This document shows, in pieces, positions 1 to 44,102 of a DNA stretch of 44,102 bases. This stretch comes from a virus. The translations under genes were made by a program, and so were the position numbers. Location of the stretch: the UHGV virus genome UHGV-0016039. One strand, 5' to 3'. Each line of letters starts with the position of its first letter. Position 1 is the stretch's first letter. The notes beneath the pieces were generated by a model. It had not been told where the DNA came from. It was given only the letters and a program-made list of their open reading frames with translations, and did no database searches.

Positions 1-20
1 TTTTTTTTTGAAATTAGTTG

Positions 21-50
21 TTGACACCCATCCTGCAACCAATCTATCAT
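21..50 (+). promoter_or_regulatory. sigma70-like promoter (TTGACA-18bp-TATCAT); spacer contains TGCAACCAAT motif
   Basis: TTGACA at 21-26, TATCAT at 45-50, 18 bp spacer; upstream T9 run at 1-9. Confidence 0.5.
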
Positions 51-246
51 TCACTCCGTCGACAGGATGCAGGACGCAAACTGGAGAGGGGCAACGCAGG
101 GGCCGGATCGAAGTGTAAGGATTCCCAACCGTGATTATATAACCAGGTCCACTACCCGAACGGGGGAACGCGTAACCTGGCAATATGTTAAGGCCACCGA
201 CGAAGTTAACTGCCGACACCTAAACTTAACCAATCGGAGATATACC

Positions 247-765
247 ATGTTTGAGCAAATCGTAAACCTGATCACTCGCGGCGTAGTAGCACTGGAAACC
301 ATCGCTAAACATTATGAAACCGTCGGCGCTGCCGTTGGTAAGCAGGAAGACAAGAAGCCGTCTAAGTCCAAAAAAGAAGTTGTCGAAGATGACGACGATG
401 ACGCCGAAGACGAAAAACCGGCTAAATCTAAAAAAGCGCCTGCGAAGGGCAAGGCTAAGAAGGAAGTCGTAGAAGATGACGACGATGAAGAAGCCGAAGA
501 CGAAAAACCGGCTAAGTCTAAAAAAGCCCCGGCTAAAGGCAAAGGCAAGAAAGATGCCGATCCGCTGGCGGAGATGCGCGACGAGATCAAACAGTATGCC
601 GCGATTATTGCCGGTGGTGACGACGACGATGCGAACGACGAATTCGACGACCTGCTGGAATCGTTCGAGATCAAATCAATCGCCAAGCTGGAAGATGACG
701 ACGTCGAAGACTTCCACAAAGAGCTAAAAGAAATCGTCGAAACCTATTTCGAACTGGAAGATTAA
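247..765 (+). CDS. acidic, lysine-rich repeat protein (D/E tracts alternating with PAKSKKAPAKGK repeats); candidate early protein
   Basis: ORF track 67..765; ATG at 247 preceded by GGAGA at 236-240 (6 nt spacing); ATG at 67 has no SD; terminator immediately downstream. Confidence 0.55.
   Translation: MFEQIVNLITRGVVALETIAKHYETVGAAVGKQEDKKPSKSKKEVVEDDDDDAEDEKPAKSKKAPAKGKAKKEVVEDDDDEEAEDEKPAKSKKAPAKGKGKKDADPLAEMRDEIKQYAAIIAGGDDDDANDEFDDLLESFEIKSIAKLEDDDVEDFHKELKEIVETYFELED
343..556 (+). repeat. in-frame tandem repeat (~87-90 bp unit, 2 full copies plus a partial) encoding EDDDD-AEDEKPAKSKKAPAKGK
   Basis: near-identical DNA units starting at ~386 and ~473. Confidence 0.7.
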
Positions 766-771
766 TATTAT

Positions 772-800
772 CCGGCCCGCTAATCTGCGGGCCTATTTTT
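772..800 (+). terminator. rho-independent terminator
   Basis: GC stem ccggcccgc/gcgggcc followed by tattttt. Confidence 0.65.
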
Positions 801-813
801 AGAGGACGAGACA

Positions 814-1065
814 ATGGCACGCTTCACGCTAATCGAGGCGGTGGACTCCCGCGACCAGCGCCCATATTATTGGCTATTCGAACGCATCGGCAACTTTCAG
901 TCGCGAGTTGCCGTAATAGATAAACGCCGCAACACACCCGCGCAAATCAAGCGCACCACCTTTACTAATCCCGACTTTTATCTTTGGGCTGATTCCAATC
1001 TGGAATATGTTCGCTTTGCAGTTGCATCCGAAGCAAGAACAATCGACCGCTGGGAGACGAAATAA
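814..1065 (+). CDS. hypothetical protein (83 aa)
   Basis: ORF track; ATG 814 preceded by AGAGGA; TAATG overlap with next gene. Confidence 0.55.
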   Translation: MARFTLIEAVDSRDQRPYYWLFERIGNFQSRVAVIDKRRNTPAQIKRTTFTNPDFYLWADSNLEYVRFAVASEARTIDRWETK

Positions 1066-1247
1066 TGAAATTCTTCGTGCTGGCAACATGCCATAAGACA
1101 AACGACCATTTCTCTTTTCTTGTTATTAACAAGGACGCCTCTATGTGCTGGGTCGATGCGCAGCATGAAGTGCACCGCCGCGTCGAACAGGCGGGAATGG
1201 CTAATATCTGTAAATATGTAATTGTCCAGTTTACAAGGGTGGAATAA
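1065..1247 (+). CDS. hypothetical protein (60 aa)
   Basis: ORF track; TAATG overlaps at both ends (1063-1067, 1245-1249) suggest translational coupling. Confidence 0.45.
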   Translation: MKFFVLATCHKTNDHFSFLVINKDASMCWVDAQHEVHRRVEQAGMANICKYVIVQFTRVE

Positions 1248-2677
1248 TGGCTATTAAACCAAAGCGCAAAACACAATCAGGAAGCAATACAGAACACTCA
1301 TTACTCGGGCCATCGGGATCTAAAAAATGGATGGGGTGTCCCGCCGCCCTGGTGGTCGAAAAAGATATCCCGAACGAATCCGGGCAAGCTGCGATTAACG
1401 GTACGTGTATGCACACTGTATCGGAGGTCGTGCTAAACCGTATTATTGCCGGTGAGAAGCTGATAACCGCGAAGACGTACAAAGGGTGCTACGTCGAGAA
1501 CGAGGGTAAGGGACCAGTAAAGGCCCACCCGAAAGCACCAAAAGGCGGCGTACTGGTCAACGACGATATGGTGAAACAGTGCGATGCGTACATCGACCAC
1601 TGGCGACCACTCCTCGAGGTGGCGGAGTTTGTTCAGCTTGAGATGCGCGCCGATCTGACCCGCGTCCTTCACTCAGGCTACGAGATCGACGGCAACAGGA
1701 TTAAAACGTTCGGTACTGCCGATATGGTCATGGTCATGAAAAAGACCGATGGGACGTACATGCTGATTGTTGGCGACCTGAAGACCGGGCGGCATAAGGT
1801 CGAGGCGAAAGAGAACAAACAGCTTATGTTGTACGCGATCGGACTGCTGCGCAAGCTGCAAACTATGTACGACATTACGACCGTTCGCCTGGTTATCTTC
1901 CAGCCGTATTGCGGCGGGGCGTCGGAGTGGGATATTTCGGTAGAAGCGCTGGAGATATTCGCGAAGTTTGCATCCAAGCGCGCTATTGCCGCACTGGAGG
2001 CGTATTCCCGAGGCAAGAAGGGACTTACCCGTGCCGACTTCCGTCCCAGCGTTGATGCGTGCCAGTGGTGCCGATTTGCGGATCAGTGTAGTGCCCGCGC
2101 TAAGGCCGCAATCGACACGATGACACCTCCAACGGCAACCGACGAAGACCTGGGCGACGACGTGAGCGTGGCGACCGAGGAAGAATGCGCCAATCACGAC
2201 CGCAATATGGTCCGCGAAGCCCGAAAGGCGGCCCGACGTGCGAAGCGTGGCAAGAAAGAAGCTGCCCCCGGCGCTATGAGCGCTGCGGAACTGCGCAAGG
2301 CTTATGAAGGCCTGGACGCAATGCGCCAGCACATCAAAGCTATCGAGTCCGCGGTATTCAAAGCGGTAATGGCGGGCGATGGCGAATCGCTGGGCCTTAA
2401 GATGGTTGCCGGTAAGGAAGGGATCCGTAAGTGGGCGGACGAGAGCGAAGTTATTGAAATCTTCACGAAGGCCCGGATCAAGCGCGATGTGATGTACAAA
2501 GAAACATTGCTCAGCCCTACGGATGCCGAGAAGGTATTGAAGGACGAGAAGCCGAAAGTGTGGGCGAAGCTGTGTGATAAAATCACGCGCGCACCGGCTA
2601 AACCTGTATTAGCACCCATTGACGACCCGCGTCCTGCGTGGTCCGAAGCTACCGACGAGGACTTAAGTAATGAATAA
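1247..2677 (+). CDS. PD-(D/E)XK nuclease, DUF2800/Cas4-like, with C-terminal Cys cluster
   Basis: N-terminal LLGPSGSKKWMGCPAAL, D..K core (IVGDLKTG), CQWCRF..C cluster; position upstream of SSB-like and PolA genes. Confidence 0.75.
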   Translation: MAIKPKRKTQSGSNTEHSLLGPSGSKKWMGCPAALVVEKDIPNESGQAAINGTCMHTVSEVVLNRIIAGEKLITAKTYKGCYVENEGKGPVKAHPKAPKGGVLVNDDMVKQCDAYIDHWRPLLEVAEFVQLEMRADLTRVLHSGYEIDGNRIKTFGTADMVMVMKKTDGTYMLIVGDLKTGRHKVEAKENKQLMLYAIGLLRKLQTMYDITTVRLVIFQPYCGGASEWDISVEALEIFAKFASKRAIAALEAYSRGKKGLTRADFRPSVDACQWCRFADQCSARAKAAIDTMTPPTATDEDLGDDVSVATEEECANHDRNMVREARKAARRAKRGKKEAAPGAMSAAELRKAYEGLDAMRQHIKAIESAVFKAVMAGDGESLGLKMVAGKEGIRKWADESEVIEIFTKARIKRDVMYKETLLSPTDAEKVLKDEKPKVWAKLCDKITRAPAKPVLAPIDDPRPAWSEATDEDLSNE

Positions 2678-2912
2678 AGTATTCGCAATCTTATTGATGT
2701 TTTTGCTCGGCGCGCTGGGCTTTATCCTGCAGTGCGTGCAAGGCGTGTTAATGGTGGCATGGATGATTCGTCATCCAACCAAATGGCTGGATGACGGTTA
2801 TAGCGAAGTTGCCGTCGATTGGGTGGGGAAGAACATCAACCGCCCGCCGTTAAGCTGGATCGAGAACGCTACCAACTACGTGACCAGAAATCTTTTTAAT
2901 GAAAATGCTTGA
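2670..2912 (+). CDS. small membrane protein (80 aa)
   Basis: ORF track; hydrophobic N-terminus AILLMFLLGALGFIL; overlaps stop of upstream gene. Confidence 0.45.
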   Translation: MNKVFAILLMFLLGALGFILQCVQGVLMVAWMIRHPTKWLDDGYSEVAVDWVGKNINRPPLSWIENATNYVTRNLFNENA

Positions 2913-3002
2913 CCGCTTAGGCGCAACCAAGTAGATTAGCAACCAAGCCGAACGGGGTGGCTTCCAATAACCCCGATACATGTGAAAATGAGGAATTGGA
3001 AA

Positions 3003-3791
3003 ATGGCTAAAGTCAACCTGAAAAATGTGCGCGTATGTTTCCTGAAAATTTGGGAACGTGATACCCCTAAACAGGATGGACAAAAACCGGCATACCGCGC
3101 CGTGATTCTTCTTGATAAAGAAGACCCGCAGGTGGACAAAGTGGAGGCGGCAGCGCGCGCAGTGCTCACCGACAAGCTGAAATCCGAGAAGAATGCCGAT
3201 AAGTGGATGGACCGCCACTACGCCCAGGATTCTAAGGAATGTGCAGTTCGCGACGGCGACGAGCGCGATGAAGTAACCGAAGAGTTCGAAGGCATGTTGT
3301 ACATCAACGCCAAATCGTTCAAACAGCCTAACATCCAAACGTCACTGGGCGAGAAGCAGACCGAGCAAGGTCTGACCGTAGACGGCGACGAGATCGAAGG
3401 CCAGGAGATCTACTCCGGTTGTTATTGCAATGTGTCCCTGGATATTTGGGCGTGGAACAATACCAACGGCAAGGGGCTCGGGGCCGGCTTGCTGGGTCTG
3501 CGATTCCGTGAAGACGGCGAAGCCTTCGGGGGTGGCGGGTCTTCATGTTCTGACGAAGACCTGGACAACGATGACGAAGACGAAAGCCCGCGTAAGTCCA
3601 AAAAGTCAAAACGTCGTGATGACGATGACGAAGACGACAAGCCGCGTAAGTCCAAAAAATCCAAGCGCAGCGATGACGATGACGACGACGACGAAGACGA
3701 AAAGCCTCGCAAACGTCGTAAACCACGCGATGACGAAGATGAGGACGACGAAGACGAAGACGAAGCACCACGCAAACGTCGCCGCCGTTAA
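3003..3791 (+). CDS. DUF2815-type phage ssDNA-binding-like protein with C-terminal D/E-rich and PRKSKK repeat tail
   Basis: ATG 3003 preceded by GAGGAA; N-terminal MAKVNLKNVRV..F motif; gene order DUF2800-DUF2815-PolA. Confidence 0.7.
   Translation: MAKVNLKNVRVCFLKIWERDTPKQDGQKPAYRAVILLDKEDPQVDKVEAAARAVLTDKLKSEKNADKWMDRHYAQDSKECAVRDGDERDEVTEEFEGMLYINAKSFKQPNIQTSLGEKQTEQGLTVDGDEIEGQEIYSGCYCNVSLDIWAWNNTNGKGLGAGLLGLRFREDGEAFGGGGSSCSDEDLDNDDEDESPRKSKKSKRRDDDDEDDKPRKSKKSKRSDDDDDDDEDEKPRKRRKPRDDEDEDDEDEDEAPRKRRRR
3556..3788 (+). repeat. in-frame charged tandem repeats (DDDDEDD-KPRKSKKSKR units) at C-terminus of SSB-like protein
   Basis: repeated gacga(t/c)ga.. and ccgcgtaagtccaaaaa units visible in DNA. 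Confidence 0.65.
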
Positions 3792-3809
3792 GGGCAAAGC
3801 CCACTATTC

Positions 3810-3834
3810 AAGCCCGCTTAATGCGGGCTTTTTA
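3810..3834 (+). terminator. rho-independent terminator
   Basis: stem aagcccgc/gcgggctt followed by ttt. Confidence 0.65.
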
Positions 3835-3849
3835 ATAGGACAATGAAAA

Positions 3850-4020
3850 ATGCGTATTAAAGCCAGCGAAGTAAAAGTCGGAATGCAAGTATGGTCCAAA
3901 TTGCTGGGCGAGTATTTCACCGTTGCCGAGATTCGCAACAACGGCGAGGAGATCACCCTTTCCGACGGTATCTCCTCCATGATCGGCAGCGCTGACGCCG
4001 TAGTGAGGATAAAGCAATGA
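3850..4020 (+). CDS. small hypothetical protein (56 aa), stop overlaps PolA start (ATGA)
   Basis: ATG 3850 to TGA 4018-4020 read by hand; below the ORF-track length cutoff. Confidence 0.35.
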   Translation: MRIKASEVKVGMQVWSKLLGEYFTVAEIRNNGEEITLSDGISSMIGSADAVVRIKQ

Positions 4021-6308
4021 AAGACTTCGAACGCCTATTTCTCGACACAGAGACATTCAGCGATGTGGACCTGAAGAAAGTCGGCGCTTACGCCTACGCA
4101 GAACACCCGTCAACCGAGATTATGATTTGCACCTACGCCATCGACGAGGGCCGCGTGCAGACATGGGACGCCACTGAATCCCCCACGATGCCGCGTGAAC
4201 TACGCAAGGCGCTCCGCCATGTAACCCGCAAAAAAGCAAAAATAGTGATGGCGAACGGCCTCCTGTTTGACCGCCTGGTTATCCGTGAAAAGTGGGGCAT
4301 TGACCTGCCGGTAAGCCAGATCGAAGATACCATGATTATGGCCTTCCGACATGCGCTGCCGGGTGGCCTTGATATGCAATGCCAGGTGCTGGGCGTGGAC
4401 GCAGAGCACGCGAAGGATAAGGCGGGCAAGGCGCTGATTAAACGATTCTGTAAGCCTACCCCTAAGACCTACAAAATCCGCCGCTACACGCGCGAGACTC
4501 ACCCGGAAGAATGGGCTAAATTCCTGCGCTATGCCGCGCTGGATACTATCGCAATGCGTGAAGTCTACTGGCGCATACCGGACTGGGGCAACTCCCCGAA
4601 GGAAGACGAAATCCTGCTTATCGACCAGTTGATTAACGACCGCGGTTTCTATGTGGACGTTGACCTAGCTAACGCCGCGATCAAGGCGGTGCAGGTGCAT
4701 AAAGAAGAATTGAAGGAAGAAGCCTGGGAGCGTTTTGGCGGTAAGCTAACCGGCAACGACTTCCTGCCAATCCTGCGTGATATCGCCCCTGCGTTCACTA
4801 TTCACAACGCGCAGAAATCAACGCTGAATGACTTGCTGGAAGACCCAGACTTCCCCGACGAGGGCAAGGTGCTCATTGAGATGCGCCTCGGTGCGTCATC
4901 AACGGCATCGACTAAGTACAATCCGCTCGTCAATGGCCTGTCCGCCGATGGTCGCCGCCGTGGTTGTCTTCAGTATGGTGGGGCAAAGCGCACGCTACGC
5001 TGGGCCGGTAAAGGCTTTCAACCTCAAAACCTGGCGCGTGGCGAGTACAGCGACGACCACGAAGGGAAGATTAAACGCCGCGAGGGTGAAAGCGACGTCT
5101 CGTTTTGGGTCCGGTCGCACATGCTCACCAACGGCATCAACTCCCTGTTACGCGGGACCGCACACTGGGCGTATGACATATCGAAGCTAACGGCATCGAC
5201 CGTTCGCGGGTGCATTATTCCTGCGAAGGGTAAGAAGTTTGTCGTAGCGGACTACTCCAACGTGGAAGGGCGTGGCCTTGCCTGGATCGCTGGCGAGAAA
5301 ACAGCGCTCATGGTGTTTAAGGCCGGTCGCGATATCTATTGTGAGACTGCCGGTAAGATGTTCGGCCTGGACCCGGACTACATTAAAGCCAACCGCAAGG
5401 ACTTACGCCAGATCGGTAAGGCGTGCGAATTGGGACTGGGCTATGGTGGCGGCGTCGCGGCGTTCTTGCAGTTCGCTAAAAACCTGGGCCTCGACCTTTA
5501 CACTATGGCGGACGTGATGAAAGGCACGTTCCCGGATCACATTTGGGCGGCGGCGAAACGTGGTTATGAGTACGCTCGCATTAACGAAGCGAAGCGCCCG
5601 CCGAAGCCGGGCAAGAAGGACGAGCGCCCAACATACATACTGCCGAAAAACGTATGGCTTACTTGTGACGCAATCAAACGTATGTGGCGTGAGGCTCACC
5701 CGAAGACGGTAGCCTTTTGGGCCGAGCTTGAGGACGCTGTGTTGTGTGCAATCCGCAATCCGGGCAAAGCATACTGGGCTGGCGCGAACGTTCGCCCGGA
5801 CGGTAGAAAAGCGCTCAAGATTGTCCGTACGAAGGCGAAGCACGACCCAACCTTTGACGAGGAGCGCGACGACCCGAACGCCGCGGGGTGGTGGTTGAAA
5901 ATTGAGTTGCCGTCGGGGCGCATCATGAGCTACCCCGGCATCGCGCTGTCTGTCACGACCGAGATTGACGAAGACACCGGCAAGAAGCGCACCAGCACAC
6001 GCATTAAATATCAGGGCGAGAATCAGACGACGCGCCAGTGGGGATTCCAGTATACCTACGGCGGCAAACTGACGGAGAACATCGTACAGGCGTTGTGCCG
6101 CGATATTCTCGCATGGTCCATGCCTGGCGTTGAAGCTGCGGGGTATAAAATCGTCCTGTCGGTGCATGATGAATTGATCACAGAAGTGCCGGACACCGAC
6201 GACTACACTACCGAGGAACTTTGCGCGCTGATGTGCGACCTGCCTATTTGGGCGAAGGGCTTCCCACTTGCCGCCGAAGGCGACATCATGTACAGGTACA
6301 GGAAGTAA
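4017..6308 (+). CDS. DNA polymerase, family A, with 3'-5' exonuclease domain
   Basis: N-terminal LFLDTETFS exo motif; RQIGKACELGLGYGGG (motif B K...YG); VHDELITEV (motif C). Confidence 0.92.
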   Translation: MKDFERLFLDTETFSDVDLKKVGAYAYAEHPSTEIMICTYAIDEGRVQTWDATESPTMPRELRKALRHVTRKKAKIVMANGLLFDRLVIREKWGIDLPVSQIEDTMIMAFRHALPGGLDMQCQVLGVDAEHAKDKAGKALIKRFCKPTPKTYKIRRYTRETHPEEWAKFLRYAALDTIAMREVYWRIPDWGNSPKEDEILLIDQLINDRGFYVDVDLANAAIKAVQVHKEELKEEAWERFGGKLTGNDFLPILRDIAPAFTIHNAQKSTLNDLLEDPDFPDEGKVLIEMRLGASSTASTKYNPLVNGLSADGRRRGCLQYGGAKRTLRWAGKGFQPQNLARGEYSDDHEGKIKRREGESDVSFWVRSHMLTNGINSLLRGTAHWAYDISKLTASTVRGCIIPAKGKKFVVADYSNVEGRGLAWIAGEKTALMVFKAGRDIYCETAGKMFGLDPDYIKANRKDLRQIGKACELGLGYGGGVAAFLQFAKNLGLDLYTMADVMKGTFPDHIWAAAKRGYEYARINEAKRPPKPGKKDERPTYILPKNVWLTCDAIKRMWREAHPKTVAFWAELEDAVLCAIRNPGKAYWAGANVRPDGRKALKIVRTKAKHDPTFDEERDDPNAAGWWLKIELPSGRIMSYPGIALSVTTEIDEDTGKKRTSTRIKYQGENQTTRQWGFQYTYGGKLTENIVQALCRDILAWSMPGVEAAGYKIVLSVHDELITEVPDTDDYTTEELCALMCDLPIWAKGFPLAAEGDIMYRYRK

Positions 6309-6586
6309 TGACACCAGAAGGCAAGATTCAAAGTCACCTGATGAAACGGGTGAAAGAGGTCGGCGGATTCTGCCGCAAACTGGCATGGGAGGGACGCGCA
6401 GGTGCGCCCGACCTGATTATCATAATCAACGGCATCATAGTATTCGTCGAAGTGAAGCGCCCCGGAGGAAAACCGAAGCCACACCAGGTACGTGAGCATG
6501 AGCGAATGGTCCGCCGCGGTGCTGACGTTCGCGTCATCGACAACATATCCGACTGCGATTTATTGGTTGCTGAATTGGTCGCATAG
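6308..6586 (+). CDS. VRR-NUC domain nuclease
   Basis: ATG 6308 overlaps PolA stop (TAATG); GAPDLIII..VFVEVKRPGGKPKPHQ motif. Confidence 0.7.
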   Translation: MTPEGKIQSHLMKRVKEVGGFCRKLAWEGRAGAPDLIIIINGIIVFVEVKRPGGKPKPHQVREHERMVRRGADVRVIDNISDCDLLVAELVA

Positions 6587-6626
6587 CGGTATAGTGTGCC
6601 GGTTAGCCATATCGAGGATTTTAGAG

Positions 6627-6800
6627 ATGATTGAAGAAAAACGTTGTAGTAATTGCGGCTGTGTAAAGCCGCTATCCCAGTTCCACAAATACACCGGTAA
6701 GACTGCGCGCAGTCCAGACGGGTATCGGGCAGAGTGCAAATCGTGCCGCAATAAGAAAGAGCGCGAACGGCAGCGCCGCTACCGTGCAGAACAAAAATAA
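6627..6800 (+). CDS. small zinc-ribbon protein (CxxC...CxxC), basic C-terminus
   Basis: ATG 6627 preceded by GAGG; CSNCGC ... CKSCRNKK. Confidence 0.5.
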   Translation: MIEEKRCSNCGCVKPLSQFHKYTGKTARSPDGYRAECKSCRNKKERERQRRYRAEQK

Positions 6801-6807
6801 TTAATAC

Positions 6808-6830
6808 GGCGGGCTTGTCCCGCCCTTTTT
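6808..6830 (+). terminator. rho-independent terminator
   Basis: stem ggcggg/cccgcc followed by ttttt. Confidence 0.65.
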
Positions 6831-6843
6831 GGGAGACATGACG

Positions 6844-7062
6844 ATGAAAGAACATTACCGACTCACCAAGCTGGGCGAATGTAAACCGGGCGATCGCGTA
6901 TGGTTTATCGCGGGCATGAATGATCCGCTGCCGTTGACGGTGTGCTGGCAAAAATTTAAGAGCTTCCGGGCTACCGGTGTGCACATCGGACACGCCACCA
7001 ACTACGACGCTACAAAAAGGAACTGGAACAGTGAGACTGAAGTCTGGAAAAAGGCGGAATAA
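6844..7062 (+). CDS. hypothetical protein (72 aa)
   Basis: ORF track starts at TTG 6829; ATG 6844 is 8 nt after GGGAG. Confidence 0.5.
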   Translation: MKEHYRLTKLGECKPGDRVWFIAGMNDPLPLTVCWQKFKSFRATGVHIGHATNYDATKRNWNSETEVWKKAE

Positions 7063-7066
7063 CGAC

Positions 7067-8491
7067 ATGGCAAGATTCCGACGCCGCGAATATCAGAAGT
7101 TGATAACCGCGTTCATCCTCAAGCATAAGCGATGTAATATCTGGGCGACAATGGGATCCGGTAAAACCGGCGCGACAATGTGGGCGCTGAATAAAATGTT
7201 CCAGACTGGCGTCCTGTCCCATCATGAGGACCGCGTACTGGTGCTGGCCCCGCTGCGTGTTGCGTCGGGTACATGGCCCCCGGAACAGGAGAAATGGCGG
7301 TTCTCATCCCTGCTGGTCGTAGACGGCACCGGACCGGAGAAGGACCGTATTGCCGCGCTTGAGAGCGACGCTAACGTGGTTTGTGTTAACTACGATGTGG
7401 TTGAGTGGCTGGTCGACTATTACGGCGATGCGTGGCCCTTTACGGTCGTTGTTGCCGATGAATCGACTAAGCTGAAAGGCTATCGAAGCAAGCAGGGGAG
7501 CAAGCGCGCCCGCGCACTGGCAGCGATTGCACATAAACACGTCAAGCGCTGGATTAACCTTACCGGCACACCCGCACCCAACGGGCTGAAAGACTTATGG
7601 GGTCAGACGTGGTTTGTCGACGGTGGCGAACGCCTCGGCAGTAGCTATAAGGCATTTACCGACCGCTGGTTTATTAGCAAGCCTGTTAAGCCTGGCAGCT
7701 TCACTATGCAGCACGCCCCGCTCAAGAACTCCGAGAAGGAGATCCAACAACGCCTGTCTGACGTATCCCTTACCGTTGACGCGGCTGAATACTTCGGATG
7801 TGACAAGCCAATCTATACTCCGGTTGTTGTGGACCTGCCGAAGAAAGCCCGCAAGATTTATGACCAGTTCGAAGCGGAGCTATTTGCCGAACTGGAAAGC
7901 GGAACGGTGGAGGCGGCGAACGCGGCTTCGAAGACTATTAAGTGCCTTCAGCTTGCTTCCGGGGCCGTGTATAAAGTCGACGAAGACGGCGAGCGCACCG
8001 ACGAATGGGTGAAAATCCACGACGCTAAACTGGACGCGCTGGAAAGTATCGTGGAGGAGTTGAACGGCGCACCGTTGCTCGTCGCGTACCAGTACAAGCA
8101 TGACCTGGCGCGTCTCAAGAAGAAATTCCCGCACGGCGTAGCGATGGGTAAGGGTAAGCAAGGCAATAAGGACATGGAAGCGTGGAACAGGGGCGAGATC
8201 CCCATCATGTTCGCACACCCGGCATCGGCGGGTCACGGCCTTAACTTGCAGGATGGCGGACACCACCTTGCCATCTTCTCCGACACCTGGAACTATGAGC
8301 ATTTTTCGCAGATTGTGGAGCGTATCGGGCCGGTTCGCCAGATGCAAGCCGGACACCCTCGTCCGGTATTCGTCTACATTATCCAGGCGCGCGGAACACT
8401 GGACGAACTGGTCGCCGAGCGTCGCGACAGTAAGCGAGATATACAGGACGACTTGATGGAATACATGAAAGCTAAAAAGGCGCGCAAATGA
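7067..8491 (+). CDS. SNF2-family (DEAD/DEAH-box) helicase
   Basis: ATG 7067; Walker A ATMGSGKTG, VVADESTKLKG, LTGTPAPNGLKDLW. Confidence 0.88.
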   Translation: MARFRRREYQKLITAFILKHKRCNIWATMGSGKTGATMWALNKMFQTGVLSHHEDRVLVLAPLRVASGTWPPEQEKWRFSSLLVVDGTGPEKDRIAALESDANVVCVNYDVVEWLVDYYGDAWPFTVVVADESTKLKGYRSKQGSKRARALAAIAHKHVKRWINLTGTPAPNGLKDLWGQTWFVDGGERLGSSYKAFTDRWFISKPVKPGSFTMQHAPLKNSEKEIQQRLSDVSLTVDAAEYFGCDKPIYTPVVVDLPKKARKIYDQFEAELFAELESGTVEAANAASKTIKCLQLASGAVYKVDEDGERTDEWVKIHDAKLDALESIVEELNGAPLLVAYQYKHDLARLKKKFPHGVAMGKGKQGNKDMEAWNRGEIPIMFAHPASAGHGLNLQDGGHHLAIFSDTWNYEHFSQIVERIGPVRQMQAGHPRPVFVYIIQARGTLDELVAERRDSKRDIQDDLMEYMKAKKARK

Positions 8492-9183
8492 TTATCTGGT
8501 CATTATTTGACGGCAGCGGATTGATGATCGAGCGTGCTGCCGAGATGGGGCATAAGTGTTATTGCTTCAACTACTCCGAAGCCGATCACGGGTCTTACCT
8601 GGACTACCGGATCTATGGTCGCGGTATCCGATATCGTAATGAGTTTATCGATCTGGACTTTGTAGACCGCGCGATGAATGGCGATTTCGGTACGCCAGAT
8701 ATCATCTACGCATTCCCGCCGTGTACTGATCTGGCGGTGAGCGGTGCGCCAGCTTTCCCGCGCAAACGCGCCCGCGACCCGGCCTTCCAGCTTAAGGCGG
8801 TGCGCACCGCGAAGATCGCAGCTTACCTGGGTGACTTCTTCGAAGTGCCATATATGATTGAGAATCCGCGCAGTGTGCTTTCCACCCAGTGGCGTAAGCC
8901 GGACCACTCGTTTGATCCGTGGGAGTATGGGGGATATCTGCCGGAGGATGACGTACACCCGCTCTTCCCTGAATACATCAACGCCCGCGATTCATATCCG
9001 AAGCTGACCTGCTTATGGGCCGGCAACGGCTTCCGTATGCCGGAGAAGAAACCTGTTTTCGTTGAAAAAGGGTACTCGAAACAGTATAGTCGCCTCGGTG
9101 GTAAATCCGCTCGTACAAAATTAATCCGGTCGCTCACTCCGCGCGGCTTCGCGATAGCGGTTAACGAGGAAAATTTAAAATGA
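8488..9183 (+). CDS. minimal C5-cytosine methyltransferase-like protein (motif I/IV/VI-like, no obvious target-recognition domain)
   Basis: SLFDGSG (FxGxG-like), FPPCTDLAVSG (PC motif), MIENPRS (ENV-like); ATGA overlap with helicase stop. Confidence 0.45.
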   Translation: MIIWSLFDGSGLMIERAAEMGHKCYCFNYSEADHGSYLDYRIYGRGIRYRNEFIDLDFVDRAMNGDFGTPDIIYAFPPCTDLAVSGAPAFPRKRARDPAFQLKAVRTAKIAAYLGDFFEVPYMIENPRSVLSTQWRKPDHSFDPWEYGGYLPEDDVHPLFPEYINARDSYPKLTCLWAGNGFRMPEKKPVFVEKGYSKQYSRLGGKSARTKLIRSLTPRGFAIAVNEENLK

Positions 9184-9503
9184 ATACTACATTCGACGCC
9201 ATCGACTTTTCAGTGGCAATGACCAATCAGCTTTTTTCCTACGACAGTAAGACCGGCGTCATCCGCCTGAAGTCCACCGGACGCAAAATTGGCAACCTTA
9301 ACACTGCCGATGGCGGAACACGTATCGAATGCAACGGCAAGACGCTGTCCGGCGCACGCGTGGCGTGGATTATTGAGACGGGCAATACAATCCCTCCAGG
9401 CTTCGCCGTTGTGTGCCGCCAGCGCACTCCAGGGCACTACGGCAACCGCATGAGCAACCTGTATCTGGTAGACGTTGCGCGCGACCCAAATTTTTATTCG
9501 TAA
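9180..9503 (+). CDS. HNH_3-like domain protein, catalytic motif apparently degenerate
   Basis: ARVAWIIETGNTIPPGFAV..GHYGNRMSNLYLV resembles HNH_3 pattern but lacks a clear DH..N core; ATGA overlap at 9180. Confidence 0.4.
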   Translation: MNTTFDAIDFSVAMTNQLFSYDSKTGVIRLKSTGRKIGNLNTADGGTRIECNGKTLSGARVAWIIETGNTIPPGFAVVCRQRTPGHYGNRMSNLYLVDVARDPNFYS

Positions 9504-9507
9504 ATTG

Positions 9508-9536
9508 GTTGCACAACCATATTGGTTGCATTATAT
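9508..9536 (+). promoter_or_regulatory. sigma70-like promoter TTGCAC-17bp-TATATT with ATTGGTTGCA elements
   Basis: TTGCAC 9508-9513, TATATT 9531-9536; TTGGTTGCA at 9505 and 9521. Confidence 0.5.
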
Positions 9537-9539
9537 TGA

Positions 9540-9565
9540 GGGTGTCCGGTTTGGACGCCCTTTTT
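9540..9565 (+). terminator. hairpin plus T5 run (terminator for upstream operon or attenuator in 5' leader of gene at 9585)
   Basis: gggtgtccgg ttt ggacgccc followed by ttttt, starting about at the predicted TSS. Confidence 0.45.
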
Positions 9566-9584
9566 AATACCTGGAGACAGTGAT

Positions 9585-9827
9585 ATGAAATCATTATTTT
9601 TCGACTACGACGGCGACCTTCGATTTTGGGTGCTCCTCACCCTCATGATTGCCGGCTGTATTGGCATACCTTCGACGGCTATTTACTACACGGAACGCTA
9701 CGAATGCAAGACCGTGTATGCCGAGCAAACCGGACGCAATACCCAATGGCGCTATGGTGTCTGCTGGGTGGAGATGAACGGTAAATTTATCCCACGCAAT
9801 GAAATCCGCACCACGGAGATTAAATAA
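9585..9827 (+). CDS. small membrane protein (80 aa, one TM helix)
   Basis: ATG 9585 preceded by GGAG; FWVLLTLMIAGCIGIPSTAIYY. Confidence 0.5.
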   Translation: MKSLFFDYDGDLRFWVLLTLMIAGCIGIPSTAIYYTERYECKTVYAEQTGRNTQWRYGVCWVEMNGKFIPRNEIRTTEIK

Positions 9828-10286
9828 GTGAAAATTTTACAAGAAGAGAAAAATTACGGGGCCGCGCAATGCCTCGAAGCCCGCGAACAGGCCGAACGCG
9901 CGAACGCGCTGGCGGACACCTACCTGGCGAGCTATGAAGGCGAGGAGAAGGCGCGCAAGGAATTAGAGGAGCGCTTCGATCTGCTGTATGAGTTGATGGG
10001 TATTATGCAGCGCACCGGATACACCACCACCGTCGCGCTAAACCGCATCACTGCCGAAGGTCTGCGCGAGCATTGCAAACGTGCCGAGGCGTACGTGCGC
10101 CCCAAAGGTCACCAGTCTAAGATCGACCGGAAAGACCTGGTGCTTATGGCGTGGCGCGCAAACGGTAGCTACTACTCCGATTGCCGACCGCTTAGCGTCG
10201 AGGGGGGAAAGCGCCTGCAACGCGTTCTAAACAGTGGTAAGAAAATTGCCCTGTACGCGATAGATCAAGACCATGCAGAAGAGTGA
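9828..10286 (+). CDS. hypothetical protein (152 aa), helical/coiled-coil N-terminus
   Basis: ORF track; GTG start directly after upstream stop. Confidence 0.4.
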   Translation: MKILQEEKNYGAAQCLEAREQAERANALADTYLASYEGEEKARKELEERFDLLYELMGIMQRTGYTTTVALNRITAEGLREHCKRAEAYVRPKGHQSKIDRKDLVLMAWRANGSYYSDCRPLSVEGGKRLQRVLNSGKKIALYAIDQDHAEE

Positions 10287-10758
10287 GCAGAAAGATAGCT
10301 GGCGCACACCGCCAGCTTTATTTAAACCGCTGCGCCGTAAGTTCCGATTCCGTTACGATATGGCGGCAAGCGACGCCAATCATCTGCTACCGCGTTACTT
10401 CACGGCAGAGCACAGCGCGCTTGATGTGGACTGGGCAGAGTTGAAAGGGTGGAAATGGTGCAATCCGCCGTATTCCGATCCGCTGCCGTGGGTGGAATGC
10501 GCAGCGCACGGACGGCGGACTGTCATGCTACTGAATCAGGACACGTCGACTAAGTGGGCGAAGTTGGCCCGGAAGACTGCAAACCTGATAATTCTTCTGG
10601 ACTGGCGGATTAGATTCATTCACGCCGTCACCGGCGAAGTCGGTCCGAGCAATAACAAGTGCCAGCAATTGATAATCTTTGACGAAGCGCCACCCCTCGG
10701 CAGCGCACAAATTGAAATAATGAGCGAAGGAGAACTCCTTGAATATCTTAATCGTTGA
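10273..10758 (+). CDS. dam: DNA N6-adenine methyltransferase (phage Dam-type)
   Basis: WRTPPALF N-terminus and NPPY catalytic motif (WCNPPYSDP). Confidence 0.8.
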   Translation: MQKSEQKDSWRTPPALFKPLRRKFRFRYDMAASDANHLLPRYFTAEHSALDVDWAELKGWKWCNPPYSDPLPWVECAAHGRRTVMLLNQDTSTKWAKLARKTANLIILLDWRIRFIHAVTGEVGPSNNKCQQLIIFDEAPPLGSAQIEIMSEGELLEYLNR

Positions 10759-10963
10759 CCGCGACCCTGCGGTCGTAGACCGAATGCAAAAAGACTACGG
10801 CATTGACCCGCGGCGCAATCATGTGGTGCGCGCATCTCATCCCGGACGCATCATGGGCCTTGACCTCAACGGTTGGCTTGTCATGACTCAGCGTTGCCAT
10901 TTCGTATGCAACTCCTTTACTGCGCGAAGCGCCCGACAGACACTTATTGAGAGCTTAAAATGA
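10739..10963 (+). CDS. hypothetical protein (74 aa)
   Basis: TTG start at 10739, 6 nt after AAGGAG; ATGA overlap with next gene. Confidence 0.4.
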   Translation: MNILIVDRDPAVVDRMQKDYGIDPRRNHVVRASHPGRIMGLDLNGWLVMTQRCHFVCNSFTARSARQTLIESLK

Positions 10964-11430
10964 AATTACTGATTTGCGATTTGGATGGCGTTATTAATGG
11001 TTCAAGCGATGCGCGTGCCGACCTGGTTCCGGGCATAAAAACAAAATCCACCTTCTGGGCGAAGTGGCACAAAGCGCACGTCCGCGAAGACCTGAACATG
11101 GATATGCTGCCGCTGTTGCGCATGTACAAAGAGCAAGGCTTCGAGATCGCGTATCTGACAAACCGGCAGCTAGAATGTTGGGACACCACCGCCGAGCAAT
11201 TGGAGGTCTTCCCGGTAGGCAGGTTATTCATGCGCCACATGCTGGACGACACCCCGCCGCCAGAGTTTAAAGCGTGCGCTGTGTTCAAAATGGTCTGCTA
11301 TGCGGACGTATCGGAACTGGTCATCATTGAAGACTGTCCGAAGAACATCGCGGCAATTCGTCGGGCGTGCAGCGATTTAATCCCGAAAATTTACGCAATA
11401 AACGTTGCAAAATTTACTTGCAACCAATAG
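10960..11430 (+). CDS. HAD-superfamily phosphatase-like protein (possible nucleotidase)
   Basis: motif I LICDLDGVI, motif II AYLTNR, acidic motif IIEDC. Confidence 0.6.
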   Translation: MKLLICDLDGVINGSSDARADLVPGIKTKSTFWAKWHKAHVREDLNMDMLPLLRMYKEQGFEIAYLTNRQLECWDTTAEQLEVFPVGRLFMRHMLDDTPPPEFKACAVFKMVCYADVSELVIIEDCPKNIAAIRRACSDLIPKIYAINVAKFTCNQ

Positions 11431-11441
11431 GTTGGTTGCAG
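11418..11441 (+). promoter_or_regulatory. perfect 10-bp inverted repeat TTGCAACCAA-tagg-TTGGTTGCAg (candidate operator/promoter element)
   Basis: palindrome read directly from sequence, 50 bp upstream of ATG 11493. Confidence 0.45.
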
Positions 11442-11492
11442 TATCTTAATCACGTCGGGGGCAATACCGCCTCCACTAAAAAGGAAAACATC

Positions 11493-12014
11493 ATGAAAGC
11501 ATACGAATACTGCAAAAACGCCGCTACCACTATGGAACAGCGCGGGAAAGAAAACGGCTATGACAACGCGAAAGAAGAACGCAGCGCTAAACAGATCGCC
11601 GCCGTGTTTAACGCGCTTACCGGGCGCGACCTTACCGAGCAAGAAGCCTGGACCTTCCTGATCTGTCTGAAGCTGGTGCGCCAGAACCGTAAGCACCAGG
11701 AAGATAACATCGTGGATCTGGTGGCGTATGCCGCCCTGCTGGGCGAGTCTTACATGACCGTGCATGACGAGATTCAGATCGACACAACGGCAGCGCAATA
11801 CGGCAGCCTAAAAGGTTGGCCCATCGCCACCGCAGGGACGTGGCATCCTTCGTCATCGGTGGGTAAGACTGTCAATGCCGAAATTAGCGGTATTGCGGGT
11901 CAAGAATTCCAGCCTATGGTCGTGCTCACCGGCGAAGACGGATCGAAAATCTGCATGACGCAGGAAGATTTCCGTATCATGGAAAAAACACTGGTGACTA
12001 GTGCACTTAAATAA
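11493..12014 (+). CDS. hypothetical protein (173 aa)
   Basis: ATG 11493 preceded by AAGGAA; ORF track frame 11367..12014. Confidence 0.55.
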   Translation: MKAYEYCKNAATTMEQRGKENGYDNAKEERSAKQIAAVFNALTGRDLTEQEAWTFLICLKLVRQNRKHQEDNIVDLVAYAALLGESYMTVHDEIQIDTTAAQYGSLKGWPIATAGTWHPSSSVGKTVNAEISGIAGQEFQPMVVLTGEDGSKICMTQEDFRIMEKTLVTSALK

Positions 12015-12054
12015 TTTAATCGCGGGCTTCGGCCCGCATCAATGAGGACTCATA

Positions 12055-12630
12055 ATGTACGGCGAATATGAAATAACCGGTAAACAATTCCACCTGGCGG
12101 CAATGATAGCAAGCATCGAGTTTGACCAGTGGCGGTATAAGTCCGACGCGTGCAAGCAAAGCAGACTCGTCGGTGTGCTGGGCGAAATGTTTGCAGGCAT
12201 GTACCTCGAAGGGCAGGCGGGCGGGCGTAGCTGTATCCCGCAAGGTTTGCTAATGCGTACCGGCCTGTTTAGCGCTAACACTATCGACCGCGGCGATATT
12301 ATCATGGTCGGTAAGCGCAAGGTTAAGTCCGGTCCCGACTTCCGGGAACACATGATTGATGCCGTATGGACCTACGAGGTAAAAGCCGCCAGCGGCATCC
12401 GTCGCGGACTTGTCGAGGCACGTTGCGCTCGCGAATATCTATCACGTCGCGTTGCCGGTGTTATCCTGGTGGGGGTGTCGTTAGGGCCGCAAAGCGCGCA
12501 CGGCGTGATTGAGGATATTGCGGAACCGTACGTGATTGTGAACGACTGGCCCTTAGTGGAAGTGGAAGGAAAGGAATATTACGAAAGCCAGCTGGTGCGG
12601 CGCAAAATGGACTGGGAAAACTCAAACTAA
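12055..12630 (+). CDS. hypothetical protein (191 aa)
   Basis: ATG 12055 preceded by GAGGA. Confidence 0.55.
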   Translation: MYGEYEITGKQFHLAAMIASIEFDQWRYKSDACKQSRLVGVLGEMFAGMYLEGQAGGRSCIPQGLLMRTGLFSANTIDRGDIIMVGKRKVKSGPDFREHMIDAVWTYEVKAASGIRRGLVEARCAREYLSRRVAGVILVGVSLGPQSAHGVIEDIAEPYVIVNDWPLVEVEGKEYYESQLVRRKMDWENSN

Positions 12631-12652
12631 AAAGGGGCCGTATGGCCCCTTA
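12629..12652. terminator. bidirectional terminator at convergence of + early block and - tail fiber gene
   Basis: aaaa-aggggcc-gtat-ggcccct; T-run on the - strand side. Confidence 0.6.
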
Positions 12653-12655
12653 GCC

Positions 12656-14416
12656 TTATTGCTTCAGCGCCGCGATCTCGGCTTTCAACGCCTCCACCTG
12701 CTTAATCGTATCTTGCAATGCGCGCATAGTATCAAGTAACAGCGGCGTCGGGTCTAATTCTAACTGGTGCACTAGCGGCCCATTTAATTCCTGGTTGTTA
12801 TACACGCGATGCTTCACGTACAGCGGGTCTATTTCTTCCGCTTCCTGCGCAATAATACCGCGACGCTGCCGTTTCTGTTCATCGTTGTTGAATACGAACG
12901 TACGGAACCGCAAAGCCTTGATATTGTCGTAGGCGGTGCGGCTGGCGTCATCTTCAATATCATGTTTCAGGTTGCGATCCGACGCAGGCACTTGCTGGAA
13001 CGACCCCACGCCCAGTGGCCCACTGTAAGAAATCTGCCCCTGGTCGTCAAAGCGGAAGTGCATATACGTAGCCATATTCCCCTCGGAGTCACGGTCAGTT
13101 GTGCCGATCGAAATCTGTGCCCGAGGCCAGGCTTCGCCCCCAGTCGTCATCATCCCGAACGACACGCCGCCTGCGTATCCTATGCTTTGTGTTACACAAG
13201 CACCGGCGATTAACGACTGAAAGTTTTCCGCGTAGGTCTGCGCTATGTACGGGTCCGCGCGCACAACGGCCTCGGACCATAGCTGATTATACCCCATCGG
13301 TCCTTTAGAGGATTTGAACTGATGGCCTAAAATACGTGAGCGCGTTGCCCAAGTGTCACCGCTCTCGTAATACAGCCATTCAGCCGCATATCCGCCGCTG
13401 CCGTTGCTTTTTCGCACATATAAGCCGGGGTCTGAGTTTCCGTCTGGTGATAGGATAGCTATGGACGCAAAAACCCCCTTACTACCCCAGTTTGACCCGT
13501 CCCACGTGTTTCGACCCGCGGAGATACCACGGGACGTCACCAGGTCCCCTAAGTTAAGAGAGTCGTCAGGCCCGATGCCTAAGTGACTGCGAGCTGCCGC
13601 GGGGTCGGCAACGTCGCTAAGGTTGTTGCCCTTTGCCAGAAATTTCGACGGGTCGATCTCATTCTTGAATTGTTCGGCCTCGTTCCGGTATCCCCGTGCG
13701 GCATCACGGGCGGCTTGCGCGTCAGTCTTCGCCGTATTGGCCTCGTCGCGAATAGCACCGGTTTCAGTCTTGATCTGGTTCGTCTGGTCTTTTATAGCCT
13801 GCGTATCAGACTTAATCTGATCGGTTTGCGTTTTGATGGTATTAGTGGCGTCGTGGACCGCCTGCGTATCCGCCTTAATCTGATTGGTGGCATCGCGAAT
13901 ACCAGCCGTCTCGGTCTTGAAGCCTTCGGCCTCATTGCTAAACCCTTGCGCAGCTGCTTCAGATGCGGCGGCTTGTTGTTGCAGGTTGCGCATCTCAACG
14001 GGGTCGATCTGTTTCATCAACTGCGACAGATAGCCCCATGACATCCCCTGCATAACCTGCCCGTTAGGTAGCGTAATGGTGATTTCTTCAGCGTCGCCGA
14101 AGATTGCACGCCAGTTGTTTTCATCTGCAATCATCAAGCGCAATGCTTTCTGCGCCTGTACTGTAATGCCCATCGTCGCCAGCGACATGGTATCGCGCGC
14201 AACGCCATCCCATGCAAGGCCGGTTGCCGTTGGGCCGTCGAACGGCAGCACCAGAGTAAGCGCGGTGTCGCTATCGACGGACGCGATCGCCACAGTGTAA
14301 GGGACTTGCCCTACTACCAGCGATAAGAAGTCGCCAGCCTTGAACGCGGTAAACGTTGTTCCGACGCCGACAACCGCCTTGCTGTTATTCGTTACGGATA
14401 GAGTACCCGCTGCCAT
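12656..14416 (-). CDS. tail fiber protein with internal heptad-like repeats and C-terminal intramolecular chaperone (S74-type) domain
   Basis: repeated TNQIK.DTQAI units; C-terminal SDRNLKHDIED...ALRFRTFVF motif; ATG 14416 with AAGAGGA. Confidence 0.85.
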   Translation of the reverse strand: MAAGTLSVTNNSKAVVGVGTTFTAFKAGDFLSLVVGQVPYTVAIASVDSDTALTLVLPFDGPTATGLAWDGVARDTMSLATMGITVQAQKALRLMIADENNWRAIFGDAEEITITLPNGQVMQGMSWGYLSQLMKQIDPVEMRNLQQQAAASEAAAQGFSNEAEGFKTETAGIRDATNQIKADTQAVHDATNTIKTQTDQIKSDTQAIKDQTNQIKTETGAIRDEANTAKTDAQAARDAARGYRNEAEQFKNEIDPSKFLAKGNNLSDVADPAAARSHLGIGPDDSLNLGDLVTSRGISAGRNTWDGSNWGSKGVFASIAILSPDGNSDPGLYVRKSNGSGGYAAEWLYYESGDTWATRSRILGHQFKSSKGPMGYNQLWSEAVVRADPYIAQTYAENFQSLIAGACVTQSIGYAGGVSFGMMTTGGEAWPRAQISIGTTDRDSEGNMATYMHFRFDDQGQISYSGPLGVGSFQQVPASDRNLKHDIEDDASRTAYDNIKALRFRTFVFNNDEQKRQRRGIIAQEAEEIDPLYVKHRVYNNQELNGPLVHQLELDPTPLLLDTMRALQDTIKQVEALKAEIAALKQ

Positions 14417-14437
14417 AGCTAAATCCTCTTAAATTGG

Positions 14438-14466
14438 TTGCATTCTTGATCGAGCGGTGTAATACT
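14438..14466 (+). promoter_or_regulatory. promoter TTGCAT-17bp-AATACT with ATTGGTTGCA element, driving + strand lipoprotein operon
   Basis: TTGGTTGCA at 14434; -35/-10 spacing 17. Confidence 0.45.
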
Positions 14467-14496
14467 AAAACTCAACCAAATATAGGAGATGATACC

Positions 14497-14727
14497 ATGA
14501 AAACTTTAATCAAATCTGCAATCATTGCCGTGGTGGTGAGTATGGCCGTTGGTTGCTCTTCTGGCCCGCGTCCGGACGGTTGGTGCGCGACACAAGCAAG
14601 CGGCGTATGTGTAGCTAAATGGAAAGGCGGTGTCGTTGTTCCGGCGGGTGAGGTTGATATCCGTTATGACGGTATTAAAGGGCATAGCGGATCGGTTCGT
14701 GATTATGGGTCCAGGGAGTGGAACTAA
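14497..14727 (+). CDS. small lipoprotein (signal peptide plus lipobox AVGC, 4 Cys); candidate Llp/Cor-like superinfection-exclusion protein
   Basis: [22 protein letters not shown]; AGGAG 8 nt upstream of ATG 14497. Confidence 0.7.
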
Positions 14728-15662
14728 TGGCGCAAGGTATCTTCATCGATCTTAACGACGGGCGTAACCCGATGACAATCACCGCAGGTATGCGCGCCTT
14801 GAATTTCGCGGGGAACTTCAATGTTTCAAGTGGTGGATTTAGTAAGACATTTCCAATTCAAGGTAATGAAGGGGCTTCCAGGTTTATTCTCCCTAACAAC
14901 GGCGCATACTCCTTCGAACTGGACCGTGGTGTTGAGGTTTATTATATAACGGGCTTTTCATCAACAGCATCCAGCGGAACAATTTCTATTGGTTATGAGA
15001 ATGGTTATCCAGACCGCATAACGCAGTTCTCCGGAACTGTAGTAGAGGTTCTTAGGGCATCGACAGGTCAGGGGCTTTACGTTGCCGACAGTACGGATTT
15101 CACATCAATAACCACAACTGACAGGTTGCTTGTCTGCAAATTCGCTCAAACTATAACATTCTATGATAGTTACACCCTTCCGATATACGGCATACCGTTC
15201 GGCAGGTGGGATAATTCCGGTGTTTCTGTTGAGTACGACGGTGTTAATCGGTTGATATGCACAAACATAAACACAAATGATACAGGGCACACGCCAGGAA
15301 GTGTTACTATGGATTTGGTTATTTTCCAGATGGTTGCGCCAGTGCCGGGGCCGGGGTTAAACATATTTAACCACAACGGCGCCTGTACCCTTTCAACAGT
15401 TACCAGACCCCTTGTTGTGTCCGGATTTATAAATCTGTCAGGTAGCAATCAGTATATTGGTGATTCTTACTTCCCAATACTAAGGTGTGGGTTCAACACT
15501 CGGGCCATACCGGCATACAAGGAACTAAGAAACAAAGGCGTAGTTATGAGCGGCGGATATGTAAGGTCGGGAACTGGCTCCCGAATTGTAAGGTACGAAA
15601 TCGGCAACAGACCCGATGTTACTATCCCAACTCCGCTGCCGTACCTCCCCAACATGTATTAA
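14727..15662 (+). CDS. hypothetical protein (311 aa), Ser/Thr/Gly/Asn-rich, co-transcribed with lipoprotein
   Basis: ATG 14727 overlaps lipoprotein stop (TAATG), GGGAG 8 nt upstream. Confidence 0.55.
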   Translation: MAQGIFIDLNDGRNPMTITAGMRALNFAGNFNVSSGGFSKTFPIQGNEGASRFILPNNGAYSFELDRGVEVYYITGFSSTASSGTISIGYENGYPDRITQFSGTVVEVLRASTGQGLYVADSTDFTSITTTDRLLVCKFAQTITFYDSYTLPIYGIPFGRWDNSGVSVEYDGVNRLICTNINTNDTGHTPGSVTMDLVIFQMVAPVPGPGLNIFNHNGACTLSTVTRPLVVSGFINLSGSNQYIGDSYFPILRCGFNTRAIPAYKELRNKGVVMSGGYVRSGTGSRIVRYEIGNRPDVTIPTPLPYLPNMY

Positions 15663-15680
15663 AGCCCCTTACGGGGCTTT
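15662..15680. terminator. bidirectional hairpin terminator between convergent genes
   Basis: aagcccc-ttac-ggggctt. Confidence 0.55.
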
Positions 15681-15684
15681 AGCT

Positions 15685-18600
15685 TCAGAATGTACCTACT
15701 ACAACCCGGCCCCCTCCAGGCAGGTTAACCGTGACCCCATTCCCGTTAATCTGCACGGTGTTATTTTGTCCGTTAAAAGCGAACTCACCACTGTTAGCGT
15801 ACAGCCTGCCGCGTACGGTCACATTGTTGAACTCGGCCCCACCATCCTTCCAGATACGCCAGCCGCGCGACCCTGTAACGAAGTTATTTGATTGCAGCGT
15901 GTCCGTGATCTGTGCGAAGTTGATGGACGCGTTCTTGATGCGTGCCGTGTCAATATACACCTGCCCGCCGTCAACGATAAAAGCGGACGACAGCGACCCA
16001 TTCGACGGGTGCATAATGTAGAACTGGTCCGCCTTGAACGCGATACGTGATTTAACCGCGCCACCTTCGGCCACGACGGAAAGCTGCATACCGGCATCAT
16101 AGTAAGTCCCGTTATACGTCACGCCGGCCTTAAGGCTGTATGTGGCGCTTCCGCCAGCATGGTTAAACGAGGACGTCATCTTCTGCTCTATAGCCGCGGA
16201 CTGCTCCCCGAACTGCGCGGCTACTTGGGTCTTGTACTCCGCCAGCGCGCCCGCTACGTCTGCCGTTGCCGTTTGTGCCTGCTGGATGGCGGCTTCCTGT
16301 TCCCCGAACTTAGCGGCAACAGTTTGTTGGTACTGGGCGAACGCTTGTTCGTGCGTGCTTTGCGCGGTCTGCAACGTGTGGATTGACGCCTCCGCATCAT
16401 CAAGTCGTGTGCCGATCAACGTTTCCAGTTGCGCGACGGCCTTGTGGGCGTCTGCCGCCACGTTATACGCCACCTTGATTTCGGCATAAATCCCTTTGTA
16501 CTCGGCGCGGGCGTTGAATAGCTGCTGGGCATCGGTGAGCATTGACTCATAAATGCCTTGCGGGATCGTGTTAATAGCTTCCTGGAAGTGTTTACCATCC
16601 TCGGAAGTCAGGAACTCGTCATCAAGCCCCTTCATGTACTCGTCAACTTTGTCACTCACCTGCCCTTCAAACGGGTCCGACCAGTCCGATAGGTTGCCGA
16701 TTTTATCCGCTACACGGGCGCGCAACTGCTGATAGATCCCGAACTCCAGCGACGTTTGGGCGTACTCCGCCCCCGGATATGGGACGTTTGTAAGAAATTT
16801 CCATTCCGTTTCCCCTGTCTTACGCACCTCAAGCTCGGTGTACGAAATATCCGTCGCGGCGTTGTTGTGGTTCCACTTCCACAAAATCTGATGGAGGCCA
16901 GAAATCGCGTTGGTGATGATAGGTGCGTTAAGCCCGCCGAGACGACCATCCACCGGCGTGATAGCGGACGATACCCACGGGGACGAAATCTCGCCCATAC
17001 CGATTGCGCGGACGCGTGCCTGGTAGTTACCGGAGAACACGTTAGGGATGTGAGCGCCGTTCGATGCCGTGCGGGGGATGTTCACCCAGTCGTTACCCCA
17101 CTGGATTTCCATATTCTGTAAGCTGGTACGTCGCCACTGGATTTCATACACCACGGCATCCTTCACCGGCGGGAATACAATATCCACGTTGGTGATTAGC
17201 TGGCCTTGCGATGAAATCTGCGACGGGGTGATGGTCACGGACTCCGGCCCCTTCATTACGCCGTCAGGAACTTGCGTAAAGATGCCTGGGTCAAGGCGAG
17301 CGCCATTATCGACGGCATCATATTTGCTATCGTTGTACTCGATCCCGCGCACTGAAAAAGTGCTGGTAGAGTCGTCATATTCCAGGTCGGTGATGCGGAA
17401 CTTCTGCAACTGGATATCGTTGCCATCAACGCAAAACGGCTGGTCTGGAATAGGGTCGGCGTCCAGTGCGGTTTTTAGCGTAACCTTGTTGCCGTTGACG
17501 CTGGCGATCTCGCGAGTCTCCACATTACCGCTATCGGTGCGTACCATGAATTTATCACCGGGGCGGAACGTGATTTCGCTGTCTGTGTTAAGCACCGTCC
17601 GCGTGCCCGGATCTGACAACAGACGACCGCCGCGTGTCTCGAAGCCGCCAGAAATGTTTGTATCGGCGATCGCGACTACGCTACCCGGAATAAAGAATAG
17701 TCCTTCCATGCCCACCTTAAAGCTAACTTGCTGGTCAAGCTGGTTGGAGATTAGCGCCCAGTGACCGCGGCGTTGCGCTTCCGATTCACGCGTACAGCCG
17801 ATCGCCGTAATATCAAGACGGTTAATCTTATGGCGGCGTACCAGTTCGACACGTTGCCCCGTTGCGATGGCATCATCATAGTGGTTTTTCGGGTTGCCGT
17901 ATGCGACCGCGAAAGTTGAATAGCGCGTTTTCTGGCTGCCAGATGCGTAGTCGAATCGACCATCAATAACCGAGGCGTTGGTGATAGTGTGTGACACTGC
18001 CGCGACTGGTTGGTCACTGACGATATTCAACATCTGGTTGCCCCACCAGGTCATTCCGGCGAAGATGGCGGCTAAATCCTTAAGCACGGTCCATGCGTCT
18101 GTCTGCGACTGGATGTACATATCATTCTTGAATCGGATTTCCCGTCCGCCGTTGCCGTCGCTGACCAACTGATCGCAGCGCTGCGCAATCTGGTAGAGCG
18201 CGTATCGGTTCAGCATTTGCGGTTTGATACGCCGACCGAGGCCGAATCGCTCAGTAATACAAATATCATACCAGTGCCACGCAGGGTTATCCGTCCATGC
18301 GCGTTTGAATGTGCCGTCCCAGTCCCCAGAATAAGTATGATTAATCGGGTCGTAGTTGTTCGGTATTAGAACTTTGCGGCCTTTGCACTTGATGGACACG
18401 CGCGGGATGTTCTGGAACGCTTTGGCATCGAACTCCACAAACAACAGCGCGGTTAGCGGGTAACGCAGGCGGGCGTCGATAATCTCAGTGATGGACTGCA
18501 CCCGGATATCATTAACCACTTTCGCCGATGTGGAGTCCGCCGTCGTGCGGTGTACCTCAACTCGCCAGCCGGTATTAGCGTTCGGCGGTAACTCGATGCG

Positions 18601-19137
18601 GTGGTCGCGCTCGTACAGCGACATTGTTTTACCGACGGCAGCGAAGGTAAACTCACGCGGATCCGCGTTATCGGTATACACGACGATTTTATAGTCGATT
18701 CGCCCGCCCACCAGGTCGCCATTGTCTTCGTTAGTGTACAGTGCCGGGATTCCGACTCGAATGCGCACGGCGTCAAGACTGGTGTCGTTAATCTGGCGCA
18801 CCCACGGCGTGCCGTTTTCCAGTTTTACACCCACTGTTTGCTCGCTTTCCACTGCGGAAAATCCGTGGATTACATCCTGGTGCTGTGTGCCTGGGCGGAA
18901 CTCCACGCGCGCGCCGGGGAAGTTTTCGGATCGGTCGGCGTTCTGGATCGGTGTTCCGTCCAGGTATACGCGCTGCCGTAATTCGTTAGGGTCGGTAATG
19001 CCTTCGAACTCACCTTCGCCCAGGGCAAGCAAGATGCGGATTTTAGCCAGCGAATGCAGGCTGTCAGGCGTCTCCTGTGGGGTGTGCTGTTTGCCGCCGC
19101 CGCCTTTATGGCCTGTGACGTCGTAGATAATCGTCAT
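15685..19137 (-). CDS. tail tip / host specificity protein, lambda J-like
   Basis: 1150 aa; YSGDWDGTFKRAW..WHWYD..RYALYQIAQRCDQLV block matches the conserved lambda J core; ATGA overlap with upstream gene. Confidence 0.9.
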   Translation of the reverse strand: MTIIYDVTGHKGGGGKQHTPQETPDSLHSLAKIRILLALGEGEFEGITDPNELRQRVYLDGTPIQNADRSENFPGARVEFRPGTQHQDVIHGFSAVESEQTVGVKLENGTPWVRQINDTSLDAVRIRVGIPALYTNEDNGDLVGGRIDYKIVVYTDNADPREFTFAAVGKTMSLYERDHRIELPPNANTGWRVEVHRTTADSTSAKVVNDIRVQSITEIIDARLRYPLTALLFVEFDAKAFQNIPRVSIKCKGRKVLIPNNYDPINHTYSGDWDGTFKRAWTDNPAWHWYDICITERFGLGRRIKPQMLNRYALYQIAQRCDQLVSDGNGGREIRFKNDMYIQSQTDAWTVLKDLAAIFAGMTWWGNQMLNIVSDQPVAAVSHTITNASVIDGRFDYASGSQKTRYSTFAVAYGNPKNHYDDAIATGQRVELVRRHKINRLDITAIGCTRESEAQRRGHWALISNQLDQQVSFKVGMEGLFFIPGSVVAIADTNISGGFETRGGRLLSDPGTRTVLNTDSEITFRPGDKFMVRTDSGNVETREIASVNGNKVTLKTALDADPIPDQPFCVDGNDIQLQKFRITDLEYDDSTSTFSVRGIEYNDSKYDAVDNGARLDPGIFTQVPDGVMKGPESVTITPSQISSQGQLITNVDIVFPPVKDAVVYEIQWRRTSLQNMEIQWGNDWVNIPRTASNGAHIPNVFSGNYQARVRAIGMGEISSPWVSSAITPVDGRLGGLNAPIITNAISGLHQILWKWNHNNAATDISYTELEVRKTGETEWKFLTNVPYPGAEYAQTSLEFGIYQQLRARVADKIGNLSDWSDPFEGQVSDKVDEYMKGLDDEFLTSEDGKHFQEAINTIPQGIYESMLTDAQQLFNARAEYKGIYAEIKVAYNVAADAHKAVAQLETLIGTRLDDAEASIHTLQTAQSTHEQAFAQYQQTVAAKFGEQEAAIQQAQTATADVAGALAEYKTQVAAQFGEQSAAIEQKMTSSFNHAGGSATYSLKAGVTYNGTYYDAGMQLSVVAEGGAVKSRIAFKADQFYIMHPSNGSLSSAFIVDGGQVYIDTARIKNASINFAQITDTLQSNNFVTGSRGWRIWKDGGAEFNNVTVRGRLYANSGEFAFNGQNNTVQINGNGVTVNLPGGGRVVVGTF

Positions 19138-19745
19138 TCGTTCAAGTCCTCGGTTACGATTCCGGCGGAAATAATAGCGCCGCCGATCTCACGCTCACCC
19201 CATAATACACCAAGTGCCGTACCTTGCGCGGTCGTGTTTACCGGTCCGCCGAACGCATAAGACGCCTTGTTATCCACGTCCTGCCGTGTCTGCAATCCTT
19301 TCGGCTGTGGTGACAGCAATTGCATAACGCCACCCAGCGCCATTGACATCCCGAACGAAAACGTTGCCGTACCGATAGCGGCAGCGGTCGCGGCTGAAGC
19401 TCCGAAAGCGGCAGTAGCAAGCCCGCCGGTGTAGAACGACGCCACCACGATGGCTACGCCCGCCAGTAATTGGCCTAGTCCGCGTTTTGCGCCGGTCATA
19501 ACCGGTGCGATGGTCACTACGCGGTCGCCGTGGAACTCTCCTAACTCGTCGTATCCGGTCATTGTGTGATTGCCTTTGCGCACCTTGAACATAATATTTT
19601 CCAGGTGGGCCGACATTAGAAAGTCCTGTAAGCCAGGTAGCTTCACGCATAGGCCTGTGATACCTTCGCCCGGGGTGAAGCAATCCAGCTTGTGCACTTT
19701 ACCAAAACGACGCCCTAAGACGCCGTATAATTTAAATGTGGTCAT
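19134..19745 (-). CDS. tail assembly protein, lambda I-like
   Basis: position between K and J; C-terminal Gly/Ala hydrophobic segment; ATGA overlap with K stop at 19742-19745. Confidence 0.75.
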   Translation of the reverse strand: MTTFKLYGVLGRRFGKVHKLDCFTPGEGITGLCVKLPGLQDFLMSAHLENIMFKVRKGNHTMTGYDELGEFHGDRVVTIAPVMTGAKRGLGQLLAGVAIVVASFYTGGLATAAFGASAATAAAIGTATFSFGMSMALGGVMQLLSPQPKGLQTRQDVDNKASYAFGGPVNTTAQGTALGVLWGEREIGGAIISAGIVTEDLNE

Positions 19746-20482
19746 TGCCATTCTGTGATATCCCACGGTAAATCTTTATGACGTACCCATTTAACCACAT
19801 TGTCGCGGAAAAATCCTGCCCGGAAGGGGATCACGCTCGACAGGCTGCCGTAGATATGGTGTAGTAGTTGGTTGCCCGGAAGGTAGATTCCGGCATGGTT
19901 AGGCACTGGCGCGCTAATCTGCATGATGACCATCGCCCCAGGCGTATTCTCCTCGCATTCCCTGAAGCCTGCACCGTACCAGTTATCCATGTACAGGTTC
20001 TCCCCAGTCTCCCACCAGTTGTACGGCACGCGGAAGTCTGGCAAATTTACTCCCTGCTTTTTGTGCCAGTCCATAACTAGGCCATAACAATCCGTAATTC
20101 CGAGAACAAATCGGCGGCCTACCAGCGGCGGGTCTTCCGGGTCGATCTCGATAAAGTCGCCATATTCGTTAGTGATGGTCCAGACGACGCCGCTGCCGTT
20201 GCAGCCGTTGACGTCACCCAATGACGGGGTTAACTCGCGCTGACCGGGGTGAGAGTGGACTACGCGCACAACGTCGCCCATATCCTCGGCATCCATCCAG
20301 TCCATATCACTAATCGTGAAAGCGTCTTTGCGTGAGCGCACGCCGGTCGGGTCTTCAAACACGTTAAGGCACGGGACGAATACTTGCTTACGGCCCACCA
20401 TGACAACCAGGCCGCAGGCTTCTTCCGGCAGACATGCCGCGACGTGTGCGGCGATATCGCTTTTAACCTTCTTCGTTAACAT
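19742..20482 (-). CDS. tail tip assembly protein, lambda K-like (MPN/JAMM plus NlpC/P60)
   Basis: HSHP JAMM-like motif and DCYG cysteine motif. Confidence 0.8.
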   Translation of the reverse strand: MLTKKVKSDIAAHVAACLPEEACGLVVMVGRKQVFVPCLNVFEDPTGVRSRKDAFTISDMDWMDAEDMGDVVRVVHSHPGQRELTPSLGDVNGCNGSGVVWTITNEYGDFIEIDPEDPPLVGRRFVLGITDCYGLVMDWHKKQGVNLPDFRVPYNWWETGENLYMDNWYGAGFRECEENTPGAMVIMQISAPVPNHAGIYLPGNQLLHHIYGSLSSVIPFRAGFFRDNVVKWVRHKDLPWDITEWQ

Positions 20483-20484
20483 GA

Positions 20485-21273
20485 CTACCCCTTAATTAAT
20501 CTGGACCCCGGAAAGCCGCCGAAGTCCAGCACCGCCGCTTTCGGGTCCGCAAGCCCTTGCCCAAATCTAAGATAACAGTCGGACAAACAGCCGCCGCATC
20601 GGTCCATGTTCATCGCGATGACTTCGTTTCCGCGTTCGTCGTAATACTTGATGCCAGGCTTCGCAAGGTTCCACGTGCAGCCGTCCCCGCTGGCGTACTT
20701 CCCATTTAACGCCCATTCGCACATGTTCATGATCTGGCGGCGGGGAACTACTTGCCCCTCCATATCAGCGGGTGAGGATAATGCGAAGGTTATTTGCTTG
20801 CCCGGATTGCGCCCGACCTGTGAGTCGATGTAATACTCCTGGACACGTTTTTGCGTCGGGTCTGGGTCCGACCCGTTATCCAGGAACTTAGCAAACGTGT
20901 CGATTATTTCAACCTTCGCGCCAAGTAGCTGGTCATGATTCAACGACAGCCGGGTGATAATGCCGCCAATATCGACGATGGTTAGCTGCGGTTCTGCTGC
21001 CGTTGATGTGGAGAAGTTAAGGCCGGATAGATCGAAGGGCCAGAATTCGAATTCCTGCCCGCCGAAGAAGATGGATTTAGGTTTTAGCTTGTCCTCGTCA
21101 CCGCCTGCGGCGGCAATATCCTCGGCAGTGTGCGGGATAAAGCAATAGTGAAAATAGTGATGACCCGCGCCGATCGCGCCGTCGCCTGGTTCCACGTCCT
21201 GCGCGTCAATGTGAATCAGGCGAACGCGTCCCGATGGGTCAAAGCGCGTCGCCTCACGATATAGTTTATTCAT
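20485..21273 (-). CDS. minor tail protein, lambda L-like
   Basis: position; C-terminal Cys cluster CGGCLSDC. Confidence 0.75.
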   Translation of the reverse strand: MNKLYREATRFDPSGRVRLIHIDAQDVEPGDGAIGAGHHYFHYCFIPHTAEDIAAAGGDEDKLKPKSIFFGGQEFEFWPFDLSGLNFSTSTAAEPQLTIVDIGGIITRLSLNHDQLLGAKVEIIDTFAKFLDNGSDPDPTQKRVQEYYIDSQVGRNPGKQITFALSSPADMEGQVVPRRQIMNMCEWALNGKYASGDGCTWNLAKPGIKYYDERGNEVIAMNMDRCGGCLSDCYLRFGQGLADPKAAVLDFGGFPGSRLIKG

Positions 21274-21869
21274 CTTACGAATCCAATAGCAGTCTTAAGG
21301 GTGGCGGACACCGTTGCCGTGTTATGCCCGTTGTCAGTGTACGACAAGCTCGAACGCTCGACCACGAATAAACCTGTTTCGCCATCCGGTGCTGTGACGA
21401 CAAACGGTTTTACGAAGTGCCCGCGAAGGAAGTTGTAAACCAGTTTAGGGTCGCACCATTTGTCAGTAGTCAGTCCGACGAATTGCACGGGGAACTGTTT
21501 CGTTTCTGCGTTCGGGCCGTCAGCGATGTTCTGTCCGTAGCCATTACCGAATTGCAATTCTTCCGACCGGAAAGCTAACTGCACGTCGCCGCCGCCCTGC
21601 AATTGCATGTGCCAGTAATAGGGCCATTCGTTTGACCGCGGGTCGTGTGCTTCGATTAGCTCATATGCCGCACCGGATTTCGTCGGACCGGCCCAGTTAT
21701 CTTTCAGTGTAATGACCGTGTTCGAGTTGAATGCCGCAATTTTGCCGGTGTAGTCGTTGCCGTCGATGCGGACAAGTACGCGGACCTTCCCGATTTCGCT
21801 CAGGAACGCCGTACCCACGCCCGTGACGGTCTTACTTCCTTTAGTTAGTGTGATTGTACCTTGCGCCAT
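21270..21869 (-). CDS. minor tail protein, lambda M-like
   Basis: position between tape measure and L; ATGA overlap with L. Confidence 0.7.
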   Translation of the reverse strand: MAQGTITLTKGSKTVTGVGTAFLSEIGKVRVLVRIDGNDYTGKIAAFNSNTVITLKDNWAGPTKSGAAYELIEAHDPRSNEWPYYWHMQLQGGGDVQLAFRSEELQFGNGYGQNIADGPNAETKQFPVQFVGLTTDKWCDPKLVYNFLRGHFVKPFVVTAPDGETGLFVVERSSLSYTDNGHNTATVSATLKTAIGFVR

Positions 21870-21905
21870 AAAAAAGCCCCCACGATGGATGTGAGGGCCA
21901 TTTTA

Positions 21906-24548
21906 TCATCGTTTGTAAAGTACACCACCCGGTTTCGTCGCTTTCACGATCTCGGCCTTCACCGCTTCGGTGATTTGCTTGCCGAACGCCTGCGCGGTAC
22001 GGGGGTCCGGCCCGCTGACACTGGTATCTGTTTTACCGGACCCCGTGTAAACGTTAGTCGTCACGACCATACCACCGCCTGCGCCAGACGCGGCAACACC
22101 CAGTTTCCCGTCCGGCCCGCGCTTCAGTGGCATGATGGCCTCGGGTCCAGCCTCGCCCATCAATCCCGCGCCCTTAGCGAACGCCTGGACGCCATAACTG
22201 AAAAAGGTAGGCTGACTTACCACTTTCCCCGAATAGGCCGCGAGATTGCCACCTGCGTACGCGCCGCCGTCCGCATTCTTAGTGAGGCCCGAGAAGATAG
22301 CGCCGAACAATCCGTTTTTGCCGCCGTCGCCACCGAAAGCGCTAACGATGGACTTGAATGCCTGCGATGTAGCCAGCTTGATTAATTCGCTCAGGATGGA
22401 CTTAACCATATCCTTTGCGTTCAGCTTGCCAGTCTCAAAAAACTCGTTCATCGTGTCCTGCATAGCGCTGAACGTGAATTTTGTGAGTGACGCCATCTGC
22501 GTATAGCCGTTACCCATTTCATCCACGCTATCCTTAAGCCCACGGCTGAATCCATCCCATAGTGAGGCGTTAGCACCGGTCTGTGCTTCCTGCACTTCGC
22601 GCAGTTTAGACACCGCCAGATCAATATCGGTATCACTAGCGCCCCCCCGCTTCAGGCGGTCAATTAGCTGCAATTCTTCACGCAGGTTTGCCGCTTCGCG
22701 AGTGGAAAGCGCATAGCCCGCCGCGGTGGCTTTTAGCTCGGCGTTCTGGTTCTTAACGAAGGCGTCGATCTGCGCGTGCGCCTTGACCTGCTTCTCTTTC
22801 GCGTCCAGCAATTTGGCTTCTTCGACGATCTGCTCGCGGACTTCCTTCACGCGCCCGAATTCGACCATCTGCTGCTTTTCTGCTGCCGTTAGTGCCCTTT
22901 CTTTGCTTGCTGCGATTAACTGCTCATTATCCGCGATCAGCTTGTTTAGGGCCGCTTGAGCGCGTTGCGTTCGGGTCTGCGTCGAGGCGTTGGCTTCGAT
23001 CTGCTTTCCAGACTCACGAAGCTGTGCCAGTTCGCTTCGCGCGACTTCCAGCATTTTCAGCCCGGCATCGACTCGAACAGCGGCGGCCTTCTTCGGGGCG
23101 GGGTCTTTGTAACGCTCGTTTACCTGCTTCACCGCCTCGGCAAGCTCTTTCTCGTCAATCACGCCGCGCTTATTAAGCAAATTGAGGCGGGCGATCTCGT
23201 CGGCGCGCCTCTTCGCGTTGGTTGCGTACTCCTTCTCAAACGCGGCGCGGTCGCGGGCGGTGCGGTTGGCCTCTTCGTTCGCCTTTGCTGCTTCTTCCGC
23301 GGCGCTGGCGTTGCCCCGCTCGGCACGGTTGCGCAGGGTGAGCGACGCCACCACCTTCTCCTGGGCGACCAGTTCGCTGTAAAGCATGTTAATACGCGCT
23401 TTCTGCGCTTCGGTCATCACACCACCGGCAGCGTTTACCGCTTTCATCTCGGCATAGTAAGCCGTGGTCAGTCGCTGCAATGATTCACGCGCTTTCATCT
23501 CTGACTCATTCGAGGACTGCGCGCGCCCAACATCCAGGATGGCGTCCCACATAGATTTAGCTGCCGATGTGACGACGTTCATCGAACGCTCAAGCGTACC
23601 CATGTTGGACTTAATATCGTTGGTCATAGTGGTAAACGACGCCGCGGCTGTTTTGTTAGCCAGCGCCACCGCTTCGGTTTCGCGACCCATATCCACAAGC
23701 GACTGTACCTGCTGGATCTGCGCTTCGTTTACGACGTGATACTTATCCGCCAATGCCCGTAAGCCGCCTACTGGGTCGGTTGACAGCTTCGCCACCGCCG
23801 CGACCACATCCTCGATCGGCTGGCTGGACACCTTCGCGAAGTCATTAACTACCTTCGCCAGTGCGCCGAAGTCACCACCCGCTTTCACACCCGCCGCCGC
23901 CAGCGCCTGGATTGTGTCACGCGTCTTGCGGAATGATCCGCCCATGCGCTCGGCGTTCTCGGATAGCACCAGGATCTGGTTTGCAGTTAGGCCTGAAATG
24001 TTACCTGACAGCGCCAGCGTCTTGTTAAGCGCTGCGACTTGGTTCTCTGCGCGGGACGTAATTGCTACGCCAACGCCTAACGTTGCCGTTACCGCGGCGA
24101 GGCCGATCCCTACGGGGCCGAGGAAGCCCGCAACAAAACGCAGCGTGTTTCCCAGTCCGCCAAACGCCCCAGTAAGCTGCGGTAACTGCTGAAGCATAAC
24201 GCGGTGTACCGGCATCCCCATCTCAAGCGTAACTGCGATATCCTGTAACTGGAATGCGGCGTTACGCGAGGCAAAGCCCAGGTTTTTAGTCGACATGCCT
24301 AACCTGTTGGCGAGTCGCTCCTGTTTTGTCATGCCGTCGGCGGCGCGCTGCGATTCAGTCGCTAACTTTTCCATTCCGCCAGCGGCGTCACTCGTCACCT
24401 TTTTGGATTTGCCGAGGGTGTCGTTTAATTTCTTAACCTTGTTTTCTGTGTTCTCGGATTTCTGTGCGAAGGAGTCCAGCACAGTATTTGCCGTTCTGAT
24501 TTGTGCAACATCCGCCTTTAGCGTGATGCCTGCTGCCTGATCTGCCAT
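21906..24548 (-). CDS. tail tape measure protein
   Basis: 880 aa, long helical/coiled-coil region, C-terminal Gly-rich segment; position after G/G-T. Confidence 0.85.
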   Translation of the reverse strand: MADQAAGITLKADVAQIRTANTVLDSFAQKSENTENKVKKLNDTLGKSKKVTSDAAGGMEKLATESQRAADGMTKQERLANRLGMSTKNLGFASRNAAFQLQDIAVTLEMGMPVHRVMLQQLPQLTGAFGGLGNTLRFVAGFLGPVGIGLAAVTATLGVGVAITSRAENQVAALNKTLALSGNISGLTANQILVLSENAERMGGSFRKTRDTIQALAAAGVKAGGDFGALAKVVNDFAKVSSQPIEDVVAAVAKLSTDPVGGLRALADKYHVVNEAQIQQVQSLVDMGRETEAVALANKTAAASFTTMTNDIKSNMGTLERSMNVVTSAAKSMWDAILDVGRAQSSNESEMKARESLQRLTTAYYAEMKAVNAAGGVMTEAQKARINMLYSELVAQEKVVASLTLRNRAERGNASAAEEAAKANEEANRTARDRAAFEKEYATNAKRRADEIARLNLLNKRGVIDEKELAEAVKQVNERYKDPAPKKAAAVRVDAGLKMLEVARSELAQLRESGKQIEANASTQTRTQRAQAALNKLIADNEQLIAASKERALTAAEKQQMVEFGRVKEVREQIVEEAKLLDAKEKQVKAHAQIDAFVKNQNAELKATAAGYALSTREAANLREELQLIDRLKRGGASDTDIDLAVSKLREVQEAQTGANASLWDGFSRGLKDSVDEMGNGYTQMASLTKFTFSAMQDTMNEFFETGKLNAKDMVKSILSELIKLATSQAFKSIVSAFGGDGGKNGLFGAIFSGLTKNADGGAYAGGNLAAYSGKVVSQPTFFSYGVQAFAKGAGLMGEAGPEAIMPLKRGPDGKLGVAASGAGGGMVVTTNVYTGSGKTDTSVSGPDPRTAQAFGKQITEAVKAEIVKATKPGGVLYKR

Positions 24549-24617
24549 TATGCAGTCCCCTTTTTTATGCAGTTGCCGATGGATATTGTATCAGCGATTT
24601 CAAAACAAACCTTATTC

Positions 24618-24932
24618 AGTCTCAGACGAGGGGGGCCATTGACCCCCGTCTAGTCTGAAAGACTGGGGTGCTGTCCCGCTGTCCCGATCGGCTAAAAACC
24701 GCGGCAGCACTGGCGGGGACGGGGTGCTGTCCCGCTTTGTCCCGCCCCTTGTTTGTCCCGCTTTTTGTCCCGCTTACTTTATGCAATAAAACTGCATATA
24801 TATGCGTATTTATGGGGTGAGACAAAACGGGGCGTCCCGCCTGTCCCGTTTTGAGTTTATGCAATGAAAGTGATTAGATATGCGGTTTTACAGAGGCGGG
24901 ACAAAACGGGACGTCCCGCCTGTCCCGCTTCA
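24618..24932. repeat. composite repeat copy A: GC hairpin, GTCCCGC/GCGGGAC iterons, TTTATGCA-N-TGCAT palindromes, internal ~75 bp tandem duplication
   Basis: near-identical to 41078-41260; at least 8 GTCCCGC copies. Confidence 0.7.
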
Positions 24933-25609
24933 TTATGCGGGGTTCTGCTGCGCCATTTCATCAAGCGCGATTCGTTCCATTAGCTTGATATCTTTAAACG
25001 CGCGCTGCTCGTTTTCGATACCGTGCATCTTAAATAACCACTCCAACACGCCGTAGTCGATGCCGTATGCGCCACCAAATCCGGTGCGCCATTGCGTGGC
25101 GCAATCTGTAAAGACTGCGACTACCTTCGCGTTGTCGGGCCATAGCGCAACAGGCGGACAAACATCTTCGGGGGCCGCACCCCATAAACTTGCTGCTAAA
25201 TCTTCGGAGGGGGGCGGCGGGCCATAAAAGCGTCGCGCCGCCTCAATTAGTTTTTTTCACGCAACCCCATCAGTTCGAGATAGTACGACGTGTGGAACAC
25301 ACCGAACGCGCGGGGATAGTTGACCACCAGGCGGCGGACGTTCTCCGCGTTAAATTCGTCCGGCAGATTCCAGCCTTCAGCGACGTGCATGATGGCCTCA
25401 ACCATAACGTTAAAGCCGTCCGGGTCATTGTCGTCATATTCCGATAGCTTTCGTTCGGTGTCCTGCATGGTCTGCGAAAACTCGTCGATAGGTCGGTGGC
25501 GGACGGTAAACGTCATCTTGCCCGGTTCGTTCTCGCCAGGGCGCGGGATCTCAATCGGCAGCTTAAAGGTTGGCTTAGGGTCAAGTGTGAAGAGTGGTGC
25601 TTTAGCCAT
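24933..25609 (-). CDS. tail assembly chaperone G-T fusion, product of predicted -1 ribosomal frameshift (105-aa T extension)
   Basis: slippery A_AAA_AAC at 25250-25256 in G frame; -1 frame open for 105 codons to TAA at 24933-24935. Confidence 0.6.
25247..25609 (-). CDS. tail assembly chaperone, lambda G-like (0-frame product)
   Basis: ATG 25609 (ORF track starts at GTG 25657); acidic protein between major tail and tape measure. Confidence 0.75.
   Translation of the reverse strand: MAKAPLFTLDPKPTFKLPIEIPRPGENEPGKMTFTVRHRPIDEFSQTMQDTERKLSEYDDNDPDGFNVMVEAIMHVAEGWNLPDEFNAENVRRLVVNYPRAFGVFHTSYYLELMGLREKN
25250..25256 (-). other. -1 programmed frameshift slippery heptamer A_AAA_AAC
   Basis: seven consecutive A (T on + strand at 25251-25257) ending G ORF as cgt gaa aaa aac taa. 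Confidence 0.65.
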
Positions 25610-25623
25610 CGTAATATTCTCCA

Positions 25624-25647
25624 ATAAAAAGGGGCCGTGCTGGCCCC
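25624..25647 (-). terminator. rho-independent terminator downstream of major tail protein gene
   Basis: ggggcc-gtgct-ggcccc followed by ttttt on - strand. Confidence 0.5.
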
Positions 25648-25677
25648 ATATTATCACTCGCTATTTAAGCCACCAAA

Positions 25678-26403
25678 TCAAGACAATGCCTCGACCAGAT
25701 CCTTACGGTAGATAACCATATCTGACTGCATGGTCAGAGTAGATTGTACCGTTTCCACGTTGTTTACCTCAGCGGACGGAATCTTCTGGAAGGATACCTT
25801 CGCCGGGTAAATACGAATTTCACCTTTGCCACTTGCTGCCGCTGGGTTAGTGAACTTAATCACAGTGGTTTTCTGTGTATCGTCCAGGTCTTCCAGGATT
25901 GGGCGGATCGGGTCTTCTTCGTCGTGGGTGAAGGTGTAAGTCTGGACCAGCGGGTTTTTCGTGGTGTTCAGACTGATCGCGGTGTTCACCTGCAACGGCT
26001 GGAAGGTAGTCGTCTGCTGGTCGCCACCCGACACGGCAACGTTAGTGATAAACGGAAAGTCGATAAAGTTAGACACCTTCACCACTTCGCCCGGAGTGCC
26101 TACGCCGAAAGCACCGGTCGGGTATTTGGTGGCGTCTTGAGTATCGAAGCGCGCCAGCGTCACGTCGTTCCCAGATACTTTACCAACGATGAACGCGCGG
26201 TTCAGCGCACGGACCCACGGGGTTTTAGTGAACATAACAACGTCGCCAACAACCAGACCGTGAGACTCCGCGCAGGTAATTACGCAACCTTGCGTAAGGT
26301 CAGAGATCGACGCAGCGGCGTTGGTGGCTGCCGTAACCGCGATACCATTACCCAGTACGGACCCAATCTGGACGCTGGACCCGTTAGGAAGTTGATAACC
26401 CAT
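25678..26403 (-). CDS. major tail protein (lambda V-like position)
   Basis: 241 aa; synteny immediately upstream of G/G-T; flanking terminator. Confidence 0.75.
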   Translation of the reverse strand: MGYQLPNGSSVQIGSVLGNGIAVTAATNAAASISDLTQGCVITCAESHGLVVGDVVMFTKTPWVRALNRAFIVGKVSGNDVTLARFDTQDATKYPTGAFGVGTPGEVVKVSNFIDFPFITNVAVSGGDQQTTTFQPLQVNTAISLNTTKNPLVQTYTFTHDEEDPIRPILEDLDDTQKTTVIKFTNPAAASGKGEIRIYPAKVSFQKIPSAEVNNVETVQSTLTMQSDMVIYRKDLVEALS

Positions 26404-26464
26404 AATGAACGCTCCTGTTTAAATATACGGTTTAATGATACAGCACGCGCAGAATTGCGCCAAA

Positions 26465-26890
26465 TCAGGCGCAACAGGTGTAGGGGACTGTAACCACGAT
26501 GCGGGCGCGGTCAACGTCCTCGACCACCGAACTGGTATAAGGCGAGTCCTGAAGCTGGAAGGCCGCTCCGGAAATCCTTACGGCCTGCCATTTATCCGAC
26601 GTCGCGATGGCGTCCGCCAGTTCGCTCGCATACTGTGTACCAGTGCCCGCGGGAAACACTACGGCAACCTGATATACGCCAGCATAGATCCGGCCCTTCT
26701 GCTGGAAGCCAACAAACTGGGTCGGGGCCGGTAGCAGGTACGGCTCCAGGTAGACACCGCTGCCGTTTGCATGGTCGCCGCTCACGTTCTCCCAGTTAAC
26801 CCTAATCGGACGCTGGCTTGTGCTCAGGCTTGCCGATAACTCTTCAACCACGCTGTTAAGCGCTTTGCGGATTAGAGTATTGCTCATCAT
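26465..26890 (-). CDS. tail terminator / tail completion protein (U-like position)
   Basis: synteny; ATGA overlap with upstream gene. Confidence 0.55.
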   Translation of the reverse strand: MMSNTLIRKALNSVVEELSASLSTSQRPIRVNWENVSGDHANGSGVYLEPYLLPAPTQFVGFQQKGRIYAGVYQVAVVFPAGTGTQYASELADAIATSDKWQAVRISGAAFQLQDSPYTSSVVEDVDRARIVVTVPYTCCA

Positions 26891-27480
26891 TTCACCTTCG
26901 AATTAATTTCTGCCGCTACGACGCGAACAATCCCCGCGGGCGCTTGTTTACTCCAACCATACTCCAGTCGCTGCGCGTACGGCACATTGTTCGTAAACCA
27001 GATCGACCCGTATTCGCCAGAATCATAATGCGCCAGCACTTCACGCCCTGCGGCTAATGTTGCCGTTCCGGCCTTATCCACGCGGTCGATAGCGCCTACA
27101 GCCGGACGGTCGAACGTAACCTGCCAGTTTCCCCGGAAGCGTCCGCCGGTGTAATTCTTCGCAGCCCAGCCACGCTGTCGGAACGTGACGTTGCCGTTTT
27201 TAGTCTTGAATGATACCAGCACACTGGCGTGTTTCTTCTGCCCGCGCTTCAGTTTGCCGCCATTCTTGCGACGCTGTGCGGCGTTCACCTTGTTCGCGTG
27301 CTGGCGGGCCATTGCATAAGCCTTGTTAATCTTCCACCGGCGAGGGTCGCCCACCGGGGAGATCTCAACAAGGCGTCCGAGTATTTGCATCCCGTACGCC
27401 CGCACCGCCTTATCGTTGTTCTCCTTCGTCTTATCCACCCACGTAGCAATAGTGGCGGCGAATGAGTAGACTTCAGCCAC
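26887..27480 (-). CDS. tail completion / neck protein (Z-like position)
   Basis: synteny; GTG start with GGGG upstream. Confidence 0.55.
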   Translation of the reverse strand: MAEVYSFAATIATWVDKTKENNDKAVRAYGMQILGRLVEISPVGDPRRWKINKAYAMARQHANKVNAAQRRKNGGKLKRGQKKHASVLVSFKTKNGNVTFRQRGWAAKNYTGGRFRGNWQVTFDRPAVGAIDRVDKAGTATLAAGREVLAHYDSGEYGSIWFTNNVPYAQRLEYGWSKQAPAGIVRVVAAEINSKVK

Positions 27481-27481
27481 G

Positions 27482-27835
27482 TCAGCCCCTTAGCTGTAGT
27501 TGAAACAGCATGGTAGTGCCCGCCGGTTGCAGTGGGTTCGGGTTGACGACCCGGTAGTCAGTGCCGTTCAGGTTAACCAGGTCGCCCACCCGCAATTGCT
27601 CAACCGCCCGACATAAAAACTTCACATCACCGGCAACGATACGCGTTCCGTCGATCTCGCTAGGCTTGTACTCCTCGCGAAGACCGATGACGTCAAACGA
27701 CGTTGGAGGGATTACCACTTCGTCGCCGTCTACACGGTCAACCGATCCCGGACGCGTTACCTTAGCGGTCATGCCGAATTTTTTAATCAGCGGATTAACT
27801 TTCCGCTTTAATCCTGCGTAATTAAAGCCCGCCAT
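27482..27835 (-). CDS. head-tail joining (head closure) protein
   Basis: synteny; ATG 27835 preceded by AGGAG (ORF track starts at GTG 27844). Confidence 0.55.
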   Translation of the reverse strand: MAGFNYAGLKRKVNPLIKKFGMTAKVTRPGSVDRVDGDEVVIPPTSFDVIGLREEYKPSEIDGTRIVAGDVKFLCRAVEQLRVGDLVNLNGTDYRVVNPNPLQPAGTTMLFQLQLRG

Positions 27836-27939
27836 CTTCTTCACTCTCCTGTGCCGGTGGTACTGGTTCTGGCTCCGGTTGTTCTGGTTGCCGTTTAGCG
27901 TTGGCGGCGATTATCGCCGCGAGTAATGCAGGATTCATA

Positions 27940-28449
27940 TTACCCCCTGAATACGTCGAAATTGCCTGCGGCGTTACCGCCAGAATCAACCCAGTGCCCT
28001 AACAAGCCATCCCACCACGGGAACGATACCCCGCTACCAATCGACGCCGGGTCATACTCCATCGTGATCGGGCCAACCGTTTCGCGGATAGTCTCCTTAC
28101 CATCGCCGATCGGAGAAATATCAACATTGTCCGCCACCAGCATCGCCAGCCGGTAAACAGCCTGCTCAACGGCAACGGGGATTGATGCAAAGTCTACGAT
28201 CTGCCCTGCGGGCACTACCGCCACAACTTCAGTAAGCGTGTCTCGCACCGGCTTACCGTCCGACGGGTAATTGATGCGGGGCCATGCGTCGATTCCGGTC
28301 TGGTCCGCTTGTTCGCCGATCCAGTTGATGCCGTTAAGGAAGTCATTAACGACGGTAATGTGACGCGTTGCATAGCCCAGCGTAATTTCAACGCCTCGCG
28401 CAGCGGCATAATCAACAAAGGTTTGCGGGTCGCCATACATTTCATTCAC
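27940..28449 (-). CDS. hypothetical structural protein (head-tail adaptor position)
   Basis: ORF track; lies between capsid terminator and connector genes. Confidence 0.5.
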   Translation of the reverse strand: MNEMYGDPQTFVDYAAARGVEITLGYATRHITVVNDFLNGINWIGEQADQTGIDAWPRINYPSDGKPVRDTLTEVVAVVPAGQIVDFASIPVAVEQAVYRLAMLVADNVDISPIGDGKETIRETVGPITMEYDPASIGSGVSFPWWDGLLGHWVDSGGNAAGNFDVFRG

Positions 28450-28452
28450 TCC

Positions 28453-28484
28453 TATAAAAAAAGGGCGGGCATAAGCCCGCCCCT
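28453..28484 (-). terminator. rho-independent terminator downstream of major capsid gene
   Basis: aggggcgggc-ttat-gcccgccct followed by ttttttt on - strand. Confidence 0.65.
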
Positions 28485-28500
28485 TTGGGATGTGCGCCCG

Positions 28501-29595
28501 TTAAGACGCGGTGGTCGCAGTCAGCGTAACCAGTACGCCCGCCGTTTCCTTGATGTTACGGGTAGGCACTGCCTGCGCGGTCTGCGTACGGCGGCGGCCT
28601 TTAGTATCGCTATCGCCACCAACGTCCTGCACGGTTGCCGGTGCGTTGTCTACTTGGCCCTGGTCCAGTTCCCAGTTAGCGGAAGTGGTGATATCGTCCA
28701 GTTTGAACGAGCGAATACCTTCGACCGGAGTACGAGCGGACGCCTTCAGACGATAGCCTTTAACAGCCACGTTGAAGTCGAACTCGCCCTGCCACCAGCG
28801 CTCAATGTTCTCGTTACCGCCTTTTTCCTGCGCCAGCATATCAAGGCCGTTGGTGGTAACTGCAACCGCGCCAGGGACCAAGCCCAGCATTGTACCCGCG
28901 CCCATTGCATCGGCAGCGGCATCGGAGATAATGAAACGGCGGCCCAGGCCATCGCCCATTACCTGCAGATCGCCGATCGCGAATACCTGCTCGGCAGATG
29001 GAAGCGCCTGGTACGCGATGAAGTTGGCCCAGGTAACGCCGTCCATAAACCAGGATTTAATCAAAGACGCCTGATCGCCGAACTTGGAAGCCGCCAGCGG
29101 GAAGTCTGCCAGGGTCGGGAAGGTACGACCGCCAACTCCATCAACGCGCGCCGGTTGGGTGTATTTTGCCGCTGCGTTGCTCTCGATTGCCGCTTTACTT
29201 GCGCCGATACCCGCTTTCAGGTAGTGCAGCATAATCGCTTGAGTAGCCTGTGCCGCAATCTCAGCCGCAACGCTGTTAACGTTGGTTTCGATTTTAGCCA
29301 TCATAGCCTTAGTGATTGCTACCGGACCCACTTTCGCGGACAGGTTAACCGAGTTGGTCAGCATACGCGCCAGCACTTTTGCGGTCGCCGGAGTACCTAC
29401 GGGGGCGTAGGCGTTACGGTCGGTAACGAGGTTGGCGATCAAGCCTACGGACATTTTTTCTACAACGTCCTTCAGCACTTCACCCGTGCCGAGAACAACA
29501 GCGCCGTTAGCGGCAGCGTTGAACACGTTCAGGTTATCGGGAATCATTTGCGTAACCGCGGTGACGAGTTTACGCTGGAACACTGTTAAAGACAT
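28501..29595 (-). CDS. major capsid protein
   Basis: 364 aa; follows scaffold gene, strong terminator downstream; ATG 29595 with AGGA. Confidence 0.75.
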   Translation of the reverse strand: MSLTVFQRKLVTAVTQMIPDNLNVFNAAANGAVVLGTGEVLKDVVEKMSVGLIANLVTDRNAYAPVGTPATAKVLARMLTNSVNLSAKVGPVAITKAMMAKIETNVNSVAAEIAAQATQAIMLHYLKAGIGASKAAIESNAAAKYTQPARVDGVGGRTFPTLADFPLAASKFGDQASLIKSWFMDGVTWANFIAYQALPSAEQVFAIGDLQVMGDGLGRRFIISDAAADAMGAGTMLGLVPGAVAVTTNGLDMLAQEKGGNENIERWWQGEFDFNVAVKGYRLKASARTPVEGIRSFKLDDITTSANWELDQGQVDNAPATVQDVGGDSDTKGRRRTQTAQAVPTRNIKETAGVLVTLTATTAS

Positions 29596-29695
29596 ATCGA
29601 AATCCTTTGAGTTGTGAGCATTCGCCCAGTACCGTTAATGTTACCTTAGATTTACGCGCTCGCAAAATTGCCCGCTTTCGCGGGCAATGTGCTTA

Positions 29696-30394
29696 CTAGT
29701 CGCCCATTTTAGCGATGATTTCACCAGCCTGTTTCGTCAGATCGGTGATGCCGAAGCTGTGGCCCATAGAGATTTTCGACTTCACATCTTCGACGACCTG
29801 CGTCGGTTTGCTCGGCGCACCACCGGCTGGCGTGCCAGCCAGGACAGATGCAAAATCGGCGTTACTACGGAACTCTTTTTCCAGTTCTTCCATAGTAAGG
29901 GCGGACGGTTTGCCATCCTGCAAAACACGCACTTTCAAGCTGCCGTCTTCGCCGTCTTCCAGCGTCAGGCGGTCCATTACGTGGCGTTGCATGATTCCAG
30001 CATTCTTACCAAACAGCTTCGAGGCCAGGTCTTTGGCAGCGCTGCCGATGGTTAGGTCGTGGATCTGCTTGCGGTAGGCTTCGATTTTTCCCGATGTGTC
30101 TGCTTCGTGTTTTGCAAACTTATCTTTCCAGGACTTGTCGATCGCTTCGAGGTCGCCATTTTTGCGCGCAGCGGCTTCCTCTTTCTCTTTCGCAAGTCGC
30201 TCGGCTTCGGCGCGGCGTTCAGCTTCTGCTTTCTTCTCGCTCACCAGCTTCGCGTTGTTGTCTTTCAGACCCTTGATTTCCGCCTGTACTTCTTCTGCGG
30301 TCATGAAAGTTGATTTATACCCGTCGCCATCGGCAACAAAAAGCGCCTTCATACCTTCCGGCAACGCGTCATATTCTGCTTTAGTAAGTTTCAT
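29696..30394 (-). CDS. capsid scaffolding protein (coiled-coil)
   Basis: ATG 30394 preceded by AGGGGGA; charged helical sequence (KAEAERRAEAERLAKEKEEAAAR). Confidence 0.6.
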   Translation of the reverse strand: MKLTKAEYDALPEGMKALFVADGDGYKSTFMTAEEVQAEIKGLKDNNAKLVSEKKAEAERRAEAERLAKEKEEAAARKNGDLEAIDKSWKDKFAKHEADTSGKIEAYRKQIHDLTIGSAAKDLASKLFGKNAGIMQRHVMDRLTLEDGEDGSLKVRVLQDGKPSALTMEELEKEFRSNADFASVLAGTPAGGAPSKPTQVVEDVKSKISMGHSFGITDLTKQAGEIIAKMGD

Positions 30395-30484
30395 GCTATC
30401 CCCCTGGGATTGTGGCAGAGCAGGCCACCCGCTCGACTTCACGCTTCTAATATTATCAGCGATAAAAATAATCGCAAAATTCGC

Positions 30485-30513
30485 TTGCAATCCTCGTATT
30501 GGTTGCATATATT
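30485..30513 (+). promoter_or_regulatory. sigma70-like promoter TTGCAA-17bp-TATATT with two TTGGTTGCA elements
   Basis: TTGCAA 30485-30490, TATATT 30508-30513; TTGGTTGCA at 30499 and 30513. Confidence 0.5.
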
Positions 30514-30542
30514 GGTTGCACACCAACAACGAGGACACCCAA

Positions 30543-31307
30543 ATGAGACTGACTAAAGTCATTAAAAATCAGATTCTGGCTAACATCCTGCGCGACCACG
30601 AAATAGCGACCAAAGCCAAACTAATAATGATGGACTCGCGTGACTTGGCTTATGCCGTTACGATGGACTGTATGCCGGAAGGCATTCGCACGTTCGCAGC
30701 GCTCCGCGAGCATATCAAGACATTCAGCGGCGACCAGTCGCCGATGTACGGCGTCAGCGTCTACACCAACAAGGCAACATATAGATATGACTCAGGCCTC
30801 CCTAAAGGTATAGGCAGCGTTTATGACGCCACTTTCGAAATAAACGCAGGCGGTAATGTTCGTACCCTATCATTGAGTGGTGACGGTCGGAGATTCCGCC
30901 AACACCGCGGATACTGGGAGGACAAGTATATGAATAAGCTCGCACCGGATCTTAGCGATATTGTTCCTGGGTTTGAAGAAGTTTTGCTGGCGTCAGTGTG
31001 CGAAGTGGACGAGGACGGGAAAGCGTTGCCGATATATCTTCCACGCGGTCGCGCAGATTACCCGGCGGACCATGATTTTTGTAAGCGCCTGGACTGTAAC
31101 GATAAGGCCCGCCGGGAGTTGCGTGCTAAGTATGACGCGTTCAAGTTGACCGTTACCGGTGTGCTGGACCTGCACAATACTGACAAGAAGCTGATTAAGG
31201 CATGGCCTGAAGTTGAGCAATTCATCCCTTACCCGGACAAGCCAAAATCCACGGCGGTGGCGCTGGATGTGAAAACTCTCAACGAGATTTGCGGTATTCC
31301 GCGCTAA
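30543..31307 (+). CDS. hypothetical protein (254 aa) encoded opposite to the flanking head genes (moron-like)
   Basis: ATG 30543 preceded by GAGGA; own promoter upstream and terminator downstream. Confidence 0.6.
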   Translation: MRLTKVIKNQILANILRDHEIATKAKLIMMDSRDLAYAVTMDCMPEGIRTFAALREHIKTFSGDQSPMYGVSVYTNKATYRYDSGLPKGIGSVYDATFEINAGGNVRTLSLSGDGRRFRQHRGYWEDKYMNKLAPDLSDIVPGFEEVLLASVCEVDEDGKALPIYLPRGRADYPADHDFCKRLDCNDKARRELRAKYDAFKLTVTGVLDLHNTDKKLIKAWPEVEQFIPYPDKPKSTAVALDVKTLNEICGIPR

Positions 31308-31309
31308 CG

Positions 31310-31335
31310 AAAAAGGGGCCATTACGGCCCCTTAA
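31310..31335. terminator. bidirectional rho-independent terminator
   Basis: aaaa-aggggcc-atta-cggcccct. Confidence 0.6.
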
Positions 31336-31552
31336 TTATTTGCTGCAACTCCAGGACCTGCGCCCTCAGCTTTGCCCCGCATTCCATATTTTTCACGTCA
31401 ACCATCAAATCCTCGTCGGGGTCTGAGGACGGGTTATCGAACTTGCACGGCGGTCGCAGCGCCGACTCCGTTAGCGGCATCAACGGCGCGTTGCTTGATC
31501 CGCACGCGCTCAGCATCAAAACTACAATCAGGGCGGTTAGGGCGCGTAACAT
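31322..31552 (-). CDS. outer-membrane spanin lipoprotein (Rz1-like), overlapped with Rz
   Basis: MLRALTALIVVLMLSACGSS signal peptide/lipobox, Pro-rich, C-terminal Cys; AGAGG upstream of ATG 31552. Confidence 0.6.
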   Translation of the reverse strand: MLRALTALIVVLMLSACGSSNAPLMPLTESALRPPCKFDNPSSDPDEDLMVDVKNMECGAKLRAQVLELQQIIKGP

Positions 31553-31763
31553 ATTTAACAACCTCTTTCGTGATAGTCCGGTATTCTACGTCGCGGGCCT
31601 GTTCGGCCTGCACGGAGCGCTCAACAACTTTAGTTTGCTGCCGTTGGGCTTGGGCTTGGGCTTCTTGCGCCGCCTCCGCCACTACGCCAGCGCGATAGGA
31701 GTCACCCAGCCAGAATCCCACCGCCAGACCGATAACCAGTCCAATCGCTGCATATTTAATCAC
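31434..31763 (-). CDS. inner-membrane spanin (Rz-like), N-terminal TM plus coiled coil
   Basis: YAAIGLVIGLAVGFWLG TM then AQEAQAQAQRQQ coiled coil; GTG start 31763 assumed (ORF track starts at TTG 31793). Confidence 0.55.
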   Translation of the reverse strand: MIKYAAIGLVIGLAVGFWLGDSYRAGVVAEAAQEAQAQAQRQQTKVVERSVQAEQARDVEYRTITKEVVKYVTRPNRPDCSFDAERVRIKQRAVDAANGVGAATAVQVR

Positions 31764-32859
31764 GCCATAACCCCCGGTTTTTAAGCTGTGCAATAGTCAT
31801 CAGTTCGCCAGAATCGGTAAACATCTTCGGCACTTTCACGCCGCGCATAATCTGGTCGGCGCGTTGCACTCCATATAATTCCTCCAGGATATGGCGCGGC
31901 TGGCGCTGTACCCATGAGAAGAAATCCGTCTGCGCGTCGACCTGCTCACTCAGCAATCTGCCTGCGTCGGCCTTCAGTGCCGGACGCTTACCACTGGGCC
32001 AATCTTCCATACCTTTGACTTTCCACGTCTCCGTCGAGCGGCAGCAATAATGTAGCTTGCCCGGACCAGCGCCATATTGTGATCCCGCCACCACTTTTCC
32101 GCCTCGCTTCCCTTTCGTATCGGGAGTAACATCAACCGGATAAAACAGGCGATCGCGTAGCTGGCACATGGGAGAAGTATGCGTGTCCAATGTAGATAAC
32201 CATTGGCGACCTTCGAGAATATCGTCATTTGCTTTTACCATTAGTTCGCGGGCGGTCGCCGCATAGTGGTTGACTGCGGACTTAACAACGCTTGAGATGG
32301 CTTGCGCACTACGACCGCCTAGCGCGCGCCTCACGTCCGCGATAATTTCCATCGTTGGCTTGCCCTGGATGAATCCTGCGCGCACCTGATTGCCGATCTG
32401 CGTCCTGGTCCACTCAGAAAGTGAGTCAGGCCATTGCATCATCGTATTACCCTGGAACGGGTTTTTCATTGCCGTCGCTGCGATCTGCGCACCTGTCACT
32501 ACGCCAACCACCTCGACCGCCGGTACGGCGACCACCGGCTGGATCGCTGCCGTTAATGTGTCGGCGAGATAATCGGCCTCGGTGTCGGCAAACTCCTGAA
32601 GGCTTTCCGCCAGTACCTTAAACTCGGTGCGCAGTTCCGTTTTTACGGTCTTGTCGAGTTGCGTTAACAACGTGGTAAGTGCCTTGTTGTTCATGGACTT
32701 TTTTCCATCAAGTAACTCGGTCAGCTTACCCAGTAACGTGGGCCGGAACTTCTCCCACATAGCCAGCACCCTCCGCGCCTGGTCATTACTCAGGCGCTGG
32801 GTGAAGATGTGACGGCGAATCATTCGATCCGCCATATATTGATTAATTGTCTTCGCCAT
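31756..32859 (-). CDS. head morphogenesis protein (Mu F / SPP1 gp7-like)
   Basis: position directly downstream of portal; 367 aa. Confidence 0.65.
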   Translation of the reverse strand: MAKTINQYMADRMIRRHIFTQRLSNDQARRVLAMWEKFRPTLLGKLTELLDGKKSMNNKALTTLLTQLDKTVKTELRTEFKVLAESLQEFADTEADYLADTLTAAIQPVVAVPAVEVVGVVTGAQIAATAMKNPFQGNTMMQWPDSLSEWTRTQIGNQVRAGFIQGKPTMEIIADVRRALGGRSAQAISSVVKSAVNHYAATARELMVKANDDILEGRQWLSTLDTHTSPMCQLRDRLFYPVDVTPDTKGKRGGKVVAGSQYGAGPGKLHYCCRSTETWKVKGMEDWPSGKRPALKADAGRLLSEQVDAQTDFFSWVQRQPRHILEELYGVQRADQIMRGVKVPKMFTDSGELMTIAQLKNRGLWRD

Positions 32860-34363
32860 TGTCCGCTACCTCGTCCGGGGCTTCTTCGGTCGATTCTACC
32901 GCATCCAGGGACATTTGAGGCAATGGATTCTGATTTCGCAGTTCGTCTTCCACCTGCTCGACGGTTTGCGAGTCATCAATAACACCCTGGGCCATCATCC
33001 ACTTGATAAAGTCCGCCAGACGGACCGTACCGGTCTGCACACCCGCCATCATTGCGGTCATAAGCTGTGCGTCAACCGTGATTTCGGTGTAGAACTTATT
33101 CAGCGTTACGCGTTGATCTGCGGTGTCGCCCGTGAACAGCTTGACGATTTGCAGCGCACGGTTGAAAGCCTTCTCGACGTTACCGGCAATCAGTGACAGG
33201 ATACTGTTATCAGTCTGTGCATCATAGGCCGCCTCGGTTGCCGTCTTAGGTGCGGTCCCCTTCTCGACCAGGGCCGCGCCCAGTTTAGCCATTTGCAATT
33301 CGCGGCGCTCACACAGTGCAACAGACAAGTTGCGCTCCTCCGCCTGAAGCAGTTTGGCGTCCATGTTCTGACCCAGGATAACGCCCTTAGTCGCGCCGAG
33401 AGCAATGCCGCCCTTCAGGTTTTTGTCCGCCCATGATTGAGTCAGGCCCGTAGCAACGAGGGTTGGCTGGCCCACAATGTGCGCGATCTCGGCAACGTCC
33501 GCTTCGGCGTTGTAGTGCTTAATGTTGATGGACGCAATATCCGCCAGCGGAGCGGCGTCAGGAGATGCGTTGTTGTCCACCGCACCGCACCAGCAAAATG
33601 GCAGTTGCGTAAGCGCGCCACCGGCTGCGTCCACCAACGGTACAAGGTCGGTGCGGGTGAAGCCCCGCGGCAAGTCCATTTGCACCTCGGACGTGTCAGC
33701 GTTGTAAAACCAGCGGCGGGCGTGTGCCTTGCCGTCAATCATGCGAAGCTCGGTCCAGATGGTTACTTCGTGGTTTGCGAAGTCGTCCGGGTCTTCGGTG
33801 CTGATTTCGTCCGTTTCCTTCAGCACGATCAGCGTATCGACCCCGTGGGTCTGCCGCCAGTTGATAATCTGCTCCGCCGTGTACAGGCGGATAAGCGGGC
33901 GGTGTGACGCCATCTCAGCGGCTGTCTGCGGCACTACGTTACCCAGTTCATCAAAATGCGCCTGGCGATCGTAGTCCACCATAAAGCCTGCACGACCTGA
34001 TTGCAGCACTTCCGACATAGCACCGCGCAGGAGTTGCGGCAGCGGCATACCACTGCCGTCTACGTCGTCAATCAGGTCAGCCATCGCCCCGGAAAGGTCC
34101 AGACTTACCGGCTTCGCAAAGGCAACGCCTAACAGCGCGTTTAGTGTGCGGGCGGTGGCGTTCAGGAATACAGCGCGTTGCTTATATGCTTTATACCGCG
34201 CCCGCGATTTAGGGTCGGTGTTGTCCCCGCTGGCTGGGTGTGGCAGGTACAATGGCCCGCACGCCTTCACGGCGCGCTCCCCTGCTACGCAGTCACGGAT
34301 CATTTTCCACTCTGGCGCGATGCGCGCATAGAGCGGGTGCTGGTTGTCAACGTTAACGGTCAT
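32843..34363 (-). CDS. portal protein
   Basis: 506 aa, acidic C-terminus; synteny TerL-portal-MuF. Confidence 0.75.
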   Translation of the reverse strand: MTVNVDNQHPLYARIAPEWKMIRDCVAGERAVKACGPLYLPHPASGDNTDPKSRARYKAYKQRAVFLNATARTLNALLGVAFAKPVSLDLSGAMADLIDDVDGSGMPLPQLLRGAMSEVLQSGRAGFMVDYDRQAHFDELGNVVPQTAAEMASHRPLIRLYTAEQIINWRQTHGVDTLIVLKETDEISTEDPDDFANHEVTIWTELRMIDGKAHARRWFYNADTSEVQMDLPRGFTRTDLVPLVDAAGGALTQLPFCWCGAVDNNASPDAAPLADIASINIKHYNAEADVAEIAHIVGQPTLVATGLTQSWADKNLKGGIALGATKGVILGQNMDAKLLQAEERNLSVALCERRELQMAKLGAALVEKGTAPKTATEAAYDAQTDNSILSLIAGNVEKAFNRALQIVKLFTGDTADQRVTLNKFYTEITVDAQLMTAMMAGVQTGTVRLADFIKWMMAQGVIDDSQTVEQVEDELRNQNPLPQMSLDAVESTEEAPDEVADNGEDN

Positions 34364-34374
34364 GGTCGGTTTCC

Positions 34375-35760
34375 TTAGTAGAAGTCTACGGTAGGAACAG
34401 CGGCTATTGGACGAATCACAGGGAACAGGTGCGCAATAGGGTAGCCCGCCGCGTCATTCATGTGGTCCACACCGGCAGTTTTATCCGGTTCGCCTTTCTT
34501 AAGGTCGTACACCTGCTGTTCCAGACATTTCGCTAGTGTAGGGCATTTATCCAGGTTGACAAAATACTGGCGCACGCCCTTCGAGTTGCACATCATCGTA
34601 TTCATCGCGATCAATCGGTCTTTCACAGGTGGGTTAACGCTGTCATATTCCACCTCGAAGCCAGCGTCTTCTAGTTGTGCGATATCGGACGACGACGCGT
34701 TGACCGTCTTGCGGGATTTGCCGCTGCTGTCCGGGTAAACGACAACACGACCGGCAGCGCAATGCTCGGGGTATCGCTCCTCGATCGCTTCAATCATAGC
34801 TGGGGTGTCAAACAGGTCCACAAATTCATCCACTGCGTGAATCTCGTCGCGGAACTCTTTGTTCTCCGTGATGCGCTGCCGTCTTACATACACGACCGCC
34901 GCCATTTTCGTGACGTTAAAGTCCATACCGATAATCAGCGTGTCTTCCGGCTGCACTTCTTCGGTGCTGGCATTCTCCTCGCGATTAAACATCTTGTACA
35001 CCGCGCCCGACGTAAGGTTAACAAACAGGCCGTTCAGGTACGCATCAATCAGGTTAGCCGGGTACTGACTGCGAAGCGTGTCGATAAAGTCTGCCGGTAA
35101 ATGGTGGTTGTCCGTGGTCTTCGCCCGGATCAACCGTTTTTGGTTATCCTTCTCCACTTCGAAAATCTGGTACATCGCCCGGAAGCCTTCAGGCGTGGAC
35201 ACGATGACAAACTGGCGGACCAGGCCCGCACGCAGACGACCGAGCAATTTGTGATATGCCGCCATTGCAACGTCTTGCTTCGTGGTGTCGAACTCGTCGG
35301 CAACAATCCACGCGGCGTTAACCCCGATCAAGCGGGTGTAGTTCTCCATTGACTCACAGATAACGCGTGTCCATTTGCCTTTCACCAGCACACTATAAAT
35401 CTTGTCCTGCTTGTTGAACTTCCACCGGAATCCAGCCTCGTCGAAAGCCTTCTCAAGCTCCGGGTACATGATTTTAACCAGGAGCGGAATGGTCGGTTCT
35501 GTCACGATGCCGTCATGGCCGGGGTTAAGTGTGAGAAGCTGGATGACCTTGCGTGCCGCAACCCACGACTTGCCGCCACCGAAGCCGGAGCAAAGGCCGA
35601 GGATTTTGGTCTTCGTGTCGCGCAGTAGTTCTACCTGGTGCGGGAGACAATCAGGCTGATACAGGCGGACGGCCTGCGCAACGCGTGTAGGGCGTGGCGG
35701 TCGGTTTCGCTTTGCGATCGCGCGTTCAAGTGCGCGGTGTTCTGCCGCATAGTTACGCAT
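34375..35760 (-). CDS. terminase large subunit
   Basis: Walker A LCSGFGGGKS; 461 aa; TAATG overlap with small subunit. Confidence 0.88.
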   Translation of the reverse strand: MRNYAAEHRALERAIAKRNRPPRPTRVAQAVRLYQPDCLPHQVELLRDTKTKILGLCSGFGGGKSWVAARKVIQLLTLNPGHDGIVTEPTIPLLVKIMYPELEKAFDEAGFRWKFNKQDKIYSVLVKGKWTRVICESMENYTRLIGVNAAWIVADEFDTTKQDVAMAAYHKLLGRLRAGLVRQFVIVSTPEGFRAMYQIFEVEKDNQKRLIRAKTTDNHHLPADFIDTLRSQYPANLIDAYLNGLFVNLTSGAVYKMFNREENASTEEVQPEDTLIIGMDFNVTKMAAVVYVRRQRITENKEFRDEIHAVDEFVDLFDTPAMIEAIEERYPEHCAAGRVVVYPDSSGKSRKTVNASSSDIAQLEDAGFEVEYDSVNPPVKDRLIAMNTMMCNSKGVRQYFVNLDKCPTLAKCLEQQVYDLKKGEPDKTAGVDHMNDAAGYPIAHLFPVIRPIAAVPTVDFY

Positions 35761-36311
35761 TACTCACCCTGGCCTTTGCCGGTAGGTTCGACAACGACGT
35801 CGCCGTTATCATCTTCGTCGTCATCCAGCGGAGCATCGTCTCGAATGCCGTGGTTGGCTTTAAGCAGGAACGTAGCGAAGCCCGCCGCGATGGTCACGCC
35901 GCCAGCTTCCATCAGGAAAGTTTTCTGCAACTCCATAGCGTCCGCCATCGCTTCGGCGAACTCCTCATGTGCGCGCGCCCAGCGGTACAGGCAGGCAACG
36001 CCCACGCCAATTTCTGCGGCAAAACGACCAAAGGTCGGCATCTTGTTTCGAGGTATGACTTGCGCAGCGCCCTTGTCGGAGTAGTTGATCTGCCAGGCTA
36101 CGGCATCGGCGAAATAGCGACGAAGCTGGTCGCAATACACGGTGCGGTAGTCGGTCGGGCGTCCACATTTGCCGCCTTTACGGCGCTTGCCGTATTCGAT
36201 CTCAGGTCCGAGATTGGTATGTTCGGTTTGCTCGCCTGGTTTACGGCGCGGGGTAACTGCTACTCGTCCGTCCAGTTTGGCACGACGGCCCTTAACTTTG
36301 ATTTCTGCCAT
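35760..36311 (-). CDS. terminase small subunit (start uncertain: 36311 or 36332)
   Basis: HTH-like segment FGRFAAEIGVGVACLYRWAR, acidic C-terminus; position upstream of TerL. Confidence 0.55.
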   Translation of the reverse strand: MAEIKVKGRRAKLDGRVAVTPRRKPGEQTEHTNLGPEIEYGKRRKGGKCGRPTDYRTVYCDQLRRYFADAVAWQINYSDKGAAQVIPRNKMPTFGRFAAEIGVGVACLYRWARAHEEFAEAMADAMELQKTFLMEAGGVTIAAGFATFLLKANHGIRDDAPLDDDEDDNGDVVVEPTGKGQGE

Positions 36312-36428
36312 GATATAAGCCCTTTTATGCATATGCGCCGACCATCGGCAACATAGGAGACGGCCCAGCCATCTAAGGGGGATTATAACAGGCACAAAAA
36401 AGCCCACCAAATCGGCGGGCTGGGTGGG

Positions 36429-36641
36429 TTAAACGGCGCGACCGTAGTATCTGGTCAACATGCTTTCTACTTCGCTTATAGCGCCTTCTGTGTAGCGTAT
36501 TTGCGATAGTATCTCGATCCGCTCGCTAATAGACATGCCTATTGCCGCTGCCGTTCGCTCGAATCGGCGCAAGCCTTCAAGCTGTTTGCGTAGCTCTTTC
36601 AGGCGGGTGGCCTGCGTGCTCATGAATACTTGTCTGATCAT
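36429..36641 (-). CDS. hypothetical protein (70 aa)
   Basis: ATGA overlap with upstream phosphoesterase gene. Confidence 0.45.
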   Translation of the reverse strand: MIRQVFMSTQATRLKELRKQLEGLRRFERTAAAIGMSISERIEILSQIRYTEGAISEVESMLTRYYGRAV

Positions 36642-37780
36642 TTCAACATTTCCGGGCTAATGGTTAAGCGCGCTACTTCGCCGTAGTTGGCGCTATAGGT
36701 GATGACGTTTGCACTGCGACCGGACATCCAACCGCCACGGCTTGCATATGCATCTTTCGCGGCAAGCGTCCGGTGCTGTTCAACAATCATGTTGCGGGAT
36801 TCAACAATCTTCTGGTGGTGCAAGTGGCCTACGTGCGCGTAGCTGTACTCACTTGACCCGAAAGCCTGTCTGAATTTAGAAATCATGACAGGCTCGATGG
36901 CGTCAAATCGTGCTTTATGTCCGTGGTGGAAGAACAGCGTTGTTTTACCGTGCTGCACCATTTTGTAGACGTCCGGGGATGTGTCCACATCAACGCGCGG
37001 CTCGTTCTCGTACAGGGTATTGAACATCTCAGCCAGCCAAATCATACCGGACTCGTCATGATTACCCTGGACGATTAGTAGTTTGACCTTATGGTGTTTT
37101 TGCAGCGCCAGTTCAACCACGTTTCGCACCATGCGAATCATGTAGCGGACCAACTTCTGGTAGCGGGTATCGGCATCCAGTACGTGACCGCTGGCAGGGG
37201 TAACGGCATCGAGGCTGTCAAAGTGGGCCATATCACCGAGGATATTGATTACGGCAGTGCCCGCGTCCGGCGCGCGTGCGAAGGCTTCGACAAACCAGCG
37301 GTAGAACAGGTCTTCGGCGATTGCCATATCCCAGTCCTCGCCAGTCTCCTCGCCCCATGCCAACATGCCCAGGTGGAAGTCTGACACGGTGTACAGGTTG
37401 AGCAAATCAAGCGCCTGGATCGGTACTGGCGAGGCTTTTACTGGCGCTGCCGGTGTGATTTCGCTGTTCATACCCTCGACAACAGCGCGCATAGCTTCAA
37501 GCTGGCGCTCCTTGTCCTGCTCAGTGATGACCCAGGACATGACCTCTTCGCCATTGCCGCGCACCAGGGCCGATACGCGCTTAACCCCAAAGCCATCGGC
37601 AACTCGCTTGCGGATTACGGCATCGTTGCCGTGTCCAATGCCTTTTTTCGCCAGGCGGGCTTTCCGCATATAGACATTGCGTAGGGCAATCCCGTATTTC
37701 TTCGCAATATCTTTCGAGGTAGTGCCGGATTGTAATTCAGCAATCAATTGCTCGTCTGTGATTTTAGTTTGCGGGTGCAT
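36638..37780 (-). CDS. calcineurin-like metallophosphoesterase (SbcD/Mre11-like motifs) with N-terminal HTH
   Basis: VSDFHLG, GDMAHFD, GNHDE, HHGH motifs; N-terminal TTSKDIAKKYGIALRNVYMRKARL; ATG 37780 with AGGAAG. Confidence 0.7.
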   Translation of the reverse strand: MHPQTKITDEQLIAELQSGTTSKDIAKKYGIALRNVYMRKARLAKKGIGHGNDAVIRKRVADGFGVKRVSALVRGNGEEVMSWVITEQDKERQLEAMRAVVEGMNSEITPAAPVKASPVPIQALDLLNLYTVSDFHLGMLAWGEETGEDWDMAIAEDLFYRWFVEAFARAPDAGTAVINILGDMAHFDSLDAVTPASGHVLDADTRYQKLVRYMIRMVRNVVELALQKHHKVKLLIVQGNHDESGMIWLAEMFNTLYENEPRVDVDTSPDVYKMVQHGKTTLFFHHGHKARFDAIEPVMISKFRQAFGSSEYSYAHVGHLHHQKIVESRNMIVEQHRTLAAKDAYASRGGWMSGRSANVITYSANYGEVARLTISPEMLK

Positions 37781-37813
37781 ATTAATTAACTTCCTGGTTA
37801 TTGGTCCGAGGAC

Positions 37814-37837
37814 AATATACCACGGTCCCAAGTCAAG
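37814..37837 (-). promoter_or_regulatory. possible extended -10 promoter (TGgTATATT) for phosphoesterase gene
   Basis: rc of 37814-37822 is TGGTATATT; TTGACT-like -35 only 11 bp upstream. Confidence 0.3.
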
Positions 37838-37839
37838 AA

Positions 37840-37867
37840 ATAAAAAAGCCCGGAATTAACCGGGCTT
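37840..37867 (-). terminator. rho-independent terminator ending lysis-region transcript
   Basis: agcccgg-aattaa-ccgggct followed by tttttt on - strand. Confidence 0.55.
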
Positions 37868-37873
37868 GTTAGT

Positions 37874-38035
37874 TTACTCTTCTGGCTCTGCAGGCGGTGG
37901 CGGACTCGGCAGCTTCGCGTCAAAGACGCCTGCATGGCTGATAGTGTCCGCGATGATAGCGCGTGCGCCAGGGTCTTCGGTTTTAGCCAGCGCGGCGAGC
38001 GCGTCAGCGTTATGATCAAGAATGCTTTTTAACAT
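37874..38035 (-). CDS. small hypothetical protein (53 aa, Pro-rich C-terminus)
   Basis: ATG 38035 preceded by GAGGT; read by hand, below ORF-track cutoff. Confidence 0.35.
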   Translation of the reverse strand: MLKSILDHNADALAALAKTEDPGARAIIADTISHAGVFDAKLPSPPPPAEPEE

Positions 38036-38051
38036 ACTGTGTTACCTCGTA

Positions 38052-38543
38052 TTATGCTGCGTTACGCCCGATTCGCTCGGCAACGTCCCACTGCTTACCA
38101 TCAAACAACGCCTGTCTGCCGATTGCACGGCGTACAAGACCCTTCAGCACTTCCCCGCCTTGCTTGCGGAACTGCGGCAGAGTAGTACGGACCTTCGCCC
38201 AGTCTCCCAGTCGCACCGCGTCATCGAAATCATTCGCGACGTCATCCGGTACGATCGGGCCAGGACCGGCATTGATTACCAGGTCCACCAGCGCATCGAA
38301 TTGCGCCTGATTGATACTAGGGTGTGCGTACTTGTTCACCCAGTTCTCGGCATATGCCACATCTCGCTTGAGCAGTTCCAGCGCTTCCGCGCGGGTAATG
38401 CTCCGCGGCGGGTTCGTGCCTGTATGCCCATAGCCCCAGGTGTACAGGCCGCGGGCCTGCTCTTTCTTAGTCGCGAAATACGGCACTGGGCTGAATTGCT
38501 CCCATGCTGCCGTAAATCTTAGACCGTTGTCACTGAATCGCAT
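38052..38543 (-). CDS. endolysin, GH24 lysozyme-like
   Basis: N-terminal SDNGL..E.F...PY....GLYTWGYGHTG pattern typical of P22/T4-type lysozymes. Confidence 0.78.
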   Translation of the reverse strand: MRFSDNGLRFTAAWEQFSPVPYFATKKEQARGLYTWGYGHTGTNPPRSITRAEALELLKRDVAYAENWVNKYAHPSINQAQFDALVDLVINAGPGPIVPDDVANDFDDAVRLGDWAKVRTTLPQFRKQGGEVLKGLVRRAIGRQALFDGKQWDVAERIGRNAA

Positions 38544-38775
38544 GTTTTACCCCATTCAAAACAGCATTACGCAGCGTGCGCAATGCAAACAGCCAGATTA
38601 ACGCGGTCCAGGTGGCGTCAGATACGTCTCCCGTTTGCAACAGACCGACAATACAGGTCATTGCCGTTAGCAGATATAACACCCGACCGAAGAAGCCATC
38701 CTGGACGGACGGCGCATACACGTTAAACAGGGACGACGCCCCGATAATCACAAACAACAGGACGGTGATAATCAT
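38530..38775 (-). CDS. small membrane protein (holin/antiholin-like, ~3 TM)
   Basis: hydrophobic segments; ATGA overlap with upstream holin. Confidence 0.5.
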   Translation of the reverse strand: MIITVLLFVIIGASSLFNVYAPSVQDGFFGRVLYLLTAMTCIVGLLQTGDVSDATWTALIWLFALRTLRNAVLNGVKHAIQ

Positions 38776-39062
38776 TTTGCGCCCCCCGGAAGGTGTAGCG
38801 TCGCAATTGTCTCCCGGATCCGGTCAGCGATTGGCATCCAGAAGATGGCAGTTACGAAGCCCAAACCGGCAACAGTGCGCTCACCAGACAAACCAGACCA
38901 CTCGGCAATAGCTGGTGCCCCAAATATGGCACACAGGAAGCCAACAACGACATATAAAACGAAGTTCAACGGCCCTTTCGTTGCCTCGCCATGAATGCGT
39001 GCGCCTACGAATCCACCAGCAAGACACGCAAGGGCGAATAACCACTCGTTAAGCTTATCCAT
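38772..39062 (-). CDS. putative holin (3 TM segments)
   Basis: 96 aa with three hydrophobic helices; immediately upstream of endolysin cassette. Confidence 0.6.
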   Translation of the reverse strand: MDKLNEWLFALACLAGGFVGARIHGEATKGPLNFVLYVVVGFLCAIFGAPAIAEWSGLSGERTVAGLGFVTAIFWMPIADRIRETIATLHLPGGAK

Positions 39063-39096
39063 AAAAAAGTCCCAGTAAGTTTTATCTCACTGGGAC
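39063..39096 (-). terminator. hairpin plus T6 directly 5' of holin start codon
   Basis: perfect 9-bp stem agtcccagt/actgggact; T-run on - strand abuts ATG 39062. Confidence 0.5.
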
Positions 39097-39114
39097 TATA
39101 TCACGCTTGCATAA

Positions 39115-39402
39115 TTAATCGAAAATGGACCACTTGCCGACGCCTTTCCACTCCCACCCGGATGATCGGACGGCTTCGAATGTTCGCCCGCCTATCATAT
39201 CCCGATACCACAGCCACCACATGCGCAACCTGGTCGGGTGCTCCGCGATTCCACGGCGCTTGTATATCTCGAACGTCATGCGGGTAATGCTGGCGGCTTC
39301 CACCGCGGGCCAAATCAGGAAGACCCACACCAACAGCGCCAGCACCGCAACAAAGAGTGACGCGCACCCCAATCCAAACCAATAAATCACATCGTGTAAC
39401 AT
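39115..39402 (-). CDS. membrane protein (95 aa)
   Basis: ATG 39402 preceded by AGAGGGGG; hydrophobic N-terminus. Confidence 0.5.
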   Translation of the reverse strand: MLHDVIYWFGLGCASLFVAVLALLVWVFLIWPAVEAASITRMTFEIYKRRGIAEHPTRLRMWWLWYRDMIGGRTFEAVRSSGWEWKGVGKWSIFD

Positions 39403-39527
39403 CGAATTGCCCCCTCTGGTTTGCCGATATGGCGCGCCCATGCACGCGCCACGAAGTAATTGCGGAACACTCGCCCGCCTATCTCAAAGCGGTTATGCAC
39501 CAACAAATCACGGATAGTTGCGCTCAT
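39387..39527 (-). CDS. small hypothetical protein (46 aa)
   Basis: ATGA overlap with upstream gene stop; read by hand. Confidence 0.3.
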   Translation of the reverse strand: MSATIRDLLVHNRFEIGGRVFRNYFVARAWARHIGKPEGAIRCYTM

Positions 39528-40141
39528 TTCAGTATTACCGATTGCGGGTCGATGGCTGTCATGCTGCCGTCACGTTCGACACGGATGAATCCAACGCCAT
39601 ATTCCTGCGCGTGGCGCTGTGCATTCGTCACGGCATCAAAGCGATTGACTATCTCTCGCGTGGCCTGGCGGATCGGCTCCATCACTTTGCTCGCGTCGTA
39701 GGAGGCATACGCGGGCTGCGACTTGCGGAACTCGACGCGCGTCTTCTGTGCAACCTCACGCGTTACGCGGTTAACGGCGTCCACTATGGCGTTCGCTTGC
39801 TCATGCGGCCGGCGATCACGGAGGCTGTATTTGCGCCCCACGCGCTCGTAGTGGATTAGCCCGAAGTACGACATACCCGCTACGCCATCCTTGCGGTTCT
39901 GCATACGCAGGCCATGAAGCCCGACATACTCGACGACCCACATACTACCGTCGCGAATATCACGCAGCACATCGCCGCGCTCAATATCGTGTGTGAGAAT
40001 ATCGCAGTCTTCATGCAGCTTGTCTTTCTTCGCCCACCACACCCGATTTCCTGCCGCGTTTTGCAAGCGTACGTGTGAATCCAGGGTCTGTATCGGCTTC
40101 AGGATGCGCCCGTCCGATTTGCGGCGGAATAGTAATTTCAT
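39524..40141 (-). CDS. hypothetical protein (205 aa)
   Basis: ATG 40141 preceded by GAGGAG. Confidence 0.6.
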   Translation of the reverse strand: MKLLFRRKSDGRILKPIQTLDSHVRLQNAAGNRVWWAKKDKLHEDCDILTHDIERGDVLRDIRDGSMWVVEYVGLHGLRMQNRKDGVAGMSYFGLIHYERVGRKYSLRDRRPHEQANAIVDAVNRVTREVAQKTRVEFRKSQPAYASYDASKVMEPIRQATREIVNRFDAVTNAQRHAQEYGVGFIRVERDGSMTAIDPQSVILK

Positions 40142-40281
40142 TGCTCAGTCTCCTCAATCTCATCGGCAGTTTTCGTGTCGGCATCGCATACCGTAGCGAT
40201 GCCGTCAATCTCATAATCTGCTAAGCAGGCATCAACAGAAATAAACTTCTGCGAGAATCCTGCCATTAGTGCTGGTGTCAT
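40138..40281 (-). CDS. small acidic hypothetical protein (47 aa)
   Basis: ATGA overlaps at both ends; GGAG upstream. Confidence 0.4.
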   Translation of the reverse strand: MTPALMAGFSQKFISVDACLADYEIDGIATVCDADTKTADEIEETEQ

Positions 40282-40547
40282 TTGCTCAGTCTCCAGTGTT
40301 TGCCTACCCGCTCAACGGCGGGCTTCCGGCGTAATGTAATACGTATTCCCATTGGTTGCAAGGAAGTCCGCACCCTGAAATCGTGTTGTGCTGCGAACTG
40401 GTGCAAGTAGCGAGTCTGCGTCAGTGGCTTTACATCATCGCGATAGCTCCAGTACACAGAATCGCCTTCAGTCGCATTCTTAGCCCATATTCGTATGCAG
40501 TGAAGGGGAATACGCCATGAAAGCTGTTTAGCGCGCCTACGGCTCAT
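40278..40547 (-). CDS. hypothetical basic protein (89 aa)
   Basis: ORF track; ATG 40547 with AAGGG. Confidence 0.5.
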   Translation of the reverse strand: MSRRRAKQLSWRIPLHCIRIWAKNATEGDSVYWSYRDDVKPLTQTRYLHQFAAQHDFRVRTSLQPMGIRITLRRKPAVERVGKHWRLSK

Positions 40548-40555
40548 TTTGGCCC

Positions 40556-40861
40556 TTATTTCGCAAGCTGGGCGAATAGTTCACGCTGGGCTTTAATCCG
40601 GGCGACGTTTGTCACTGCCGTCTCACCGATCCCGAAGCGATACGCCAGGCGCTCACTGGCAAAAGCCATCGCATATTCGCAGATTGCCACGCGCAGCGGT
40701 TCCAGTTCGTCCAGGCTGGCAAACATATCGTCGAACGCGTCCATGATTCCCTGCTGGGCCAGGATAACAACCTGGCGCGCGTCGTCTGCGTTGCCGTTTG
40801 TGTGCTTCGCTTCGTACAGCTTCGCCACCGCCATTGTGTAATTCCAGATTAATGCTCTCAT
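40556..40861 (-). CDS. hypothetical protein (101 aa)
   Basis: ATG 40861 preceded by GAGGAC; conserved promoter upstream. Confidence 0.55.
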   Translation of the reverse strand: MRALIWNYTMAVAKLYEAKHTNGNADDARQVVILAQQGIMDAFDDMFASLDELEPLRVAICEYAMAFASERLAYRFGIGETAVTNVARIKAQRELFAQLAK

Positions 40862-40889
40862 CGTTCAGTCCTCATATTGGTGTGCAACC

Positions 40890-40918
40890 AATATAGCCAG
40901 GTGCCAGGCTGAATGCAA
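40890..40918 (-). promoter_or_regulatory. sigma70-like promoter TTGCAT-17bp-TATATT (- strand) with overlapping palindrome ATTGGT-gtgc-AACCAAT
   Basis: rc of 40913-40918 is TTGCAT, rc of 40890-40895 is TATATT; palindrome 40875-40894. Confidence 0.5.
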
Positions 40919-41077
40919 CCAATATTAATCACGCGTATGAAAAAGTTGATCGCTATCTGCTGAATCTGCAAACCGCATTTTTCACTTTCCATTCTGCAAC
41001 TCGCATTGGTTGCCGAGTTCATCGACGACCGCAATTTGCATCATGTTGCCGTGCGGTATGCAATCCTGGATTTTATG

Positions 41078-41260
41078 CAGTCTCAGACGAGGGGGGTGCC
41101 AGACCCCCCGTCTAGTCTGAAAGACTGGGGTGCCGTCCCGCTGTCCCGCTCCTCTGGAAGCCGCGTCATCCGGGGCGGGACGGGGGTGCTGTCCCGCTTT
41201 GTCCCGCCTCTGGTCTGTCCCGCCTTTTGTCCCGCTTGTTTTATGCAGTAAAATTGCATA
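41078..41260. repeat. composite repeat copy B (hairpin, GTCCCGC iterons, ATGCA-N7-TGCAT palindrome)
   Basis: near-identical to 24618-24800 except for a 35-bp substituted core. Confidence 0.7.
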
Positions 41261-41341
41261 ACTATTCACTATATCCACACTACACGGCAACCAATGCGAC
41301 CGACTAAAAGCACTCAAAATGGCAACCAATGCGCGCAGAAT

Positions 41342-43606
41342 TTAGTCTTTTAAGTCGTCATCGGTCGCAGAAAGCGTGGTGGGTATATTCGTTTTGATGA
41401 CGATATTCGACGACCCATAGATGGCCCCGGTGTGTGGGTCTGTATAAAAGCCGAGTACGCCGCGCTCCACCATATCGTCGATTGCCTTCGTCGATGTGCC
41501 ACCTTTTGCCAATCCCGCCTGGCGGACAATTGCCGATTTACTGAATCCGGTATGGTCCGGGTTATCTTCCATCAGTTTTTCCAGCGCCGCATAAAGCACT
41601 TTCTCTTTTTCGTTGCGCGGGCCTGCGGCGTTCTCGTCCTTAACTGCTGCCTTGCCCGCGGACTTCGCCTGCTCAATGGCGAACGGTGCCAGGGCAACTG
41701 GTACGAGGTAGAGAGTCTCGTCGCGTGGCGTGGATGCGATTGGCTTGACGTCCCAACCGGCAACCACATCGCCGAAGTCCGGCCCGGTGCTGGTGGACTG
41801 GTGGGCTTCGAACGCTTCGGACTTGCGGAGATCCACCTTAACCTTGCACTTGAGCAGGACGAAGCCGCGTGGCGCTTGCTTGATGCCGTTACGTGCCTTT
41901 TCGTGATACAGGTTCAATTGGCCTGGTTGGTTGTCGTCCGGCTGTTCCAGGAAGAACGCGGAATCAACAGCACCATGAAGCGCGCCGGACCCGCGTGGCG
42001 TTCTGCTGCCGTTTGCACCTTTCGCCGGGTGGTGGATGACGCCCGCACTGCCGCCTGTATTTTCCGCAATGGCTTTCAGCGCTTTGACCACTTCACCCAT
42101 ATCGCTGGCGTTGTTCTCGTCAAACGGTTTAGCATCGGCGGACCGCAGCGCAACAGTCTGGTTGAGGGAGTCGAACGCCACCAGGCCCACCGGTTCGCCG
42201 TTAGCGGTGCGGTTGATGAAGCTGATAACTTCACGCAAGCCGGATTTGCTGGTGATATCCCAGCCGCGAGATTGCAGGTCGATAATGTGCAGCTTGTCCA
42301 GGTCGTGCTCATATTTGATCTGCAGTGCTTCCTTACGCTGGTTGGAGGCTTCGCCACCTTCCGCATCGAAATAGAAGTTGTGGCACTGGACGACCTTCGC
42401 CCCGCCAAACGGAATACCGGCAGATACTGACGCCATCTGGCCCAGCACGTAGAACGACTTGCCGATGTTCGACTCACCGGCGAGATACCAGGTCGATTTG
42501 AAGTTGACCAGGCCTTCGATGATCGGGTCGTGCTTACTGAACAGTGCGACCGGCTCGTTGTCCAGGTCTGCATCAGTACACACGCCGTACTCGTCGCCGT
42601 CGCCAACCGCATCAACGATATGTTCATAGCAGGATTCCACTTCCTCGTCGTCCAGTCCCGGAAGGATGGCGGCGATTTGCTTACGTGACATGTTGTGCGG
42701 TTCGACGTTCAGGTGGTCCGGGATCCCGATAAGACGTAGCGCCAGGTGCTGGTGTCTGTTCAGTTCGGAACAGCACTCGTTTCCGGTGTGCATACACTTG
42801 AAACGGATCTCGCCATCCTTGACCATGATAGCGGTGGACCCTTCGCCGCTGTGCAGGTGTTCGTTCGGGCACGGCACTTCATAGCCCCGACCGGACGACA
42901 GCGGTTCGAATCCTGCCTTGAAGCACCAATCCAGAATACCGTCCGCCACGCCGTCATCGCCCTGGGTCAGTTCGCGGCGGACTTCCTCTTTCTCAACTCC
43001 CAGCTTGTCCGCCAGGCGGAGCAGACGGCGGACGCGGGCGCGCTTGCCGTAGTGGCACTTAATAACAGACTGCTGGTGTGGCAGGTACATCAGGCGGTTT
43101 GTGTCTTTCGTGCAGTCGTCGAAGTCCACATCTGACAGGCCCAGTTGGTGTAATAGCGCATACTGGACACGCCCCAGGTCTTCAGCCGGTACAGGCTTGT
43201 CGGTCAACACCAGGAAGCGAGCGCAACGCGTTCCACCTTTCAGTGGGTGACGGTCGCCGGTTGTGGTGTGAAATACGTGTTCCAGACCCGAGTCAATGAA
43301 CGCCTTACGGCAGCGGCGTAGGGTGCGGGTGTCGGTACGGTCAATATCGAAGAACAGGATCGAGCGGTCCACCGCGCTGGTCTTGCGACGTAAGCCGTCA
43401 CTGGTATAAGCCACAATGCCATCGGCCTTACGCTTGCGGCGCGCATACTCCGCTTTATCTTCCGTCTTGTTGATATGCACCGAGGATATTTCTTTCGCAT
43501 CATTAATAAATTCGAAAAACTCATCAGTGGTCATCTGGAAGTTTTCCGCCCTGGCTTTTTCGCCTTTTTTAGCGGGTCTTGTTACTGCGAATTTAATTAA
43601 GCTCAT
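41342..43606 (-). CDS. DNA primase / RecA-like (DnaB/RepA-type) helicase fusion protein
   Basis: Walker A AGESNIGKS, Walker B-like VAFDSLNQ, Cys/His cluster, 754 aa. Confidence 0.8.
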   Translation of the reverse strand: MSLIKFAVTRPAKKGEKARAENFQMTTDEFFEFINDAKEISSVHINKTEDKAEYARRKRKADGIVAYTSDGLRRKTSAVDRSILFFDIDRTDTRTLRRCRKAFIDSGLEHVFHTTTGDRHPLKGGTRCARFLVLTDKPVPAEDLGRVQYALLHQLGLSDVDFDDCTKDTNRLMYLPHQQSVIKCHYGKRARVRRLLRLADKLGVEKEEVRRELTQGDDGVADGILDWCFKAGFEPLSSGRGYEVPCPNEHLHSGEGSTAIMVKDGEIRFKCMHTGNECCSELNRHQHLALRLIGIPDHLNVEPHNMSRKQIAAILPGLDDEEVESCYEHIVDAVGDGDEYGVCTDADLDNEPVALFSKHDPIIEGLVNFKSTWYLAGESNIGKSFYVLGQMASVSAGIPFGGAKVVQCHNFYFDAEGGEASNQRKEALQIKYEHDLDKLHIIDLQSRGWDITSKSGLREVISFINRTANGEPVGLVAFDSLNQTVALRSADAKPFDENNASDMGEVVKALKAIAENTGGSAGVIHHPAKGANGSRTPRGSGALHGAVDSAFFLEQPDDNQPGQLNLYHEKARNGIKQAPRGFVLLKCKVKVDLRKSEAFEAHQSTSTGPDFGDVVAGWDVKPIASTPRDETLYLVPVALAPFAIEQAKSAGKAAVKDENAAGPRNEKEKVLYAALEKLMEDNPDHTGFSKSAIVRQAGLAKGGTSTKAIDDMVERGVLGFYTDPHTGAIYGSSNIVIKTNIPTTLSATDDDLKD

Positions 43607-43616
43607 TGCCGTGGCC

Positions 43617-43946
43617 TTACTTAAAAGTTTTATTATTGCGTACCCAGGAGCGCACTGTGCTCTGATTAATTCCGGTCAACTCGGCAATCATCGCCCACGA
43701 TTTTCCCTCGTCGCGCAAACGTATAACCTGCTTTTTGTATTCTTCCATTTCTTCATTGTGCTTTTGCAGCTTGCTCGCGGCCGTGCCGTTGAGCAATTCC
43801 AGCCTGGCGCGTAATTCTTTCTCGACACTGCGCAGTCGTTCGATTTCAAATAACACCGCCCCCACGGCATCTGTATAAGCCCATGACCGGCTTGTCTCAC
43901 TGCAAACAGTCTTCGTTAACATTTCGATTGCGCCGTTTACATTCAT
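43617..43946 (-). CDS. HTH DNA-binding protein (109 aa)
   Basis: C-terminal HTH-like WAMIAELTGINQSTVRSWVRNN; ATG 43946 with GAGGG. Confidence 0.55.
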   Translation of the reverse strand: MNVNGAIEMLTKTVCSETSRSWAYTDAVGAVLFEIERLRSVEKELRARLELLNGTAASKLQKHNEEMEEYKKQVIRLRDEGKSWAMIAELTGINQSTVRSWVRNNKTFK

Positions 43947-44102
43947 TGCTCTGCCCTCAGTTGGTTAATGACCAACGAAACTACACCCAAAACCGCACGG
44001 TGTCAAATCCTTTGGATATTGAAACGGGCGCGCACGCGTGTAATAATAATTCCCGTCTCATTGTCTCTTATTGGTTAGCGCCGTCGCATTTTGCCTCGGC
44101 GC

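Follow-up and report, generated by a model that had tools for sequence, protein, structure and literature searches.

Our analysis revealed that four small ORFs of this phage, here called ORFs A to D, are genes under purifying selection, conserved in frame and already annotated in relatives. The best overall explanation, in which we have good confidence, is that all four genuinely encode proteins in a Dhillonvirus-type siphophage and are most likely translated within polycistronic units, with the inferred roles discussed below. The window, the whole stretch of 44,102 nucleotides that was analyzed, is from a Dhillonvirus-like coliphage, with DNA about 88–90% identical to that of EK99P-1. An earlier note on this DNA had reported four ORFs of 46–56 aa, and all of them are present exactly where it placed them:

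3850-4020, plus strand: ORF A, 56 aa, neutral, predicted all-beta, between the SSB-like and DNA polymerase genes (phrog_10102, E 4e-41)
4017-6308, plus strand: family A DNA polymerase gene, downstream of ORF A, DNA polymerase I in the annotation of relatives
37874-38035, minus strand: ORF B, 53 aa, acidic, last cistron of a holin-holin-endolysin unit (phrog_11068, E 8e-38)
39387-39527, minus strand: ORF C, 46 aa, basic, pI 10.8, predicted alpha-beta-beta-alpha-beta mini-domain (phrog_13628, E 2e-36)
40138-40281, minus strand: ORF D, 47 aa, strongly acidic with a charge of -9.5, overlapping both neighbours through ATGA (phrog_15977, E 7e-31)

The strand of ORFs B, C and D, the minus strand, was left unstated in that note.

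Each of the four ORFs is found in 105–155 GenBank phage records, nearly all of them Dhillonvirus, under the label hypothetical protein, and almost every member of the genus has ORFs A, B and C. The matches to the PHROG families, which are existing families of unknown function, run from residue 1 to the last residue in every case. Annotated genes occupy the matching positions in EK99P-1, bob, EE09 and SM_S22, so synteny is conserved, and the ORFs fill same-strand gaps between long genes. In the proposed frames the dN/dS ratios are 0.07 for ORF A, 0.30 for ORF B, 0.11 for ORF C and 0.26 for ORF D, while those of the shifted frames exceed 1; likewise, there are no internal stops in 11–17 distinct relatives, as against many stops in the shifted frames. 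The earlier note had named conservation of the reading frames in related phages as a check on its proposal. The frames are conserved, and by the note's own refutation test the ORFs are therefore genes. Its expectation that a 60-aa cutoff would miss them does not describe the relatives, in which none was overlooked: all four are annotated as hypothetical proteins, with one PHROG family each. The existence of the four small genes is thus already known from GenBank annotations and PHROGs, which makes the finding correct but unremarkable. For phage genomes, an ORF cutoff of 60 aa is set too high.

The Dhillonvirus counterparts, such as bob gp40, gp45 and gp47 or EE09 CDS40, CDS45 and CDS47, share the neighbours, the start/stop overlaps and the full-length match. 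No difference of substance separates them from the window, whose alleles are 85–100% identical to theirs and whose ORF B is of the short form described below. Scans of the four peptides and their neighbours with Pfam, NCBIfam and PADLOC gave zero matches, and a word-indexed search of 5.8 billion proteins with ORFs A, B and C found nothing beyond close relatives. The four genes offer handles for follow-up on proteins conserved across about 150 therapeutic-candidate coliphages.

The earlier note further described ATGA or TAATG overlaps or an SD-like sequence at each ORF. ATGA overlaps do occur at ORFs A, C and D, and SD-like sequences at ORFs A, B and D, but TAATG occurs at none of the four. The gene layout is that expected for translational coupling, a property that we read from the arrangement of the genes.

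ORF B belongs to the lysis region, which is organized as follows:

39068-39097, minus strand: hairpin with a 12-bp stem and a T run, abutting the holin start codon and splitting the operon of ORFs D and C from the lysis unit
38772-39062 and 38530-38775, minus strand: two holin-like genes with a mutual start/stop overlap, holins in the annotation of relatives
38052-38543, minus strand: endolysin gene directly upstream of ORF B, named endolysin, lysozyme or lysin in relatives
37846-37867, minus strand: terminator-like hairpin and T run directly 3' of ORF B, conserved in sequence in relatives
36401-36421: a further terminator-like hairpin

Judging from these elements, the hairpin at 37846-37867 closes the lysis transcription unit, with ORF B as its last gene. 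ORF B starts 17 nt past the endolysin stop, without overlap, and has GAGG 9 nt upstream of its start. The protein has a charge of -5.3, a GRAVY of -0.15, no Cys and no hydrophobic stretch, and consists of a conserved portion, residues 1–42, followed by a Pro/Glu-rich tail. It was found in 147 records, 136 of which are at least 95% identical over residues 1–42. In 44 records, about 30% of the relatives, it takes a long form carrying a Big_2 (PF02368) Ig-like domain, recognized by Pfam with E values of 5e-10 to 5e-12. The window ORF B has no Pfam match and ends after the Pro/Glu tail, and the alignment shows that Big_2 is absent from it; a clean indel of the size of the domain separates the short form from the long one. 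Among the short forms only, dN/dS for codons 1–42 is 0.023 with a pS of 0.35, indicating that the short ORF B is not a decaying remnant.

A homologue of ORF B has been seen as a protein. EE09 CDS40, a long form whose first 46 residues are identical to those of the window ORF B, was detected by mass spectrometry in a lysate, with 3 peptides and 28% coverage, and was one of the four phage proteins detected in infected cells; homologues of ORFs A, C and D were not listed in that proteomics study (PMC10673088). The same lysate also held the endolysin and a phosphoesterase (PMC10673088), so that the detection of CDS40 there is no proof of virion membership. The peptides that identified CDS40 may lie in the Big_2 part, which the window ORF B lacks.

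Among the matches listed, the closest relatives of the Big_2 domain outside the genus are Drexlerviridae proteins whose genes lie between those for the head protease and the major head protein, and the tblastn matches listed also place Big_2, in other phages, in genes of the head module or labelled "structural protein", "surface protein" or "Ig-like protein". T5 pb10 and T4 Hoc are decoration proteins that combine an anchor module with an Ig-like domain. The long form of ORF B resembles these decoration proteins and the Drexlerviridae Big_2 proteins in its short N-terminal module, Pro-rich linker and single Big_2, and its protein is abundant late in infection. It differs from head-module decoration genes in its place within the lysis cassette, a virion role being a candidate read from the genes; moreover, no similarity to known anchors could be detected in its N-terminal module, and the window form has no Ig domain. 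We infer that ORF B would be a late protein whose 42-residue N-terminal module is the functional part, serving for interaction or anchoring. In about 30% of the relatives this module may carry Big_2 on the Pro-rich linker in the style of a decoration protein, and the window would then encode the "bald" form.

Another possibility would be that ORF B is part of the lysis machinery and not of the virion, for instance as an endolysin modulator or as a substitute for the unannotated spanin. Flanked by two terminators, the holin-holin-endolysin unit ends with ORF B, at the position that the u-spanin occupies in T1-like phages, in which the lysis module also adjoins a DNA-repair exonuclease gene (PMC13164509). 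No spanin is annotated in the lysis region of the relatives inspected, and EE09 CDS40 was detected together with the lysin. However, ORF B is acidic, and a hydrophobic segment, a signal peptide and a lipobox are all missing from it. This rules out a spanin of the i-, o- or u-type as well as a cationic peptide of the disruptin type that disrupts membranes. The long forms, with a Big_2 domain seen also in head-module and surface-type genes of other phages, speak against a lysis function as well. We consider this alternative unlikely, and favor an interaction or anchor module. As an extremely constrained 42-residue module with an optional Ig-like display, ORF B may help to explain either particle decoration or lysis in the absence of an annotated spanin.

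Upstream of the lysis unit, ORFs D and C lie in a chain of small genes:

40278-40547, minus strand: 89-aa ORF (phrog_12533), upstream of the cassette slot
40282-40294, minus strand: upstream copy of GGAGACTGAGCAA, comprising the SD and spacer, directly before the ATGA that starts ORF D
40141-40153, minus strand: downstream copy of GGAGACTGAGCAA, which ends ORF D (read as EETEQ) and provides the SD for the 205-aa ORF
39524-40141, minus strand: 205-aa ORF (phrog_10243), coupled by overlap to ORF D upstream and ORF C downstream
39115-39402, minus strand: gene (phrog_2531) for a 95-aa protein with a hydrophobic stretch at the N-terminus that resembles a membrane span, annotated with 288 nt in relatives

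ORF D is accessory. It was found in 105 of about 157 records, at 55–96% identity, with a variable N-terminus and a conserved C-terminus (GIATVCDGD..DEIEETEQ), and has GGAG 9 nt upstream. The gene is flanked by a 13-nt exact repeat, GGAGACTGAGCAA (repeat family D15), for which 0.02 matches are expected by chance, and the junction of the slot is the duplicated GGAGACTGAGCAA(A)TGA, which includes the SD, the spacer and the start/stop overlap. In EP23 and SO-1 the slot is empty with a single junction, the 89-aa ORF of such relatives being coupled directly to the 205-aa ORF. Other relatives have unrelated cassettes of 50, 63 and 114 aa bounded by the same junction, and LF50P3 has a tandem pair of cassettes and three copies of the junction. 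In 60 rows sampled from 134 matching records, the breakpoints of nearly all partial alignments fall at the junction. The downstream copy drifts at wobble positions in relatives, which indicates that the junction is not maintained as a strict DNA site, and there is no promoter-like or terminator-like site on the minus strand at 40138-40295. An apparent homology of ORF D to the C-terminus of the DNA polymerase, suggested by a fusion in slur05, was rejected (BLASTP E 7); slur05 instead has a duplication of 112 nt from the 3' end of the polymerase gene, a separate event.

ORF D would thus be an exchangeable accessory cassette. Recombination at the SD-spacer-ATGA junction probably inserts, deletes or stacks small genes, each of which is kept translationally coupled. 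The arrangement recalls PeSL, the mobile regulatory cassettes of T4-type phages (Arbiol et al. 2010, PMC2839356): in both, a short conserved expression signal is repeated around variable small ORFs, and at the D slot presence, absence and swaps map to the repeats. PeSL is an early promoter with a stem-loop, whereas the D slot has a 16–17-nt SD-spacer-ATGA junction inside an operon. Its downstream copy, unlike PeSL, is coding (EETEQ in ORF D, RRLSK in the 50-aa cassette), and recombination is proposed here from sequence. A bolder version, which we put forward as speculation with a small chance of being right, is that the slot is an integron-like array without an integrase, where the 16–17-nt junction is the recombination site for unrelated mini-genes of 47–114 aa that become coupled automatically, and where the cassettes are strain-specific inhibitors of host or defence proteins. 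The D slot offers a tidy, testable case of accessory mini-gene swapping that does not disturb operon expression.

The earlier note had suggested that the four peptides serve in host takeover or anti-defence, inhibiting host or immune proteins. Small Dhillonvirus proteins do interact with defence systems, as seen with Ksap1, a 74-aa trigger of KpAvs2, and anti-Tmn, a protein of 154 aa that blocks Tmn (PMC11564622, PMC11846954). However, these are different genes, whose homologues lie elsewhere in the window:

9828-10286: anti-Tmn homologue, 82% identical to SM_S22 CDS0035
10739-10963: Ksap1 homologue, 80% identical to SECphi18 gp51

Ksap1 and anti-Tmn resemble ORFs A to D in being lineage-restricted, of the same genus and without detectable homologues of known function, but they differ in locus, in their larger size and in having experimental phenotypes. 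The SECphi18 passages of two escape-mutant studies and of the KpAvs2 study name SSB, DNA polymerase, portal and Ksap1 alone, and the relevant parts of the escape-mutant studies and the Dhillonvirus defence papers taken together name only these, nmad5 and anti-Tmn. Near-universal, strongly constrained genes are unlike typical accessory anti-defence genes, and ORFs A, B and C are of the former kind, being near-universal, highly constrained and located in the replication and lysis modules. Searches of Pfam, NCBIfam and PADLOC, the last of which covers defence systems, gave no homology of ORFs A to D to a known inhibitor. Nothing, then, ties the ORFs to host takeover or anti-defence, and as a reading of all four we regard it as rather improbable. 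On circumstantial grounds only ORF D fits the profile, being accessory, variable at its N-terminus, strongly charged (-9.5) and located in a hot-spot of swapped and stacked small genes. It is possible that its target is a host or defence protein.

The start codon of ORF C overlaps the stop codon of the 205-aa ORF (ATGA) and has no clear SD. At its other end, ORF C shares 16 nt with the 95-aa membrane-protein gene, whose ATG (at 39402) lies 16 nt inside ORF C and whose SD (GAGGGGG) is also within it. The AlphaFold2 model has a pLDDT of 83. A profile search of 1.84 billion representatives with ORF C as query yielded five clusters of true relatives, two of them partial, and three long multi-stretch proteins that we took as spurious; ORF C is confined to the Dhillonvirus lineage. 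It is a basic mini-protein with a predicted beta-beta-alpha core, and most plausibly binds nucleic acid. The alternative that ORF C is a minimal nuclease of the HNH type (beta-beta-alpha-metal), or binds DNA in the manner of a zinc finger, is very unlikely. HNH membership is unsupported, as neither Pfam (E limit 0.1) nor the PDB sequences (E limit 10) gave a match, and fold searches returned no significant match. The hairpin lacks the Cys pair of a C2H2 zinc finger: C43 is the only Cys, accompanied by H11 and H33. A shared 13-nt repeat and an IGGR motif raised the question of whether ORF C is a paralogue of the C-terminal part of the 95-aa protein; this was rejected as well (BLASTP E 0.05, hhalign probability 1.4%).

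ORF A has AGGA 8 nt upstream, and its own TGA overlaps the ATG of the DNA polymerase gene (ATGA). It was found in 155 phage records, and in nearly all matches listed the match also overlaps a DNA polymerase gene. Its AlphaFold2 model is poor and unreliable (pLDDT 58), and a likeness to the N-terminal beta-barrel of ATP synthase alpha in a PDB sequence search was weak and non-significant (E 0.04). ORF A is probably made with the DNA polymerase through termination-reinitiation at the ATGA. Its role would most likely lie in the replication module, with the polymerase or DNA as the partner of this small, beta-rich protein. As a polymerase-coupled peptide, it offers a handle for such work.

That ORFs A to D are merely chance open frames in intergenic or overlapping sequence, and untranslated, is scarcely credible. 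Small ORFs are indeed common: the six frames of the window contain 65 ATG-started ORFs of 40–59 aa, and since 29 of these 65 have an ATGA/TAATG-type motif at one end, the motif alone is not discriminating. The four ORFs are lifted above this background by the filling of gaps, the PHROG matches, their presence in 105–155 genomes, and the dN/dS ratios together with the absence of stops. Chance is contradicted by frames intact in 11–17 relatives at dN/dS of 0.07–0.30, with shifted frames above 1, by the full-length PHROG matches of all four, and by the mass-spectrometry detection of the ORF B homologue. An antisense frame at ORF A (58-aa ORF, 3804-3980) might seem to favor chance, as it is open in 15 of 15 relatives with a dN/dS of 0.24. 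It opposes the orientation of all flanking genes, however, and shares wobble positions with the sense frame of ORF A, so that it stays open as a by-product of sense-strand conservation.

Because 157 phage records match the 3.2-kb stretch around the finding at 80–95% identity, the window can be assigned to a Dhillonvirus-type siphophage genome. Nearly all of these records belong to Dhillonvirus, with Escherichia, Shigella or Sodalis as hosts, and the top match is EK99P-1 (89.6%). The four small reading frames of the earlier note were all found at the positions that it reported:

ORF A: 3850–4020, plus strand, 56 aa
ORF B: 37874–38035, minus strand, 53 aa
ORF C: 39387–39527, minus strand, 46 aa
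ORF D: 40138–40281, minus strand, 47 aa

The note had also credited each with an ATGA or TAATG overlap or a Shine–Dalgarno (SD)-like sequence; ATGA overlaps are present at A, C and D and a GAGG SD at B, but TAATG occurs at none of the four. AGGA lies upstream of ORF A, whose stop shares ATGA with the DNA polymerase ATG. At ORF B, GAGG lies 9 nt upstream, and the endolysin stop is 17 nt before the start. ORF C begins in an ATGA overlap with a 205-aa ORF, its last 16 nt overlapping the start of a gene for a 95-aa membrane protein, and ORF D has an ATGA overlap at each end. The ATGA motif by itself proves little, because 29 of the 65 ATG-started ORFs of 40–59 aa in the window bear one at one end.

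Conservation shows that A–D are real genes. Each matches a PHROG profile over its full length (E 1e-31 to 1e-41), in every case from a family of unknown function, and tblastn found matches in 155 (A), 147 (B), 152 (C) and 105 (D) phage records. For homologues taken from 39 related loci, pooled Nei–Gojobori dN/dS values were 0.07, 0.30, 0.11 and 0.26 for A to D, and the frames, whose conservation the note had proposed to check, are free of internal stops. The two shifted sense frames gave ratios of 1.1–3.5 and many stops. The antisense frame sharing wobble positions also had a low ratio, as expected, and is interrupted by stops at B, C and D. Opposite ORF A, an antisense 58-aa ORF (3804–3980, minus strand) is open in 15 of 15 relatives, with a dN/dS of 0.24 versus 0.07 in the sense frame; its orientation against every flanking gene and the lower sense ratio make it most likely a side effect of conservation on the sense strand. 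The original observation is thus correct, and A–D are already-known proteins rather than genes that the field had missed: the genus is well sampled, and most records, among the matches listed, annotate them as 'hypothetical protein' (for example bob gp40, gp45 and gp47; EE09 CDS40, CDS45 and CDS47). Of the side results, the modular ORF B and the junction-bounded slot that holds D are the most interesting.

ORF A follows an SSB-like gene and a terminator-like hairpin, and precedes the polymerase gene. D and C lie in a unit with the order helicase-primase, 101-aa, 89-aa, D, 205-aa, C and 95-aa genes, and B closes a four-gene unit of holin, holin, endolysin and B. Terminator-like hairpins on this strand are:

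39068–39097, minus strand, terminator-like hairpin with a 12-bp stem and T run
37846–37867, minus strand, terminator-like hairpin
36401–36421, minus strand, terminator-like hairpin

The first of these is strong and ends 5 nt ahead of the first holin ATG (39062), so a read-through transcript would bear it right at the holin ribosome-binding region; it could be a control point for lysis-gene expression. Directly after the ORF B terminator, just upstream of a phosphoesterase/DNA-repair exonuclease gene, TTGACT followed by TGGTATATT looks like an extended -10 promoter. The mechanical ORF of that gene (36638–37831, minus strand, 397 aa) has a TTG start; because relatives annotate 380 aa (1143 nt), translation probably begins at the ATG near 37780.

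In 136 of 147 records, residues 1–42 of ORF B show 95% identity or more, versus about 86–90% identity for the DNA. In about 44 records its position is occupied by a gene of 133–137 codons, whose product (the long form) has the same N-terminal module, followed by a linker rich in Pro and a Big_2 Ig-like domain. The DNA alignment of the two forms shows a clean domain-sized indel with conserved flanks, and the tails of the short form are variable Pro/Glu-rich stubs. Among short forms alone, codons 1–42 have a dN/dS of 0.023 at a pS of 0.35, so the short protein is functional rather than a remnant. The long form EE09 CDS40 matches ORF B exactly over its first 46 residues; mass spectrometry found it in lysate (3 peptides, 28% coverage) and also in cells 25 min after infection, where only four phage proteins were detected (PMC10673088). 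Outside the genus, the closest Big_2 relatives are Drexlerviridae proteins whose genes lie between those of the head protease and the major head protein. The best reading of the 42-residue module is that it serves for anchoring or interaction and that, in some phages, it would display the Ig-like domain. The main rival is a lysis-related role, as T1-like phages encode a u-spanin at the matching position (PMC13164509); a spanin or a cationic lysis peptide is ruled out because ORF B is acidic and has neither a hydrophobic segment nor Cys.

ORF D is very acidic (charge -9.5), with a variable N-terminus and a conserved C-terminus, and about one relative in three lacks it. On either side of it lies a copy of an exact 13-nt direct repeat, GGAGACTGAGCAA (40282–40294 and 40141–40153; chance expectation 0.02 matches), which constitutes the SD and spacer of the ATGA junction. 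Comparison with the contents of this site in relatives shows that it is a cassette slot. EP23 and SO-1 have one junction only, the 89-aa gene being coupled straight to the 205-aa gene; YD-2008.s carries an unrelated basic 50-aa ORF between copies of the same junction (25 records), EK99P-1 a 63-aa ORF plus D (3 records), and LF50P3 two tandem cassettes and three copies of the junction, spaced about 150 nt from one another. A 114-aa slot ORF (L013 1268–1609; 7 records with full-length matches, for example vB_EcoS_WF5505) is paralogous to the 205-aa protein in its N-terminal part, has GDVLRD..LWV and Y.RVGRK motifs in common with it, and looks like a partial tandem duplication. Nearly all alignments covering the upstream half only stop at the junction (60 rows sampled from 134 matching records). 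The downstream copy shows wobble-position drift in relatives, so the junction is a shared sequence, ancestral or recombined, rather than a site under strict maintenance. Among precedents, the PeSL mobile regulatory cassettes of T4-type phages (PMC2839356) come nearest; there the repeated signal is a promoter and stem-loop, in contrast to the translational-coupling junction here. In slur05 (L007 3174–3428), a 112-nt copy of the DNA polymerase 3' end (88% identical) is joined to the D homologue, giving an 84-aa chimera that ends in polymerase C-terminal residues.

ORF C is nearly invariant, basic (pI 10.8) and strictly confined to this lineage; an exhaustive profile search of 1.84 billion representatives returned no more than five true clusters, of which two are partial. 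AlphaFold2 predicted a confident alpha-beta-beta-alpha-beta mini-domain (pLDDT 83), and nucleic acid binding is a reasonable guess, nothing more. An HNH-like H-GG-N-H-K spacing is present, but every profile or fold search run left an HNH reading unsupported, and a C2H2 finger is rejected as the zinc ligands are absent. ORF C and the 95-aa membrane protein share IGGR, encoded in each by an exact 13-nt repeat, GATAGGCGGGCGA (minus strand, 39184–39196 and 39471–39483); homology between the two proteins is unsupported (profile–profile probability 1.4%). ORF A is near-universal in the genus and, among the matches listed, directly upstream of the polymerase gene in nearly all records; from position and coupling, we infer a role in the replication module. 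Its AlphaFold2 model is poor (pLDDT 58, all-beta), and the lone resemblance in a PDB sequence search, the ATP synthase alpha N-terminal beta-barrel, was not significant (E 0.04).

The four ORFs had been likened in size to anti-defence peptides. Nothing found ties A, B or C to defence; the same holds for D, which alone has the profile of an accessory effector, making the case for it circumstantial. Defence-interacting Dhillonvirus proteins exist but are other genes. PMC11564622 describes Ksap1 (74 aa), a SECphi18 protein that triggers KpAvs2, and reports that K30V, L39M and F60V jointly abolish activation. Its homologue in the window (10739–10963, plus strand, 74 aa, 80% identity; TTG start in the mechanical ORF list) retains L47, T50 and F60 and has V30 and M39, two of those three substitutions. 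Anti-Tmn (154 aa) is another Dhillonvirus protein with a shown defence interaction (PMC11846954), and small sequence differences are reported there to decide the activity of its homologues. The window's homologue (9828–10286, plus strand, 152 aa) is 82% identical to SM_S22 ORF35, and the gene is mis-annotated 'DNA ligase' in several records. SECphi18 genes named in the passages covered from escape-mutant studies are SSB, DNA polymerase and portal.

Elsewhere, non-coding stretches 40862–41341 and 24660–24930 have repeats in common. The 16-nt GGGGTGCTGTCCCGCT forms two pairs, each with 56-nt spacing (24665/24721 and 41127/41183), and further repeats are:

24816/24895, 36-nt repeat
41268/41303, 31-nt repeat
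40883/40914, 12-nt repeat

A regulatory or origin-like role is possible for these repeats; the annotation of phage bob includes a 'repeat_region' at the helicase-primase gene start, in a comparable part of the genome. Acidic/basic coding units (DDEDE..KPRK/SKK) are repeated at 374–553 and 3554–3790 (plus strand), in the window's first ORF (67–765) and the C-terminal tail of the SSB-like protein (2982–3791).

Follow-up and report, generated by a model that had tools for sequence, protein, structure and literature searches.

A terminator-like hairpin, a promoter-like motif and the holin ribosome site overlap in a Dhillonvirus genome: a candidate nested control element for lysis

The holin gene and the hairpin at its start

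The window, by which we mean the whole 44,102-nt stretch of viral DNA that was analysed (UHGV-0016039), is identified by sequence matches as a Dhillonvirus, an HK578-like siphophage of Escherichia coli. The 1.8 kb around the holin start matched 153 phage records at 80-95% identity, nearly all of them Escherichia phages of this genus. On the minus strand, the genes run from an early promoter region (~43.98 kb) through a gene for an early helix-turn-helix (HTH) protein (43946-43617), a primase-helicase and small genes to a 108-aa membrane protein, which is followed by the hairpin considered here, two holin-like genes of 96 and 81 aa, the endolysin, a 53-aa ORF and a terminator (Table 1); an exonuclease-like gene, another terminator and then the terminase and structural genes come next. 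The lysis cassette therefore lies directly 3' of the early genes and on the same strand. The 96-aa holin-like protein has three transmembrane domains according to the WF5505 annotation, and the ATG of the 81-aa gene overlaps the stop codon of the 96-aa gene (ATGA), so that translational coupling between the two is likely. The gene upstream of the hairpin, 108 aa here, is a 95-aa CDS in the annotation of EK99P-1.

Table 1. Features of the holin locus in the window, and homologous hairpins of other lineages
Feature	Position	Strand	Sequence and remarks
Upstream co-directional gene	39115..39441	-	108 aa; membrane protein, function unknown; phrog_2531
Poor -35-like region	39117..39124	-	TTTCGA (18-nt spacer) or TCGATT (16-nt spacer)
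Extended -10-like motif	39095..39103	-	TGaTATAGT; TG 39103-39102, hexamer TATAGT 39100-39095
Hairpin 5' arm	39086..39097	-	AGTCCCAGTGAG; its CCC pairs with the Shine-Dalgarno-like GGG
Predicted transcription start	39087..39088	-	G 39088 or A 39087; 7-8 nt past the -10 hexamer; inferred from promoter geometry
Hairpin loop	39080..39085	-	ATAAAA
Hairpin 3' arm	39068..39079	-	CTTACTGGGACT
Weak Shine-Dalgarno-like site	39070..39073	-	GGGA; 7 nt before the ATG; paired within the 3' arm
Five unpaired T	39063..39067	-	U-tract of the terminator and spacer from ribosome site to start codon
Holin-like gene	38772..39062	-	96 aa; phrog_2359 'holin'; ATG 39062
Second holin-like gene	38530..38775	-	81 aa; phrog_2508
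Endolysin	38052..38543	-	Pfam Phage_lysozyme; start overlaps the end of the 81-aa gene by 14 nt
Canonical terminator closing the lysis cassette	37846..37867	-	followed by extended -10 TGGTATATT at 37822-37814
Kagunavirus hairpin			ATCCTCCAG/CTGGAGGAT + tcatc + TTG
Jerseyvirus hairpin			AATCTCCGAA/TTCGGAGATT + ttttatt + GTG
KLB22 hairpin			TCCCCG/CGGGGA + T7 + ATG
Tsm2 hairpin			GCCTCGG/CTGAGGC + ttcac + ATG
Scapp hairpin			GGCCCC/GGGGC + ttcaa + TTG

An earlier note, made from the letters of this DNA, had described a perfect 9-bp stem (agtcccagt/actgggact) and a T-run leading straight into the ATG of a putative holin. Both features are present. The stem extends by three further pairs (A-U, G·U and G-C) to 12 bp, 6 of them G-C pairs, around a 6-nt loop (39097-39068), and the start codon (39062-39060) adjoins the T-run with zero bases between, the run counting five unpaired T or six with the last T of the stem (CU-UUUUU-AU). 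The minus strand reads gat TAA ttatgcaagcg TGaTATAGT ... AGTCCCAGTGAG-ataaaa-CTTACTGGGACT-ttttt-ATG. On its own the hairpin folds with -19.3 kcal/mol, more stably than any other of the eight terminator-like hairpins that the coding strand contains, and it is the top match of the scan for such hairpins. Its 86-nt context has a z of -4.8, none of 200 shuffled sequences folding equally well.

The element has the sequence features of an intrinsic terminator, namely a stable G-C-containing stem-loop, a U-run directly 3' of it and co-directional genes upstream; between the TTGACA-type early promoter (~43.98 kb) and this element the minus strand has no other convincing terminator. In the GenBank record of vB_EcoS_WF5505 (MK373790) the same hairpin is already marked 'putative transcriptional terminator, -10.40', and the record of Klebsiella phage KLB22 (PP554336) annotates a terminator overlapping the holin ribosome site at the homologous hairpin; both calls come from terminator-prediction software, and neither record marks a promoter here, or notes occlusion or conservation across genera. 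We consider it likely that hairpin and U-run have some terminator activity. A bidirectional terminator was ruled out, the T-run being absent on the plus-strand side. An Rfam search of 37700-39700 gave nothing above the gathering score, and the sub-threshold hits to NsiR1 (28.1 bits against 39) and His_leader (26.6 against 49) arise because the terminator hairpin drives them.

The ATG at 39062 is the first and sole in-frame ATG, GTG or TTG before residue 76 (N-terminus MDKLNEW), and homologous holins of other genera begin at the same Met-Asp-Lys/Asn position, which bears out its earlier choice as the start codon. The accompanying statement that the holin lacks a Shine-Dalgarno sequence holds for a canonical one, but a weak GGGA is buried in the 3' arm. 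It pairs with the 16S 3' end at ~ -3.9 kcal/mol, one of the weakest such duplexes among the 62 genes of EK99P-1, and its position is homologous to stronger sites in relatives (GGAGG, GGAGGA, GGAGA, GGGGA and GAGG). Opening the holin start in EK99P-1, where the element differs from that of the window by one loop base, costs 21.3 kcal/mol (-18..+10) or 18.4 kcal/mol (-18..-4), and the region is the hardest to open among the 62 annotated genes of that genome. In read-through RNA the ribosome site is thus very probably occluded. Translational coupling to the upstream gene was rejected: its TAA (39117-39115) lies 17 nt 5' of the stem, probably too far for a ribosome to melt the main helix.

Conservation of the hairpin and of a promoter-like hexamer

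A hairpin of different sequence sits at the same place in about 13 of the 16 lineages of homologous holins that have a same-strand upstream gene, a count that is not one of independent cases because the lineages are related. Its G-rich 3' arm coincides with the ribosome site in Dhillonvirus (three sub-lineages), Kagunavirus, Jerseyvirus, KLB22, Tsm2, Scapp, P0023, P0043, P0036 and P0030. P0038 and P0040 are ambiguous for the hairpin, and P0013 has a weak one together with the promoter motif described below. In MED16 and LIET2 the ribosome site is free and a distinct canonical terminator stands upstream; Scapp, too, has such a distinct terminator before its homologous holin.

Between the upstream gene's end and the ATG, 17 closely related Dhillonvirus loci differ only in the loop (ATAAAA, CTAAAA or CTGAAA), in the length of the T-run and, in WF5505, by a changed apical base of the 5' arm that breaks one pair. 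More distant hairpins have changed arms, as in LM40P1 (71% holin identity; CCCCAGTGAGGT/ATCTTACTGGGG) and P0044 (54% holin identity; ATCCCCCAGGTGA/TTATCTGGGGGAT), and in LM40P1 the ATG is still flush with the U-run despite a different protein N-terminus. Covariation within Dhillonvirus is weak, with double changes in 4 of 17 pairs that depend partly on the alignment and are added only by LM40P1 and P0044. Taken together, the G·U pairs and the compensatory changes indicate an RNA structure rather than a DNA palindrome. The U-run accompanies the homologous hairpins in Dhillonvirus, Jerseyvirus and KLB22, is partial in P0044 and P0023, and is absent in Kagunavirus, Tsm2, Scapp, P0043 and P0036. 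Since only some lineages have it, the conserved feature appears to be the occlusion of the ribosome site and not termination.

The hairpin is lacking at all three loci with a divergent upstream gene (P0017, P0016 and Erwinia RF1), which read-through therefore cannot reach. Opening the holin start takes 1.8-4.5 kcal/mol at these loci and 8.5-18.9 kcal/mol in lineages with a same-strand upstream gene. P0017, where the holin can be expressed only from a promoter of its own, keeps the motif TTGCAA-N18-TATACT at the homologous spot.

In the window, the 5' edge of the hairpin overlaps the sequence TGaTATAGT, an element absent from the earlier note. It has the marks of a sigma-70 extended -10 (TG at -15/-14, A at -11 and T at -7), and its pattern occurs twice in the window against 0.74 matches expected; for the pattern TGNTAWADT there are 10 matches against 5.2 expected, a mild enrichment. 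The closing AGT of the hexamer forms the first three bases of the 5' arm. Upstream, the poor -35-like region overlaps the end of the preceding gene, at a position homologous to TTGCAG/TTCAGA of relatives. An RNA beginning at the predicted start would have a leader of 25-26 nt in which the portion of the 5' arm complementary to the ribosome site is missing; for such an RNA the computed opening cost falls from 18.9 to 2.1 kcal/mol.

TGaTATAGT is invariant in 19 Dhillonvirus loci including LM40P1. Over the same loci the untranslated bin 39120-39092, with 25 of 30 columns invariant, is the joint maximum over 1.2 kb. Within the close Dhillonviruses the region varies too little for hexamer and stem to be told apart. 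Every lineage examined has a TAnnnT hexamer adjoining or overlapping the 5' edge of the hairpin, either in the forms TGaTATAGT (window), TG[g/c]TATCCT, TG[c/t]TAATCT and TGcTACTAT or, with a -35, as TTGCAG-N18-TATACT, TTGACC-N17-TACTAT and TTTACC-N18-TAATCT. The only invariant columns in an alignment of 15 lineages (48% mean identity) are the T and A that open the hexamer, and its closing T is present in all 15 when the sequences are read directly, two rows being shifted in the alignment. T39100 and A39099 lie outside the Dhillonvirus stem, so pairing does not account for their invariance. The same alignment contains a conserved GATTAATC-like palindrome in the spacer.

Lineages have either TGn, in which n varies (TGg/TGc, TGc/TGt), or a TTG-type -35 (TTGCAG, TTGACC) at 17-18 nt: the latter occurs in one of eight lineages with TGn and in six of eight without it (one-sided hypergeometric p ~0.02, with the lineages related). 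Such an exchange is the pattern that would be expected of functional sigma-70 promoters. In a scan with a simple position weight matrix (PWM) built from consensus frequencies, the hexamer scores highest between -75 and -12 in 11 of the 14 same-strand lineages scanned and ranks 1-8 among the 2000-4000 positions per locus; a different nearby hexamer comes out on top in Jersey and Kagunavirus K1ind3. By the same matrix the Dhillonvirus element, which has no real -35, is moderate, its score of 9.1 placing it about 37th among the window's 88,132 positions, and the holin element of EK99P-1 places 16th among 62 gene upstreams. Given these moderate ranks, the case for a promoter is made by the comparison between lineages and not by the score. 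Our literature searches found no maps of RNA 5' or 3' ends for Dhillonvirus, Kagunavirus or Jerseyvirus; an RNA-seq paper on Kagunavirus K1B4 gives gene-level classes only, and KBNP1315 was set aside as a source of relevant data, being an unrelated, SP6-like phage.

A possible nested control element and competing explanations

Because holins kill the cell as soon as enough of the protein has accumulated, a phage must keep them silent until its progeny are complete. Both Dhillonvirus and the Guernseyvirinae place the lysis cassette immediately after early genes of the same orientation, and our literature searches found no explanation of how these phages avoid premature lysis. A conserved element that terminates or silences read-through RNA and puts the cassette under a nested promoter would provide one. 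With moderate confidence we propose, from the sequence comparisons above, that a 41-nt stretch combining the sigma-70 extended -10, the terminator-like hairpin with its U-run and the holin ribosome-binding site would act in this way, read-through RNA being terminated or left untranslated and RNA from the element's own promoter being translated.

Long RNAs from ~43.98 kb on the minus strand, running through the primase and the small early genes, would carry both arms of the hairpin. Part of them would terminate at the U-run, and the remaining read-through RNAs would keep the hairpin, with the weak Shine-Dalgarno sequence buried and the AUG abutted, and leave the holin untranslated. Since the second holin-like gene and the endolysin overlap the genes that precede them (by ATGA and by 14 nt), they would probably be silenced too. 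If the embedded promoter fires, RNA would begin at ~39088, past that part of the 5' arm which pairs with the ribosome site; in these short RNAs the hairpin could not form, termination would not occur and the start region would be open. With the long RNA blocked and the short RNA free, the lethal gene would thus be insulated from early read-through, and control over lysis would be given to a dedicated promoter.

The calculations show the hairpin and its rank among the genes of the genome, its reappearance with other sequences in many lineages, its absence where read-through cannot arrive and the conservation of the hexamer. From these results we infer the activity of the promoter, the start site, termination at the hairpin and the timing of the promoter. 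A constitutive host-type promoter before the holin would leave the timing unexplained unless it is weak or regulated. A putative role of the element in lysis timing is reasonable. Two routes to the holin had been suggested in the earlier note. Structure-controlled initiation is well supported by the calculations, given an opening cost of 18-21 kcal/mol, the first rank among 62 genes and the hairpin's presence in most same-strand lineages. Expression through terminator read-through fares less well: terminator function is plausible, but the U-run is missing in some relatives (Kagunavirus, Tsm2-like, Scapp-like), and read-through is probably not the main route, because the conserved TGaTATAGT overlaps the 5' arm and its RNAs would escape both blocks.

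That route could still operate if there were no internal promoter and the hairpin served as a leaky terminator and translational brake, in which case the lysis genes would be expressed only from read-through and the slow build-up of holin would set the time of lysis. This is in essence how the earlier note read the site, and we regard it as possible, though rather unlikely. Hairpin and U-run do fit an intrinsic terminator and are annotated as such in WF5505 and KLB22, none of the 62 EK99P-1 genes has a more occluded start region, and the promoter-like site is only moderate by PWM. However, a leaky terminator does not account for the invariance, in 15 lineages, of a T and an A of the hexamer that are not part of the stem, for the exchange between TGn and the TTG -35, or for the loss of the hairpin, with the hexamer retained, at just those loci that have a divergent upstream gene. 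Several hairpin-bearing lineages lack a U-run altogether, and an opening cost of 18-21 kcal/mol combined with a -3.9 kcal/mol Shine-Dalgarno duplex predicts almost no translation of read-through RNA.

Less probable again, indeed improbable in our view, is an ordinary terminator at the end of an operon that touches the ATG through genome compactness, with the holin translated via a U-rich leader and the hairpin without regulatory function. This genome often has terminators at module borders, a second junction of hairpin, T5 and ATG exists at 21899-21867, and in MED16, LIET2 and Scapp the homologous holin is preceded by a distinct canonical terminator, all of which would suit this reading. Yet two other terminators in the window leave room after the U-run for a canonical GGAG/AGGAG followed by the ATG. 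Kagunavirus, Tsm2 and Scapp keep the hairpin over the ribosome site in the absence of a U-run, which argues that termination is not the conserved function, and in LM40P1 the ATG has stayed flush with the U-run although the N-terminus differs. The invariant hexamer, the exchange of TGn and -35 and the loss of the hairpin at divergent loci would again go unexplained.

Very improbable is a function of the inverted repeat through a protein, be it as the DNA operator of a dimeric phage regulator or, in the RNA, as the target of a processing enzyme or of a binding protein: the repeat does overlap the putative promoter from -10 to ~+20, the usual operator zone, an early HTH protein is encoded, and the spacer holds the GATTAATC-like palindrome, but stems with G·U (G·T) pairs and covariation by wobble steps keep RNA pairing and not a DNA palindrome, and between genera the arms are unrelated save for the C-run and G-run matching the ribosome site, which fits occlusion and not a shared protein site. 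As an RNase III site the 12-bp stem was rejected as too short.

The proposed nested element has separable parts, T39100/A39099 belonging to the promoter with the stem untouched, and CCC 39094-39092 and GGG 39073-39071 to the stem. The genera concerned are common in phage-therapy collections against E. coli and Salmonella, so that the element would be a handle for engineering the time of lysis. For annotation, it warns that a hairpin labelled 'terminator' can contain a ribosome site and a promoter.

Other junctions in the genome and known systems

The layout at the holin is not unique to it, as the junction at 21899-21867 lies before a gpM-like minor tail gene; a stop codon 4-7 nt away may couple that element to its upstream gene. 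Promoter-like motifs are physically coupled to terminators at four or five sites of the genome. An extended -10, TGTTATAAT, follows the terminator at 36421 (TGaTATAAT in LM40P1), another, TGATAAAAT, adjoins that at 21899, and TTGGTG-N17-TGaTAATAT adjoins that at 25647, where -35, TGn and hexamer are kept in EK99P-1 and LM40P1 and the hairpin differs. Candidate early promoters of the classical TTGACA type lie at ~43.98 kb, ~44.04 kb and position 45. The candidate late-strand promoters (holin, 25656, 21908, 37822 and 36390) are all -35-poor extended -10 motifs (TGnTAnnnT) fused to a terminator, three of the five with the predicted start within the terminator hairpin.

T4 AsiA disables recognition of the -35. 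One might speculate, although we think it unlikely, that the genome as a whole follows such a design, a phage factor that disables -35 recognition moving the host polymerase from early to late promoters while the same hairpins stop or silence early read-through. A possible candidate for this factor is the early 109-aa protein with a helix-turn-helix resembling sigma-70 region 4. If true, virulent siphophages that have neither a polymerase nor a sigma factor of their own would follow a temporal programme hitherto undescribed.

In bacteria, the promoters and terminators of adjacent transcription units are reported to be often physically coupled (bioRxiv 10.64898/2026.08.19.745784), to which the four or five sites found here would correspond. 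In phage lambda, the pR'-tR' terminator lies hundreds of bases upstream of the holin gene. It is overcome there by Q antitermination, and at the lambda S gene the sdi stem-loop chooses between two Met codons, one for the holin and one for the antiholin. The Dhillonvirus locus resembles lambda in having a terminator between upstream transcription and the holin, and an RNA stem-loop at the holin start. Unlike S, this holin has a single start codon; no two in-frame starts lie one or two codons apart, and a lambda-style dual start was rejected.

In IS10, RNA read in from outside covers its ribosome site by folding back on itself, and the element's own promoter yields RNA that begins within the structure. 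A harmful gene is there shielded at two levels against read-in transcription, as we propose for the holin. As in the fold-back systems of IS10 and T4 gene e, the ribosome site (GGGA) is paired in the long transcript, and the structure is found where read-in is possible (about 13 of 16 same-strand lineages against none of three divergent ones); for a nested promoter speak the conserved motif and the drop in opening cost to 2.1 kcal/mol at the predicted start, at moderate PWM strength. IS10 differs in that its gene is a transposase in an insertion sequence, without a U-run terminator fused to the start codon. Protection of IS10/Tn10 from external promoters by fold-back inhibition goes back to Davis, Simons & Kleckner 1985, as cited in PMC13181058.

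The closest parallel is found in T4, where early read-through RNAs of the genes e (lysozyme), soc, 49 and I-TevI cover the ribosome site with an inhibitory helix, the 5' strand of which is encoded by DNA that contains the late promoters (Uzan & Miller 2010, PMC3014915). Like gene e, the holin is a lysis gene placed after earlier transcription, with the Shine-Dalgarno sequence and/or AUG sequestered in long transcripts. It differs in encoding a holin rather than an endolysin, and in belonging to a siphophage without a T4-type late sigma factor, whose promoter would resemble the host's sigma-70 extended -10 and not TATAAATA. The hairpins of Dhillonvirus, Jerseyvirus and KLB22, moreover, are followed by a U-run and read as intrinsic terminators as well. 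The regulatory principle is thus the known one of T4 gene e and IS10, of which the holin element would be a new instance, conserved in Dhillonvirus and Guernseyvirinae-like phages.

Terminators paired with putative promoters at module borders

Every module border on the minus strand is marked, as judged from sequence, by a terminator paired with a putative promoter. Around the exonuclease-like gene, extended -10 motifs follow both terminators at a distance of 10-25 nt, and LM40P1, a more distant Dhillonvirus relative, carries TGaTATAAT at its counterpart of the TGTTATAAT site. The site adjoining the terminator that follows the major tail gene keeps its -35, TGn and hexamer in LM40P1 and in the relative EK99P-1, with a different hairpin sequence; the predicted transcription start lies within the hairpin loop, and we therefore regard this site as a further putative promoter nested in a terminator.

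Features discussed in the text, with window coordinates unless stated otherwise
Feature	Position	Strand	Detail
Divergent early promoter region	43950-44102 and 1-67		
109-aa protein	43617-43946	-	first early gene of strand; HTH Pfam match
Block TT(G/T)CAGATTAATCC	39111-39124		GATTAATC palindrome; alignment A4
Lysis gene overlaps	38530-38775; L080 4624-5065		
Terminator + extended -10 motif TGGTATATT	37814-37867	-	flanks exonuclease-like gene
Terminator + extended -10 motif TGTTATAAT	36382-36421	-	flanks exonuclease-like gene
TTGGTG-N17-TGaTAATAT adjoining terminator GGGGCC/GGCCCC	25631-25680	-	3' of major tail gene
Second hairpin-T5-ATG junction	21867-21908	-	TGATAAAAT + GGCCCTCAC/GTGGGGGCT + TTTTT + ATG

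A second hairpin-T5-ATG junction

The ATG of this junction starts a gpM-like minor tail gene. In the stem, one base pair covaries (the window has T·G, LM40P1 T-A and EK99P-1 C-G), and EK99P-1 keeps the hairpin and lacks the U-run. Since the stem begins 4-7 nt after the tape-measure stop codons, melting by the terminating ribosome, that is, translational coupling, is an alternative explanation for this hairpin.

Early promoters and a candidate regulator

The strongest TTGACA-type sites (- 43983, + 44042 and + 45) face outward on both strands, and the window appears to be a complete genome whose ends fall within the divergent early promoter region. The helix-turn-helix of the 109-aa protein matches Pfam Sigma70_r4_2 at 26.6 bits (cutoff 25.7) as well as HTH_23; the protein is a candidate regulator of phage promoters.

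Lysis cassette and its putative promoter

The three lysis genes overlap: the first two share an ATGA at 38775-38772, and the endolysin gene starts 14 nt within the second holin-like gene. The cassette contains no spanin genes; the Rz-like spanins of EK99P-1 are annotated in the distant head module. The spacer that separates the -35 from the -10 of the putative lysis promoter holds the TT(G/T)CAGATTAATCC block, which may be an operator. In A4 (15 lineages aligned upstream of homologous holins), conservation of this block extends from Guernseyvirinae-like phages as far as Dhillonvirus, the window version being TTTTCGATTAATTA.

Follow-up and report, generated by a model that had tools for sequence, protein, structure and literature searches.

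A nine-base box recurring at the promoters of a Dhillonvirus genome forms part of a putative start-proximal operator

Here, we describe a putative operator at the leftward promoter that reads from position 40918 of the virus genome UHGV-0016039. The window, meaning the whole 44,102-nucleotide stretch analysed, is a complete Dhillonvirus genome, that of an HK578-like virulent coliphage with E. coli as its host. The site is probably the start-proximal operator of a conserved sigma-70-type promoter, made up of a 9-bp box and a downstream ACCAA, at which a DNA-binding protein would time phage transcription. Judged by its conservation and recurrence, it is a genuine operator-type site and part of a phage-wide regulon signal. 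A first-pass annotation had treated it as an isolated operator; instead, it belongs to a genome-wide box family that also supplies the -35 of this promoter.

Results

The leftward promoter at 40918

On the minus strand, a -35 hexamer TTGCAT (40913-40918), a spacer of 17 nt (40896-40912) and a -10 hexamer TATATT (40890-40895) read toward a gene. The predicted +1 is an A at 40883, 7 nt past the -10. A Shine-Dalgarno sequence GAGGA (40869-40873, minus) lies 2 nt past ACCAAT and 7 nt ahead of the ATG (40861-40859, minus), which is 22 nt beyond the predicted start. The first gene served by the promoter (40556-40861, minus) encodes a 101-aa protein of PHROG 9839, and the lysis, terminase, head and tail genes come after it on the same strand. 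A generic sigma-70 promoter/terminator scan of 40400-41500 misses this promoter because TTGCAT matches the consensus TTGACA at only three of six positions; the predicted start comes from a looser promoter scan. The generic scan also called no intrinsic terminator at the repeat. A sigma-54 reading (TGGCAC ... TTGCA) was rejected, the GG-to-GC spacing being wrong in every arrangement inspected.

Phylogenetic footprinting across 15 genomes separates conserved from drifting positions. Invariant columns number 11 of 12 in the extended first box ATATTGGTTGCA (40914-40925), five of six in the -10 (positions 1, 2, 4, 5 and 6, the hexamer reading TAGATT in 5 of the 15 genomes), five of six in the rest of the second box (GGTTGC), and four of five in ACCAA. 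The spacer segment, an 18-column stretch comprising the 17-nt spacer and the last base of the -35 hexamer, has only three. The TTGC of the -35 does not vary at all. No indels were found in the 17-nt spacer among the compared genomes, so that its length is fixed and its sequence drifts, as at a sigma-70-type promoter. By these comparative criteria, TTGCAT-17-TATATT is a real, conserved promoter, and the earlier proposal that it reads leftward into the 40861 cluster is borne out by its hexamers, its spacing and the Shine-Dalgarno sequence and ATG downstream. The same footprint pattern is repeated at five other promoters, in the divergent early region and at the SSB promoter.

The inverted repeat and its core

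The inverted repeat ATATTGGT-gtgca-ACCAATAT (40874-40894) has arms at 40874-40881 and 40887-40894, complementary at all eight positions and separated by 5 nt. With +1 at 40883, it covers about -11 to +10. The ATTGGT/AACCAAT repeat reported by the first-pass annotation is present within it (arms 40876-40881 and 40886-40892), the quoted span of 40875-40894 being off by 1-2 nt, and the repressor-type geometry claimed for it holds, in that the repeat overlaps the -10 and the predicted start. Taken alone, an 8-bp palindrome of this kind is no more than chance: the window contains 21 perfect inverted repeats (8-bp arms, loops of 0-10 nt), compared with about 8.7 in first-order Markov simulations.

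It is recurrence and conservation that raise the repeat above chance. The core TTGGT-N5-ACCAA (40877-40891) occurs exactly three times in the genome (at 30512, 40877 and 43961), every copy on a predicted start site, and did not appear in any of 20 simulations. TTGGT/ACCAA dyads at spacers of 0-4 or 6-11 nt are absent from the genome. The 19-mer TATATTGGTTGCACACCAA has exactly two copies, here and at 30508-30526, both directed toward a gene. Recurrence of a dyad at other promoters, including that of a helix-turn-helix (HTH) gene (43617-43946), is as found for repressor operators.

The half-sites TTGGT and ACCAA are kept in 15 Dhillonviruses and the outer 3 bp are not. The outer positions TAT (40876-40874) vary, the first T being exclusive to this window, and relatives have ACCAAC where the window has ACCAAT. 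On this comparison, the full 8-bp palindrome, with the outer 3 bp of its arms, is specific to this genome. The TTGGT/ACCAA dyad is absent from the distant relatives L140, L142 and L158, although the box persists in distant relatives; the Edwardsiella phage eiAU carries a different dyad at the equivalent place. Since the box occurs without a dyad in distant relatives, the second arm may not be a half-site at all. What conservation picks out as the unit is an asymmetric 9-mer, ATTGGTTGC, plus the downstream ACCAA (+3 to +7), and not the 8-bp palindrome.

A nine-base box in promoter cores

The left arm of the inverted repeat is one copy of the box ATTGGTTGC, of which the genome contains 14 exact copies against 0.54 expected. 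Eleven of the 14 are intergenic, in a genome with 7.9% intergenic DNA (binomial P = 2e-10), and ATTGGTTGCA shares the top rank among genome 10-mers by frequency. An over-represented asymmetric word concentrated in intergenic promoter cores is what a dispersed-operator regulon looks like. At the 40918 promoter, box 2 (40884-40892, minus) lies at about -9 to -1 and overlaps the -10 hexamer. Box 1 (40915-40923, minus), at -40 to -32, forms the -35, to which it contributes the TTGC of TTGCAT. The two are part of an exact 12-nt direct repeat, 31 nt apart.

Boxes lie within the core of nine promoters predicted by the looser scan, and nearly every predicted early/middle promoter has one inside its core (-42 to about +12). 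Four promoters (40918, 9509, 6567 and 14438) have a forward box at -40 to -32, as does the L140 equivalent. The promoter at 9504-9537 (plus) has this box at 9504, another at 9521 in the spacer, and a -10 of TATATT; that of a 57-aa zinc-ribbon gene encoded at 6627-6800 (promoter 6562-6595, plus) adds a near-box at 6574-6582 in the spacer and has the -10 TATAGT; the one at 14433-14466 (plus), in the divergent tail-fibre/lipoprotein region, has the -10 AATACT. At 11418-11447 (plus), an inverted box pair, GCAACCAAT-ag-GTTGGTTGC (11420-11439), covers the -35 and spacer, upstream of a -10 of TATCTT (11442-11447) that reads TATAGT in relatives. Where the -35 is consensus-like, reversed boxes occupy the promoter spacer. 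The early rightward promoter TTGACA-18-TATCAT (21-50, plus) has one at 35-43, adjoining the -10, and the SSB-gene promoter TTGACC-17-TAGATT (2909-2947, plus) has reversed near-boxes GCAACCAAG at 2923 (in the spacer) and 2939 (just past the -10).

The two further dyads also lie at promoters. A sister promoter, TTGCAA-17-TATATT (30485-30526, plus), carries two boxes, at 30498 and 30511, together with the dyad TTGGTTGCACACCAA (30512-30526), and precedes an Nmad5 gene (ATG at 30543). This cassette is invariant in 13 sequences, in which it stands ahead of three different cargo genes. The early leftward promoter of the HTH gene (43961-44006, minus) consists of TTGACA (44006-44001), 17 nt and TAGTTT (43983-43978), and the third dyad, TTGGTcattaACCAA (43975-43961), covers its predicted start. 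That dyad is absent in HK578, whose HTH gene is divergent. Besides 40883, starts are predicted at about 57, 2944, 6602, 9544, 11454, 30520 and 43971.

Some copies lie elsewhere. An exact box within a coding region (40351-40359, plus) reads TTGCAA-17-TACATT on the opposite strand. Three copies of the box variant CGCATTGGTTGCC bracket an iteron-and-hairpin block beside the primase-helicase gene: one at 41002-41014 (plus), on the lower-coordinate flank of the iterons, and two (41287 and 41322, within 41282-41333, minus) just past the primase-helicase stop. Relatives carry one to three such copies by that stop. A DnaA-box-like sequence, TATCCACA, near 41272 was dropped, as it is not conserved in relatives.

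Overall, box spacings are 12, 13, 17, 31 and 35 nt, in direct and inverted arrangements. Such variable spacing and orientation would be awkward for a rigid dimer. The box is most likely the docking site of a regulator.

The box reaches well beyond close relatives. Phage TheodorHerzl carries all 14 at orthologous positions, and in relatives with 66-69% identity in the primase-helicase the box is still the commonest 9-mer. In phage eiAU (45% identity), TTGGTTGC has 21 copies, 15 of them intergenic, and one of the eiAU promoters is laid out like the 40918 promoter. Scans of IMG/VR for ATTGGTTGCACACCAA and for tandem boxes returned for the most part matches due to chance, or tandem repeats of another kind in unrelated contigs, which carry no co-occurrence information; the Dhillonvirus loci among the matches were reused in comparing other promoters and the cassette.

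Candidate binding proteins

Two HTH proteins had been suggested as binders. The product of 43617-43946 (minus), a candidate regulator of 109 aa, has a long helix (22-79) and a C-terminal HTH (84-107). It matches HTH_23, HTH_28 and Sigma70_r4_2, all above gathering thresholds, and its AlphaFold model (pLDDT 82.6) likewise has a long helix plus an HTH. Foldseek with this model found nothing beyond generic HTH domains (E above 0.5); a PDB sequence search returned only generic HTH repeats; and a related-locus search with the HTH-protein alignment returned the same clade only. Among alleles, the N-terminus is hypervariable and the C-terminal 60 residues are almost invariant. A dyad at the promoter of its own gene is what autoregulation would predict. 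In HK578, the 40918 operator is kept, the HTH gene is 48% identical and the HTH-gene promoter has no dyad. The recognition helix and the box are both invariant, leaving no covariation, and HK578, the only divergent allele, gives a mixed signal.

As a binder, then, this protein has a credible HTH in its favour, but the box is also found in eiAU, which lacks this protein and has a non-homologous Cro/C1-type protein in the position of the HTH gene. The other suggestion, 36638-37780, is weaker. It does have an N-terminal HTH match, but the match is sub-threshold, and no match to the protein was found in two 20-kb segments of box-keeping relatives running from lysozyme to terminase, where the gene is located here. 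We tentatively put forward the 109-aa coiled-coil/HTH protein as the best positional candidate within the Dhillonviruses. A factor common to Dhillonviruses and Eiauvirus, be it from the phage or from the host, is no less likely.

Discussion

The 40918 promoter stands at the head of a leftward gene block, which begins with the 101-aa gene and continues into the lysis, packaging, head and tail genes. We infer that a sequence-specific DNA-binding protein recognises the box and sets the timing of phage transcription. Bound at box 2 and the start site, it would cover the -10 and the predicted +1, which would lead to repression. Bound at the -35 box, it may either compete with sigma region 4 or help to recruit polymerase. 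A bolder version, which we consider quite unlikely, is that a single protein of Dhillonviruses and Eiauvirus reads (A/G)TTGGTTGC in DnaA-like fashion both at the replication origin and in nearly all promoter cores; titration by newly made boxes during replication would then free the 40918 promoter, and the ACCAA next to the ribosome-binding sites of first genes would add a translational layer. If so, titration by the growing number of boxes would couple late gene expression to DNA copy number.

Could the box serve replication in the first place? The 9-mer might be an initiator site, which like a DnaA box works in any orientation and spacing, with an origin cluster by the primase-helicase gene and a copy that covers the 40918 promoter incidentally. 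Promoter copies would couple transcription to initiator occupancy, so this proposal overlaps with our preferred one and differs mainly in binder and purpose. It draws on the asymmetry and free arrangement of the box, on the three CGCATTGGTTGCC copies around the iteron-and-hairpin block (one to three among relatives), on equivalent clusters in L140 and L142, and on eiAU, where eight boxes in both orientations lie past the primase-helicase stop amid AT-rich stretches and a long inverted repeat. Yet most copies occupy fixed promoter-core positions far from the putative origin. Moreover, the C-terminal part of the primase-helicase cannot be aligned with that of box-bearing eiAU but can be aligned with that of the box-less Salmonella phage sp9, and the lineage-specific TGTCCCGC iterons are better candidates for this domain; a PDB sequence search with the primase-helicase gave no match. 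We hold an initiator role to be unlikely. An explanation that dispenses with any trans factor seems less probable still. Here, the box would be an extended -35 or discriminator read by host RNA polymerase alone and spread by cassette duplication. In no fewer than four promoters, the TTGC of the box does coincide with -35 to -32, and both the 19-mer identical in two promoters and the cassette ahead of three cargo genes look like the spread of a module. However, reversed boxes are conserved in promoter spacers behind an existing TTGACA or TTGACC, L140 has boxes downstream of the start, and the cluster past the primase-helicase gene is in a region without promoters; boxes in spacers, downstream and in the cluster cannot be -35 elements.

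The element might also act in RNA, with the Shine-Dalgarno-adjacent ACCAA or a read-through hairpin serving in the mRNA leader in translation control, as a processing site or as a target for a small RNA made in the divergent early region. ACCAA(Y) is found 1-4 nt 5′ of the Shine-Dalgarno sequence in 7 of 58 genes, compared with 3.5% of random 45-mers; each of the seven genes comes first after a gap, and in every case the element is in the mRNA sense. Some of these leaders belong to genes without a nearby TTGGT, hinting at a leader function, and related leaders are found in L140, L142 and eiAU. In addition, the complement, UUAUUGGUUAG, lies in a short unit bounded by a promoter and a terminator at about 44026-9. 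The folding data speak against such a role: the hairpin is unremarkable (-8.4 kcal/mol, z = -0.67 against shuffles), the two sister dyads fold at only -3.7 and -4.0 with z above 0, and the predicted start leaves only the 3′ arm transcribed. In duplex energy, small-RNA/leader pairs do not surpass shuffled seeds (the best is equalled in 35 of 200 shuffles, the top five in 5 of 200), the ACCAA in the lipoprotein-gene leader is not strictly conserved, boxes upstream of starts are left unexplained, and no Rfam family matched anywhere in the whole window. We consider an RNA-level role decidedly improbable. Binding of the dyad by a host regulator of GntR/FadR type, such as PdhR, is more doubtful again. 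The ATTGGT-N5-ACCAAT half-sites in the window are identical to those of the PdhR box, AATTGGTnnnACCAATT (PMC7660256), but the spacing differs: TGGT-N3-ACCA is required, and the spacer is 5 nt in all three dyads, with N = 3 dyads absent from the genome. Relatives have ACCAAC, distant relatives lack any dyad, and the conserved part is the asymmetric 9-mer with its TTGC extension. Finally, that the palindrome is a chance occurrence with no function of its own is barely credible. The excess of such repeats in the window and the drift of the outer 3 bp of the arms would allow it, but across 15 genomes the inner 15 bp hardly change beside a freely varying spacer, and they are repeated exactly at a second promoter. 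The chance reading is largely refuted for the core and holds only for 40874-40876 and 40892-40894.

An operator of the kind we favour resembles several known systems without matching any of them. The operators of P1 C1 are 17-bp AT-rich asymmetric words dispersed across the phage genome. Here too, an asymmetric word is dispersed over more than 10 sites and overlaps the -35 or -10 of many operons, and some copies are paired, giving partial palindromes. In contrast, P1 is temperate and this phage virulent, the P1 word is unrelated to ATTGGTTGC, and no C1-like protein was found among the proteins scanned for domains. KorA and KorB of IncP plasmids control global regulons through strictly palindromic operators. 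The likeness lies in a small HTH protein and in identical operators in many promoter cores, including its own, for coordinated control; the Kor operators, however, belong to a plasmid system, are strictly palindromic and are unrelated in sequence to the box.

T4 MotA, phi29 p4 and Mu Mor/C bring about switches from early to middle or late promoters. As with the MotA box, a box here takes the place of a consensus -35 before a good -10 in a subset of host-polymerase promoters, and an early protein could activate these promoters while shutting off early ones. Unlike activator boxes of the MotA type, boxes are also found on the -10 and +1, in spacers and past starts, which are blocking positions, and no homologues of MotA, AsiA, p4, Mor or C were detected. 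With lambda Cro/CI, the site shares a short dyad over the -10 and start, half-sites 10 bp apart centre-to-centre, and a sister site at the promoter of an early HTH gene. Here, however, conservation extends to no more than the 5-bp half-sites, more distant relatives retain the box without the dyad, and the candidate is modelled as a coiled coil with a minimal HTH, apparently without a Cro/CI fold. The P4 alpha protein binds type I iterons at ori and crr. Like DnaA boxes and these iterons, the box is an asymmetric 8-9-mer in both orientations, clustered by the primase-helicase gene and with more copies in promoters; as at P4 ori and crr, a second element (a hairpin plus TGTCCCGC iterons) is found at two distant loci. 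No sequence relation to these systems was found in the PDB, however, and the origin here is putative only, with 41000-41340 and 24610-24930 as candidate regions.

We found no description of the box or of Dhillonvirus promoters in the literature; the search was thin on subscription journals, so this absence is no proof. Elements of this kind are ordinary. What appears to be undescribed is this specific signal and its extension over two phage genera.

As virulent coliphages, Dhillonviruses are common, and they feature in the BASEL collection, in studies of defence systems and among candidates for therapy. Their GenBank records annotate at most three consensus promoters, and their transcription programme is essentially unannotated. 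A 9-bp word that marks nearly all promoters, the one leading into the lysis and morphogenesis genes among them, provides a ready map of transcription units. The cassette at 30485-30526, which naturally carries exchangeable cargo genes, offers a handle for engineering. The site also poses a testable question, namely which protein reads the box, and whether replication is linked to late transcription in these phages.

Results

The sequence is a complete, circularly permuted Dhillonvirus genome, that of an HK578-like virulent E. coli siphophage, about 91–93% identical to phages including TheodorHerzl, JLBYU60 and SM_A8. In the gene map, for which annotation was carried over from TheodorHerzl, a divergent early region lies across both window ends. 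Right of it, replication and nucleotide-metabolism genes occupy the plus strand from 247 to about 12630. The leftward (minus-strand) genes begin with one encoding a 109-aa helix-turn-helix (HTH) protein (43617–43946), followed by the primase-helicase gene (41342–43606) and a 480-bp intergenic region (40862–41341). Beyond the lower-coordinate end of this region, the minus-strand 101-aa gene (40556–40861) opens a continuous run of lysis, terminase, head and tail genes. Acidic/basic coding units (DDDD...EDEKPAKSKK) are repeated in the first rightward gene (346–710) and the C-terminal tail of an SSB-like gene (3546–3790).

The first-pass annotation placed a palindrome on the -10 element of a leftward promoter at this end of the intergenic region, and both are indeed present. 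The arms (40874–40881 and 40887–40894) are complementary at 8/8 positions across a 5-nt spacer. On the minus strand, a -35 element TTGCAT (40918–40913) is followed after 17 nt by a -10 element TATATT (40895–40890), the Shine-Dalgarno sequence GAGGA (40873–40869) and the ATG of the 101-aa gene at 40861. Neither repeat nor promoter is compelling alone: perfect 8-bp inverted repeats with short loops number 21 in the window versus about 9 in simulated sequence, and a generic promoter scan did not list the promoter at 40918, because its -35 matches consensus at only 3/6 positions. When the region was aligned from 15 Dhillonvirus genomes, invariant columns made up 11/12 of ATATTGGTTGCA around the -35, 5/6 of the -10 (the third position alone varies, T or G), 5/6 of GGTTGC and 4/5 of ACCAA, along with 3/18 of the spacer segment and 0/3 of the outer arm positions TAT, whose first T occurs in the window only. 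Spacer length is constant in all 15. Judged from the alignment, a functional sigma-70 promoter bearing two extra constrained elements would be expected to show this pattern. The alignment also identifies TTGGT-TGCAC-ACCAA as the conserved dyad, rather than the 8-bp palindrome.

The repeat represents one occurrence of a word spread over the whole genome. The asymmetric 9-mer ATTGGTTGC, hereafter the box, has 14 copies in the window versus 0.54 expected, 11 of them intergenic, in 7.9% of the genome (P = 2e-10); with a trailing A it is the joint commonest 10-mer in the genome. All 14 boxes have orthologous positions in TheodorHerzl. The 480-bp region holds five boxes, namely three CGCATTGGTTGCC variants (41005, 41287, 41322) and two in promoter 40918; the latter (box 1 at 40915, on the -35 side, and box 2 at 40884, overlapping the -10) form an exact 12-nt direct repeat, 31 nt apart. 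A second strongly over-represented 9-mer, ACGGCAGCG, has 17 sites versus 0.81 expected, on both strands and mostly within genes (for example 327, 6767, 8510, 18635, 34874 and 43307).

Box positions within promoters were obtained from a looser promoter scan of our own, combined with the sequence context of each site. A forward box at -40 to -32 supplies the -35 TTGC of predicted promoters 40918, 9509, 6567 and 14438, usually with a second forward box in the spacer or on the -10. Predicted promoters with a consensus-like -35 instead carry reversed boxes in the spacer beside the -10, namely those at 21 (TTGACA-18-TATCAT, one box) and 2909 (TTGACC-17-TAGATT); at 11418 an inverted box pair spans -35 and spacer. 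In the other box promoters, boxes and -10 are fixed and the intervening sequence is free (alignments of 7–13 distinct sequences). At promoter 9509 (window 9532–9565), a terminator-like hairpin (9540–9560) plus T5 starts at most 3 nt after the -10. The predicted start, about 9544, falls inside its 5′ arm, so the hairpin would stop upstream transcripts and not the promoter's own.

Exactly three TTGGT-N5-ACCAA dyads are present in the window, as against none in 20 simulated genomes; no TTGGT/ACCAA dyad was found in the window at other spacings from 0 to 11. Besides 40874–40894, copies lie at 30512, ahead of an Nmad5 gene in a promoter sharing an exact 19-mer with promoter 40918, and at 43961, where the dyad directly follows the -10 of the HTH gene's early promoter, TTGACA-17-TAGTTT. 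All three cover a predicted start site, a recurrence that favors the suggested operator. The cargo gene behind the conserved promoter cassette at 30485–30526 (window 30485–31307) differs between genomes: the window has Nmad5, TheodorHerzl a DnaN-like gene and other genomes a third gene. On the strand opposite to the structural genes, the region looks like a moron exchange site.

In L140 and L142, two relatives whose primase-helicases are 66–69% identical to the window's, the most frequent 9-mer is ATTGGTTGC, found 10 and 8 times over 20 kb at sites of the same kinds, and the equivalent of promoter 40918 has its second box in the spacer. Neither 20-kb sequence contains TTGGT-N5-ACCAA. In HK578 the operator at the 40874–40894 site is kept, although the HTH gene is divergent (48% identical) and the promoter of that gene has no dyad. 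Edwardsiella phage eiAU (genus Eiauvirus; primase-helicase 45% identical) carries 21 TTGGTTGC, 15 of them intergenic; eight lie directly after the primase-helicase stop (22290–22760 of eiAU), in both orientations. One eiAU promoter is laid out like 40918, with a box as the -35 TTGCAT, 17 nt, and TATAGT overlapping a second box, followed by an inverted GCAACCA and GGAG. No homologue of the 109-aa HTH protein was found in eiAU, which has a Cro/C1-type 69-aa gene in that place. Salmonella phage sp9 shares the replication module and a homologue of the Cro/C1 protein, and box enrichment was not seen there.

The intergenic region has other repeats. A hairpin-plus-iteron element of about 190 bp (a G6/C6 hairpin, AGTCTgaaAGACT, then TGTCCCGC iterons) occurs after the primase-helicase gene (41073–41265) and, 16.5 kb away, between tail genes (24612–24803, with further repeats to 24930); the copies are 84% identical, and annotated short ORFs overlapping both are probably spurious. 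The iterons number 14 in the window versus 2 expected. This two-copy arrangement recalls ori and crr of P4. An 18-nt inverted repeat (41001–41018/41282–41299, 94% complementary), containing CGCATTGGTTGCC, brackets the iteron block. The box unit on the primase-helicase side is present in 1 to 3 copies in relatives, and an extra unit adds the palindrome ATATGGGAATTCCCATAT. Near the window ends, a promoter-like TTGAAA-17-AATAAT on the plus strand opens a unit from about 44026 to 44102, continuing to 1–9; about 65 nt on is a terminator (GCGCCG...CGGCGC plus a T9 run), whose stem carries two compensatory changes in the relative L016. This unit, which contains the near-box UUAUUGGUUAG and a 36-aa ORF annotated in TheodorHerzl, may represent a small RNA or else a leader subject to attenuation.

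Discussion

The box is most likely read by a trans-acting DNA-binding factor, rather than being a signal for polymerase only: reversed boxes in the spacers of good promoters, boxes after starts and a promoterless box cluster cannot be -35 elements. A factor on box 2 and ACCAA would cover the -10 and +1, a repressive geometry. On box 1, it would either compete with sigma region 4 or, in the manner of a class II activator, switch on a promoter whose -35 is weak. It is also conceivable, if unlikely, that the box functions primarily as an initiator site, at an origin adjacent to the primase-helicase gene, and is reused by promoters. In eiAU, 22290–22760 looks like an origin; a long inverted repeat, CCCCGGGGGCACTTATTGATTTATAAGG/CCTTATAAATCAATAAGTGCCCCGGGG, flanks AT-rich DNA after the primase-helicase gene.

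Action at the RNA level fares less well. Folding against shuffles does not support an RNA hairpin formed by the repeat (z = -0.67, sister dyads weaker), and Rfam has no match anywhere in the window. A role for ACCAA in mRNA leaders is possible: ACCAA(Y) lies 1–4 nt 5′ of the Shine-Dalgarno sequence in 7/58 genes (starts at 247, 14416, 14497, 30543, 37780, 40861 and 43946), all first after an intergenic gap, but a small-RNA pairing test was not significant and one of these leaders is not strictly conserved. In eiAU, the homologue of the window's first rightward gene carries the leader TAACCAACTGAGGA, which is almost identical to that of the window's HTH gene.

What might the trans-acting factor be? 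The first-pass annotation proposed the HTH proteins encoded at 43617–43946 and 36638–37780. With a dyad at its own promoter, the former became the obvious candidate, and its residues 65–107 exceed the Pfam gathering thresholds for HTH_23, HTH_28 and Sigma70_r4_2. Its AlphaFold model (pLDDT 82.6) is a 58-residue helix and then a minimal HTH, for which Foldseek returned generic HTH domains alone; the C-terminal 60 residues are almost invariant and the N-terminal 45 hypervariable, unalignable between alleles. The database names transposase, resolvase and Gam-like nuclease inhibitor are not supported here. Against it, eiAU has boxes without a homologue, and the sequence comparisons with L140/L142, HK578, eiAU and sp9 weaken the case for both this protein and the dyad. 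For the second candidate, the HTH match is sub-threshold, and no match to it was found in the box-bearing 20-kb segments of L140 and L142, which span lysozyme to terminase. The PdhR box was rejected, as its half-sites are the same but its spacer is 3 nt versus 5.

Proteins common to the window phage, eiAU and sp9 include the primase-helicase, the first rightward gene product and a 57-aa CxxC-X26-CxxC zinc ribbon with a basic tail (6627–6800; 62% in eiAU, 50% in sp9). A tandem-box promoter always precedes the gene for the last, and in PHROG the protein matches a 'Lar-like' family as well as the zinc ribbon found in endonuclease VII and HNH enzymes. Given the presence patterns in L140/L142, HK578, eiAU and sp9, the box does not go together with the presence of any single phage protein. 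We regard the 109-aa HTH protein as a tentative candidate, give at least as much weight to a factor shared with Eiauvirus, and some to a host protein.

Regulon words within promoter cores are familiar from P1 C1 operators, KorA/KorB and MotA boxes. In the literature that could be searched, we found neither the box nor Dhillonvirus promoter architecture described. The GenBank record of HK578 annotates just three promoters, each a consensus promoter within the divergent region. While the kind of element is familiar, the specific box signal and its conservation across two genera seem to be new.

Follow-up and report, generated by a model that had tools for sequence, protein, structure and literature searches.

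The oriV of the IncQ plasmid RSF1010 is built from iterons, GC-rich and AT-rich stretches and hairpins that serve as priming signals. Its helicase is RepA; a different protein, RepC, reads the iterons, and the primase is a third one, RepB'. P4 has octamer iterons at two cis sites several kb apart, ori and crr. The role of self-loading initiator has so far been tied to SF3/AAA+ enzymes. In the SaPIs, the C-terminal winged helix of Rep/PriRep reads the iterons, 6-12 of which lie directly downstream of the rep ORF in two groups and partly in opposite orientation, and PriRep5 of SaPI5 carries primase and helicase on one polypeptide (PMC9371898). The alpha protein of P4 is a multifunctional primase-helicase whose winged-helix domain binds the repeats of the origin (PMC4234260). 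The plasmid pRN1 has the gene order small DNA-binding protein (a repressor), primase-helicase with winged helix (ORF904) and cis element; the cis element is essential, lies within 166 bp past the stop codon of the primase-helicase gene and is a stem-loop of ~100 nt whose integrity is required and which also works when displaced (PMC4234260).

We analysed a composite repeat in a viral genome of 44,102 nucleotides (UHGV-0016039, referred to as the window), which is an essentially complete genome of a Dhillonvirus (HK578-like coliphage) matched by 158 phage records at 86-91% identity. Dhillonviruses, which are common coliphages, are used in work on phage therapy and in the BASEL collection of reference phages. 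The repeat is present twice, directly past the primase-helicase gene (copy B) and within the tail operon (copy A). With a probability of roughly 0.55, we propose that it is a composite iteron replication origin which is read by the phage primase-helicase acting as a self-loading initiator-helicase, and that B would be the ancestral copy and A a Dhillonvirus-specific duplicate.

Anatomy and conservation of the repeat

Self-comparison of the window gave a direct repeat in two parts: a main part of 161 nt with 84% identity (24643-24803 against 41105-41265, offset 16462) and a second part of 36 nt with 83% identity (24612-24647 against 41073-41108, offset 16461). The register shift of 1 nt between the copies falls inside the hairpin loop. 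Copies A (24612-24803) and B (41073-41265) have the same orientation, are 16.5 kb apart and sit within one long block of minus-strand genes. An earlier note, made by a model from the letters alone, had described two near-identical copies with the same hairpin, the same spacing of GTCCCGC and the same terminal palindrome. The repeat is real and these shared elements are all present: the GTCCCGC sites follow each other at 10, 16 and 12 (the four right-hand sites) and at 8 (the two left-hand sites) in both copies. 'Near-identical' was an overstatement, however, as it holds for the flanking modules (~86-100% identity) and not for the copy-specific centre of ~35 bp, which is only ~62% identical. 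The stretch given for copy B (41078-41260) matches the repeat, whereas the coordinates of its counterpart in A were shifted by 1-2 nt (the partner of 41078 is 24617, that of 41260 is 24798). GTCCCGC occurs 20 times in the window, where 8.2 occurrences are expected, and 16 of these 20 lie within regions A and B.

Region B (40862-41341, minus strand) comprises, according to the ORF list, the entire noncoding gap between the stop codon of the primase-helicase gene and the next gene (ATG at 40861). Along the minus strand, which is the direction of transcription, the core consists of a palindrome, four (A/G)CGGGACA iterons, a forward/reverse iteron pair, a spacer, two iterons and a hairpin. The palindrome, TTATGCA-N7-TGCATAA (41241-41261), is AT-rich (65% AT vs 45.5% for the genome) and is a candidate unwinding element. 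It is followed by the four direct iterons GCGGGACA with core CGGGACA (41190-41197, 41200-41207, 41216-41223 and 41228-41235, minus strand), the first of which (41235-41228) lies 106 nt past the primase-helicase stop codon at 41342. Within the centre of copy B (41150-41183), a single inverted iteron at 41175-41181 (plus-strand sequence GCGGGAC) and the fourth direct iteron together make up the forward/reverse pair; in divergent members the two abut, GCGGGAC being directly followed by GTCCCGC. With two further direct iterons (minus strand, 41135-41141 and 41143-41149, GTCCCGC on the plus strand), region B has seven iterons, split 4+1 / 2. The hairpin, an imperfect palindrome of ~50 nt with CAGTCT / AGACT arms around G6-loop-C6 (41078-41127), is located 215-264 nt past the stop codon. 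As DNA it folds at -15.1 kcal/mol (z -3.25) on either strand, and none of 200 shuffled sequences was as stable. The iteron arrays are flanked by AT-rich peaks. Between the two groups of iterons, the centre is GC-rich, with an AT content of 23-35%.

Outside the shared repeat, two CGCATTGGTTGCC motifs (41287-41330, minus strand) lie upstream of the core and a third, inverted copy is found at 41005-41013; this motif is a variant of the -35-region motif of the promoters of this phage and is kept across the genus. A sigma70-like promoter for the downstream genes is located at 40890-40918 (minus strand; TTGCAT at 40918-40913, N17, TATATT at 40895-40890). It is overlapped by two ATTGGTTGCA motifs, belongs to a motif family with 14 sites in the window and is conserved across 12 genomes, with a score under the threshold of the promoter scan.

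Region A (24549-24934, minus strand) is a noncoding gap of 386 bp between the frameshift extension of the tail assembly chaperone (stop codon ~24933-24935) and the gene of the tape measure protein (21906-24548, minus strand, ATG at 24548; Pfam TMP_2, E 7e-43), which is directly downstream. Its core (24617-24803, minus strand) comprises the hairpin (24617-24665), two iterons (24672-24687), an A-type centre with a degenerate inverted iteron (24688-24720), four iterons (24728-24773) and the palindrome (24779-24799). Region A reaches beyond the stretch given in the earlier note and contains two more clusters of forward and inverted iterons (24817-24849 and 24895-24928), separated by an AT-rich stretch of ~45 bp. 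If anything, these additional forward/reverse clusters flanking AT-rich sequence make A look more origin-like than B. Small ORFs overlap both elements, but were rejected as genes because ORFs overlapping regions A and B gave no match to PHROG or any other protein family and 1-nt indels between the copies disrupt their reading frames.

The existence of the two-copy repeat is not new, as it has been annotated in GenBank before. The record of Sodalis phage SO-1 marks both sites as repeat_region, named 'region A' (between tail chaperone gp16 and tape measure gp17) and 'region B' (between helicase-primase gp48 and gp49), and these correspond to regions A and B of the window. In the part of the SO-1 record that covers these features, they are described as direct, inverted and palindromic repeats which are similar to each other. 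The repeat_region of phage bob is an unrelated 77-bp tandem duplication within the helicase gene. A literature search found no paper on these repeat regions or on the start of replication in Dhillonviruses, two Dhillonvirus genome papers do not discuss the repeats, and a literature search with the motif returned primer coincidences only. A 216-nt element representing the repeat is present in 159 phage records in GenBank, in nearly all of them at exactly two places. No spread beyond two copies per genome was seen in the self-comparison of the window or in the 159 records; a third copy in some records is an artefact, since those records are linearised inside region A.

To describe conservation, 30 copies from more than 14 phages were aligned. 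The CGGGACA cores, the iteron spacing, TGCATAAA, the AGTCTTTCAGACT mini-palindrome and the G/C stems are invariant, the hairpin loop varies freely, and the spacer, parts of which vary, is either A-type or B-type. Both ends of the core are bounded by direct repeats of TGCATAAA. All 19 distinct B copies have kept both palindrome arms; the interior reads ATAAAAC in 10 of them and exactly the reverse complement, GTTTTAT, in 4. In most A copies the left arm has decayed. Orthologs are 88% (A-A) and 90% (B-B) identical. The centre is conserved at 85% among B orthologs and at 88% among A orthologs, compared to 62% between A and B. The identity of A to B is 86.6% within one genome and 85.5% between genomes (permutation p = 0.16), and concerted evolution of A and B was therefore rejected. 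Because the similarity of A and B is no higher within than between genomes and the centres are copy-specific, the two copies are evidently old paralogs, each held under purifying selection and not homogenised by recombination. The same figures speak against the suggestion, made in the earlier note, that the repeat is a site for recombination-mediated rearrangement.

The primase-helicase gene and array loci of other phages

The primase-helicase gene (41342-43606, minus strand) encodes a protein of 754 amino acids that matches Pfam PF13481 (AAA_25, E 2.4e-19) and PHROG 3228, 'replicative helicase-primase'. A RecA-type AAA_25 core (aa 357-531) is followed by a predicted winged helix (~aa 666-737) and an acidic tail; the C-terminal ~90 residues show a conserved helix-helix-helix-wing pattern ahead of this tail. 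AAA_25 is the only Pfam match of the protein, and no Toprim, D5_N or SF3 family was detected in it. Searches among solved PDB structures and NCBIfam families identified no sequence relative. Source databases call some homologs 'helicase RepA family protein' or 'RecA-family ATPase', and some phage records label their homolog 'replicative DNA helicase repA'. An AlphaFold2 model of aa 586-754, built on an alignment of 20 sequences, contains the elements H81-96, H105-112, H118-130, E133-135 and E150-152 with pLDDT values of 81-89 (overall pLDDT of the model 68). The top PDB matches of this model in Foldseek are all winged-helix DNA binders, namely the MarR family including the MepR-DNA complex, histone H1, RIO2 and the ORC winged helix, at weak E values of 0.015-0.5. 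[quoted passage not shown] Its putative recognition helix differs among lineages with different iterons.

Directly upstream of the primase-helicase gene lies the gene of a 109-aa helix-turn-helix (HTH) protein (43617-43946, minus strand; Pfam HTH_23 / Sigma70_r4_2), and the curated record of HK578 shows divergent sigma70 early promoters upstream of this gene pair. The HTH protein is a rival candidate for reading the iterons. It is an unlikely one, because no homolog was found in Enterobacter phage phiEap-2, which shares the composite repeat, or in 14 distant loci with iteron arrays.

To identify such loci, IMG/VR was scanned for three closely spaced GCGGGACA motifs. The scan returned at least 120 stretches, most of them non-Dhillonvirus. 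Homologs of the primase-helicase are encoded in 13 of the non-Dhillonvirus array loci according to a screen with all ORFs of the window, and in 14 according to a search restricted to the helicase with a relaxed threshold; every other window protein has homologs in at most three. These distant helicases are 23-31% identical to the Dhillonvirus protein over the helicase core. The array begins ~0-120 bp past the stop codon of the helicase, and on its strand, in 9-10 of the 14 loci; three others have it within the last 300 nt of the helicase ORF. A simple binomial estimate puts the probability of this placement by chance at ~1e-15. The distant loci have a common layout, in which a direct array of 3-5 iterons comes first, then 30-60 bp of spacer, another iteron or two, a hairpin and, usually, inverted iterons; inverted iterons were not found past the core hairpin of Dhillonviruses, unlike in most distant loci. 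The position of the hairpin is the same in every distant lineage and its sequence differs in each, so that across these loci structure persists and sequence changes. Other helicase orthologs have repeats of 8-9 nt, specific to their lineage, at this site: past the helicase stop codon, Tsm2 carries four copies of TTCCGCACA, L134 six copies of ACTCGCAA and L137 five copies of GCTGCCAAC, and only a terminator is present in K1ind1, Ent2 and L136.

A closer comparison is provided by phiEap-2, a phage from a different subfamily (Guernseyvirinae), whose helicase is 43% identical and is followed by one homologous composite right past the stop codon of its gene. This composite starts with GAATAGTTATGCAG and contains seven CGGACAA iterons, an abutting forward/reverse pair and a spacer that is like the A-type centre of Dhillonviruses; it continues with TAGTCTTAGCAGACT, a hairpin with a compensated stem (GGGGGTGG/CCCACCC) and AGACTGCATAA. 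It is the only cluster in phiEap-2. Region A is absent from the Guernseyvirinae relatives, phiEap-2 included, and the chaperone and tape measure genes abut there. Since relatives have one copy, at the post-helicase site, the site in region B is most likely ancestral and A a duplication specific to Dhillonviruses. A paired functional site, as the earlier note had considered, is therefore not a general feature.

A second group of array loci provides an independent replication-origin context. In 29 viral loci (G+C 41-72%), arrays of GCGGGACA with a period of 11 bp are located inside genes of lambda-O-like or DnaD-like initiators, and the array lies in the linker past the N-terminal domain, which is the ori-in-O arrangement of lambda. 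An HMM of the N-terminal domain of O-like initiators did not find a lambda-O-like domain among the window ORFs (best E 0.055) and had no match among the array-linked helicases. When the C-termini of the helicases were aligned (hhalign) among themselves and to the O-like domain, no significant match resulted. Homology between the C-terminal DNA-binding modules of the Dhillonvirus helicase and the distant array-linked helicases is not demonstrable from these comparisons and is not claimed.

Proposed origin function and competing readings

The iteron-spacer-hairpin layout tracks homologous helicase genes in 14 unrelated contigs and phiEap-2, and together with the predicted winged helix this is why we favour a replication origin. 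Experimentally studied precedents (SaPI Rep, pRN1 and P4 alpha) likewise have the origin just 3' of the gene for the initiator-helicase. From the established anatomy of the repeat, its pattern of conservation, its linkage to helicase genes across lineages and the fold prediction, we infer that the helicase binds the iterons, that the DNA melts nearby, that the repeat has origin activity and that copy A has a role. In this model the primase-helicase would bind the iterons through its C-terminal winged helix, open the adjacent AT-rich palindrome and/or extrude or use the hairpin, load itself and then prime. Copy A might serve as a second origin or as an accessory cis site in the manner of crr of P4 or oriR of SPP1. 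The view of the earlier note that copy B may be an origin, which it had based on adjacency to the primase-helicase gene, thereby gains comparative support, with the function itself being a matter of interpretation.

Several observations count against the origin model. GC skew has no inflection at A or B and follows gene orientation only, and neither DnaA boxes (TTWTNCACA) nor IHF sites were found in region A or B. The helicase orthologs of K1ind1, Ent2 and L136 are without arrays. The centre of the core is GC-rich, unlike the AT-rich centre of SaPI origins. An origin inside a tail operon, which copy A would be, has no obvious rationale. The sharing of GCGGGACA with O-like initiators in the face of no detectable homology is a weak point that the model, as it stands, would leave unexplained. 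To our knowledge, no RecA-type (SF4-like) primase-helicase, T7 gp4 included, has been described as an initiator that binds an origin.

The repeat could alternatively be a transcription-control module, a reading we consider unlikely. The iterons would be bound by a phage regulator, possibly the helicase or the HTH protein of 109 aa, and together with the hairpin they would insulate transcription or make it pause, terminate or re-start at the borders of gene blocks (the helicase, then lysis-head-tail tube, then tape measure-tail tip), which would time the late genes. Such a module would fit the position of the copies, which share one orientation in one co-oriented block and each lie just upstream of a gene cluster, as well as the conserved sigma70-like promoter past B and an extended -10-like TGATACAAT past A. 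In addition, curators placed terminators at these sites, a rho-independent one where region A has its first iteron cluster (HK578) and one on the B hairpin (CS16). The shared core, however, contains no consensus promoter and no U-tract terminator. No terminator-like site was called on the core hairpin on either strand (its flanks are CTGCATAAAA and AGTCTGAAAG), and the sole sigma70 match in the core (9/12, plus strand, 41227-41254) is no more than shuffled sequences give and has its -10 in the palindrome interior that is inverted in other phages. Overall, shuffled sequence yielded at least as many promoter and terminator matches in the scans, and on its coding strand the core had none. The distance from the core to the nearest promoter, ~165 bp for B and ~30 bp for A, indicates that the core is no fixed promoter element. 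Rfam returned no RNA family at E <= 1 for both regions and both strands, so that a known structured RNA (HK022 put, a riboswitch or an sRNA) was rejected. Finally, in unrelated phages the layout tracks the helicase gene and not late operons.

It is improbable that the core is a selfish repeat, that is, a small non-autonomous mobile element bounded by TGCATAAA which was copied from the post-helicase site into the tail operon, where A would be functionless for the phage. The presence of TGCATAAA at both core ends, the unusual place of A as a 386-bp insert between genes that abut in relatives, and the decayed left palindrome arm of most A copies would all be accounted for. A functionless copy is difficult to reconcile with the retention of A in essentially all of ~159 genomes, with iterons, iteron spacing and hairpin stems that are no less invariant than in B, with 88% conservation of the A-type centre among orthologs and with the gain of two extra iteron clusters. 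Mobility is likewise at odds with the limit of two copies per genome and no spread seen elsewhere. A role in packaging (a pac site or small-terminase binding), partition or rearrangement between the direct copies is very improbable. In its favour, terminase and centromere-binding sites typically contain short repeated motifs, and the ends of several GenBank records fall in or close to region A or B. These ends fit breaks that an assembly makes at a repeat, however, and Korf et al. (2019) give no mapped termini for HK578-like phages. B is ~5 kb from the terminase genes, the layout is linked across phages to the helicase gene and not to terminase, a virulent phage has no evident need for partition, and A and B show no concerted evolution. 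Recombination of the two direct copies would remove 16.5 kb with head and tail genes. Nothing points to the partition or packaging site that the earlier note had listed beside an origin.

If the origin model is true, the start of replication in these phages can be studied with one defined cis element of ~190 bp and a single protein, and the principle of the self-loading initiator-helicase extends from SF3/AAA+ enzymes (SaPI Rep, P4 alpha, pRN1 ORF904) to RecA-type primase-helicases. The signature of iteron array, spacer and hairpin directly 3' of a helicase gene would then predict origins in many uncultured phages, and copy A in the tail operon offers a natural test of a second origin-like site in a small lytic genome. 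More tentatively, GCGGGACA array, spacer and hairpin may represent a widespread, undescribed class of phage origin that is read by self-loading AAA_25 primase-helicases and shares its 8-mer with lambda-O-like initiators, with Dhillonviruses as a two-origin variant that has its second origin in the tail operon. Were this broader possibility to hold, the common 8-mer would mean that unrelated replication systems have exchanged a portable module for reading origins, and the second origin might couple replication to late gene dosage or expression.

Comparison with described replication origins

By analogy, the repeat and its helicase probably, at somewhat better than even odds, work like the origins of SaPI Rep, P4 alpha and pRN1, yet fall outside each of these families by helicase class. 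Like PriRep5 of SaPI5, the Dhillonvirus protein combines primase and helicase on one polypeptide; as in the SaPIs, there is a C-terminal winged helix, here a predicted one, and the iterons are directly downstream of the helicase ORF (106 nt), as they also are in the 14 distant loci and phiEap-2. The helicases differ, as SaPI Rep is an AAA+ (SF3/MCM-like) enzyme and the Dhillonvirus protein is RecA-type AAA_25. The SaPI centre is AT-rich with at least two opposed iterons on each side, whereas the Dhillonvirus core has a GC-rich centre with one inverted iteron; the extension of region A, unlike the core, has forward/reverse clusters that flank an AT-rich stretch. Further differences from the SaPIs are the length of the iterons (7-8 bp compared to 5-6 bp), the conserved hairpin past the iterons and the presence of two copies per genome.

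With P4 the Dhillonviruses share two separate iteron clusters, A and B being 16.5 kb apart in ~159 genomes. P4 alpha, however, consists of a Toprim primase and an SF3 helicase with no detected sequence relation to the Dhillonvirus protein, the P4 origin is without a conserved hairpin module, and the need for both sites has been shown for P4. The likeness to pRN1 is in gene order, as the HTH gene, the primase-helicase gene and a conserved hairpin of ~50 nt at 215-264 nt past the stop codon follow each other in Dhillonviruses; pRN1 differs in that it has no iterons, an SF3 helicase and an archaeal host, and the Dhillonvirus hairpin is shorter and preceded by iteron arrays. RSF1010 is comparable in its iterons with GC-rich, AT-rich and hairpin parts and in the RepA-type names given to homologs of the phage helicase, but no RepC-like protein was found in the Dhillonvirus window. 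The link to lambda lies in the iteron itself: the identical 8-mer GCGGGACA forms arrays within the O-like or DnaD-like initiator genes of 29 viral contigs, whereas in the Dhillonvirus window, which has no O-like initiator, the arrays are intergenic and one of them lies past the helicase gene.

Sites bordering the two cores

The heptamer TTATGCA / TGCATAA was found 16 times in the window against 4 expected, and seven exact sites are located within region A (the gap between the chaperone and tape measure genes) and region B (the gap following the primase-helicase gene). These sites border both copies of the core, the repeat shared by the two regions and a candidate replication origin, and are again present beside the tape measure start codon. 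They are located at 24548-24571, 24612-24618, 24779-24799 and 24857-24863 on the A side and at 41073-41079 and 41241-41261 on the B side, and the A core is bounded on its left by a degenerate eighth site (TTATTCA at 24612). A comparison of TTATGCA / TGCATAA with known host-factor consensus sequences gave no match. Equivalents of the TTATGCA..TGCATAA palindrome are found in other Dhillonviruses (e.g., L010, L011, L044, and L047). Its 7-nt interior reads ATAAAAC in 10 B copies and the exact reverse complement, GTTTTAT, in 4; in this window (41241-41261) it is ATTTTAC. Such a flip/flop of the interior is the pattern that hairpin-mediated template switching would produce.

The motif ATTGGTTGC(A) occurs at 14 sites in the window [35(-), 6562, 9504, 9521, 11420(-), 14433, 30498, 30511, 40351, 40884(-), 40915(-), 41005, 41287(-), and 41322(-)], where ~0.3 would be expected. 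It represents the -35 region of a sigma70-like promoter family, for example TTGCAT-N16/17 followed by TATATT, TAATAC or TATAGT. Three copies of a variant, CGCATTGGTTGCC, one of them inverted, surround the region B core.

Repeats are also found within coding sequences of the window. Related tandem repeats (repeat families D1, D3, D4, and D6) are located at 346-553 and 3554-3790 in two genes on the plus strand (67-765 and 2982-3791, respectively) and encode an Asp/Glu-rich stretch followed by Lys-Pro-x-Lys-Ser-Lys-Lys.

Related repeats in other phages

The iteron motif of the cores, the 8-mer GCGGGACA, was found in IMG/VR loci as arrays of 3-5 copies with an 11-bp period within lambda-O-like or DnaD-like replication initiator genes (29 loci, G+C content 41-72%, including L013, L015-L017, L019, L023, L025, L028, L031, L038, L040, L051, L058, L061, L075, L076, L083, L112, L123, and L128). 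The array is positioned in the linker behind a conserved N-terminal domain ending in ..ITICNYDEYQ and is followed by a second tandem repeat. No homology was detectable between these initiators and the helicases with the same GCGGGACA motif.

In Serratia phage Tsm2 (L129), the post-helicase motif TTCCGCACA forms two inverted pairs at 9591-9649 and one further inverted pair ~10.8 kb away, at 20383-20411 between genes of the late region. Dhillonviruses may therefore not be the only phages with a second distant site.

Deposited records

Many genomes deposited in GenBank, including Maverick, CS16, HH3, PTXU06, WFI, Zar3M, BMA1, and Pandora71, have their record ends in region A or B or no more than ~100 bp from it, and the record of Enterobacter phage phiEap-2 is linearised within its post-helicase gap. 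Linearisation at these places is probably due to the repeat causing breaks during assembly. The literature consulted gave no mapped physical ends. The element is also present in MG065648.1, OQ221563.1, and OQ291023.1, labeled Campylobacter phage A144, Acinetobacter phage NJ01, and Salmonella phage Kenya-K19, respectively, where it shows 91-95% identity to a coliphage. The hosts named in these records may be due to contamination or to wrong assignment.

The C-terminus of the primase-helicase

In phage bob (L001), the annotated 'repeat_region' (3012-3165) is a perfect tandem duplication of 77 bp within the part of the helicase gene coding for the predicted winged helix. Since 77 is not divisible by three, the duplication would shift the reading frame; it may have arisen during assembly or be a genuine variant. 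The primase-helicase of the window has a conserved acidic tail at its end (..DDDLKD, 41345-41365; ..DEDLE(N/D) in homologs), reminiscent of the acidic C-terminal tail with which T7 gp4 contacts DNA polymerase.
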